Source of the DNA: a virus
Taxonomy: Duplodnaviria > Caudoviricetes
DNA length: 30,644 nucleotides
Strand: one strand, 5' to 3'
IMG/VR virus record: IMGVR_UViG_3300032272_001391
Coordinates: 1-30,644 of that record
Shown here: positions 1 to 30,644 of the stretch, piece by piece
Position numbering within the stretch: position 1 is the stretch's first letter
Layout: each line of letters starts with the position of its first letter
Program-made: the position numbers and the translations under genes
Notes under the pieces: generated by a model
The model's input: the letters and a program-made list of their open reading frames with translations, nothing else
The model's database searches: none
Told to the model about the DNA's origin: nothing

Positions 1-510
1 ATGGGAAAAGTTGTTAAGCTTAATACTAAGAATACTCTCGATAAGGGATTGAGAAAATATTTTAAACTGGCCGGTGTTTCTAAAAACAAATCGTCGGGCG
101 CTGATTTGTTGGCTAAGACGAAAATAGGGTTACAGTTTATAAATTTTATTATTAATGGTTCGCCAAGCGAGGGAGTTGTCCCCCCTGTTTTCCAAGGAAT
201 ATTAAGAGCTTCTGGTTCTGTACACGTGGGGTCTAAATTTGTTGGTGGAAACAACCTTATGGGTCAAGGTGCTGGGTTGGGCGCTACTTCGCTATCGAAT
301 AGAACTTTTAATGGTAAGTCTTCGGTTGTAACAATAGGGTTTAATACTTCGTATGCTGTCCGAATGCACGAAACGGATTGGGAGCCTGGGCCAGTGTCAA
401 AGCAAAGCGGTGATGTAGGAAATAAATTTGTTGAAAAACATATAGCCGCAGATGGTAGAACTATGATAAAAATGTATTCTTTAATTTTTAAAAAGGAGAC
501 CAGGGGATGA
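1..510 (+). CDS. Neck/tail-completion protein (HK97 gp10-like/minor capsid)
   Basis: G-x-LRAS and 'GFNTSYAVRMHE...GNKFVE' motifs typical of this family; lies directly before the tail terminator and major tail genes. Confidence 0.65.
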   Translation: MGKVVKLNTKNTLDKGLRKYFKLAGVSKNKSSGADLLAKTKIGLQFINFIINGSPSEGVVPPVFQGILRASGSVHVGSKFVGGNNLMGQGAGLGATSLSNRTFNGKSSVVTIGFNTSYAVRMHETDWEPGPVSKQSGDVGNKFVEKHIAADGRTMIKMYSLIFKKETRG

Positions 511-914
511 TTTATAATCTTGTACAGCTTATAAGATCAACTTTTCCCGCATGGATAGTTTACGCCAATACAAGGGAAGCGACAGCGGGACAAGAAGCGG
601 TCCCGGATGAATGTATATTAGTCAGAGAGACCGGCGGAAATCCTGGGGTATGGGCTGACTTAGAAATACCTACAGTTCAGATAATAACCAGGGCAGCAAG
701 TACGCCACAAGCAAGGTTATTATCGCAACAAATATTTGACTTGATCAATTCAAAATTCGGATTGATATTACCGGCGATTACGGTTGACTCCGTAGTCTAT
801 CCGGCTATAAGTACCTCTCAAATAAGCGCAATACAGCAACCGTTTTGTTTGGGAAAAGATGACCAAAGAAGAACAGAATTTACAAACAACTATCAAGTTT
901 ACTTTAAGGCTTGA
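507..914 (+). CDS. Tail terminator / minor capsid-type protein
   Basis: 135 aa with 'PTVQIITRA', 'QQPFCLGKDDQRRTEFTNNY'; position upstream of the major tail gene. Confidence 0.65.
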   Translation: MIYNLVQLIRSTFPAWIVYANTREATAGQEAVPDECILVRETGGNPGVWADLEIPTVQIITRAASTPQARLLSQQIFDLINSKFGLILPAITVDSVVYPAISTSQISAIQQPFCLGKDDQRRTEFTNNYQVYFKA

Positions 915-926
915 TAAGGGGGACTT

Positions 927-1481
927 ATGGCAAATCCACCTATCGGAAATAATTTTATAGACGGCCCTTTAGGGGTAGTAAAACTTGAATTTGATAATGT
1001 AGACTATGGAAAAACTCTCGACAACACAGAGTTAGAGACCATAGAGGATATCAAAGATATTTTTCATGCACAAGACGGTACCCAACCATGGGACAAGATA
1101 CCTACGGGAATGGCAAAGCAAATCACTTGCCAATTTTCTGAGTTAGACAATCCATTAATTGGGGCTATGATTAGAGGTGTATCAGTCTCGGGCGGTGGAA
1201 ATAGTTTAAAATTTGGTAGAGACATTTACAGGTCTGGCCGTGACAATTTCGCAAAAAGGCTAAAAGTTAGCCGAGTAGATAGCGACGGGGTGGCTTCAAC
1301 TAATGTCCGTTTTGTAGCGAATTACTACAAAGCTATGCCAACAATTAACGGGCCTATTACTTTTGGGCCGGATGAACAAAAGATATTGTCAATTATATTT
1401 TATATTTTTTATGATACTGTTAATGGGGCTTTTGGTTATACCGGGTACCCAACAAGCAACGGGTTAGCAGCAGCAACCTAA
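927..1481 (+). CDS. Major tail (tube) protein
   Basis: 184 aa beta-rich protein with 'GPLGVVKLEFDNVDYGKT'; synteny before chaperone and tape measure. Confidence 0.7.
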   Translation: MANPPIGNNFIDGPLGVVKLEFDNVDYGKTLDNTELETIEDIKDIFHAQDGTQPWDKIPTGMAKQITCQFSELDNPLIGAMIRGVSVSGGGNSLKFGRDIYRSGRDNFAKRLKVSRVDSDGVASTNVRFVANYYKAMPTINGPITFGPDEQKILSIIFYIFYDTVNGAFGYTGYPTSNGLAAAT

Positions 1482-1502
1482 AAAACAAGGAGAATAATTT
1501 AA

Positions 1503-1775
1503 ATGAAGATTTTTGAAGCTCCAAAACAAGAGCAAGTACAGGTATCAGATAAGCAAGGCAACCCCGTAATTCTTAATATTAACATGTTAATGACTACGGC
1601 AGAAGCTGACGAAATGATGGATAAAAATAGATTAGTTGATCAGGCGGTAGCTTGTTTTGGTGGAAAAGTAGAGGATTATATGGAAATCCCGGTTGCTCCT
1701 CTGATGAAAGCGGTGCAATATACAATTAAGGCACTCAGAAACCCGGACGAAGCCACCGAAATAAAGCAAGGTTAA
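1503..1775 (+). CDS. Tail assembly chaperone (G-type)
   Basis: Between major tail and tape measure genes; AAGGAG RBS; slippery heptamer near the 3' end. Confidence 0.7.
   Translation: MKIFEAPKQEQVQVSDKQGNPVILNINMLMTTAEADEMMDKNRLVDQAVACFGGKVEDYMEIPVAPLMKAVQYTIKALRNPDEATEIKQG
1739..1745 (+). promoter_or_regulatory. Putative -1 programmed frameshift site A-AAC-CCG
   Basis: Fits X XXY YYZ in the chaperone frame; the -1 frame is open from 1730 to the stop at 2080. Confidence 0.7.
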
Positions 1776-2080
1776 TTCTCCGGCTTGTAAGATATGGCTT
1801 TTCGGTGGCTGATATTTTAACCATGGATAATGAGATTGATATATTGACCACCACAGGGATATATCAGCAGCTAACCAAGGAAGAGGAGATCTCCTTGGAA
1901 CAACAAAAAATGAACATCGCAGAAGCCGTAAAAGCTGGGATGGCCGCAACCCAAAGTAAAACGGGAGTGGCTTGGTACCAAAGATGGTGGAATCGATGTA
2001 AAAGGAAGATAAGGAAACTGTCAGGATTGGAAACCCACACGGTATGGGATACCATGGGGAGTAAATCTTCTAGGTTGTAA
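1742..2080 (+). CDS. Tail chaperone T portion (C-terminal part of the G-T fusion)
   Basis: The -1 frame reads PGRSHRNKARLILRLVRYGFSVADILTM...; no clear RBS before the GTG at 1805. Confidence 0.65.
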   Translation, partial: PGRSHRNKARLILRLVRYGFSVADILTMDNEIDILTTTGIYQQLTKEEEISLEQQKMNIAEAVKAGMAATQSKTGVAWYQRWWNRCKRKIRKLSGLETHTVWDTMGSKSSRL

Positions 2081-2083
2081 ATA

Positions 2084-4597
2084 ATGGCTTTTGATGCTGG
2101 GGCGGTTAAAGGATCAATAATCCTTGACCCAACAAAGTGGACGGCTGGAGTTAAGACTGTACAAAAATCTAATGCCGCTTTCAAAAAGACTCTTAAGGCT
2201 GTGGGTACGGGCGTTCTTGCTGTTGGTACCGCTATAGCCGGAGCTCTTACCGCTTCAATTGTTAAGGCCGATGAATGGCAAAAGTCATTTTCTAATGTTC
2301 GGACATTAGTTGACGAGGCCCAGGTTGACGTACAAGGGATGGCTAAGGAGCTGCTTGTAATGGACGGGCGGTTAGGATCGGCTAAGGATCTTACAGAGGG
2401 CTTGTACCAAGCAATATCCGCTAGTGTCGAGCCTGCCGAAGCTGTCAAGTTTGTGGGTGAAGCTGCGAAATTTGCCGGGGCCGCCCTTGTCTCTACCAAT
2501 ACCGCAGTTGATGTAATCACTACCGGGCTTAATGCTTACGGCCTGGAGGCAGACGCAGCCACCAGTATTTCAGACAAATTATTCACAGTTATTAAGACTG
2601 GTAAAACTACCGGGGATGAGTTGGCCGCTACTATTGGTCAATCGATCCCTCTTGCCGCCAATATGGGGATTTCTTTTGACGAACTGGGTGCCTCAATTTC
2701 AGTGATGACTAGGCAAGGTATTAAGTCAGCTGAGGCAACGACGCAATTTAACGCTGTTGTTAACGCATTTCTAAAACCTTCCGAAGAAATGACAGACAAT
2801 TTAAAAGCTATGGGTTTTGAATCTGGAAGCGCTGCTATTGAGCAATTAGGATTCAAGGGAGCATTGGAGGCTGTCACAGGATCAACAGACGGGAGCAAAG
2901 AAGCTTTGTCAGGGTTGTTTTCAAACACAAGAGCTTTGCGGGGGGCGATGGCTCTTACCGGAGAGGGTGCAAAAGATTTTGATTCTATCCTTAATGAAAT
3001 AACGGATAGTACCGGAGCAACAGACACCGCTTTTCAAAAACAGGAAAAAACATTTGCTACGTTTAAAAACACTTCTGGTAATCTTGCCGTAATCGTGGGC
3101 AATATTGGCAAATCGTTTGCTGACGAATTAGCAGTAGGGGCGACAGAGGCCGCAGATGGAATGATAAAATTCCTTGTAAGTGGTCAAGGCGCAGAGGTAG
3201 TTAGTAATATTATTGCCGGGGTGACATCCGGGTTTGAATTATTCAAGAAGGTTTTAGGGCCGATTGTTAACGTTTTATTAGTGGAAGGTAAGGAGTTGTT
3301 TGGAACTATTGGAGCGGCAATTGATGATTTAGGAGGAGGGACCGCAGAGGCTGCCGGCGCTTTTAATATTCTGTCTTTTGGTGTGAATGTGGTAACATCC
3401 GTTTTCAAGGTAATGTCCACAACTTTACAGGCAGCAATAACTAACGTTTCGAACTTAATAACAGCGATACGTTTATCGGGCGGTGTAGTTGATAATTTTT
3501 TCAAGTTCCTTTCTGGTAAAAAGAAATGGGGCGAAGTTGTCAGCCAGGCAGACGCAGCCGGAAAAGCATTTAAAACTTTTGCATTAGAAATGGGAGAAGG
3601 GTATAAAGATGTTTTCGGTACAATAGTAGACGAGGCTAAGGGATTTCGGGAAAAAGTCACATCCGGCGCTAAAGAGATGGACGTTGTTGTAAAAACTACC
3701 TTTAAGACCACTAAAGATAATGTAAAATCTGTATATGGAGAATTAATAACAGGGCAGGCCGCTATGGTTGACGCTGTTACCGCAGGGGTAGAGTCCGTCG
3801 GGGCAGCTCTTGACGGTGTGGCAGAAAATACGAAAACTACCAGTGATGAAGCAACCATGATCATAACTGACAACATGCTGCAAGTCGAAAGAATAGCCAG
3901 AGCAACGGCGATTCAAAGAATGCTTTTTGAGCGCCGGGCACAATTTGAGATTGATGCGATAAGGCAAGCTACTTTTTTAGCAGAGCAAGAAAGACAAGAG
4001 CAATTACAATTAGAATATCAAAAAACAGCAAGCCAATTAATAACAACTTTTGGGCCTGTTTTGGATTCTGTTGGGGTTTCTTTAATCGAAAATTTTAACT
4101 TACAAAAAGAATTGTCAGAGTTGCAAGCTAGTGCGTTCGAGACAGAAGAAGAATTTCTTGAGGCTCAGTCAATTTTATTAGGAAAACAGGAAACCGTATG
4201 GCAAGGCATAAAAAAAGCTTCTTTAAACGCTATTGCCGGGGTTGTTCGAGGCTTTGCGGAACAGTGGGCTTTACAGTCTGCCGCTGCTTTTTTTGCTGGT
4301 AATTTTGCAAGTGGAGCAGGTTTTGCTGCGGCTTCTGCGGCTGGCTTTGTTGCTGCGGCCGCTATCCCCGGATTCGCAAGGGGTGGAGTTGCCCAAGGGC
4401 CTGCTATCGTAGGAGAAAACGGGCCAGAGTTGGTTAATTTTGGAGAACCTTCCCGGGTATTCCCTTCGGACGAAACAAGCCGAATGATGGGAGCGGTAAC
4501 CCAAAACAATACCATTTATGTCAATAATGATGCTACGGCGGAAATGATGAGCCGAAAACTAGGCAGACAACTACAGAAGACACGGAGAGGTAATTAA
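2084..4597 (+). CDS. Tape measure protein (TP901-family core)
   Basis: 837 aa Ala/Gly-rich helical protein; 'LYQAISA', 'SDKLFTVIKTGKTT..ELA', 'MTRQGIKSAEATT'; C-terminal 'FARGG...IVGENGPELV'. Confidence 0.95.
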   Translation: MAFDAGAVKGSIILDPTKWTAGVKTVQKSNAAFKKTLKAVGTGVLAVGTAIAGALTASIVKADEWQKSFSNVRTLVDEAQVDVQGMAKELLVMDGRLGSAKDLTEGLYQAISASVEPAEAVKFVGEAAKFAGAALVSTNTAVDVITTGLNAYGLEADAATSISDKLFTVIKTGKTTGDELAATIGQSIPLAANMGISFDELGASISVMTRQGIKSAEATTQFNAVVNAFLKPSEEMTDNLKAMGFESGSAAIEQLGFKGALEAVTGSTDGSKEALSGLFSNTRALRGAMALTGEGAKDFDSILNEITDSTGATDTAFQKQEKTFATFKNTSGNLAVIVGNIGKSFADELAVGATEAADGMIKFLVSGQGAEVVSNIIAGVTSGFELFKKVLGPIVNVLLVEGKELFGTIGAAIDDLGGGTAEAAGAFNILSFGVNVVTSVFKVMSTTLQAAITNVSNLITAIRLSGGVVDNFFKFLSGKKKWGEVVSQADAAGKAFKTFALEMGEGYKDVFGTIVDEAKGFREKVTSGAKEMDVVVKTTFKTTKDNVKSVYGELITGQAAMVDAVTAGVESVGAALDGVAENTKTTSDEATMIITDNMLQVERIARATAIQRMLFERRAQFEIDAIRQATFLAEQERQEQLQLEYQKTASQLITTFGPVLDSVGVSLIENFNLQKELSELQASAFETEEEFLEAQSILLGKQETVWQGIKKASLNAIAGVVRGFAEQWALQSAAAFFAGNFASGAGFAAASAAGFVAAAAIPGFARGGVAQGPAIVGENGPELVNFGEPSRVFPSDETSRMMGAVTQNNTIYVNNDATAEMMSRKLGRQLQKTRRGN

Positions 4598-5358
4598 TGG
4601 CTAACTTAGTTTTTACAGATGACAACGGCAACGTTTATAATTTTCCGGAGTCTTTTTGGTTGCTTGGGGGTGGAATTGATTCAAACATAAATGTAGTCAA
4701 TAGCTCCTTCGCTGCCGGTGGGCGTAATATATCAGACGGGTTTTTAAAATCCCGTGTAATATCCATAAAAGGAATTATCCAGGGCGACACTCAACAATTA
4801 TTTGAAAATGAGAAAAGGGCTTTTATTCAAGCTTGCATAAGGGGCGGTAAGCTATCAATAAGTAATGATGTAGTGTCTAGGGATATTGATTTAAGATTCC
4901 CGGTATTTTCATATGACCAAGAAGAGGGGCAGCAGCTTATCGATTACACTGTCGATTTTGTGGCTGAATTTGGGTTATGGGAAGATACAACGGAAACCGT
5001 GTCTACTAATATTGTAGCTGGAAATGATACGATAACGGTTACGGTAGCCGGTGACGAAACTGATTTTCTTGTCAAGCCTACTATAGAAGTTGACGCCGAT
5101 CAATCGGTAGATTTGCCAGGCGTAAAAATGACAAACAAAAGCGACGGGGCAACATCTTTTACATTCAATAGTTCTCTTTTTACCGCTGGGGATATATTGA
5201 CAATTAACACCAAAGAAGGGTCTGTTAAAAGAAACGGGTCAGATGAAGATTCGTCTTTTGATGGCAATTTTTTACGATTGCAACCAGGCGATAATATAAT
5301 TGATTATGAAGGGGCCGCCTGTACTATAATTTTTAAATTCAAGAAGGTGTATATGTAA
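4597..5358 (+). CDS. Distal tail protein (Dit)
   Basis: Follows the tape measure gene; C-terminal 'GNFLRLQPGDNIIDY' typical of siphovirus Dit. Confidence 0.8.
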   Translation: MANLVFTDDNGNVYNFPESFWLLGGGIDSNINVVNSSFAAGGRNISDGFLKSRVISIKGIIQGDTQQLFENEKRAFIQACIRGGKLSISNDVVSRDIDLRFPVFSYDQEEGQQLIDYTVDFVAEFGLWEDTTETVSTNIVAGNDTITVTVAGDETDFLVKPTIEVDADQSVDLPGVKMTNKSDGATSFTFNSSLFTAGDILTINTKEGSVKRNGSDEDSSFDGNFLRLQPGDNIIDYEGAACTIIFKFKKVYM

Positions 5359-6581
5359 TGGCCACGGCTTACGGATATGGGGCTTTTGGTGCTGGACCGT
5401 TTGGAGGGGGATCAACACCTCCCTTTTCAACAGGGATAGGTGCAACTATTGAATTATATGATAATACACTGGCAAGAAAAAAGACTTATCAGTCAGGGTC
5501 AGGTGATTTTATAGGGGTTCAATTTACTATCGATGAGTCCGGCCCAAGGGATTTTGTTTTGTTTTTTGCCGCACCCCAAATTATAGAAAAAAAAGATATT
5601 ATCAAAATTAGGCTTTTTAATTCGCTTGACTATTTTTTTATGGGCGTTGTTCGGAGTATCCCTATACCTGGAAGCACAAAAGCTGAATATAATTATTCAG
5701 GGTTTGGTATGAATGATTATCTTTTAAGGGTTAATGCAGAATCAAGAAGTTATTCAGGAGAAACTATAGAATTTATTTTGGACGATTTGCTTGATGACGT
5801 AATAATACCAAAAACGCCTATTGTAAAGAACTCAGCAAAAATATTGCCGCCAAATATTACAATAGATTTTGAAATTAACTATTCTCAAATCCCTGAGGTA
5901 ATAGAAGCGCTTAAGCAAATTGCAAACAGTGCCGGACAATATATAACCGGAGTAGACCAAGACGGTGAATTCTTTTTTCGTGAAAAGAGTACAGAGAAAA
6001 AAGCTTTCTTGGTTGTTGGTGCCCAGGGCCGTTATGGGATAGATGATTATCAGCCAGAAGATGAAACGGAAATTAGGACTAAGTATTTTTTGCTTGATAA
6101 AGACGGCGTTTTTATTTCTTCTGTCAATAGCACAGAGGATAATGATGTTTATGAGCAAAAAATAGTTGCGCCTGATATTGATAATACAACTTCTCAAATT
6201 TGGGCAGAGGGTATTCTTGCTGAAAATGAAACGATTACAAGGAGAGCAACAATTGAATGGAAAATTGAAAATGTAGACCCTTTGGTATTGGTTGCGGATG
6301 GTACGCTACGAATCCATTCTGAAATTCCGCCGACAGAGACGGCAGCCCCAAGCCCAAACCCTTACGGGTCAGGAACTTATGGGTCAGGGCTTTATGGAGG
6401 CGGTCAACCTACTGGAATTGTCGTTGACAATATCTTACAAGTTAAGGAAATTACTTATATATCAGTTGGCAATCAATCTATCAGGACTATCCAGCTAGGC
6501 AGTTTGCCTGTAAGACTGGATGAAGACATTATCAAGGTTCAAAAAAATATCACTGACCTAAGAGTGAGTTTGGGGAGATAA
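5358..6581 (+). CDS. Baseplate hub / Tal-like tail protein
   Basis: Follows Dit; 'FFMGVVRSI', 'EALKQIAN...GVDQDGEFFFRE' hub-like motifs. Confidence 0.7.
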   Translation: MATAYGYGAFGAGPFGGGSTPPFSTGIGATIELYDNTLARKKTYQSGSGDFIGVQFTIDESGPRDFVLFFAAPQIIEKKDIIKIRLFNSLDYFFMGVVRSIPIPGSTKAEYNYSGFGMNDYLLRVNAESRSYSGETIEFILDDLLDDVIIPKTPIVKNSAKILPPNITIDFEINYSQIPEVIEALKQIANSAGQYITGVDQDGEFFFREKSTEKKAFLVVGAQGRYGIDDYQPEDETEIRTKYFLLDKDGVFISSVNSTEDNDVYEQKIVAPDIDNTTSQIWAEGILAENETITRRATIEWKIENVDPLVLVADGTLRIHSEIPPTETAAPSPNPYGSGTYGSGLYGGGQPTGIVVDNILQVKEITYISVGNQSIRTIQLGSLPVRLDEDIIKVQKNITDLRVSLGR

Positions 6582-6584
6582 TAT

Positions 6585-7454
6585 ATGGCTAATGAATTTT
6601 TCAGAAAGCCGGTAATAGGCGGAGATCTTAATGTTTGGGGGCGCTATAATGATGCATTAATAAGTGATTCTATTGGTAATTATTCAAGCTATTTATTTGA
6701 CTCTGCGGGTGTGCTTAAATTATCACAGGGGTTAATTGGGATTGATGACGGGACTAATTATGGAGTAGCGGATATTGACACGGAAACAACTATCGATATT
6801 TCTGGTATTTCAAATAGTAATTGGGCACAAATTGAATTATCTGTGTCGGGAACTTCTGTAACATTAACCGCTACGGATATAGCTGGAGCAACAAACCAGG
6901 TTGTAGAACCAGTTAATTTTACAAGTTCGTTTAATCCTGAAAAGTCTGGATATTATATAAATTCAGATAAAAGATGCATAGGAATAATTTGGAAAAATTC
7001 ATCAGGGAATTTAAAATCTATTATCAATAGTAATAGCAAATCAATAGGGTATTATGGGAATATAATAGTTGATGGGTCGGGAGCTAATGACGAGGGAGAA
7101 ACCTTGTATTACATGGAAATTAAAAGCGGATATGTCCGAAGAGATGTTCAAATTAAAATAGGGACTTGGAATCTTGATGGGGTTAGTAGTGTTGCCGTTG
7201 GGTGGCCATTCGGTGGGATACCTACTAGAGTGCGCAAGCCTTCTGTAAGTATAATTAATGATTTAGAAAATGCTATATATGATCTATCACAAATGGATAA
7301 TAATGCAGATCCTTCTTTATTGGCCGGGGGGATAGAATTTTTCGTTGCTGCTGGTATTCAAATAAAAAGAAGAACCGGGGGCCTATTCGATAACACATCA
7401 TTTGACAGGATCGACATGAACAGAGGATATATTAATTTTAGCTTAGGAGAATAA
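6585..7454 (+). CDS. Tail fibre / receptor-binding protein 1
   Basis: Position after the hub; N-terminal ~150 aa paralogous to the next gene; distinct beta-rich C-terminus. Confidence 0.6.
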   Translation: MANEFFRKPVIGGDLNVWGRYNDALISDSIGNYSSYLFDSAGVLKLSQGLIGIDDGTNYGVADIDTETTIDISGISNSNWAQIELSVSGTSVTLTATDIAGATNQVVEPVNFTSSFNPEKSGYYINSDKRCIGIIWKNSSGNLKSIINSNSKSIGYYGNIIVDGSGANDEGETLYYMEIKSGYVRRDVQIKIGTWNLDGVSSVAVGWPFGGIPTRVRKPSVSIINDLENAIYDLSQMDNNADPSLLAGGIEFFVAAGIQIKRRTGGLFDNTSFDRIDMNRGYINFSLGE

Positions 7455-7456
7455 AG

Positions 7457-8383
7457 ATGGCTAACGAATTTACGCCGGAACCGGCAGACGGTGGAGACAT
7501 AGGAGTTTGGGGGCCGCTTGAATTAGCCCAAAATAGGATTGCACTCGGAGCAAAAACAATCAAGCTGTATAATGACAGTGGCGCTCTTAAAATGACCGTT
7601 GGTAAAATCGGGCTTGATAACGATAGTAAAAAAGGTACTGTTGATTATGACTCTATTGTTACCATAAGTCTTGCCGCTATCTCTACAAGCAATTGGGCAA
7701 AGGTAGAATTATCAGTATCGGGAACCACCCCCACAATAGCAGCGGTTGACATGTCCGGGGCCACAGATTCAAAAGTAATTCCGGCAGCTTTTAGGGATGC
7801 ATACAACCCGGCCAAGGGTGGATATTATATTGAGTCAACAAAAAGATGCATAGGGATTATTTACCTTGACAGCGGGGACGCTCTTGATAACATAATTAAT
7901 GTGTTTTCTGTCGATGAAGGATTTTCAGGTAGTAATAGCAATGTATTAAATCGGAATAATGAATATTTTGGAATCTGTCCGGTGGGTACGGTTTTGTCTT
8001 GGCACAAATCTTTTACTAATACACCTGAGCTACCAGAAAATTGGGTTGAATGTAACGGTCAAGTTCTGAGTGATAGCGAGTCTGTATACGACGGCCAGAC
8101 TATCCCGGATATTAACGGGGATGGTAGATTTATTCGGGGTTCCGCTACTTCTGGTACAGAGCAAGACCATGCTTTTCAGGGTCATGGGCATGATGTTTTT
8201 TCTGAGGGTTCAGGTGGATCAGCTAGAATACAAATTCAAGCAGCTAGTGGTGATAATGTACCAAGCGGCGATTTGCTTGGCGGTGCTATGGATATAATAG
8301 AAGATGCTCACGGAGTGCCTAATGTAGCCACAGAAACAAGACCTATTAATATTAGCATGGTTTGGATAATTAGAATAAAATAA
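7457..8383 (+). CDS. Tail fibre / receptor-binding protein 2 with tail-collar domain
   Basis: 'PVGTVLSW...LPENWVECNGQ...PDINGDGRFIRG...QDHAFQGHGH...ETRPINISMVWIIRI' is a collar/short-fibre signature. Confidence 0.85.
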   Translation: MANEFTPEPADGGDIGVWGPLELAQNRIALGAKTIKLYNDSGALKMTVGKIGLDNDSKKGTVDYDSIVTISLAAISTSNWAKVELSVSGTTPTIAAVDMSGATDSKVIPAAFRDAYNPAKGGYYIESTKRCIGIIYLDSGDALDNIINVFSVDEGFSGSNSNVLNRNNEYFGICPVGTVLSWHKSFTNTPELPENWVECNGQVLSDSESVYDGQTIPDINGDGRFIRGSATSGTEQDHAFQGHGHDVFSEGSGGSARIQIQAASGDNVPSGDLLGGAMDIIEDAHGVPNVATETRPINISMVWIIRIK

Positions 8384-8416
8384 CCGGGTATACCGGTATA
8401 AAATAGGAGAGTAACA

Positions 8417-8806
8417 ATGGACAATAACACAAAAGAGGTAGTAAACGCATTTACCACAAGTGGAGTGGTAGGAAAAGTATTAATAGTATTCATGATAATA
8501 TTTGTTATTTTTTTTGTTTGGGACAAGGTGGATAACAACCGCAGTTTTCAAGAGTACGTAAAGCAAGGCGAGACGTTACAGGTTTTGGTTAAAAATCAAG
8601 CACAAGTAGAAGCAATTAAAAAATGCGTAAATTTAGCGGTAGATAGTGCTATTTCTGAATTTAATAAAAATTTTATCCCTCAATTAGGAAAAACACTACA
8701 AGATAGCGGAATCCCGTTCCCTCAAGATTTAAATATGTCTATATTAAATGTAAGGCAAGATTTTCTTGAGGTTAAAAATTGTTTGATTTTTCCGAAAAAG
8801 GAGTAG
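8417..8806 (+). CDS. Single-pass membrane protein of the lysis region
   Basis: One strong N-terminal TM segment (VLIVFMIIFVIFFVW); AGGAG RBS; adjacent to the endolysin. Confidence 0.5.
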   Translation: MDNNTKEVVNAFTTSGVVGKVLIVFMIIFVIFFVWDKVDNNRSFQEYVKQGETLQVLVKNQAQVEAIKKCVNLAVDSAISEFNKNFIPQLGKTLQDSGIPFPQDLNMSILNVRQDFLEVKNCLIFPKKE

Positions 8807-8809
8807 ATT

Positions 8810-9343
8810 ATGAAACTTAACTGGTCAAAATTATCTTCATTAGAGAAATTGCAATTTTATAAAATGTCTACAGAAGACAGATATAAATACATGTTACTCA
8901 TTCAAAAAGGGTCGCCCTATGGATGGGGCAAGGAAAGCCCAGAAACCGCAGATTGCTCTGGGGCTGTGTGCCTGGCTATTATGGCAGGGATAGGCAAAGG
9001 GATAAGAACCACAGCAAACGGGCTTTACCATGAAATATTTACCGAGGCCCCCAACGGGATTGACGTCGCATTTTACCAGACAAAAAAACCGCAAAAGCAC
9101 GGTAATAGAACGGTACCGGATGGCCATATCGTGCACGTAGCCGGTTTTGTAGATAAGGGGGTGGTACTTAACATGACACCCCCCAAGGCAAAGATACAAT
9201 CAATCGAATCTTTTACTAATTACGGGGATCGTTACGGGTTCAAGGTAATCATCCGGGGGGCTTCTATGTCCCAACTTAGAAAGCATGATGGTATCCTAAT
9301 GTCAGGGATAGACCAGGTTATTGATGATTTATTCAAGGAGTAA
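8810..9343 (+). CDS. NlpC/P60-family peptidase, probable endolysin
   Basis: 'PYGWG...ADCSG' catalytic Cys and 'HVAGFV' His; located in the lysis module. Confidence 0.8.
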   Translation: MKLNWSKLSSLEKLQFYKMSTEDRYKYMLLIQKGSPYGWGKESPETADCSGAVCLAIMAGIGKGIRTTANGLYHEIFTEAPNGIDVAFYQTKKPQKHGNRTVPDGHIVHVAGFVDKGVVLNMTPPKAKIQSIESFTNYGDRYGFKVIIRGASMSQLRKHDGILMSGIDQVIDDLFKE

Positions 9344-9345
9344 AT

Positions 9346-9525
9346 ATGCGTAAAATTAAAAGCCGCAAGGTGTGGGTTATGATAGTATTCACTATCTTTA
9401 TGGTAGTATTGTTAATAAGGTCTATCCCTGACTTTATGGATGCGCTGCCTTATTACTCGGGGATATGCGGGTTGTTTATAGGCGGGAATGTTGCCCAAAA
9501 GTGGATATTGAAAGGAAAAGGATAA
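9346..9525 (+). CDS. Small two-TM holin (59 aa, absent from the ORF track)
   Basis: MRKIKSRKVWVMIVFTIFMVVLLIRSIPDFMDALPYYSGICGLFIGGNVAQKWILKGKG; AAGGAG RBS; directly after the endolysin. Confidence 0.75.
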   Translation: MRKIKSRKVWVMIVFTIFMVVLLIRSIPDFMDALPYYSGICGLFIGGNVAQKWILKGKG

Positions 9526-9837
9526 ATGGATGTTAAAAACATATGGGGTAAAATCCTGGGTTTTATTGCTATTATTGCTAGCGGTTTTCTCTTTGCCTTT
9601 ATTGGCAGAAGGACCGGACCCCGGGGAGATGACCGACCAGGAGATAATAGCGGAATTAATAGCCAACTTAACGGAGAGAGAATCCGAAACTACCAAGAGG
9701 GAAGAGACCTTGCAGCAGATAGAAAGAGAATTACAGAAGAGAGAAGAGCGCTTAAAAAAAAGAGAAAGCGCAATAACCGGGATAGAAAATTATTGGATCA
9801 GCTTAATAAGCGATATGAAAAAAAGAAAAAGCCTTGA
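9526..9837 (+). CDS. Membrane-anchored basic coiled-coil protein (i-spanin-like?)
   Basis: N-terminal TM, R/K-rich helical tail; starts at the TAAATG junction after the holin. Confidence 0.45.
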   Translation: MDVKNIWGKILGFIAIIASGFLFAFIGRRTGPRGDDRPGDNSGINSQLNGERIRNYQEGRDLAADRKRITEERRALKKKRKRNNRDRKLLDQLNKRYEKKKKP

Positions 9838-9937
9838 CTTTCTGCAAGGCTTCATTTATGGCTTTGCTTTAGGATTTGGGATCGGTAGCACCGGGGGGGT
9901 CGCTATCGGGTTTAAGATTGCTATACACCCCTTATAA
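9530..9937 (+). CDS. Signal peptide + coiled-coil + C-terminal TM protein (spanin-like?)
   Basis: Leu-rich signal ending LPLLA-EG, heptad-like middle, Gly-rich hydrophobic C-terminus; overlaps the previous ORF in the +1 frame. Confidence 0.55.
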   Translation: MLKTYGVKSWVLLLLLLAVFSLPLLAEGPDPGEMTDQEIIAELIANLTERESETTKREETLQQIERELQKREERLKKRESAITGIENYWISLISDMKKRKSLDFLQGFIYGFALGFGIGSTGGVAIGFKIAIHPL

Positions 9938-9973
9938 AAACCGGCCCCTATTTTTTGGGAGGGCGGGACCGGT
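9936..9973 (-). terminator. Intrinsic terminator of the leftward operon
   Basis: Minus-strand ACCGGTCCC/GGGGCCGGT 9-bp stem followed by a T run, between convergent genes; loop is large. Confidence 0.5.
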
Positions 9974-9982
9974 AAAGACTAG

Positions 9983-10369
9983 TTAATTAGCGATCTCTAT
10001 TGCCGGTATAATGGCAACGGGTTTAAAAATAACTTTGTAATGATAAGGGGATACCGAGTTGCTTTCCAATTGTTCGGCAAAATATGTTACATTATCCGAT
10101 AAGCCTAAAAAATGCTTTTTATAACTTGCATCTCCTGTTTTGACAGTCAATTCAAGCTGGTTGTCAGTGTTGTCATTCTTTATCGAACATAACCCCTCTA
10201 CTGAAAGGATGTATTCCCCTGTTATCCCATTATAAAATACAACTCTACGGCGCACACGGAACATGTCCGCATCCTTTGACAAATTATTTGACACGATGTC
10301 TGCATCGTCACATCCTGCTATTAAAAAACAGCCGATAATAACTAGTAATAATAAAAAAATCTTTTTCAT
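9983..10369 (-). CDS. Conserved phage lipoprotein
   Basis: Lipobox LIAG-C20; 'DADIVSNNLSKDADMF.VRRRVVFYNGIT...YKKHFLGLSDNVTYF.EQ' matches a widespread phage lipoprotein family of unclear function. Confidence 0.8.
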   Translation of the reverse strand: MKKIFLLLLVIIGCFLIAGCDDADIVSNNLSKDADMFRVRRRVVFYNGITGEYILSVEGLCSIKNDNTDNQLELTVKTGDASYKKHFLGLSDNVTYFAEQLESNSVSPYHYKVIFKPVAIIPAIEIAN

Positions 10370-10391
10370 AAAATACTCCTTTTGTTTTAAT

Positions 10392-10427
10392 AAAAATGAC
10401 AGCCCCAGGAAAAGGGTGGGGGCTGCC
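10392..10427 (-). terminator. Terminator-like hairpin between the tRNA-like RNA and the lipoprotein gene
   Basis: Minus strand GGCAGCCCC/GGGGCTGTC then ATTTTT. Confidence 0.5.
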
Positions 10428-10501
10428 TAAACATCCAATAGGCCCGGGCCTGTCAGGGATACCCTAAGGCAATCTCTCCCTGTGGATGATAATTTTACGC
10501 A

Positions 10502-10704
10502 TGGGGCCGACAGGATTCGAACCTGTACGGGGTTGCGTTGACTTTTCCGGGGGGATATAACAGCATTCTATTCCCGGTTCCTGTTAATTCAGGCGTTCAA
10601 CTTCGTAATTTCTTACATTTTCTTATTCACGGATCGTTTTTACCGCTCTTTACCTATGGCCGTATATCCTACACCAATAGCGTCTACCATTCCGCCACAG
10701 CCCC
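10502..10704 (-). ncRNA. tRNA-Leu-like RNA with expanded, non-canonical anticodon region
   Basis: Acceptor GGGGCTG/CGGCCCC-A, D arm GCG-GAATGGTAGA-CGC, T arm ACAGG-TTCGAAT-CCTGT; 153 nt between D and T arms; CCA not encoded. Confidence 0.75.
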
Positions 10705-10803
10705 TTAATAGGTAGCAAGCTATATGCCTGCTGCCTTTATATATAATTTGTCTTGACTGGCTTTATGCATAGGCCAGTTTAATTTATCTTTTTATTTTTA
10801 CGG

Positions 10804-10832
10804 AATATCCCGCATTTACCAGGTGGTGTCAA
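10804..10832 (-). promoter_or_regulatory. Putative sigma70 promoter for the tRNA-like RNA
   Basis: TTGACA-17 bp-GATATT on the minus strand. Confidence 0.45.
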
Positions 10833-10937
10833 TTCTTATCCTCCATTTTGCCTTATGATCAGGAATAAATAACAGAATACTATCCTTGGTAGGCCGTCTA
10901 TCCGTGCTGTCTTAAAATCCCAAAACTAAATATCAAC

Positions 10938-12206
10938 CTATTTTATTTCCCCTTCTACTATGTAGAAATAGCCTGGGGCGTCTATCGGCGGTTGCTCGCT
11001 GGCAACTTGCATTAGGCAAGTGTAACCATTCACTACTAGGTAATCGTGCAATAACTTTCTTCTTGTCGACAGTATCCCCTCCCCGCTGTGGATCATCATC
11101 CACCTAATAGCGTTTTCTGGTGTAGTATTTACGATTAGTTTAGCACCGGTCAGAAGCTTGTCGGACTCACAACACAATTCCCAGTTGTTGCCGTTAAAAG
11201 TTACTGTTTTATCTTCTGCAATACTCAACCCGTCTACTGGCATAGATGCATTAAGCACAGCTTCTTTTTTTTCTTTTTCTTTCTCTGCAATAAGTTGTTT
11301 ATTTTTATCAAAACTTTCGGTAATTACAGCAACTTTATTTTTCCAGGTCAAGAAATCTTTGTACTCTCCGGCTTGCTTGTTTATGTCTTGCAATTTGTTG
11401 AGTTTTTCCTTAACCGGGGCAATGTCTTTTAATGGCTCCGGGTCGTCTGCATTTGCGCGTAAAGATAAAATTTTTGTATTTGACTCTTTTAATTCATCTA
11501 TTTCTTTTTGCAACTTTTCGATCTTGTCGCTATTAGAATTCATTTCAGATATATAGCCTTTTATAATAGATTCCCGTTGTAATTGAAGTTGGTTGTGTTC
11601 AGTAATTTCCTTAATCTTTGCGAGGATGTCTTCAACAGACACGGCCTTCACGTTTGGTACGGGTGTTTTAGTCCCCAACTCTTTCAGTTGCCGCCTGTTG
11701 TAAGATTGATCATCCTTAATGCCTGCTATCTCCCTGTCATATGTTGACAGGTCTACCCCGGCGTATTTAACCAGGATGTCATAAAAGTTTTTTCCTTTCA
11801 TGTTGGCTATTTTTTGGGGGTCGTTCCATTCGTTGGCAATCTGTTCTAAAAAACTTGACGGGGAATTAACGGTAGACCCTTTGTCTCTGCTTACCGATAA
11901 CCGGTGTTTTTGTTCGTCGCCCTTCCCTTTGTACAAGTCCATAGCTGCCTGGAAGGCGGTTGTGTTAACAACAATCTCCCCCCGAAAAGCCTTGCCGTTT
12001 TCATCCAGCCCGTGCCTTATTAGGTCGGCGGGGATAGACCCTTTCCCTTTGCTGATTGCCAACTTGACAGCTTCTAATACAGTCGATTTCCCCGCACCGT
12101 TATCTCCCTGGAATACGTTTACCCCTGGTTCAAGCGAAACGGCAATATCTTTTATTTTACCGATGTTTCTAATCTTAACACTTACTAATCCTAGTCCCTT
12201 TTCCAT
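10938..12206 (-). CDS. SMC/Rad50-like coiled-coil P-loop ATPase (phage AAA family)
   Basis: N-terminal 'VKIRNIGKIKDI', Walker A GDNGAGKST, long coiled coil; AGGAGG RBS. Confidence 0.85.
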   Translation of the reverse strand: MEKGLGLVSVKIRNIGKIKDIAVSLEPGVNVFQGDNGAGKSTVLEAVKLAISKGKGSIPADLIRHGLDENGKAFRGEIVVNTTAFQAAMDLYKGKGDEQKHRLSVSRDKGSTVNSPSSFLEQIANEWNDPQKIANMKGKNFYDILVKYAGVDLSTYDREIAGIKDDQSYNRRQLKELGTKTPVPNVKAVSVEDILAKIKEITEHNQLQLQRESIIKGYISEMNSNSDKIEKLQKEIDELKESNTKILSLRANADDPEPLKDIAPVKEKLNKLQDINKQAGEYKDFLTWKNKVAVITESFDKNKQLIAEKEKEKKEAVLNASMPVDGLSIAEDKTVTFNGNNWELCCESDKLLTGAKLIVNTTPENAIRWMMIHSGEGILSTRRKLLHDYLVVNGYTCLMQVASEQPPIDAPGYFYIVEGEIK

Positions 12207-12220
12207 ACACCCTCCTGTTG

Positions 12221-12400
12221 AAATAAAAGCAGGGGCCCAGCTCTACGCATATGAACCGGTACGATAAACCCCCGCAAGCCCTGCCTCCATAGGACAGGTA
12301 ATAATAATTGGGATTGCACCAACCCACGGTCTTTCACCGCTTGGTTTTATCTTATTTCCACACGCTGACTACATCCTGTCAGGTTACCAACCGCCAAGCT
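12221..12400 (-). ncRNA. Putative structured small RNA / leader upstream of the ATPase
   Basis: Several stems, two T-loop-like hairpins, terminal three-way junction with a U tail; candidate promoter immediately upstream. Confidence 0.45.
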
Positions 12401-12404
12401 TTGT

Positions 12405-12433
12405 ATTATAAAAGCCCCCGGTTAAAGGGGCAA
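12405..12433 (-). promoter_or_regulatory. Promoter overlapping a terminator hairpin
   Basis: TTGCCC-17 bp-TATAAT overlapping GCCCCT/GGGGGC-TTTT. Confidence 0.5.
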
Positions 12434-12473
12434 CCGTGAGGAGCGGCTATCTATTGCGCTCCTCTGTTTTGAT

Positions 12474-12881
12474 TTAGTTTAATTCATTATTATAGTAATT
12501 TTCTTTTGCTTCTTTTTCTTTATCCAGCCATAATGATTTTAAAATAGAATTTGCTTGCTCTTTTGTAGCAGCATAGAAAACATCATATTGAAACCAATTT
12601 TCCCGATAAACCTTATAATCTTCCAGAGTAGGTCTACATTTAGAAACTTCATTATAAATGTAAACAGGGCCATATTCTGTGTATTTTTTACCATACTGGG
12701 TGTAGGTGTCAAAAGAATGTTTAATTGTTACTGAAAATGTATTAGGTGTTTTGGGTGGGGTAGGTTCAGAAATTGACTCTTTGCCAAACTGGTTAATCAT
12801 TTCATCGGGTGTAAATCCGGCATCAATTCCGTCTAATACAGTATCAATATCGTTGTTGTTAATTACCATTAAGTTTTCCAT
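12474..12881 (-). CDS. Hypothetical protein, first gene of the leftward operon
   Basis: GAGGAGG RBS supports the ATG at 12881 rather than 12917. Confidence 0.6.
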   Translation of the reverse strand: MENLMVINNNDIDTVLDGIDAGFTPDEMINQFGKESISEPTPPKTPNTFSVTIKHSFDTYTQYGKKYTEYGPVYIYNEVSKCRPTLEDYKVYRENWFQYDVFYAATKEQANSILKSLWLDKEKEAKENYYNNELN

Positions 12882-12928
12882 AATCACCCTCCTCAAGGTT
12901 AAGTGCTTTTCATTCACTCTCTAATTAC

Positions 12929-12957
12929 AATATAGACTATTACTTAAAAGAAGTCAA
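12929..12957 (-). promoter_or_regulatory. Leftward sigma70 promoter
   Basis: TTGACT-17 bp-TATATT with A-rich upstream tract. Confidence 0.75.
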
Positions 12958-13045
12958 GCAAAAAATATAAAAACTTATAAATAATTATTGAAATAATTAT
13001 TACTATAGAAGATTCTAAAAAATCAAACAAAATTATAGAAAATAC

Positions 13046-13074
13046 TTGACTTATTTTATGGATGGTAGTATTAT
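13046..13074 (+). promoter_or_regulatory. Rightward sigma70 promoter
   Basis: TTGACT-17 bp-TATTAT with A-rich upstream tract. Confidence 0.75.
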
Positions 13075-13110
13075 GTAGTATAAGCTAATGAAAAGCTTAA
13101 CCGTAGGAGG

Positions 13111-13401
13111 ATGATTATGGATTATCAAGAATTATATCACCATTGCCTTAATAGCCCTGACATGGATAACACTGTCTGTGGCTGGGTATTCTGGCTTAAT
13201 GACCATAAAACCAAAAAGGAAGTTAATTCCATCGTAAGGGGACTACAATCAGAGCAGTCGGCAAAATTGGAAGACTTAAGTATTGATGATATAAGCCAAG
13301 ATGACAAGGATTACTTGCCAGATTTTTACTTTGACTGCTATTCAAATCATATCTTTTTTGATCACCTATGCCCTTATTATCCAGAAATAGGAAAGGAGTA
13401 G
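13111..13401 (+). CDS. Hypothetical protein (acidic C-terminus)
   Basis: AGGAGG RBS; the start may be the ATG at 13117. Confidence 0.6.
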   Translation: MIMDYQELYHHCLNSPDMDNTVCGWVFWLNDHKTKKEVNSIVRGLQSEQSAKLEDLSIDDISQDDKDYLPDFYFDCYSNHIFFDHLCPYYPEIGKE

Positions 13402-13403
13402 TT

Positions 13404-13778
13404 ATGGATAATGAAAATCCATTTTGGCATCAGGCAAACAGAAGGAATAAAGAAATATTTAGAGGGTACAAGGAAGAGTTGCCGGAGTCAAAGCAAGAAA
13501 TATGTTGTAAGATAATTGACAACAAAGTGTACTGGGTTGATAAAAAAGAAAAATGGTTAGGGGTTATCGTTAATGGCCAGTGGATACAACCACACGGATA
13601 TAGTGTCACCCTGCCGGATAATTGGAGCCGAATGACATACCAAGATCAGGTCAACTTTATCAACCCTAAATGTATTAGCTATATCAAAGCGGCAATTTCA
13701 AATGATATGCAAATTAAACTTAAAGCGCAACGGTTAAGAAAGCCGTGGTTAGTCTTTAATTGTGAAGTAGTAAAATAA
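13404..13778 (+). CDS. Hypothetical protein
   Basis: AAGGAG RBS before the ATG at 13404. Confidence 0.6.
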   Translation: MDNENPFWHQANRRNKEIFRGYKEELPESKQEICCKIIDNKVYWVDKKEKWLGVIVNGQWIQPHGYSVTLPDNWSRMTYQDQVNFINPKCISYIKAAISNDMQIKLKAQRLRKPWLVFNCEVVK

Positions 13779-13793
13779 ATACAAGGAGTAATT

Positions 13794-13931
13794 ATGGGAC
13801 CAGGATTATTGACAGTATGCGTAGGCATAATAAAGATTAGGAAAATATCTGAACAAATGAAAAAGAATGATCAAAAAATGATTGATATTTTAAATAAATT
13901 CAAAACAGAGGAGGTGCAGAATGAGCACTAA
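13794..13931 (+). CDS. Small hypothetical protein (45 aa, absent from the ORF track)
   Basis: AAGGAG RBS; MGPGLLTVCVGIIKIRKISEQMKK...; fills the gap in the operon. Confidence 0.5.
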   Translation: MGPGLLTVCVGIIKIRKISEQMKKNDQKMIDILNKFKTEEVQNEH

Positions 13932-14097
13932 AAAAAAGAAAACTAATAAAAAAAATATAAAAAAAATAATTCATGTTGAATTACCAATAGAATTACATGA
14001 TAGGATAATATTAGTGAAATGCAAAAACAGGCGAACGATAACACAAACAGTACAGGATTTATTAACCTCTGCGCTTGACGAACTAAAGGTACAATAG
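13921..14097 (+). CDS. Ribbon-helix-helix (Arc/CopG-like) DNA-binding protein (58 aa, absent from the ORF track)
   Basis: GGAGGT RBS; KIIHVELPIELHDRIILVKCKNRRTITQTVQDLLTSAL fits the RHH pattern. Confidence 0.7.
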   Translation: MSTKKKKTNKKNIKKIIHVELPIELHDRIILVKCKNRRTITQTVQDLLTSALDELKVQ

Positions 14098-14098
14098 T

Positions 14099-14764
14099 AT
14101 GAAGACAAGTGAATCATTAACTAATATAATACCCGCTATTATAGCAGCTAAAAAAGTTATTAAGCCTCCCAAAAAGACAAAAAAGGGGCGTAGTGGTAAT
14201 AACGAGTACCTCTATGCTGATCTTGAGGATTGGCTTGTAGCTGTTGACGGGCCATTGCTTGATAACAATATTCTCCTCACTGTAGAGCCTTTATCGGATG
14301 GGGATAAAATTGGTTTGGGAGGGCGGCTTTTCCATGCGTCTGGGGAGTGGATAGAATACAAACAGTTCTTTTCCGATAAAGACAACCACGGGAATAGCCC
14401 TATTAAAAGCACCGGGAGTACTCTATCTTACTTATTCCGCTATTTTGTCCCATTAGCTCTGGGCCTTGCGGCGGAGGATATTGTTGATATGCCGCATGGG
14501 GACAAGCCGCCTATTGCCCCACCTAAAAATACTAAGAATAATAGTAGTATAGACCAATATAACAAAGCTATGGACTGGGCAGAGAAACAAACAGAAAAGG
14601 TTAAAACAATAGACGATCTTAATATTTTGGTTAAAACATTTTCTAAGAAAAATTGGCCAGGATCATCAAAGAAAGATTCAAAAGTATTTATTGAAGACAA
14701 GTTAATGGAGTTGTGCGCTGTATGGGACGCAGACCTAAATCTTTTTATTAAGAGCCCTTTTTAA
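14099..14764 (+). CDS. erf: ERF-family single-strand annealing protein
   Basis: 'MKTSESL', 'YADLED', 'LFHASGEWIE', 'GSTLSYLFRY...LGLAAED' motifs. Confidence 0.85.
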   Translation: MKTSESLTNIIPAIIAAKKVIKPPKKTKKGRSGNNEYLYADLEDWLVAVDGPLLDNNILLTVEPLSDGDKIGLGGRLFHASGEWIEYKQFFSDKDNHGNSPIKSTGSTLSYLFRYFVPLALGLAAEDIVDMPHGDKPPIAPPKNTKNNSSIDQYNKAMDWAEKQTEKVKTIDDLNILVKTFSKKNWPGSSKKDSKVFIEDKLMELCAVWDADLNLFIKSPF

Positions 14765-15177
14765 TGGGTAAACAAGACTTAGTCAGCTGCATAACCACCG
14801 CCCTTAATCTATTTCAAGAGGTTGACGGCGGGATTAAGATTAGTAAAAAGAAATTCAGGGTTTGGCGAGAAACTTGCTTGTCAGTCCTGAAAAACAACCG
14901 GCCCAGGACTACCGGCAAAAATTCGCAAAACCATTATATTAATGGGGCTATCCAGCTAATAGCAAACGAGACAGGCGAAACTGATGTAGGGCGGACGAAG
15001 CTTATATGCAAGTATGAGGCTATCTCGGCAGGCTACCCGTATCGTAGTATTGACGGAAATATGGTTCCTAAGAGTGAGGCTGAAATAACAGTCAAAGAGG
15101 CGTCTATATTGATTGAGACTATCAACCGGATAGCCGCCGAACTTAATATTAGATTGGAGGGAAAATGGAATGGATAA
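14764..15177 (+). CDS. NinB/YbcN-like recombination accessory protein
   Basis: 'RPRTT..SQNHY...IQLIANETG' and 'KSEAEITVKEASILIE' resemble the NinB-like pattern. Confidence 0.5.
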   Translation: MGKQDLVSCITTALNLFQEVDGGIKISKKKFRVWRETCLSVLKNNRPRTTGKNSQNHYINGAIQLIANETGETDVGRTKLICKYEAISAGYPYRSIDGNMVPKSEAEITVKEASILIETINRIAAELNIRLEGKWNG

Positions 15178-15362
15178 GCGTTAAAGATAGATTGCCAGAC
15201 GGGGATAATGTTAAAGTATTAGCAACTGATGGTTTAGGGGTGCATATGAGTATATTTTATTATGATAGATGGGTTAAAGATTACGTTTTTCGTTATCAAG
15301 GAAGTAAGCACCGTATTCAATCTACCCACTGGATGCCACTTCCAAAACCACCAAAGGAATAG
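15165..15362 (+). CDS. DUF551-family protein
   Basis: 'WISVKDRLP...THWMPLPKPP'. Confidence 0.85.
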   Translation: MEWISVKDRLPDGDNVKVLATDGLGVHMSIFYYDRWVKDYVFRYQGSKHRIQSTHWMPLPKPPKE

Positions 15363-15365
15363 AAC

Positions 15366-15734
15366 ATGGCAACATTAAATCAAAAAAATAACCCTTGCCC
15401 AAAGCATATACCAGACAGAGAGATAGTGATAGGTATCTTGCAAATCAGGCAAAACTACGCCTGCTTTGTACAAGGGCCAAACTGTACGGGACAGAGCGGA
15501 CAGGCGCCACACCACATTATACATAACACTAAGACAAACCGGATATTATACCCGCACTTGATACACCACCGGATCAACCTAATATTGGTTTGTCAACACT
15601 GTCACAAAGACATAGACATATTGTTGGCTTCAGCAAGCTATGAAGAGGCTGAACATTATAACGACTTATTGGCTTCTGGATGGGAGCCTGATTTTAAATT
15701 TTTACTTAAAGGAAATGATAATGAGTATTTGTAA
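15366..15734 (+). CDS. HNH-type endonuclease
   Basis: C-x5-C, 'PHHII', 'NLILVCQHCH'. Confidence 0.65.
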   Translation: MATLNQKNNPCPKHIPDREIVIGILQIRQNYACFVQGPNCTGQSGQAPHHIIHNTKTNRILYPHLIHHRINLILVCQHCHKDIDILLASASYEEAEHYNDLLASGWEPDFKFLLKGNDNEYL

Positions 15735-16065
15735 TATGATAGGGAATTTAACGAAAGCCCCGGAACTTGTCCACACAAACACAGGTAAGATAGTTTGTAA
15801 TTTTTCAATAGCAGTTAAAAATAACTGGGGCAAAGAGACTTCATTTTTTGTTTGCCAAGCTTGGGAAAAGACAGCTGAAAAAATAGCCGAGTTTTTTATA
15901 AAAGGAAGCAAAATCAGTGTTGACGGATGGATGAAGCAAGAGCGATGGGAAAAAGACGGTGCTCAAAAAAGTAAAATCTTTATGATTGTTGAAAGATTTT
16001 CCTTCTGCGAAAAAAAGAGCGAAGGCCAACCAGCAACCCAAAGCAATTCTAACTACGGATATTAA
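15721..16065 (+). CDS. ssb: Single-stranded DNA-binding protein
   Basis: 'IGNLTKAPEL', 'FSIAV', 'AWEKTAE', 'KGSKISVDG', 'WEKDGAQKS'. Confidence 0.92.
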   Translation: MSICNMIGNLTKAPELVHTNTGKIVCNFSIAVKNNWGKETSFFVCQAWEKTAEKIAEFFIKGSKISVDGWMKQERWEKDGAQKSKIFMIVERFSFCEKKSEGQPATQSNSNYGY

Positions 16066-16075
16066 AGGAGTAATT

Positions 16076-16360
16076 ATGGATTTAATGCATATGATACTGA
16101 AAAAGGTAGAGGATGCCAACCGTAACGGATTAAGTTTATCTGAAATGGCTTGCTTGCGTGACGGGTTTACTATCGCCTGGAAGGAACAAAACAAAAAGAT
16201 TTCTAAATTAGAGGATTCATTAAAAGAGATCAGGGGATTATTAAATAATGAAAGGGATATCATAAAGACTATGACAACAAGTTTAGAGGAGGCGCTTAAA
16301 TCATGTATTCATACAGTCACTGTTGGTACAGATCTTGGCCCAGTTTTACAGGTTATATAA
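16076..16360 (+). CDS. Hypothetical coiled-coil protein
   Basis: AAGGAG RBS before the ATG at 16076. Confidence 0.55.
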   Translation: MDLMHMILKKVEDANRNGLSLSEMACLRDGFTIAWKEQNKKISKLEDSLKEIRGLLNNERDIIKTMTTSLEEALKSCIHTVTVGTDLGPVLQVI

Positions 16361-16512
16361 ACGTTTCTGACTTTGACATATTCTACCCAAAACCGAGACC
16401 GCTAAAAGGCCCAAAGCCAAGGCCAGGTTACCGGCAATCAACCGGTTACAACCGGACTAATAAATCAACAAAAGCCCCAGTCAGATGTCAGGGGTGGAGA
16501 GGGAGTAGATGA
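16303..16512 (+). CDS. Hypothetical basic, Pro-rich protein
   Basis: GAGGAGG upstream; fills an operon gap; overlaps the previous gene. Confidence 0.35.
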   Translation: MYSYSHCWYRSWPSFTGYINVSDFDIFYPKPRPLKGPKPRPGYRQSTGYNRTNKSTKAPVRCQGWRGSR

Positions 16513-16769
16513 ACTATACAGAGCAATTGCGATTAATGGAACTATCAAGGACCGGTGGTATAATCAAAATCGGTCATTCTAATATTGATAAGATTTATCA
16601 CGCTGGCACTATAGGGGTGTGTTTTGATTCCGGGTGTTTATTCCGTCAACCGCTTTCAGAGGTGCCCATGGATTATGTAACTGTTTTTATAAGTCTGCCT
16701 AATAATGTAATGGCTAATGAATTTAAACATATAGAAAAATGTAAAAATAAAATATTAGGGGAGAGGTAG
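16509..16769 (+). CDS. Hypothetical protein
   Basis: GGGAG RBS, operon packing. Confidence 0.55.
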   Translation: MNYTEQLRLMELSRTGGIIKIGHSNIDKIYHAGTIGVCFDSGCLFRQPLSEVPMDYVTVFISLPNNVMANEFKHIEKCKNKILGER

Positions 16770-16772
16770 TGT

Positions 16773-17159
16773 ATGAGCAAATTTGAACAGGGATATTATA
16801 TTAATGAGGAGTTTTCAGTCTTTAACTGCAATATTTGCGGTGATTTTCAAATCAGAGAAATAGAAGAGCAGCTTCCAGACGGTTGCTGTAACCCAGAATG
16901 TGACAGCAATACAGACAGGGAGCCAGCACCGGGGCGCAAGCTTTATTATATGGATTATCCGGCTATTGATAATCCTCCCCCACCACCACCAAGGCACCCA
17001 AAGATTACGCCTGATTGTACTAAATGCAAAAATATAGAGATAAAAATAGTTAGTTTATCAGGTAGCCATGTTGATTATTGCCCACCGCAGGGAACAAAAT
17101 TAACTTCTGATTGCTACGGGTCAAAAGAATGTTACAGGCTATACGAGGAAAAACCTTGA
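16773..17159 (+). CDS. Cys-rich (zinc-binding) hypothetical protein
   Basis: CNIC...CCNPEC, poly-Pro linker, CTKC...C...C...C. Confidence 0.6.
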   Translation: MSKFEQGYYINEEFSVFNCNICGDFQIREIEEQLPDGCCNPECDSNTDREPAPGRKLYYMDYPAIDNPPPPPPRHPKITPDCTKCKNIEIKIVSLSGSHVDYCPPQGTKLTSDCYGSKECYRLYEEKP

Positions 17160-17325
17160 TACTATCCCGTAATTATAGTATACTATAAACATAGTCGTTG
17201 ACTATACCGGAGTGATTCCCGGACATTATGAAGTTAAGCCTTTTAAGGCGGCGTGGGGGACTTCATACCCGCCCTGACAGAATCACCGGGTAACCGTGTC
17301 AGGGGCCGACTTTGAAGGCTTTTTT
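17156..17325 (+). ncRNA. C4/CI-antisense-like cassette A (promoter, target elements, branched RNA, U tail)
   Basis: TTGATA-17-TATACT; GTGATTC and TATGAAGT upstream are reverse complements of bulge GAATCAC and loop ACTTCATA in a branched stem with a GTAA tetraloop. Confidence 0.8.
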
Positions 17326-17339
17326 ATTTGGAGGATTAT

Positions 17340-17570
17340 ATGAGCAAAATACATTTTGACCCATACGGTGATGATTATTCTTGTGTAGAAAATACGCCTT
17401 GCGGTGTGCGGATGCCAGAAGATTACAAGTCATCTTCATTATGGACAGATGTTGATTGTAAAAGATGTTTGTATAACAGAGCAAAACTAACAGACAGTTT
17501 TAAAGAAAACGAAAAGGCCATAGTAAATCAAATGGGGGATATGGCTGATTATTTAGAATATAAGGAGTAG
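17340..17570 (+). CDS. Small Cys-containing hypothetical protein
   Basis: GGAGG RBS supports the ATG at 17340; H...C...'VDCKRC'. Confidence 0.6.
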   Translation: MSKIHFDPYGDDYSCVENTPCGVRMPEDYKSSSLWTDVDCKRCLYNRAKLTDSFKENEKAIVNQMGDMADYLEYKE

Positions 17571-17573
17571 AGT

Positions 17574-17984
17574 ATGGATAAATATTTAATCACCGGTCAG
17601 GTTTGCGAGGTTTGGGATAAAATAGAAACGATTCAATCATTATATTTTATTAATTTTGATAAGGATAATAAACCGGTTTTCGGTATCCACCCCACAAGTA
17701 CAAGAACGCTAATACAATTAGCCAATTACCGCCCAATAGGTACAGAGTGGGACTTCGCCCCTGATTGGGCGGTGTGTAGTACGGTTGATAAAAATGGCGT
17801 TGTGTCTTTTTGGAGCAATACAGGAGTGCAGTCTTCTTGTGAGCGCTGGTATAGCTGGAGTGAAGTCTCTGATTGTTATGGGTGTGGAATATGCCCCGAT
17901 AAATCCCGCTACCAGGGCGACGCCTGGAAAACAAGCTTAAGAATGCGCCCAGATTGGGCAAAGGAGATAACCAATGGCAATTAA
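17574..17984 (+). CDS. Hypothetical phage protein
   Basis: AAGGAG RBS; 'WDFAPDWAV...WKTSLRMRP' motif seen in small phage proteins. Confidence 0.6.
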   Translation: MDKYLITGQVCEVWDKIETIQSLYFINFDKDNKPVFGIHPTSTRTLIQLANYRPIGTEWDFAPDWAVCSTVDKNGVVSFWSNTGVQSSCERWYSWSEVSDCYGCGICPDKSRYQGDAWKTSLRMRPDWAKEITNGN

Positions 17985-18234
17985 ATATAAGAAAGAGCAA
18001 GGAGGGGAATCTTATCAATTAGGCCCCTACCGTGTGTCTATCCATAAATACATTGGTTGCGGTCATGATTTATTTTTATCATGCAACCGGCTGAACATCG
18101 TACAAAAAAGCTTAAACACTACTGATATCATAGAGGCTAGGGCTCAAGCCTCAGTCGAAATACTAAGAAATATTGGAGAACTTTCTAAATACCACAAAGA
18201 TATTATTAAGGGGATGTACGATAATGACAATTAA
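17974..18234 (+). CDS. Hypothetical protein
   Basis: AAGGAG RBS. Confidence 0.55.
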   Translation: MAIKYKKEQGGESYQLGPYRVSIHKYIGCGHDLFLSCNRLNIVQKSLNTTDIIEARAQASVEILRNIGELSKYHKDIIKGMYDNDN

Positions 18235-18808
18235 AGAGATAGCAGAAGTATTAAATGTCAGCAGGGACTTAATCGAAAAGAGAATCAAGGAATTATTCCC
18301 CGGCAAGATGATGAAGGGCGTTACTACTCATTTAAATGAGGCGGAAGTAACTATGGTTAAGCTGCGAATACAAGAGAATAGCTCTTTAATCACTTCCGAT
18401 GATCGTCGGAAGTTGCCAAAAACCAACCTTGAAAAAGAATTGATTATCCAGCAAGCCCAAATCTACCAGCAAGAAAAGGTGGCAGCTCTTATTGAAGAAA
18501 ATAAAAGGCTACTACCTAAGGCTCAATTCTTTGACAGGGTAACCGACTCTACCAGTACTTTTGATATGGGGGAAGCTGCCAAGGTGCTAAATTTAGGGAT
18601 GGGTAGAAACGCCCTATTTTTATACTTAAGACACAAAAAGGTATTAATGGCTAATAATGAGCCGTATCAAAAATATATAGACCTTGGTTATTTCCGTGTC
18701 ATAGAGCAAGAGTATACCCAAGGGGCCAAGGGGACAAAAGTTAAACTTAAGACTCTTGTTTACCAAAAAGGGATTAATTTTATACTTAAGCTGTGGGGGA
18801 TGAGATGA
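18224..18808 (+). CDS. ant: Phage antirepressor (N-terminal HTH + KilAC/ANT domain)
   Basis: 'MTIKEIAEVL', 'PKAQFFDRV', 'EAAKVL..GRNALFLYLR..KVLM..NEPYQKYIDLGYF', 'TLVYQKG'. Confidence 0.88.
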   Translation: MTIKEIAEVLNVSRDLIEKRIKELFPGKMMKGVTTHLNEAEVTMVKLRIQENSSLITSDDRRKLPKTNLEKELIIQQAQIYQQEKVAALIEENKRLLPKAQFFDRVTDSTSTFDMGEAAKVLNLGMGRNALFLYLRHKKVLMANNEPYQKYIDLGYFRVIEQEYTQGAKGTKVKLKTLVYQKGINFILKLWGMR

Positions 18809-18975
18809 AAATAAATGATTGTAAATGTGGCAGCATTAAGCGCGGGATAAAATACGGCAACCCTTGTGATTTTGGTCAAGTGAAATGTTTTACTTGCGGA
18901 GCCGTAGGGCCGGTAATGGAAACTAATAAAGATATAATTATTGAATGGAATAAATTAAATGAGGCAAAACCATGA
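18805..18975 (+). CDS. Lar-like zinc-ribbon protein
   Basis: 'DCKCGS...VKCFTCGAVGP...IIEWN'. Confidence 0.6.
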   Translation: MKINDCKCGSIKRGIKYGNPCDFGQVKCFTCGAVGPVMETNKDIIIEWNKLNEAKP

Positions 18976-19205
18976 AAAATCTATGCTATAAGCCTAATAG
19001 CCCCATAAATGAAGTGCTTGCCGGCCCGATACGGTCGGCTATGTATTGGTTAAGTAGGGGGAACTATGTTAGATACGCTATGGAGTTAACCATGGCTAAA
19101 ACTTATTTCATGCAGATTAAAGATAGGGATTTTACAGATTCGGAAAGCGACGCCCTTAATATGTCCCGTTATCATGCAAGGGTTTTTAATCTGGGGGCTA
19201 AATGA
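18972..19205 (+). CDS. Hypothetical protein
   Basis: ATGA overlap with both neighbours. Confidence 0.5.
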   Translation: MKNLCYKPNSPINEVLAGPIRSAMYWLSRGNYVRYAMELTMAKTYFMQIKDRDFTDSESDALNMSRYHARVFNLGAK

Positions 19206-19363
19206 GAATTATTAAAATAGAAAATTGTTTTATGTGCCCCTATGTTTCACCATCTATAATTAATGGTCACTGTAAAAAGCCTGGAGGGACAAGATTTAGA
19301 GTAATAAAGGATACCTCTGGGCCAATACCTAATTGGTGTCCCTTAGAGAAAGCAAAGGAGTAA
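19202..19363 (+). CDS. Small 'CxxC...WCPL' phage protein (53 aa, absent from the ORF track)
   Basis: MRIIKIENCFMCPY...HC...IPNWCPLEKAKE. Confidence 0.65.
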   Translation: MRIIKIENCFMCPYVSPSIINGHCKKPGGTRFRVIKDTSGPIPNWCPLEKAKE

Positions 19364-19368
19364 TAAGG

Positions 19369-19536
19369 ATGGGAGAAAAGAAATACACACTTGCAGAGGT
19401 GGCCGATATAATAATGGATATGGAAATAATGATAACTATAAATGGATTTTTTAATCACGACGGTACCCATAAAACAAAAACGGAATATGGCAAAATGCTC
19501 ATTACTAATCTTTGTAAACAATTGAGGGATAAATGA
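19369..19536 (+). CDS. Small hypothetical protein
   Basis: AAGGAG RBS before the ATG at 19369. Confidence 0.5.
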   Translation: MGEKKYTLAEVADIIMDMEIMITINGFFNHDGTHKTKTEYGKMLITNLCKQLRDK

Positions 19537-19545
19537 AAACACCCC

Positions 19546-19669
19546 TTGAAACAATATCAAAATTGTAGTAGTATATAATAGTCAGTGTGCAGATTGACAA
19601 ACAATTTGGCCGTTGTGCCGGGTGATAAACAAGGACTGCACTCCTTGCACCTGGCAGAGCGGCTTTTTT
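19546..19669 (+). ncRNA. C4-like cassette B
   Basis: TTGAAA-17-TAGTAT; hairpin loop GTGCAG complementary to apical loop CTGCAC of a long U-tailed stem. Confidence 0.75.
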
Positions 19670-19685
19670 AATTAATGGAGGTTTT

Positions 19686-19958
19686 ATGGTATTTATAGTT
19701 TATTGGAAAAACGGAAATACAGGACTTGTAGAAGGCAATTCGGCGTTAGATGCTTTAAAAAGATATGGTTCTTTCACAAAGTATTTAGAGGATAAATCAA
19801 ACGAAATTAGAAAGTATAAAATTAATGACTGTTTATTTGGTTCTGTTGAATTGACAGCAGCCCATAAATATTATTGCCTAAATAGGAAAGAGAACTTTGA
19901 AAACTTGTCAATTTGTTTAGGGTGCTCTGCGAGGAGTTCAAATGCAAATAATAAATAA
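19686..19958 (+). CDS. Hypothetical protein downstream of cassette B
   Basis: GGAGGT RBS; C-terminal Cys residues. Confidence 0.55.
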   Translation: MVFIVYWKNGNTGLVEGNSALDALKRYGSFTKYLEDKSNEIRKYKINDCLFGSVELTAAHKYYCLNRKENFENLSICLGCSARSSNANNK

Positions 19959-19986
19959 TTGGAGGATGTATGGGAGGACCGAATAA

Positions 19987-21051
19987 ATGAGGTCTACAAG
20001 AAAACAGCCGTTTAGCTGGCAAGAAAAGAAAGTATTGAGAATCATAAGGAAAAAGTATTCAGGTTCTATGAATGCAAAACTAAGAAACCTTTACCTTACT
20101 ATTACAGAAATGGACAGCGATTTTAATAGCCAGGACATTAAGTTTTACACCAAAAGCATTAACACCTACTCAGGCCTATCTACCGAATGGATACCAACAG
20201 GGTTAAAAATACTTGAAAATGAATTGAATATTATTGAGATAATAGAAGAGAGGGAGGGGGGCAAATTTAAAGCCAAGACTATAAAGTTTACCCCTGATAA
20301 TATTAAAGAATTACCCCATAAAACCGTTACCGGTAAAACCTTTAACGGTGAATCCGTTACCGGTAAAAATGCTACATTAAAAGATAGTTCTTATTTAGAA
20401 GATAATTCTTATTTAGAAGATAGTTCTTATTTAGAAGATAATAAAGAAGAGCTCCCTCCTCTCGGTGATAATATACAAATTAACAGGTATAAAGATAATG
20501 ATATTAATAACTTTATCATAAAAGCAAAGCACTTAGGGTTTAAGCCAGCTCCAAGGTTTTCTACGTTAAATGTTGATCCGGTTAAACTTATAAAATTGAT
20601 TGATAATTTATCTGCATTCTCCAGAGAAGAGGTTTTAACTGCTATAGAGACTTATATTTCAATACTGGAAGACCCAGAAACTTACAACCTATACAACAAG
20701 TACGGCTCAATAGTCAGCTTTTTGACAAAGGGGGTGGAGCTGTTCAGCCAACCGGATGTAGCCAGGTCACATTACCGAATAAAAGGCAAGGAGTCGCTGA
20801 AGGTGAACAGGGCGGTTGACTACCAGATTAAATCTAAGTGTGTCCACTGCAAGAAGGTATTTGACAAGGAGCTCTATAACTGCCCTGAGTGCGGGAAGGA
20901 CAGGAACCATTTACCGGAAATCTGCTATTACTGTGGCATTAAGTTTGAAAGAGACGATCAAGACTATTGCACCGGTGAAAATAGCGCAGGGGAAAAATGC
21001 GGGAAGCCCAGGGCTAGAGAGATGACCGTTAAGGTAAATAGAGGAGGTTAA
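19987..21051 (+). CDS. Replication initiator (lambda O-like layout) with C-terminal zinc ribbons
   Basis: N-terminal winged-HTH-like region, internal iteron repeats, C-terminal CVHC/CPEC/CYYC/C..C. Confidence 0.7.
   Translation: MRSTRKQPFSWQEKKVLRIIRKKYSGSMNAKLRNLYLTITEMDSDFNSQDIKFYTKSINTYSGLSTEWIPTGLKILENELNIIEIIEEREGGKFKAKTIKFTPDNIKELPHKTVTGKTFNGESVTGKNATLKDSSYLEDNSYLEDSSYLEDNKEELPPLGDNIQINRYKDNDINNFIIKAKHLGFKPAPRFSTLNVDPVKLIKLIDNLSAFSREEVLTAIETYISILEDPETYNLYNKYGSIVSFLTKGVELFSQPDVARSHYRIKGKESLKVNRAVDYQIKSKCVHCKKVFDKELYNCPECGKDRNHLPEICYYCGIKFERDDQDYCTGENSAGEKCGKPRAREMTVKVNRGG
20321..20365 (+). repeat. Three 15-bp iteron-like repeats
   Basis: AAACCGTTACCGGTA / AAACCTTTAACGGTG / AATCCGTTACCGGTA. 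Confidence 0.85.
20381..20441 (+). repeat. AT-rich 18-bp tandem repeat x3 plus a partial copy
   Basis: AAGATA(G/A)TTCTTATTTAG units. Confidence 0.9.
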
Positions 21052-21056
21052 TAATT

Positions 21057-21383
21057 ATGAGAAGAGAAAAATTTGACAAAGTAAAAAAAATAACAAAGCA
21101 AAAAGAATTCACTCAAAAACAAATTTACTTGATTGAAATAATGAATAACATATTTAGGGAGTGTAAAAAATCAGGACTTGTGTTTGAGGGGAAGGGTAGA
21201 AACTTAATTTGTTATAGGAAAATAAATTATGATTATGCAAATTCCGCACATGGTAACATTCATAGTATTTACCATGGAAGCGAGTCTTTAAAAAATATTA
21301 TCATAAAAGATTATGGAACATATAAAGATAGCGGGGCAGATGACGAACTATACTTCCCTGTGCAAAAAGATATAGGAGAATAG
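21057..21383 (+). CDS. Hypothetical protein
   Basis: GAGGAGGT RBS. Confidence 0.55.
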   Translation: MRREKFDKVKKITKQKEFTQKQIYLIEIMNNIFRECKKSGLVFEGKGRNLICYRKINYDYANSAHGNIHSIYHGSESLKNIIIKDYGTYKDSGADDELYFPVQKDIGE

Positions 21384-21388
21384 ATATT

Positions 21389-21670
21389 ATGACATTCTAT
21401 AAGTATACAGACAAAGAAGACGATATTAAAAAAATAAAAGAACGATGCACGTTCGAGGTTTTTAAAAACGGCGTGCCTGTTGGGTGCGGGTGTACCAACG
21501 TTTATGGGTACACAAAGCAATTGAGTAGAAAACAATTATTCGGCGCAAAGCGGGTATTTGAAAAAATGCCATTATGCGAGGAGCATTTTAAATATGCGGT
21601 TGGAGCCTCTTTAAAGGGTGCGTCTATTGTTAATAAGAAATATTTTAAAAAAGATGGCAGTATTGCTTGA
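21389..21670 (+). CDS. Hypothetical zinc-binding protein
   Basis: AGGAG RBS; C...CGC...'LCEEH'. Confidence 0.55.
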   Translation: MTFYKYTDKEDDIKKIKERCTFEVFKNGVPVGCGCTNVYGYTKQLSRKQLFGAKRVFEKMPLCEEHFKYAVGASLKGASIVNKKYFKKDGSIA

Positions 21671-21800
21671 TAAATAACTTGATAAGTAGTATACTGTATA
21701 TATCGGTAGTAGCTAGCTGATATTAACCAAGCCTATTTGGGTGGTACTTTTCCGGCGTTAGCTACGATAACCGGGGGTACTTACCAAATGGGCTTTTTTT
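21667..21800 (+). ncRNA. C4-like cassette C
   Basis: TTGATA-17-TATACT; hairpin loop GTAGCTA complementary to TAGCTAC at the apex of a long U-tailed stem. Confidence 0.75.
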
Positions 21801-21816
21801 ATTAATGGAGGATTTT

Positions 21817-22002
21817 GTGAAAAGAGAAAGAGCAACTGAATTAGAGTATTTAGAATGGTTTTACTATAATGCAGACTTTGGCCCTGCTGACAGCGATGTG
21901 CGTGATAATATGAACAAAGAGTTTATGGACCGCAAGGGCAAGAATATCCCAAAAGGATATAATTATGCATCCGATGGCGAAACTATTATTGATAAGGAAT
22001 AA
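21817..22002 (+). CDS. Small hypothetical protein downstream of cassette C
   Basis: GGAGG RBS supports the GTG at 21817; 'ELEYLEWFYYNADFGPAD'. Confidence 0.6.
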   Translation: MKRERATELEYLEWFYYNADFGPADSDVRDNMNKEFMDRKGKNIPKGYNYASDGETIIDKE

Positions 22003-22005
22003 ATT

Positions 22006-22347
22006 ATGATATCAGACAGAGAGAACAGATTTTTAAAAGCTTTAGGGATAACTCCGGGACCGTGGCATTTAGACGATGACACACCCGGCCATACTACTGT
22101 TTTAAGATTTGATTTAACTGCACCGAGTGTAAAACACCAAAGTCACGAAGATGCAAATCTTTCATCAAAAGCCCCTGAAATGTTTTTATTTATGTTTCGC
22201 AAATTGTGCGGATCAATTAGTTTTATAGATCTTGATATGATGCAAGAGCAAGATCAAATTGAATGGAAAGAAGATAGTAAAATAATCGAATCAGCCGCCG
22301 GTAAACCCTGGACGGAAATAGTTGAAATATGGGAGGGATTAGAGTGA
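22006..22347 (+). CDS. Hypothetical phage protein (TPGPW...APE type)
   Basis: 'TPGPW...DANLSSKAPEM' motif common in small phage proteins. Confidence 0.6.
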   Translation: MISDRENRFLKALGITPGPWHLDDDTPGHTTVLRFDLTAPSVKHQSHEDANLSSKAPEMFLFMFRKLCGSISFIDLDMMQEQDQIEWKEDSKIIESAAGKPWTEIVEIWEGLE

Positions 22348-23057
22348 ACACAAAAGAGCTAATTAAAGCAGCACACCAAAACGCAGTTACAAAAGGATTT
22401 TATACTTGCCCAGAATGTAAGGGTGTCAAGGTTTATCCTCCATGCAATCACACAGGGTGTTATAATCATATAAGTCACCCCTGCGAAGGGTGTGGTAGAA
22501 TTGTAGGCAAATGCCCCACTTGCGACGGTGCCAGCGAATACGCCGACATAGGCACCTTGTTAATGCGAATAGTAACCGAGATATCTAAAGCGGTAGAGGC
22601 GCATAGGAAAAATAGGTTTGCATTATGGGATTTATATAGCAGGTCTGTGGAAATTCAAGAGTTCCCTCCATTTGAAGAAAAAGCAGCTTTTAGCCATTAT
22701 ATCAAAGATACCTTTGAAGATAAAATAGCCGGTACCTTCATTAAGCTTTTTGAGCTTTACGGGTATTTATGGGTAGATCGTGACATTATAGAAATTGACG
22801 AACCGAGAGAATTGAGAATTGCAAATAATAAAAATATCCCTGGATTTCTTTATGAGTGTTTAACTGTTTTGCCTAGAGTATATCAAATGTATGTAGAGGA
22901 TGAGTTTATCGACAGTATTAGTTATTTTTACAGTGTGATGCTTTATTTTTGCACTGATAATAAAATAGACATTCAAAAGCACATAACCGCAAAGATGGCC
23001 TACAATTTGACCAGGCCCCCGCAAGCACGGAGAGGAGTATTAAATGATAACATATGA
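22344..23057 (+). CDS. MazG-like NTP-pyrophosphatase-fold protein, degenerate, with zinc-finger insertion
   Basis: 'AHQNAVTKGF', 'LMRIVTEISKAVEAHRK', 'KDTFEDKIAGTFIKLFE', 'HITAKMAYNLTRP'; several acidic motif residues substituted. Confidence 0.7.
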   Translation: MNTKELIKAAHQNAVTKGFYTCPECKGVKVYPPCNHTGCYNHISHPCEGCGRIVGKCPTCDGASEYADIGTLLMRIVTEISKAVEAHRKNRFALWDLYSRSVEIQEFPPFEEKAAFSHYIKDTFEDKIAGTFIKLFELYGYLWVDRDIIEIDEPRELRIANNKNIPGFLYECLTVLPRVYQMYVEDEFIDSISYFYSVMLYFCTDNKIDIQKHITAKMAYNLTRPPQARRGVLNDNI

Positions 23058-23670
23058 GCAATTAAAAGATAAATCACCGGTTGAATTCTGGCAGTGGTGC
23101 TGTGAGTTGGCTGAGGGTTGGAGTCTTTACGAATCAGGGCACCGATATTTTAGGTGTACTTGTAGACCCGGAGGAAGTTCTTTAATATTGGATAGTATTT
23201 TCCCTGAAAGTAATCAATTGTTAATATCCCAATTATTCCAACGCACAATAGACCGGGTTAATAGTGCTAAGTTGACAGAGAGTTCATGCGGGATTACATC
23301 AAAAAGATGGGATATAAAAATTTATAAATGTTTAAAAGGTGTTGGGGATATGAGTTGGTTTGAATACGAAAACTACCAACCAGCCCACGGCCTAACCAGC
23401 CAAGACCTTGCCAGGTGGGACGCACTACTTAAGGTGTGGGAGATGGAAACAATAAAGCGTATAAGCCCGGTTATATATAAAAAATATCCAAAAGGCACAG
23501 TACTTATAGACACCCATAACGAAACTATGGTTATTGCGTTTAAATTCATGGTAAGAGACCCAGATAAAGAATATGATGAAAGTAGATTTAAATTTGTATG
23601 TGATAAGCCCCATGATGACGGTGATTTTTCTTATACTTGCAGTTCTAGTTTTTGCCGGTGTAAGTCATAA
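23044..23670 (+). CDS. Hypothetical protein
   Basis: GAGGAG RBS; 208-aa ORF. Confidence 0.55.
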   Translation: MITYEQLKDKSPVEFWQWCCELAEGWSLYESGHRYFRCTCRPGGSSLILDSIFPESNQLLISQLFQRTIDRVNSAKLTESSCGITSKRWDIKIYKCLKGVGDMSWFEYENYQPAHGLTSQDLARWDALLKVWEMETIKRISPVIYKKYPKGTVLIDTHNETMVIAFKFMVRDPDKEYDESRFKFVCDKPHDDGDFSYTCSSSFCRCKS

Positions 23671-24125
23671 TGAGACATGAATCAAAAGCATATACATATA
23701 TTAAGCACGCCTGCGAAGATGTCGGAGCGTTTTATTATAAAATACCGGATACATTAGGGCAGCGGTTCACGCCTCCCAAACCTTTCGATTTATTGGTTAC
23801 TTTTCGTGGCGTTTCTATATACATGGAGGTCAAGTATTACAAGGATCTTGCAGCATTCTCGACTAAAAACTTAAGCGATAATCAGAATGAAAGCTTAAGC
23901 TTAATTCTTGACAATAGAGACCATGATAAAGTCTACATAAGACCGATGGCTTGCCTATTTGTATACAGGCCAAGGGAAATTAAGCGGCTGTACTTTTTTT
24001 GCTATGGATGGTTAAAAAAGAACCCGCAGAAAAAAACAGATATGAAACTTATTACCAAATATGTTGATGTTGAAAAAGACACCTTCAATTTACACGATAT
24101 GTTTGCAAACATGATAGGGTTTTGA
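23670..24125 (+). CDS. PD-(D/E)XK nuclease, RecU/Hjc-like Holliday junction resolvase
   Basis: 'HES...YYKIPD...KPFDLL...YMEVK...LSDNQNESL'. Confidence 0.75.
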   Translation: MRHESKAYTYIKHACEDVGAFYYKIPDTLGQRFTPPKPFDLLVTFRGVSIYMEVKYYKDLAAFSTKNLSDNQNESLSLILDNRDHDKVYIRPMACLFVYRPREIKRLYFFCYGWLKKNPQKKTDMKLITKYVDVEKDTFNLHDMFANMIGF

Positions 24126-24146
24126 GCAAATAAAAAGGAGTTATGT

Positions 24147-24443
24147 ATGTTTAAATTTATAATAAAGCGGTCTTTACGTGTGCTTATAAAGAATAGGCTA
24201 ATAATTATGGTTTTCTTTTCTTTATCGGTGTTTATAATTTTTTCTACTGGGGTGGCGTGTTATGAGTTAGGGATGAGCAAGACAGAAATATTTTTATTCA
24301 CGGCAACAATAGGGTTTTTTGTTTTAGGCAGTGTTATTGCTGGCGGAGTAGGTCATTTTAAAGGGGAGTATTTGCCGAAATTAAAAAAAGAATATATTAA
24401 TGATTACAAGGAGAAAAGCAATGAACCAATTACAAAAGAATAA
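24147..24443 (+). CDS. Two-TM membrane protein
   Basis: Two hydrophobic segments; AAGGAG RBS. Confidence 0.55.
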   Translation: MFKFIIKRSLRVLIKNRLIIMVFFSLSVFIIFSTGVACYELGMSKTEIFLFTATIGFFVLGSVIAGGVGHFKGEYLPKLKKEYINDYKEKSNEPITKE

Positions 24444-24822
24444 AGCAAGTGTAATTATAGGTAAGGCAAGGTTTGGAGTGATGATTACCCTGGCCGCCCT
24501 GGTTGTACTTGCTATCATAATTATAACAGTGGTTGTTGTGGGAGGAAAAGATCTCCCCGTAAGCCTTCTTATTATAGCCGGGGCATTTTTTGCCGGTGAC
24601 GCAACGGGAGCGGTGTCAACCCTCAAGATAGGGGCGAAGGATCTCTCTGCCATGGTTGAAGATCTTGACCACTTGGGGATTGTTACCCTTTGGGCGCATG
24701 TAACTAAGGTTTTGATCCTGAGCGGGAATATAAATAGGGAGATGTTTAAAACGCTGTATGATAACGCTGTTAAATATTTTCCAGCCGTAGAGGTTGATGG
24801 GAAACAAAAGAGGGATAGTTGA
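24421..24822 (+). CDS. Membrane protein
   Basis: AAGGAG RBS before the ATG at 24421; two hydrophobic segments. Confidence 0.55.
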   Translation: MNQLQKNKASVIIGKARFGVMITLAALVVLAIIIITVVVVGGKDLPVSLLIIAGAFFAGDATGAVSTLKIGAKDLSAMVEDLDHLGIVTLWAHVTKVLILSGNINREMFKTLYDNAVKYFPAVEVDGKQKRDS

Positions 24823-25001
24823 TGAAATTTGGTAAAAGGTGTAGCACTTGTAACACAAAAGTTGACAAAGGTTATATTAAGTATAGTGTTTGGATGGATA
24901 AAAATTATTGGGATGATCGTTATCAATACTGTGATGTTAAAGATTGGTGGTGGGAAACTATAAACATTGGAGCTTGTTACTCTAATGCAAAATATTATTA
25001 A
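24819..25001 (+). CDS. Small Cys/Trp-rich hypothetical protein
   Basis: CSTC motif; operon packing. Confidence 0.4.
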   Translation: MMKFGKRCSTCNTKVDKGYIKYSVWMDKNYWDDRYQYCDVKDWWWETINIGACYSNAKYY

Positions 25002-25043
25002 TGTCCTTATTGTGGGGAGTCATCTAATTACAAGGAGTAAATT

Positions 25044-25376
25044 ATGGATATAGATATATATTGGTTAGAGTGTATAAAAGAAGCATTATTGGAAGCTGAA
25101 TTGATAGCAACAAAAGAGCAGGTAAATATTATAGCCTCTATTGTGGAAGGGGCAGCACAAGCCAAAGCCCAGGCGACAGGTGAGGAAAATATACCTAACC
25201 CTGAATATACGGAATTAAAAGATAAAATTAAAAAATTAGAAAAAGAGCGGGATGATTATAATAAGTGGGTTAATAGTACTAAACCCTGTCTAATATGCGG
25301 TACTACTGGGTTAAAAAAAGATGTTTACGGTAGAAAAATTATTTGTAATATATGTGACGGTAAAGGGAGGTTATAA
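25044..25376 (+). CDS. Hypothetical protein with C-terminal DnaJ-like zinc finger
   Basis: 'CLICGTTG...CNICDGKG'. Confidence 0.65.
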   Translation: MDIDIYWLECIKEALLEAELIATKEQVNIIASIVEGAAQAKAQATGEENIPNPEYTELKDKIKKLEKERDDYNKWVNSTKPCLICGTTGLKKDVYGRKIICNICDGKGRL

Positions 25377-25378
25377 GT

Positions 25379-26068
25379 ATGGAATTATGGAAGAAATTAA
25401 ATTATAGCTCATTAAAAGAGTACACAGACCGTACTTGTATAGAATCCGGTGGTCCTAACTGTCACTATAATTGTGACGATTGCCGGGAAGATGAGCAGTT
25501 TCAGTACGTTCCGGAAAAGGTCTTCCCTGGGGGATTGGCTAAAATTAGGCTGGAAGAGACAGAAAAGGAAGCGGACAAACAGGCGGGATTTGCCAGGGTG
25601 ATGAGTAAAGCTGACTTACCCAATAGCCAGGAATTAAGAGAAGAGATAAAGAAATATGCTGTTGAATTACCAACGGATGATAGCAGAGAGGAAATATCAA
25701 GGATAGTACAGCAGATATATTTTGATAATGGGTTTAATTGGCGAATGAAAGATGGATATCATGAATACGACCCAAACTATATAGCAATACATGATGGGGT
25801 TATTGTTTCTGATAATAAAAAAATTATTCAAGCTTGCGGTTATGCATTAATATCAGCAAATGACTTCATAATGAAATTCCACCATGACCCGATGGGCTTG
25901 GAAGTTTGGCAAAAGGGCGGTACGGTAAAAGATGACGGATTATTGGGAGAGAGCACAAAAGAATTAACATGTAGTGATTGTAAAGAATCCGATAGATGTA
26001 TTACAACAAAATATACAGACAGTAAATGGCCAGGTGAATACTGTCCAAGCTTTACTCTCTCAAAATAA
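25379..26068 (+). CDS. Hypothetical protein with Cys clusters at both ends
   Basis: GGGAGGT RBS; 229-aa ORF. Confidence 0.55.
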   Translation: MELWKKLNYSSLKEYTDRTCIESGGPNCHYNCDDCREDEQFQYVPEKVFPGGLAKIRLEETEKEADKQAGFARVMSKADLPNSQELREEIKKYAVELPTDDSREEISRIVQQIYFDNGFNWRMKDGYHEYDPNYIAIHDGVIVSDNKKIIQACGYALISANDFIMKFHHDPMGLEVWQKGGTVKDDGLLGESTKELTCSDCKESDRCITTKYTDSKWPGEYCPSFTLSK

Positions 26069-26165
26069 GGATATTTGGTTTAACAACCATAGATTGACAG
26101 GAAATGGAGGTTTAAATAGAGTATGAAATTGCAATTATGGGAAAAGAAATTAATAGTCTAAATAA

Positions 26166-26195
26166 TTGACAAACAGGGCCATAAAGTGCTATTAT
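26166..26195 (+). promoter_or_regulatory. Putative promoter for the packaging/late operon
   Basis: TTGACA-18 bp-TATTAT with an extended -10 TG. Confidence 0.55.
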
Positions 26196-26225
26196 TACTC
26201 AATAACAGGGGGGTAACAGGATATT

Positions 26226-26531
26226 ATGGCCAAGTTTCAGAAAGGGCAATCAGGCAACCCGGGTGGTAGGCCAAAAGGGAAATCGATAACAGCGCTACTT
26301 GAAAAATACCTAAAAGGGAAAGATGGGGAGATTGAGGGGAAGACCAGAAAGCAAGCTTTGATTGAGAAGTTAACAGAAATGGGGCTTGATGGAAACATGA
26401 TAGCCCTTAAATATATTATAGACCGAATAGACGGGAAGCCTACAGAGCACGTAAAAGCCGAGGTTAAGCAAAAGACCTATGAGATTACCCCGGCGCCTGA
26501 ATTGGAGGAAAAAGATGAGCAAGCAAATTAG
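26226..26531 (+). CDS. terS: Terminase small subunit (DUF5681-type)
   Basis: 'FQKGQSGNPGGRPKG...ALKYIIDRIDGKP'; upstream of terL. Confidence 0.75.
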   Translation: MAKFQKGQSGNPGGRPKGKSITALLEKYLKGKDGEIEGKTRKQALIEKLTEMGLDGNMIALKYIIDRIDGKPTEHVKAEVKQKTYEITPAPELEEKDEQAN

Positions 26532-26739
26532 ATTAAAAAAGCGTAAAATTAAAATAACAGAATGCGATAATAATAAAGGTGATTGCTTTTTTTGGAACGG
26601 CAGGCAATCATTAGATGAGATTGGAAGGGCTCACTTAAAGGGGCCGCCGAAAAAATGCGAGCTACAAAAAATATATAGCCGTGAAGAATCTAATATATAT
26701 TTTAAAACTTGCCCTTTGGAGGATTACATTAATGAGTGA
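26515..26739 (+). CDS. Small Cys-rich '...CPL' protein
   Basis: GGAGG RBS; C..C..C..'TCPLED'. Confidence 0.55.
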   Translation: MSKQIRLKKRKIKITECDNNKGDCFFWNGRQSLDEIGRAHLKGPPKKCELQKIYSREESNIYFKTCPLEDYINE

Positions 26740-26923
26740 TACTGACAGGGTGAAGAGAATAAAAGAGTTTACTGACAAACTTACCGCTTTAAGCCAGGAA
26801 TACGGAATATCTATTTTTTCCCATAATGATATAAATTTACTTGATGTAGAAAACGGTGATTTCGGTAGGTATATTTACACTAATCGTTTTCAGGAGATTG
26901 AATGGGAGCCTTGTTTTGATTGA
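26732..26923 (+). CDS. Small hypothetical protein
   Basis: GGAGG RBS before the ATG at 26732. Confidence 0.55.
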   Translation: MSDTDRVKRIKEFTDKLTALSQEYGISIFSHNDINLLDVENGDFGRYIYTNRFQEIEWEPCFD

Positions 26924-27080
26924 AGAATTAAATATATTGCGTAGATATTGGATGTTTGGGTGTATGGTGTGGGATGTAGAGGGGAATCAAATATGGCCTA
27001 TATTTGAAGTAAATATTAAGCCTAAAAAACTTCCAGCTATTTGTGATAGTGATGGCGGAGAGAGGGCAGAGCATGAATAA
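26856..27080 (+). CDS. Small hypothetical protein (true start probably near 26920)
   Basis: Fills the gap in the operon; start uncertain. Confidence 0.35.
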   Translation: MISVGIFTLIVFRRLNGSLVLIEELNILRRYWMFGCMVWDVEGNQIWPIFEVNIKPKKLPAICDSDGGERAEHE

Positions 27081-27489
27081 CCGTGATTTGGCTAAATCTT
27101 TAACATTTAATGAGTTGTGCATTTCTCCTTGTGGTGGCCCTTTTTGTACCAATTGTAAGTATTATATTTTAGAAAGGCTAAAGTTAAACCTTGTAAGTTG
27201 TCACCTGTTCCCGAAGGAGTTATCAAAATTAAAATCAAGCTGGTGCGGAAAGGGTGTTGTCGGTGGCCAGATAGCACATGCAATTTTCGAAAAAAAATTA
27301 AAAGAGTGGAATGATATTGATGTTAAAACCAAGTTAAGGCAACAAAGAGAGAAGGAAGATGCTTTAAGAATCACCAGGGAAAAAAGAAAGCGTGATGAAG
27401 CTATTCATGAAAAAGCCATTAAAGCTAAACACGGTCTATCAATATCAGGCACCGGGGATGAGGGGCAACTATCTTTGATTAATGAATAA
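27073..27489 (+). CDS. Hypothetical Cys-containing protein
   Basis: 'FCTNCKYY...CHLFP...SWCGKG' plus coiled tail; TAATG coupling to terL. Confidence 0.55.
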   Translation: MNNRDLAKSLTFNELCISPCGGPFCTNCKYYILERLKLNLVSCHLFPKELSKLKSSWCGKGVVGGQIAHAIFEKKLKEWNDIDVKTKLRQQREKEDALRITREKRKRDEAIHEKAIKAKHGLSISGTGDEGQLSLINE

Positions 27490-28769
27490 TGCCAAAAGTT
27501 GATTTTACCAACATCTACAAAACAATTAACCCGGTATACCGCAGATACCTAAAAGACCATAGGCCATATCAAGTATTTCTTGGCGGGGGGTCCGCAGGAA
27601 AATCATACTTTGTTGCACAAAAAATAATATACAATCTAATAAATCTCCCTGGTTATAATGTGCTTGCTCTGCGTAAGATTGCAGCTTCTAACCATGATAG
27701 TACTTTTGGGGAGTTGTGCAAGTGTATTAATAATTATGGATTTACAGAACTATTTAAGATTAACGAATCAAAGGGAGACGAGAAAATTATTTTCCAGGGT
27801 AACGGAAATCAGATACTATTTAAGGGCCTTAAGGATAAAAAAGAGTTAGAGAAAGTCAAGTCTGTCACCTTTCCCACTGGCCCGCTGGTTTGTATTTGGC
27901 TGGAAGAGGCAACAGAATTCACAGAAAACGACCTTAACCAAATGGAAATAAGGATTAGGGGATTATCTGACATCCGTAAGCATATAATAATATCTTTTAA
28001 CCCTATTGATGTTGACCACTGGATTAAGGCAAGGTTCTTTGATAACCCTATTCCCACGGATAAGGGGTTTTCGCTTAAAACCACATACCTTGATAATAAG
28101 TTTCTTACCACAGACGACCGGGAGCGGTTAGAAAAGTTCAAGACAATAGACCAGTATTATTATAATGTGTATTGCTTAGGTAACTGGGGGAGTATCTCAA
28201 ACGCCCGGCTATTTCACAATATTAAGATTTGGGACTTTGATTTTGTTGAGCATGATTATGAGGATATCAGGCACGGGCTTGACTTTGGATTCGTGCACGC
28301 CCAAGCGCTTATGGGCATGGGGTACCGGGAGGGGGAATTGTACATCCATAAAGAGTTCTGGGAAAAAGGGGCGGACAATTTAAGCTTTCTTAAAAATGTT
28401 GAGGCTTCCAATTTCCCCAAAGAATATGCTATAATAGCGGATAGTGCTAACCCTGGGGATATATTAACCTGGAATAATAATGGGTTTTCGGTATATGGTG
28501 CAAGAAAAGGGCCCGGGTCGCTTAAGTTGGGGATTGAATACTTAAGGACATTACCCGTTATCAATATTCATGCTACCAATTGCCCTCATGCAGCGGTAGA
28601 GTTCCCCAAGTTCAAGCGCCGGGAATTCCCAGATGGCACTATTAGCGAATATGAATATGTAGAAGTTAATGACGATACAATTGCCGCTACCAGATACGCA
28701 CAAGAGGAATTCTTTATTACTGGGCGTGATATGAAACGGGGTGCGGTGTTCAACAAGGGGGCCTATTGA
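27489..28769 (+). CDS. terL: Terminase large subunit, PBSX family
   Basis: Walker A GGGSAGKS, Walker B IWLEEATE, 'SFNP...HWIK', 'TTYLDNKFL', nuclease 'GLDFG', 'ADSA', 'DDTIAATRYA'. Confidence 0.95.
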   Translation: MPKVDFTNIYKTINPVYRRYLKDHRPYQVFLGGGSAGKSYFVAQKIIYNLINLPGYNVLALRKIAASNHDSTFGELCKCINNYGFTELFKINESKGDEKIIFQGNGNQILFKGLKDKKELEKVKSVTFPTGPLVCIWLEEATEFTENDLNQMEIRIRGLSDIRKHIIISFNPIDVDHWIKARFFDNPIPTDKGFSLKTTYLDNKFLTTDDRERLEKFKTIDQYYYNVYCLGNWGSISNARLFHNIKIWDFDFVEHDYEDIRHGLDFGFVHAQALMGMGYREGELYIHKEFWEKGADNLSFLKNVEASNFPKEYAIIADSANPGDILTWNNNGFSVYGARKGPGSLKLGIEYLRTLPVINIHATNCPHAAVEFPKFKRREFPDGTISEYEYVEVNDDTIAATRYAQEEFFITGRDMKRGAVFNKGAY

Positions 28770-30172
28770 TGGCGGACCTAAACAAGCTTAATGCCAATAT
28801 TCAGGCGATGGCAAAAAAACCTATAAGGAATTATTTTAAAATCAGGCAGCAAAAAAAGCTTATTGTTCAAGCTGTAGCAGAAGGGCAAAGAGATGCATTG
28901 ACACCGCCAAATAGGGGTGGATCATCTACATCAAAAGTGGTGGACAAAAACAATTACACAAAATATTCCTCTATGGTTTGCGGCTCTTATGACATGTATA
29001 ATGCATCGGCAGATTATGGCGCAGAGGTTTTTCCGGCGCTGATAGATTTGCGGGTTGCTTTATTAGGGGGAGAGGGGCTTAATGTTAACGCAAATAAACC
29101 GGCTACCCAGGATTTTATTGATAAGTTTCTCAAGGTGAATAAGTTGAGCGGTTCCCGCTTAATGCAAGTTTTACTAACTGGAGAACTCGAGGGAAAAGAT
29201 TTAATTGTATTGTCGGTTATCGGCAAGGGATCTGATAAAGAACACATCCGGGCTCAATCATTTTCTTGGTATATCAACAATTACACCCCTATTATTTCCG
29301 GGCAAGATGTAGATTTTATTGAAGGGTTTAAGTATAAGGATAAAAAAACAGATGAAGAAATGACTATTGATAAAAAGCAAGCTGTTTACATCCGGTTGGG
29401 TGGTACGGAATTCGATTGGGATGAGACCCCACACAAAACCCACAAAGTACTAACCCAGTGTGCAAACGTATCAAGGGCCGGGTATGACTTAAGAAAGAAT
29501 GGTCACTTGTGGGGAAAAATAAGCCCGACTTGGAAACTTGATTTTAATATGCCTGGGTGGCAAGCAGAAGCTAAGGCGATCAATAATAATATTGCTGCAA
29601 ATAGTTATGAGATAGGAGACGGGTATGCAGGGCCGGCAGATTTTGAGCTTAAAGGGCCACCCCCTGCCGGGGTAAAAGTAATCCTTGATGGCATCCTAAC
29701 CGATATGAAATTTATAGCAAACAATACAGGAATCCCCATACACCTTTTATCTTGGCCGGAACTCATGAGTAATAGAGCAACAGCCGAGAACATTAGCAAG
29801 TTGCTTGAAATTACCACCCGGAAAGACCGGTTATTGTGGGAAGAGGCTTTTACCGAGCTGATAGAAAAAGCTATGGTTATGGCTATTGATAGCGGCTTGG
29901 AAACTAATGCTATATTAGGAGACTTTAATGTCAAGCTGCCACTAGTTGAAATGGAAACCATAATTGAATTAGTTGAGAAGTGGGCGCAGTTTGTAGGAAC
30001 GTTCATATCTAAGGAATGGCTAATGAATCAAATACCAGGAATAGACCCTATACTTGAACAAAAAAGGATTGAGGCCGAAAGAAAGAAGGCAGCCGAAGAA
30101 TCGCCCTTGAATAATGATACTAATAATGATACACTTAACCAATTGCAGAATGAGGAGGAAGAGGAAGAATGA
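28769..30172 (+). CDS. Portal protein
   Basis: About 467 aa directly after terL; 'TGIPIHLL...SNRATAE', 'ISKEWLM..IPGID..LEQKRIEAE', acidic tail. Confidence 0.8.
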   Translation: MADLNKLNANIQAMAKKPIRNYFKIRQQKKLIVQAVAEGQRDALTPPNRGGSSTSKVVDKNNYTKYSSMVCGSYDMYNASADYGAEVFPALIDLRVALLGGEGLNVNANKPATQDFIDKFLKVNKLSGSRLMQVLLTGELEGKDLIVLSVIGKGSDKEHIRAQSFSWYINNYTPIISGQDVDFIEGFKYKDKKTDEEMTIDKKQAVYIRLGGTEFDWDETPHKTHKVLTQCANVSRAGYDLRKNGHLWGKISPTWKLDFNMPGWQAEAKAINNNIAANSYEIGDGYAGPADFELKGPPPAGVKVILDGILTDMKFIANNTGIPIHLLSWPELMSNRATAENISKLLEITTRKDRLLWEEAFTELIEKAMVMAIDSGLETNAILGDFNVKLPLVEMETIIELVEKWAQFVGTFISKEWLMNQIPGIDPILEQKRIEAERKKAAEESPLNNDTNNDTLNQLQNEEEEEE

Positions 30173-30318
30173 CATATTTTATTATAGCGTTTATAGGGAT
30201 GCTGAAATTAAATTTCCCGGTATACACCGTGGCCTTGATTTTAGGGTTTATACATATGGGTACTTCTATTGGGTTTATGTTTAAGCACTCAACACAAAAG
30301 GCGGTATCAGATGAGTAA
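30169..30318 (+). CDS. Small membrane protein (49 aa, absent from the ORF track)
   Basis: ATGA overlap with the portal stop; MTYFIIAFIGMLKLNFPVYTVALILGFIHMG... Confidence 0.45.
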   Translation: MTYFIIAFIGMLKLNFPVYTVALILGFIHMGTSIGFMFKHSTQKAVSDE

Positions 30319-30445
30319 AACAGCAACAAAGAAATTAAGAAAGCTATCAAAAGAACATGGGTTTCCATACAAGGCCCTTAAGATCTTGTACAAGGCTACC
30401 CCATGGGACAAAAGAAGCGGGGTATACTGGGCGTGGGGGATATAA
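30311..30445 (+). CDS. Small basic protein (44 aa, absent from the ORF track)
   Basis: MSKTATKKLRKLSKEHGFPYKALKILYKATPWDKRSGVYWAWGI; coupled to both neighbours. Confidence 0.4.
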   Translation: MSKTATKKLRKLSKEHGFPYKALKILYKATPWDKRSGVYWAWGI

Positions 30446-30588
30446 TGATTTTGTTATCAATATTAGGAATACTATTTATAGTAACTGTTATCTTGCCGAT
30501 TGTTTTTAAAATTATAATGTATCTTTTATCGATGTGCAGGATAGCAAATATTCCTAAAAAAGAAATGAATGAAAGAAGGTGGTTATGA
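30445..30588 (+). CDS. Small single-TM protein
   Basis: TAATG coupling; MILLSILGILFIVTVILPIVFKIIMYLL. Confidence 0.45.
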   Translation: MILLSILGILFIVTVILPIVFKIIMYLLSMCRIANIPKKEMNERRWL

Positions 30589-30644
30589 AATATCCAATAA
30601 TGAGAACAGAAGAAAGCAAGGCTGGGTTAAGGTCGATGCTATCC

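What the first reader, a model, noticed from the sequence alone, without database searches (positions are those of the whole stretch)
10502..10704. tRNA-Leu mimic whose anticodon/variable region is replaced by 153 nt
Seen (minus strand): intact 7-bp acceptor stem, Leu-type D arm GCGGAATGGTAGACGC, perfect T arm, discriminator A, and an A15/U48 pair. Between the arms lie 153 nt containing a long-range helix GGATATACGGC (10669-10659)/GCTGTTATATCC (10564-10553) and no recognisable 7-nt anticodon loop. Established: bacterial LeuRS relies largely on A73 and tertiary shape rather than the anticodon. tmRNA needs G3:U70, which is absent here (G3-C70). Inference: an RNase P-processed, possibly leucylated tRNA-shaped carrier. 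It could be a decoy for anticodon nucleases or tRNA-sensing defence, a scaffold for a cargo RNA, or a tRNA with an unrecognised intron.
Basis: partly seen in the sequence, partly recalled or inferred. Interest (0 to 1): 0.8.

Follow-up and report, generated by a model that had tools for sequence, protein, structure and literature searches.

The report
Phage tRNA frame with swappable cargo
An uncultured phage carries a stretch shaped like a leucine tRNA whose codon-reading part is replaced by 153 unrelated bases; it belongs to a widespread phage family that keeps the tRNA frame and swaps the middle, so the frame likely serves as a stable carrier for an exchangeable RNA cargo predicted to bind a host protein.

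Summary
The element is real: a tRNA-Leu frame (7-pair acceptor stem, Leu-type D arm, T arm, A73, A15/U48) around 153 nt with no anticodon loop. It is not a tmRNA and does not splice to a tRNA. It belongs to a large phage family: about 2,300 stretches estimated in viral contigs, with covarying acceptor stems and 88 unrelated middles among 99 elements. Unannotated members occur in SPP1, phi3Ts and Listeria phages, where near-identical flanks enclose unrelated middles. T5 RNA1, annotated 'tRNA-like stable RNA with unknown functions', has the same frame, so the kind is known, but I found no description of the family in ten literature searches. This scan noted such elements before on other DNA. Best reading (0.5): a natural tRNA scaffold, processed like a tRNA, carrying an exchangeable structured cargo that binds a host protein. 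Expression, charging and partner are untested; this insert has no homologue and folds no better than shuffles.

The parts
10502..10704 (-). 203-nt tRNA-Leu-framed element (type 1: 7-bp acceptor, 5-bp T stem)
   Evidence: sequence; 1 in window vs 0 in 300 shuffles; family parse
10698..10704 (-). acceptor stem, 5' strand (G1-C72, G3-C70, U6.G67)
10680..10695 (-). Leu-type D arm (A14, A15, G18, G19), preceded by U8-G9
   Evidence: same arm in canonical tRNA-Leu loci
10527..10679 (-). 153-nt middle (predicted cargo) replacing anticodon and variable arms; no homologue found
   Evidence: fold z +0.04
10659..10669 (-). 5' arm of possible long-range helix
   Evidence: not in the minimum-energy fold
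10553..10564 (-). 3' arm of possible long-range helix
10580..10646 (-). three predicted local hairpins (10646-10629; 10616-10605 with a GAAA tetraloop; 10593-10580)
   Evidence: pair probabilities 0.7-1.0; prediction only
10527..10536 (-). likely vestige of a tRNA-Leu variable arm (its loop and 3' strand, ending in U48)
   Evidence: same 10 bases plus T-arm start in an ordinary tRNA-Leu, L292
10510..10526 (-). T arm, 5 bp with canonical 7-nt loop
10502..10509 (-). acceptor stem 3' strand and discriminator A73; no encoded CCA
10804..10832 (-). sigma-70-like promoter candidate (10 of 12) about 100 nt upstream
   Evidence: 12 sites found in the region vs 9.3 expected, so weak
10711..10778 (-). 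two leader hairpins
   Evidence: fold; coordinates
10398..10427 (-). G+C-rich trailer hairpin followed by a T-rich run
   Evidence: fold; not called by the terminator scan
10938..12206 (-). upstream neighbour: AAA_23 / SMC-like ATPase (phrog_1499); context only
9983..10369 (-). downstream neighbour: Phage_VG64 / phrog_478 protein; context only, not linked to the family
   Evidence: 1 of 80 VG64 loci holds a family element

Best explanation
The element is a tRNA-Leu frame around a 153-nt non-decoding middle, one member of a large phage family with swapped middles, and it likely works as a natural tRNA scaffold: host enzymes would cut it out and finish it like a tRNA, giving a stable RNA whose exchangeable middle is predicted to bind a host protein. 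Shown: the frame, its covariation across the family, the lack of an anticodon, exchange of middles between phages, and conserved covarying structure in some middles. Inferred: transcription, RNase P and 3' processing with CCA addition, stability, and a protein partner (most plausibly a defence or translation factor, given allele-like swapping). Leucylation is possible but not required.
For: Frame under selection as a fold: with the T loop located by motif alone, the acceptor stem has >=6 of 7 pairs in 59 of 70 canonical-T-loop elements (mean 6.44 vs 4.44 when 5' strands are swapped between elements) and 31 of 32 TGCAAAT-loop elements (6.81 vs 3.70). D loop and T arm covary: 38 of 42 elements with a 6-bp T stem have an extra A in the D loop, against 2 of 59 with a 5-bp stem. 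3'-end signature in type 1: A73 44 of 57, C74 48 of 57, backgrounds 0.39 and 0.15. 22 of 99 have a tRNA or tmRNA gene in the fetched flank, all 22 on the same strand. Middles are modular: Listeria phages LP-101, PSA, FHC15313 and LP-P111 share 96-99% of 130 upstream bases and 96-100% of the T arm, but D arm plus middle are 25-53% alike, close to shuffled values of 25-48%; P70 vs LP-114 likewise. The same middle sits in different frames (L054/L057, L172/L186, L178/L042, L056/L202, L179/L195). Some middles keep covarying helices: 5 of 6 pairs in the L197/L176/L161/L162/L054/L057 group and 9 of 21 pairs in six T5-type RNA1 copies. T5 RNA1 is annotated as a stable RNA. Engineered tRNA scaffolds of acceptor, D and T arms with an insert at the anticodon are processed and stable in E. 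coli (PMC3753655, passages).
Against: This insert has no homologue (best local score 31, null maximum 36.5), so its structure cannot be tested by covariation, and it folds no better than shuffles (z +0.04). Family middles are only weakly structured (median z -0.57; 9 of 99 below -2). 80 of 99 middles are singletons, which relaxed selection would also give. No partner gene: 23 of 73 downstream ORFs hit PHROGs, no family more than 3 times. This copy lacks the subtype's C74. The P70 copy has a damaged T arm, so the frame can decay. The covarying structures were derived from the alignments on which they were counted, and the sequences are related.
Confidence: 0.5

Rival explanations
1. The frame itself is the effector: a non-decoding tRNA decoy that soaks up proteins reading tRNA shape (anticodon nucleases, LeuRS, sensors of uncharged tRNA); the middle is tolerated filler or varies to escape cleavage.
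For: D and T loops, U8, U48 (55 of 59 in type 1) and A73 are kept while the middle is extremely diverse; LeuRS does not need the anticodon arm (PMC2377443, abstract and section 14); most middles are weakly folded.
Against: Some middles keep covarying helices across unrelated frames. P2-OLD needs a motif in the anticodon stem (PMC12445682, abstract), which these RNAs do not conserve. D-loop conservation is partly imposed by my search pattern.
Confidence: 0.25
2. A cis-acting processing signal: RNase P and 3' nucleases cut at the frame to split a polycistronic phage transcript and protect the new ends; the released RNA is a by-product.
For: Elements sit between genes or small RNAs on the same strand (window; SPP1 between genes 9 and 11; B025 6 nt behind the Rfam rliG match; directly behind a tmRNA in L197).
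Against: It does not explain long, structured, swapped middles; phage A118 has the rliG/rli62 region with no such frame visible.
Confidence: 0.12
3. A decayed tRNA-Leu gene or integration-site relic with a random insertion and no function.
For: A 10-base vestige of a Leu variable arm; unstructured singleton insert; the record is classed as a provirus.
Against: Intact frame here; acceptor stems of 26 + 30 different sequences stay paired; in B025 the annotated attP lies 18 kb from the element; lytic phages (T5, SPP1) carry members.
Confidence: 0.07
4. A tRNA with an intron that splices to a working tRNA (ARAGORN intron mode reads tRNA-Phe with a 123-nt intron).
For: ARAGORN -i call; exon ends in U and intron in G at that placement; phage tRNA introns were proposed for Lak phages (10.1101/356790, passages).
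Against: ARAGORN -i also of 500 shuffled inserts in the same frame, and 35 of 40 family members vs 34.0 shuffled, with scattered isotypes and sites. No single deletion gives a canonical anticodon arm in this element; family 3 of 80 vs 2.8 expected. No Rfam intron hit. One bulge-helix-bulge-like motif, as in 9% of shuffles and not at the anticodon.
Confidence: 0.03
5. A minimal tmRNA-like RNA with a short tag frame in the middle.
For: 5' end resembles tmRNA starts (recalled); a short open frame ENVRNYEVERLN-stop lies in the insert; some members neighbour phage tmRNA genes.
Against: G3-C70 here; G3.U70 in 3 of 99 members; full D stem; ARAGORN -m and Rfam negative at this place; the frame does not end in an alanine-rich degron (tag pattern recalled).
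Confidence: 0.02

Closest known systems
Phage T5 RNA1 (AY543070.1 30501-30644, 'tRNA-like stable RNA with unknown functions')
   Same: Leu-type D arm (with G10-C25 flipped to C10-G25), 5-bp T arm, U48, paired acceptor stem, no anticodon loop, enlarged middle, no encoded CCA.
   Different: Middle 80 nt and conserved across T5-like phages (425 records) vs 153 nt singleton; T5 has a U1.U72 mismatch and U73; T5 RNA1 lies in a tRNA cluster, this one stands alone.
Phage T4 RNA C (rnaC, species 1) and T5 RNA2
   Same: Stable phage RNAs of unknown role ending in a T arm and acceptor-like strand (PMC9697503 passages; PMC3014915 passage).
   Different: No Leu-type D arm in either.
Bacterial and phage class II tRNA-Leu (Rfam RF00005)
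   Same: Acceptor, D and T arms, A73, A15/U48, vestige of the variable arm.
   Different: Middle 153 nt vs 31-33 nt in six canonical copies; no anticodon loop; missed by ARAGORN and Rfam.
Engineered tRNA scaffold (PMC3753655)
   Same: Acceptor, D and T arms carrying a foreign RNA in place of the anticodon arm (passages).
   Different: Artificial; keeps a defined anticodon-stem hairpin, which is weak here.
tmRNA (RF00023), YrlA Y RNA (RF02553), B. cereus tRNA-Other, allo-tRNAs
   Same: tRNA-like domains used outside ordinary decoding (PMC3399842 part 1 of 6; PMC5389517 and PMC7609411 passages).
   Different: No G3.U70, no Rfam match; tRNA-Other and allo-tRNAs keep an anticodon; allo-tRNAs are 8/4 or 9/3, this is 7/5 and the sister subtype 7/6.

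Membership tests
tRNA-Leu (RF00005, class II) | 7-bp acceptor, D arm with A14/A15/G18/G19, 5-bp T arm, A73, U48 | tested here: met
tRNA-Leu (RF00005, class II) | 5-bp anticodon stem with 7-nt loop, U33 and a Leu anticodon | tested here: not met
tRNA-Leu (RF00005, class II) | variable-arm stem in the orientation LeuRS reads | tested here: inconclusive
   only loop and 3' strand remain; a 3-bp hairpin in one constrained fold
tRNA-Leu (RF00005, class II) | charged with leucine | not testable with these tools
   needs an aminoacylation assay
T5 RNA1-type tRNA-like phage RNAs | Leu-type D arm, T arm, U48 and paired acceptor stem around an enlarged, anticodon-less middle | tested here: met
T5 RNA1-type tRNA-like phage RNAs | middle with conserved covarying helices | tested here: inconclusive
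   met for T5-type copies; no homologue of this insert, fold z +0.04
T5 RNA1-type tRNA-like phage RNAs | accumulates as a discrete stable RNA | not testable with these tools
   needs RNA from infected cells or heterologous expression
tmRNA (RF00023) | G3.U70 pair, no D stem, tag reading frame, covariance-model match | tested here: not met
group I intron-containing tRNA | catalytic core (Rfam intron families) and canonical anticodon arm after removal | tested here: not met
bulge-helix-bulge intron tRNA | BHB motif at exon-intron borders | tested here: not met
   one BHB-like motif at gene positions 42/142, chance level 9%, not at a border giving a tRNA
Y RNA (YrlA, RF02553) | covariance-model match and a Ro60 gene nearby | tested here: not met
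   no Ro60/TROVE hit among 30-31 window ORFs scanned, not all ORFs

The most novel reading that the evidence does not exclude
Phages run a general natural tRNA-scaffold system: thousands of different structured RNA effectors, swapped between phages like accessory genes, are delivered in a tRNA-Leu frame (two architectures, 7/5 and 7/6) to bind and neutralise host defence or translation proteins; this 153-nt insert is one new effector, and the long-unexplained T5 RNA1 is another.
Probability: 0.3. Interest if true: 0.87.

Novelty: new variant of a known kind. Interest (0 to 1): 0.6.

Why it matters
T5 RNA1 and T4 RNA C/D are still listed as RNAs of unknown function. Placing T5 RNA1 in a family of thousands, with unannotated members in the model phages SPP1 and phi3Ts and allele-like swapping of the middle, makes that old question directly testable by deletion and middle swaps in laboratory strains. 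If the middles are effectors, they are an overlooked pool of phage RNA tools that gene finders miss (default ARAGORN of 99) or mis-call as intron tRNAs. This single copy adds one of the longest middles (5 of 99 are as long) but gives no mechanism by itself.

Tried and rejected
Expression: no RNA holder listed; one DNA run holds the stretch and may be its source; no evidence either way. Homologues of the insert: none by blastn in phages or plasmids, by patterns in viral contigs, or among fetched loci; the only copy, L163, is identical over 4,900 nt and may be the source. Related loci through the AAA ATPase: none confirmed in viral contigs; 14 protein hits without context. Antisense to the phage's own genes: longest exact matches 11, 11, 13 and 12 nt for the window, SPP1, LP-101 and B025, all inside shuffle ranges; host genomes and imperfect pairing were not tested. 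Known RNA families in middles: Rfam on 40 loci put no non-tRNA family on an element; RF00005 scored one, L191. A model of one cargo group scored the window 33 bits, like other frames, so frame only. Partner gene: none; 4 of 77 downstream ORF picks were dropped as spurious and the 86 upstream picks were not scanned. Intron and tmRNA readings rejected. Skipping-rope and other Rfam phage motifs (recalled lead): no hit. The highly transcribed non-coding loci of Listeria phage CKA15 (PMC12282133, passages) could not be tied to the family; its record was not located and its supplement not opened. Host: unresolved; best terminase matches are 33-37% to Marinitoga, Thermoanaerobacterium and Clostridium phages.

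Full report
Observation. The minus strand 10704-10502 reads as a tRNA frame: seven acceptor pairs (one G.U), U8, a Leu-type D arm, a canonical T arm, U48 and A73, with 153 nt between the arms and no encoded CCA. Such a frame occurs once in the window and 0 times in 300 shuffled windows. Default ARAGORN and Rfam find nothing in the window. Its last ten bases equal the loop and 3' strand of the variable arm of an ordinary tRNA-Leu (L292), which suggests descent from a real tRNA-Leu (inference).

Setting. The window is the whole record G000, classed as a provirus and 39% complete, with terminase, portal, tape measure, Erf and antirepressor genes. The element lies on the same strand between an AAA_23 ATPase and a VG64/phrog_478 gene, with a weak promoter candidate 100 nt upstream. 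The host is unresolved. The only other copy, L163, is identical and may be the source.

The family. Locating the T loop by motif alone gave 117 matches (4 had none) and 108 distinct elements. At a fixed register the acceptor stem has at least 6 of 7 pairs in 59 of 70 elements with a canonical T loop (5-bp T stem; mean 6.44 against 4.44 for swapped strands) and in 31 of 32 with a TGCAAAT loop (6-bp T stem; 6.81 against 3.70); 5 of 5 with a hairpin inserted in the T loop also pair fully. In all 101 of 108 pass; two more were dropped as tandem-copy artefacts, leaving 99. There are two architectures: type 1 (7/5, like the window) and type 2 (7/6, with an extra A in the D loop in 38 of 42 against 2 of 59). 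Type 1 conserves A73 (44 of 57) and C74 (48 of 57), also when one element per acceptor sequence is counted (20 and 21 of 26); type 2 does not (23 and 5 of 42). G3.U70 occurs in 3 of 99 and encoded CCA in 1 of 99. Middles have a median of 66 nt against 31-33 in six canonical tRNA-Leu copies; 5 of 99 are 153 nt or longer. A targeted scan found more long ones: 15 of 21 distinct hits have 7 of 7 acceptor pairs around 134-161 nt. None of 99 middles shows an anticodon-like loop in its best fold; the in-register case was excluded by my pattern, and the pattern also fixes the D arm, so its conservation is not evidence.

The middle is a module. The 99 elements fall into 88 sequence clusters, 80 of them singletons. 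In Listeria phages LP-101, PSA, FHC15313 and LP-P111 the 130 upstream bases are 96-99% alike and the T arm with acceptor strand 96-100%, but D arm plus middle are unrelated and the elements are 72-151 nt long; P70 and LP-114 behave alike. Conversely, one middle turns up in different frames and even both subtypes. One such group of six keeps a helix with compensatory changes in 5 of 6 pairs, and six T5-type copies keep 9 of 21; both structures came from the alignments on which they were counted, and the sequences are related. Against a functional cargo in general: family middles are only weakly folded (median z -0.57, 9 of 99 below -2), the P70 copy has a damaged T arm, and the window's insert matches none of 150 other parsed elements beyond chance. 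No exact antisense match beyond chance to the phage's own genome was found in four phages, and no neighbouring gene family recurs. 22 of 99 elements have a tRNA or tmRNA gene in the fetched flank, all on the same strand.

Mechanism. I commit to a natural tRNA scaffold (0.5). The frame keeps what tRNA-processing enzymes read (established knowledge), type 1 keeps a tRNA-like 3' end, and engineered scaffolds of the same design are processed and stable (PMC3753655, passages). The allele-like swapping of middles resembles accessory genes in a conflict with the host, and without antisense matches a protein partner is the simplest target (inference). Transcription, processing, charging and partner are untested. 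LeuRS needs A73, the U8-A14, G18-U55 and G19-C56 core and the variable-arm orientation, not the anticodon arm (PMC2377443, abstract and section 14); this copy has the first two but no clear variable-arm stem, so leucylation is open. Rivals: frame as decoy (0.25), cis processing signal (0.12), relic (0.07), intron (0.03), tmRNA-like (0.02). The intron call by ARAGORN -i is uninformative, since 455 of 500 shuffled inserts get one, and no single deletion restores an anticodon arm.

What is known. T4 RNA C has the T arm but not the D arm and is still called of unknown function (PMC9697503 and PMC3014915, passages). Members in SPP1, phi3Ts, LP-101 and phiJL-1 are unannotated; the 2018 SPP1 re-annotation never uses the word tRNA in its main text (PMC6316719, term search). 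Ten searches (listings) found no description of the family; passages of PMC5389517, PMC7609411, PMC7590224, PMC12282133, PMC7397523, PMC3105390, 10.1101/356790 and 10.64898/2026.08.21.746148, the abstract of PMC12445682 and part 1 of 6 of PMC3399842 describe other things. The library lacks most subscription papers, including the old T5 work, and I opened no supplements; candidate lists of phage structured RNAs (recalled) may hold parts of the family. This scan has noted such elements, and the swappable middle, on other DNA; those notes are not independent support.

Verdict. A real, non-decoding tRNA-Leu-framed element; a new variant of a known but unexplained kind. The family-level picture is the interesting part and is testable in T5 and SPP1. 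Interest 0.6.

Noticed in passing
window 12206-12474 (minus strand): A second non-coding gap upstream of the ATPase, with a promoter candidate and several hairpins, one resembling a T arm with a TGCAAT loop near 12325-12311; perhaps another structured RNA.
   Followed up: no
L016, L023, L024, L029, L076, L114, L118, L130, L135, L155, L156: Family members with a hairpin of variable length inserted inside the T loop, between conserved borders.
   Followed up: partly
L197:1326-1530, L176:1192-1389, L161:2493-2693, L162:704-899, L054, L057: A recurring ~150-nt cargo with a covarying long-range helix and conserved A-rich motifs, possibly pseudoknotted, with no Rfam match.
   Followed up: partly
L167:1015-1060 (SPP1, behind the element): A short hairpin RNA-like stretch with a T-loop motif directly downstream of the SPP1 element.
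   Followed up: no
L168:1457-3023 (phi3Ts, behind the HBsu-like gene): About 1.5 kb without annotated genes, starting with a type 2 element and holding a DUF3800-VIII RNA match.
   Followed up: no
L202:258-690 (Listeria phage B025): The Rfam rliG match ends 6 nt before the element's first base, as if tRNA-like processing could set that RNA's 3' end; A118 lacks the element there.
   Followed up: partly
L165, L178, L184, L190, L197: Several long members lie next to phage tmRNA genes (L165 by eye only).
   Followed up: no
L047, L083, L137, L173, L180, L185: Tandem copies of the frame with different middles in one phage.
   Followed up: no
L038, L058, L075, L113, L139: Middles that contain their own T-loop motif; the 7-mer is enriched (6 seen, 0.6 expected).
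   Followed up: no

Follow-up and report, generated by a model that had tools for sequence, protein, structure and literature searches.

Three candidate RNA attenuator cassettes with distinct pairing words in an uncultured phage, and cassettes of the same design in other phages

We identified three cassettes of one anatomy, A, B, and C, in the 30,644-nt stretch of viral DNA analyzed here (the window). Each has a sigma70-type promoter by consensus, a 5′ word of 6 to 8 nt, and a long terminator predicted to fold into an imperfect hairpin of 55 to 82 nt that displays the exact complement of the word, followed by a U-run and a ribosome site. An excess of such complements over swapped controls and covariation among paralogues of another phage support the conclusion that the cassettes are selected RNA pairing modules. 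We tentatively propose, at somewhat less than an even chance, that each cassette is an RNA attenuator complete in itself and subject to negative feedback. The features of the three cassettes are as follows.

17156..17184, + strand: promoter-like site of A, TTGATA, 17 nt, TATACT (consensus match only)
17191..17205, + strand: extra 5′ hairpin of A, 6 bp, predicted; no partner found
17207..17222, + strand: predicted 4-bp hairpin of A with word a, GTGATTC (17212-17218), in its loop
17227..17234, + strand: word b of A, TATGAAGT, single-stranded, 3 nt 5′ of the terminator stem
17238..17325, + strand: terminator of A, predicted fold, 82-nt three-way junction, dG −36.5, then 6 U
17330..19536, + strand: ribosome site of A and gated block (PF03374, E 6e-26; phrog_63, phrog_599)
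19546..19574, + strand: promoter-like site of B, TTGAAA, 17 nt, TAGTAT (consensus match)
19581..19598, + strand: predicted 6-bp hairpin of B with a 6-nt loop, word GTGCAG (19587-19592)
19609..19669, + strand: predicted terminator of B, 55 nt, dG −34.4, complement forming the 6-nt apical loop (19636-19641), then 6 U
19677..21670, + strand: ribosome site of B and gated block (ORFs of 90, 354, 108, and 93 aa)
21667..21695, + strand: promoter-like site of C, TTGATA, 17 nt, TATACT (consensus match)
21700..21723, + strand: predicted 8-bp hairpin of C with loop word GTAGCTA (21709-21715)
21731..21800, + strand: predicted terminator of C, 63 nt, dG −30.8, complement near the apex (21759-21765), then 7 U
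21807..26068, + strand: ribosome site of C and gated block (phrog_9236, E 7e-20; phrog_843, E 4e-6; block end inferred)

In all three cassettes, every element from the promoter and 5′ word through the complement, long terminator, and U-run to the GGAGG-start junction was located where a preliminary description had placed it. That description also had each word presented by a 5′ hairpin loop and each complement exposed by a long stem. The former holds for word a of A and for B and C, whereas word b of A is single-stranded; the latter holds for the apical loop of B, but A is predicted to form a three-way junction in which b′ occupies a terminal loop (17260-17267) and a′ a 7-nt bulge (17280-17286) next to a helix capped by GUAA, and the MFE structure of C leaves just 5 of its 7 complementary nucleotides unpaired. 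The three leaders have no sequence in common except the terminator base and the U-run. The −10 element of B is weaker than those of A and C. In both A and C, the −35 element is overlapped by the stop codon of the preceding ORF.

A scan of the whole window for terminators (44 to 105 nt, dG ≤ −16, at least 5 U) returned four long terminators. The three led by a promoter are those of A, B, and C, each with a word match; the fourth has neither an upstream promoter nor a word match. Significance is modest for single cassettes, the observed match being equaled in 35 (A, word b only), 101 (B), and 20 (C) of 3,000 leader shuffles, and the strength of the case lies in repetition and in other phages. 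None of the six off-diagonal word pairings among A, B, and C was found, in line with the claim that the words do not cross-react, but this is the chance expectation because swapped word pairs reach 6 nt in only ~3.5% of cases; selection for orthogonality was therefore rejected as indistinguishable from chance. On the + strand of the whole window, 6664 and 17212 are the sole positions of word a, and 17227 is the sole position of word b. The word of C is present in the window as a single copy, and further copies of the word of B lie at 13914, 17826, and 30534, none of them a downstream neighbor.

A ribosome site and start codon follow each U-run within ~25 nt, and the downstream genes therefore depend on read-through. 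As described previously, the cassettes head an antirepressor block (PF03374), a replication-initiator-like block, and a block with pyrophosphatase and resolvase-like genes. Block A comprises ORFs of 76, 136, and 86 aa, a KilAC/Ant antirepressor (18224-18808), a Lar-like ORF, and three small ORFs; the antirepressor is the fourth gene after A, and the first three have no icd-like family match in Pfam or PHROG. The assignment of block B is a lead only, based on Atlas neighbors of the 354-aa ORF (19987-21051) that carry HTH_36, and no ORF of this block has a Pfam or PHROG match at threshold. Block C contains small ORFs, a pyrophosphatase (MazG-like in the preliminary description), and a Holliday-junction-resolvase-like ORF, and was taken to extend as far as the promoter-like sites at 26094 and 26166. 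No RNA data set carrying the region was found among the holders listed; a single DNA contig spans it with no differences and may be its source.

A search pattern free of pairing information located the design in unrelated DNA as well; the cassettes of L014 and L048, which are identical and probably the same DNA, were taken out prior to counting. A complement of at least 7 nt in an unpaired segment was present in 17 of 54 leaders, compared with 1.4% of swapped pairs (binomial p ~7e-19, a value that is overstated if rows are related). By source, these were 12 of 28 viral, 5 of 14 metagenome, and 0 of 12 host genome leaders. In whole phage records, with the window and 13 seed cassettes left out, such a word accompanied 10 of 17 long terminators led by a promoter and 4 of 31 without one (Fisher p 0.002); two of the ten matches are doubtful (G005:6039; G009:5124, which overlaps a tRNA). 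The shape thresholds were fixed only after earlier scan results were known. Several phages have two to five cassettes each, with differing words. Many cassettes gate small unknown genes or genes for a primase, a methylase, or nucleases of the HNH or GIY-YIG type, and one cassette (in G007) gates an antirepressor-family gene, as A does. One record (G003) and the window have an identical 6-nt word in use.

The preliminary description had called for a check of covariation between word and loop in homologues. Compensatory changes were found among four paralogues of a single phage, G014: pairing is kept in 112 of 112 cells, both sides have changed in two of the five word-a pairs, and word b varies together with its loop by eye. 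The a-words of G014 resemble each other, so cross-talk is possible there. For the window's own cassettes the check yielded no orthologues, three protein queries against viral contigs giving no locus. A blastn search of cultured phages with cassette A and the G007 cassette gave short pieces only (<20% of the query), and the best cultured relatives of the terminase are 37% identical. The one-word cassettes have too little common sequence for alignment.

Among the 33 cassettes folded to assess how word and terminator might interact, 12 present the word in the loop of a 5′ hairpin, a display typical of antisense recognition, for which loop-loop and loop-linear modes are described (PMC3753616). On the growing RNA, the helix between the word and its complement in cis was predicted with P > 0.5 in 30 of 33 cassettes and persisted to a median of 4 nt before the U-run, a result that is partly circular because the set was picked for having a word. 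When the word was blocked, predicted pairing of the native terminator at 10 nt before the U-run rose by >0.2 in 16 of 28 cassettes and fell in none, whereas a control block of another leader stretch raised it by this amount in 0 of 28. Blocking increased terminator pairing from 0.50 to 0.82 in A and from 0.32 to 0.89 in C but was without effect in B (0.92 versus 0.90), where word and complement can touch only through a loop-loop kiss, a type of contact that the folding program leaves out. The kissing loops suggested previously fit B in pure form, but in A and C the predicted pairing runs past the loop into a longer helix. At full-length equilibrium the terminator was favored by 12 to 24 kcal/mol in all three window cassettes, so read-through would rest on kinetics, beyond equilibrium folding. 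By a rough estimate of reach, cassettes in which the kiss sterically excludes the finished terminator number just 5 to 8 of the 33; kiss and terminator could therefore coexist in most, and we rejected steric exclusion as a general mechanism.

According to the negative-feedback model, the 5′ word of the growing transcript would pair with its complement ahead of terminator closure, as predicted by folding, and this cis trap would let polymerase read into the gated block. The short leader RNA, either the terminated leader (~90 to 135 nt) or a trimmed hairpin with the complement in its loop or bulge, would then build up and act in trans, capturing the word on newly made transcripts. A captured word is predicted to allow the terminator to form, which would shut off the block. 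As precedent, P4 CI RNA is excised from its leader and brings about termination when it base-pairs to seqA and seqC (PMC4825925). Differing words would give each block a separate feedback loop. If the promoters are active and control has the negative sign and the limiting purpose supposed here, expression would surge on entry into a fresh cell and then limit itself, with no need for a protein repressor.

C4 RNA has two further targets, a2 and b2, which lie downstream at the first gene, and acts by a translational mechanism with RNase P processing; P4 termination is Rho dependent; the pT181 antisense RNA originates from the opposite strand. At no cassette did any Rfam family come near its gathering score, the sole real match being a tRNA in L077. 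Covariance models of C4 (RF01695), c4-2, and c4-a1b1 gave no match in the window at E ≤ 5, in cassette A at E ≤ 10, in 20 loci at E ≤ 1, or in six at E ≤ 10. Cassette A and those of G014, L042, and L121 are predicted to form a three-stem junction with two exposed segments that match two upstream words in nested order, as in P1/P7 C4, drawn in PMC2864571 with P1 to P3, a′ and b′ regions, and upstream targets on hairpins. This junction covaries in G014; B and C are not predicted to form it. Like C4, A has upstream a1/b1 targets in the same leader (17212-17218 and 17227-17234) and an antirepressor gene downstream. Unlike C4, A is followed by no a2/b2 copy, the closing stem is an intrinsic terminator immediately before the ribosome site, a single long hairpin with one word is used by B, C, and most relatives, and a phage may have up to five cassettes gating varied genes.

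As in P4 CI and N15 CA, an RNA from within the leader is complementary to the 5′ part of that leader; the proposed outcome is premature termination once this RNA accumulates (PMC4825925; PMC3632133). The cassettes differ from P4 CI in having an upstream word only, with no seqC equivalent downstream, in an intrinsic terminator that is itself the antisense element, in several units per genome, and in that no integrase was found in 15 records. We conclude that the cassettes, which would work like P4 CI and P1 C4, are not members of these families, given the lack of an Rfam match and of a downstream target and the terminator serving as antisense element; of the earlier proposal, the resemblance to C4/CI-type leaders stands and membership in C4, CI, or c4-2 does not. 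The layout of promoter, intrinsic terminator, and read-through into an antirepressor block appears similar to that of Gifsy-1 IsrK, whose short form acts on the long form upon partial read-through (PMC4825925), but both partners here lie upstream of the U-run, with no exact downstream copy of the word and no Rfam match, whereas IsrK activates and has its target 3′ of its terminator. Loop-initiated pairing that decides formation of an intrinsic terminator, with specificity in the loop region, is described for pT181 attenuators (PMC3753616), and the predicted behavior of the cassettes is similar to these and to engineered orthogonal attenuators. The difference is that pT181 uses a separate antisense RNA, whereas sensor, antisense element, and terminator here form one transcript of ~100 nt; among the best 60 of 78 promoter-like sites, none lay on the minus strand within 300 nt downstream of a cassette.

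Several other readings were weighed. The cassettes could be kinetic attenuators in cis only, the word-complement trap setting the fraction of read-through, which may respond to temperature, to how fast polymerase moves, or to a protein of phage or host, and the short RNA being a by-product. Every folding result is indeed a cis result, orthogonality is at chance level, and G003 and the window have the same word, but weakening the terminator would be a simpler way to tune read-through, words are displayed in loops on both sides, words differ between paralogues of one genome, and A, B, and C lack a common protein-binding sequence; we consider this reading unlikely. Positive feedback as in IsrK, with termination by default and a short RNA promoting read-through or translation of its own operon, is improbable: removal of the word favors the terminator and never disfavors it, and the target of IsrK lies downstream of its terminator, although the full-length equilibrium is the terminator here too and IsrK in trans is reported (PMC4825925) to raise the long transcript ~8-fold and anrP translation ~140-fold. 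The product might also be a stable small RNA that is closed and protected, or has a seed for other targets masked, by its 5′ word folding back on its bulge, with read-through as leakage; this is rather unlikely, a shade more so than immunity (below). In 25 to 28 of 33 cassettes, the finished terminator leaves the kiss within reach, many words start at the extreme 5′ end, and the equilibrium fold is the terminator; against this, the genes depend on read-through, no further word copy lies near a gene start within the window, and the closed form is out of reach for word b of A, G007, G004, and L092. Chance complementarity in ordinary promoter-terminator gaps would accord with the modest significance of single cassettes (101 of 3,000 shuffles for B) but is highly improbable given the binomial result for 17 of 54 leaders, even if overstated by related rows, the 10 of 17 non-seed matches, and the compensatory changes in paralogues. 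Leader-peptide attenuation was rejected since no upstream ORF has a ribosome site, except an 8-codon TTG frame within the terminator of B, as were a metabolite riboswitch (no common ligand-type sequence in A, B, and C) and a type III toxin-antitoxin system (no repeat array or common downstream gene).

The feedback mechanism might instead serve lysogenic or superinfection immunity, the RNAs of a resident prophage shutting off an incoming phage with the same word, as described for P4 CI (PMC4825925; PMC3632133). The window record is classed as a provirus, A and the G007 cassette gate antirepressor-family genes, words differ from phage to phage, and an RDF-like gene is present. Many cassettes, however, gate HNH/GIY-YIG nucleases, methylase, primase, or small unknown genes, and neither integrase (PF00589) nor serine recombinase (PF07508) was found in any of 15 records, the window included, most of which are fragments and three rated at least 90% complete; an immunity role seems rather unlikely. 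The earlier description noted no CI repressor, and the window has no HTH_3 repressor, but a general claim of no repressor is unsafe because the record, a provirus by its classification, is rated 39% complete and includes a gene for an Arc/RHH-like candidate regulator.

Control by RNA alone, through an antisense element of the leader itself, is known in a few enterobacterial phages and regarded as a special case; in uncultured phages, the design appears common, modular, and multicopy. Rfam probably missed it because conservation is limited to shape. We found no published description of the design, although members could already be present in the c4-2 description (PMC5737381 supplement), in the PMC2864571 motif text, or in the PMC10690425 candidate tables. 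If trans feedback is confirmed, it would offer an explanation of how early genes and toxic nucleases are timed and limited in phages with no evident repressor. It is possible, if doubtful, that the cassettes form a widespread, protein-free, addressable layer of phage control, in which portable units of ~100 nt before any early gene or homing endonuclease would each count their own transcripts and close their own gate, the word being a rewritable address. A single phage could then run as many as five RNA timers independently of one another, and any phages with a common word could silence each other in one cell. The minimal one-word form opens a direct test of what the upstream target does in C4/CI systems, and the set would provide >30 natural word pairs for synthetic attenuators, for which larger orthogonal families are a stated need (PMC3753616). 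Finally, a scan of shorter gaps gave 28 matches, mostly short terminators (2 without a closing stem, 4 found previously, and 18 new and distinct); only one of its three class-shaped leaders had a complement of at least 7 nt, which matched a 9-nt word.

The preliminary description proposed that three intergenic gaps share one design, and all of its elements are present. Each gap holds, in order, a sigma70-type site, a 5′ hairpin with a word in its loop, a long imperfect hairpin, a run of 6 to 7 U, and a GGAGG motif followed by a start codon. In the predicted folds, the long hairpins expose the exact reverse complement of the word.

Cassettes of the window (promoter-like sites from sequence; long hairpins from predicted folds)
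17156, + strand: cassette A, sigma70-type promoter-like site; long hairpin 82 nt, dG −36.5; gated block Ant/KilAC
19546, + strand: cassette B, sigma70-type promoter-like site; long hairpin 55 nt, dG −34.4; gated block replication-initiator-like
21667, + strand: cassette C, sigma70-type promoter-like site; long hairpin 63 nt, dG −30.8; gated block pyrophosphatase and resolvase-like

B shows a clean 6-nt loop-to-loop match, and A carries two words (a and b) in nested order. The terminator of A is predicted to form a three-way junction in which b′ occupies a terminal loop and a′ a bulge of 7 nt. In C, the MFE leaves only 5 of the 7 complementary bases unpaired. Four long terminators were detected across the window, and the three led by a promoter are A, B, and C. 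Shuffled leaders reached the observed match in 35 (A), 101 (B), and 20 (C) of 3,000 cases. Apart from the base of the terminator and the U-run, the three leaders have no sequence in common, and the proposed Rfam search gave no match for the cassettes. No words cross-pair within the window; this had been read as orthogonality but is the chance expectation, so selection for orthogonality is not supported. The −10 region of promoter A is a perfect 14-bp palindrome (17174 to 17187); in promoter C the palindrome spans 8 bp (21688 to 21695) and shares its core with that of A. Both are possibly operators for a DNA-binding repressor. When the ribosome site is included, the MFE of cassette A pairs the word-a hairpin (17212 to 17225) imperfectly with that site (17328 to 17339), which may add a layer of translational control to RNA that reads through.

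To test whether the design is selected, we scanned three collections with patterns specifying only promoter, U-run, and ribosome site (the genome-collection scan covered 120 of ~530 stretches). Outside the window, 230 distinct matches yielded 201 with a closing stem, 170 after near-duplicate removal, and 54 that were class-shaped (leader of at least 15 nt, terminator of at least 45 nt, dG of −15 or below). A Watson-Crick run of at least 7 nt joining the leader to a segment left unpaired in the terminator was found in 17 of the 54, versus 1.4% of swapped pairs, and a complement of at least 10 nt in 6 of 54 versus 0.06%. By source, words of at least 7 nt occurred in 12/28 viral, 5/14 metagenome, and 0/12 host-genome leaders. 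Because the shape thresholds were chosen post hoc, with first results in hand, we repeated the comparison on 14 whole phage records, excluding 13 re-found seed cassettes from the count. Words were present in 10 of 17 promoter-led long terminators (2 of the 10 doubtful) versus 4 of 31 promoterless ones. A shorter-gap scan added only three class-shaped leaders, one with a 9-nt word. We conclude that the cassettes are a real, selected, and widespread phage RNA module.

In several phages, two or more cassettes with differing words occur together: G001 (two promoter-led, one promoterless), G003 (four plus the seed L092), G010 (two), and G014 (four). Those of G014 are paralogues on one scaffold.

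Paralogous, two-word, C4-shaped cassettes of G014:C1 (L266-L268)
12758
19928
27768
39458

Among these four sequences, from which the structure itself was derived, pairing held in 112/112 cells, with both sides changed in 11/28 pairs; slid controls paired in 30 to 51%. The 11 pairs include 2 of the 5 long-range word-a pairs, and word b covaried with its loop in 4/4 by eye (MAFFT misaligned word b). Protein queries against viral contigs found no orthologues of A, B, or C, so the covariation anticipated for paired words is shown for the class, among the G014 paralogues, rather than for the window's cassettes themselves. At G003:C1 53818 (L271), the sequence directly after the U-run repeats a piece of the terminator's interior and, nearly exactly, the 5′ word, possibly a downstream a2-like site or a duplication; the window's cassettes lack this repeat.

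Folding calculations (equilibrium, pseudoknot-free) suggest how the module may work. In stepwise folding, the word pairs with its complement as the complement emerges. In A and C this pairing reaches into the arms of the hairpin, the terminator 5′ arm is predicted to be buried by a local hairpin, and the trapped state is favored until ~8 to 10 nt before the U-run, whereas B passes through it only briefly. Once the leader is complete, the terminator leads by 12 to 24 kcal/mol in all three. Across 33 cassettes picked for word presence, the cis helix exceeded P = 0.5 in 30 and persisted to a median of 4 nt before the U-run. Barring the word from pairing, in imitation of a bound RNA, raised terminator pairing by >0.2 in 16/28 cassettes (A and C, not B) and lowered it in 0/28 at 10 nt before the U-run, whereas a control block of the leader gave such a rise in 0/28. 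This response points to a predicted sign in which a free word hinders the terminator and a captured word frees it.

In the predicted mechanism, the word-complement helix of the nascent leader would delay the terminator and permit read-through. The finished short RNA, which displays the complement, would be the obvious captor of the word; its capture would let the terminator form and thereby impose negative feedback on the block. We tentatively put such self-limiting feedback, as the cassette function, at just under an even chance; by a rough reach estimate, kiss and finished terminator are mutually exclusive in only 5 to 8 of 33 cassettes. Tuning of read-through purely in cis is conceivable but unlikely. 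The same feedback serving immunity, as the preliminary description suggested, is rather improbable and not supported, and a closed small RNA is a shade less probable again. Positive feedback, set beside the sign predicted from word blocking, seems very improbable.

C4 RNA is processed by RNase P and has downstream a2/b2 target sites, termination in P4 is Rho dependent, and c4-2 is a known family considered beside C4. The cassettes resemble C4, CI, and CA in working principle but match no covariance model, lack a downstream target, mostly use one word, and have an intrinsic terminator that doubles as the antisense element. Membership in these families was rejected on the model match, the target, and the terminator; the cassettes are a C4/CI-like design, distinct from known members by these tests. 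A full-text search of mostly open-access literature returned no published description of the class, though supplements may already hold members. PMC4825925 (section 21) describes negative feedback by a leader RNA for P4 CI; the comparison with known systems draws on PMC2864571, PMC4825925, PMC3632133, PMC8201110, PMC3753616, and PMC10690425.

The cassettes head the blocks described, which hold antirepressor (A), replication-initiator-like (B), and pyrophosphatase and resolvase-like (C) genes. Because no terminator-like site among those listed lies directly upstream of the three promoters, and two promoters overlap the upstream stop codon, transcripts from further upstream would probably meet these gates one after another. 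Outside the window, the genes in first or second position encode HNH, EndoVII-like, or GIY-YIG nucleases (L033, G002, G006, G013, and two cassettes of G014), a DNA methylase in L034, an Ant-family protein in G007, a primase or Mom-like protein in G010, or small uncharacterized proteins. In G014, two cassettes precede HNH/GIY-YIG nucleases (PHROG) and a third an open reading frame with a similar N terminus; these may be mobile nuclease cassettes with their own RNA brake. No member of the tyrosine integrase or serine recombinase families turned up in any of 15 records, three of which are rated 90% complete or more. HTH_3 was present in 5/15, the window not among them. The window encodes a candidate protein regulator of 58 amino acids (13921 to 14097, +), whose Atlas neighbors include Arc and ribbon-helix-helix (RHH) clusters (score 0.93) and which had no Pfam or PDB support.

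The window is a tailed-phage record classed as a provirus, with completeness rated 39%, and its terminase is 37% identical to the best cultured relative. Tail genes (0.5 to 8.4 kb) are followed by a short leftward block (10 to 13 kb), an early/middle region (13 to 26 kb), and then terminase and portal. The stretch at 9983 to 10369 (−) strongly matches phrog_478 (annotated as recombination directionality factor) and PF25682, in a record without integrase. At 10501 to 10706 (−), ~120 extra bases separate a tRNA-Leu-like 5′ half from a T-arm/acceptor 3′ half; ARAGORN and Rfam returned nothing, and the whole-element fold was not better than shuffles (z −1). This is possibly an interrupted tRNA or tRNA-like RNA. 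At 12206 to 12433 (−), a promoter-like site is followed directly by a terminator-like hairpin, a ~200-nt leader whose fold was not better than shuffles, and an AAA_23 ATPase gene. A few Spirochaetota records among the Atlas neighbors of a 354-amino-acid protein hint at a host, as a lead only. Within the gene for this protein (20320 to 20440), two copies of a 15-bp direct repeat and three of an 18-bp repeat were read by eye; these appear iteron-like, which fits a replication initiator gene carrying its origin.
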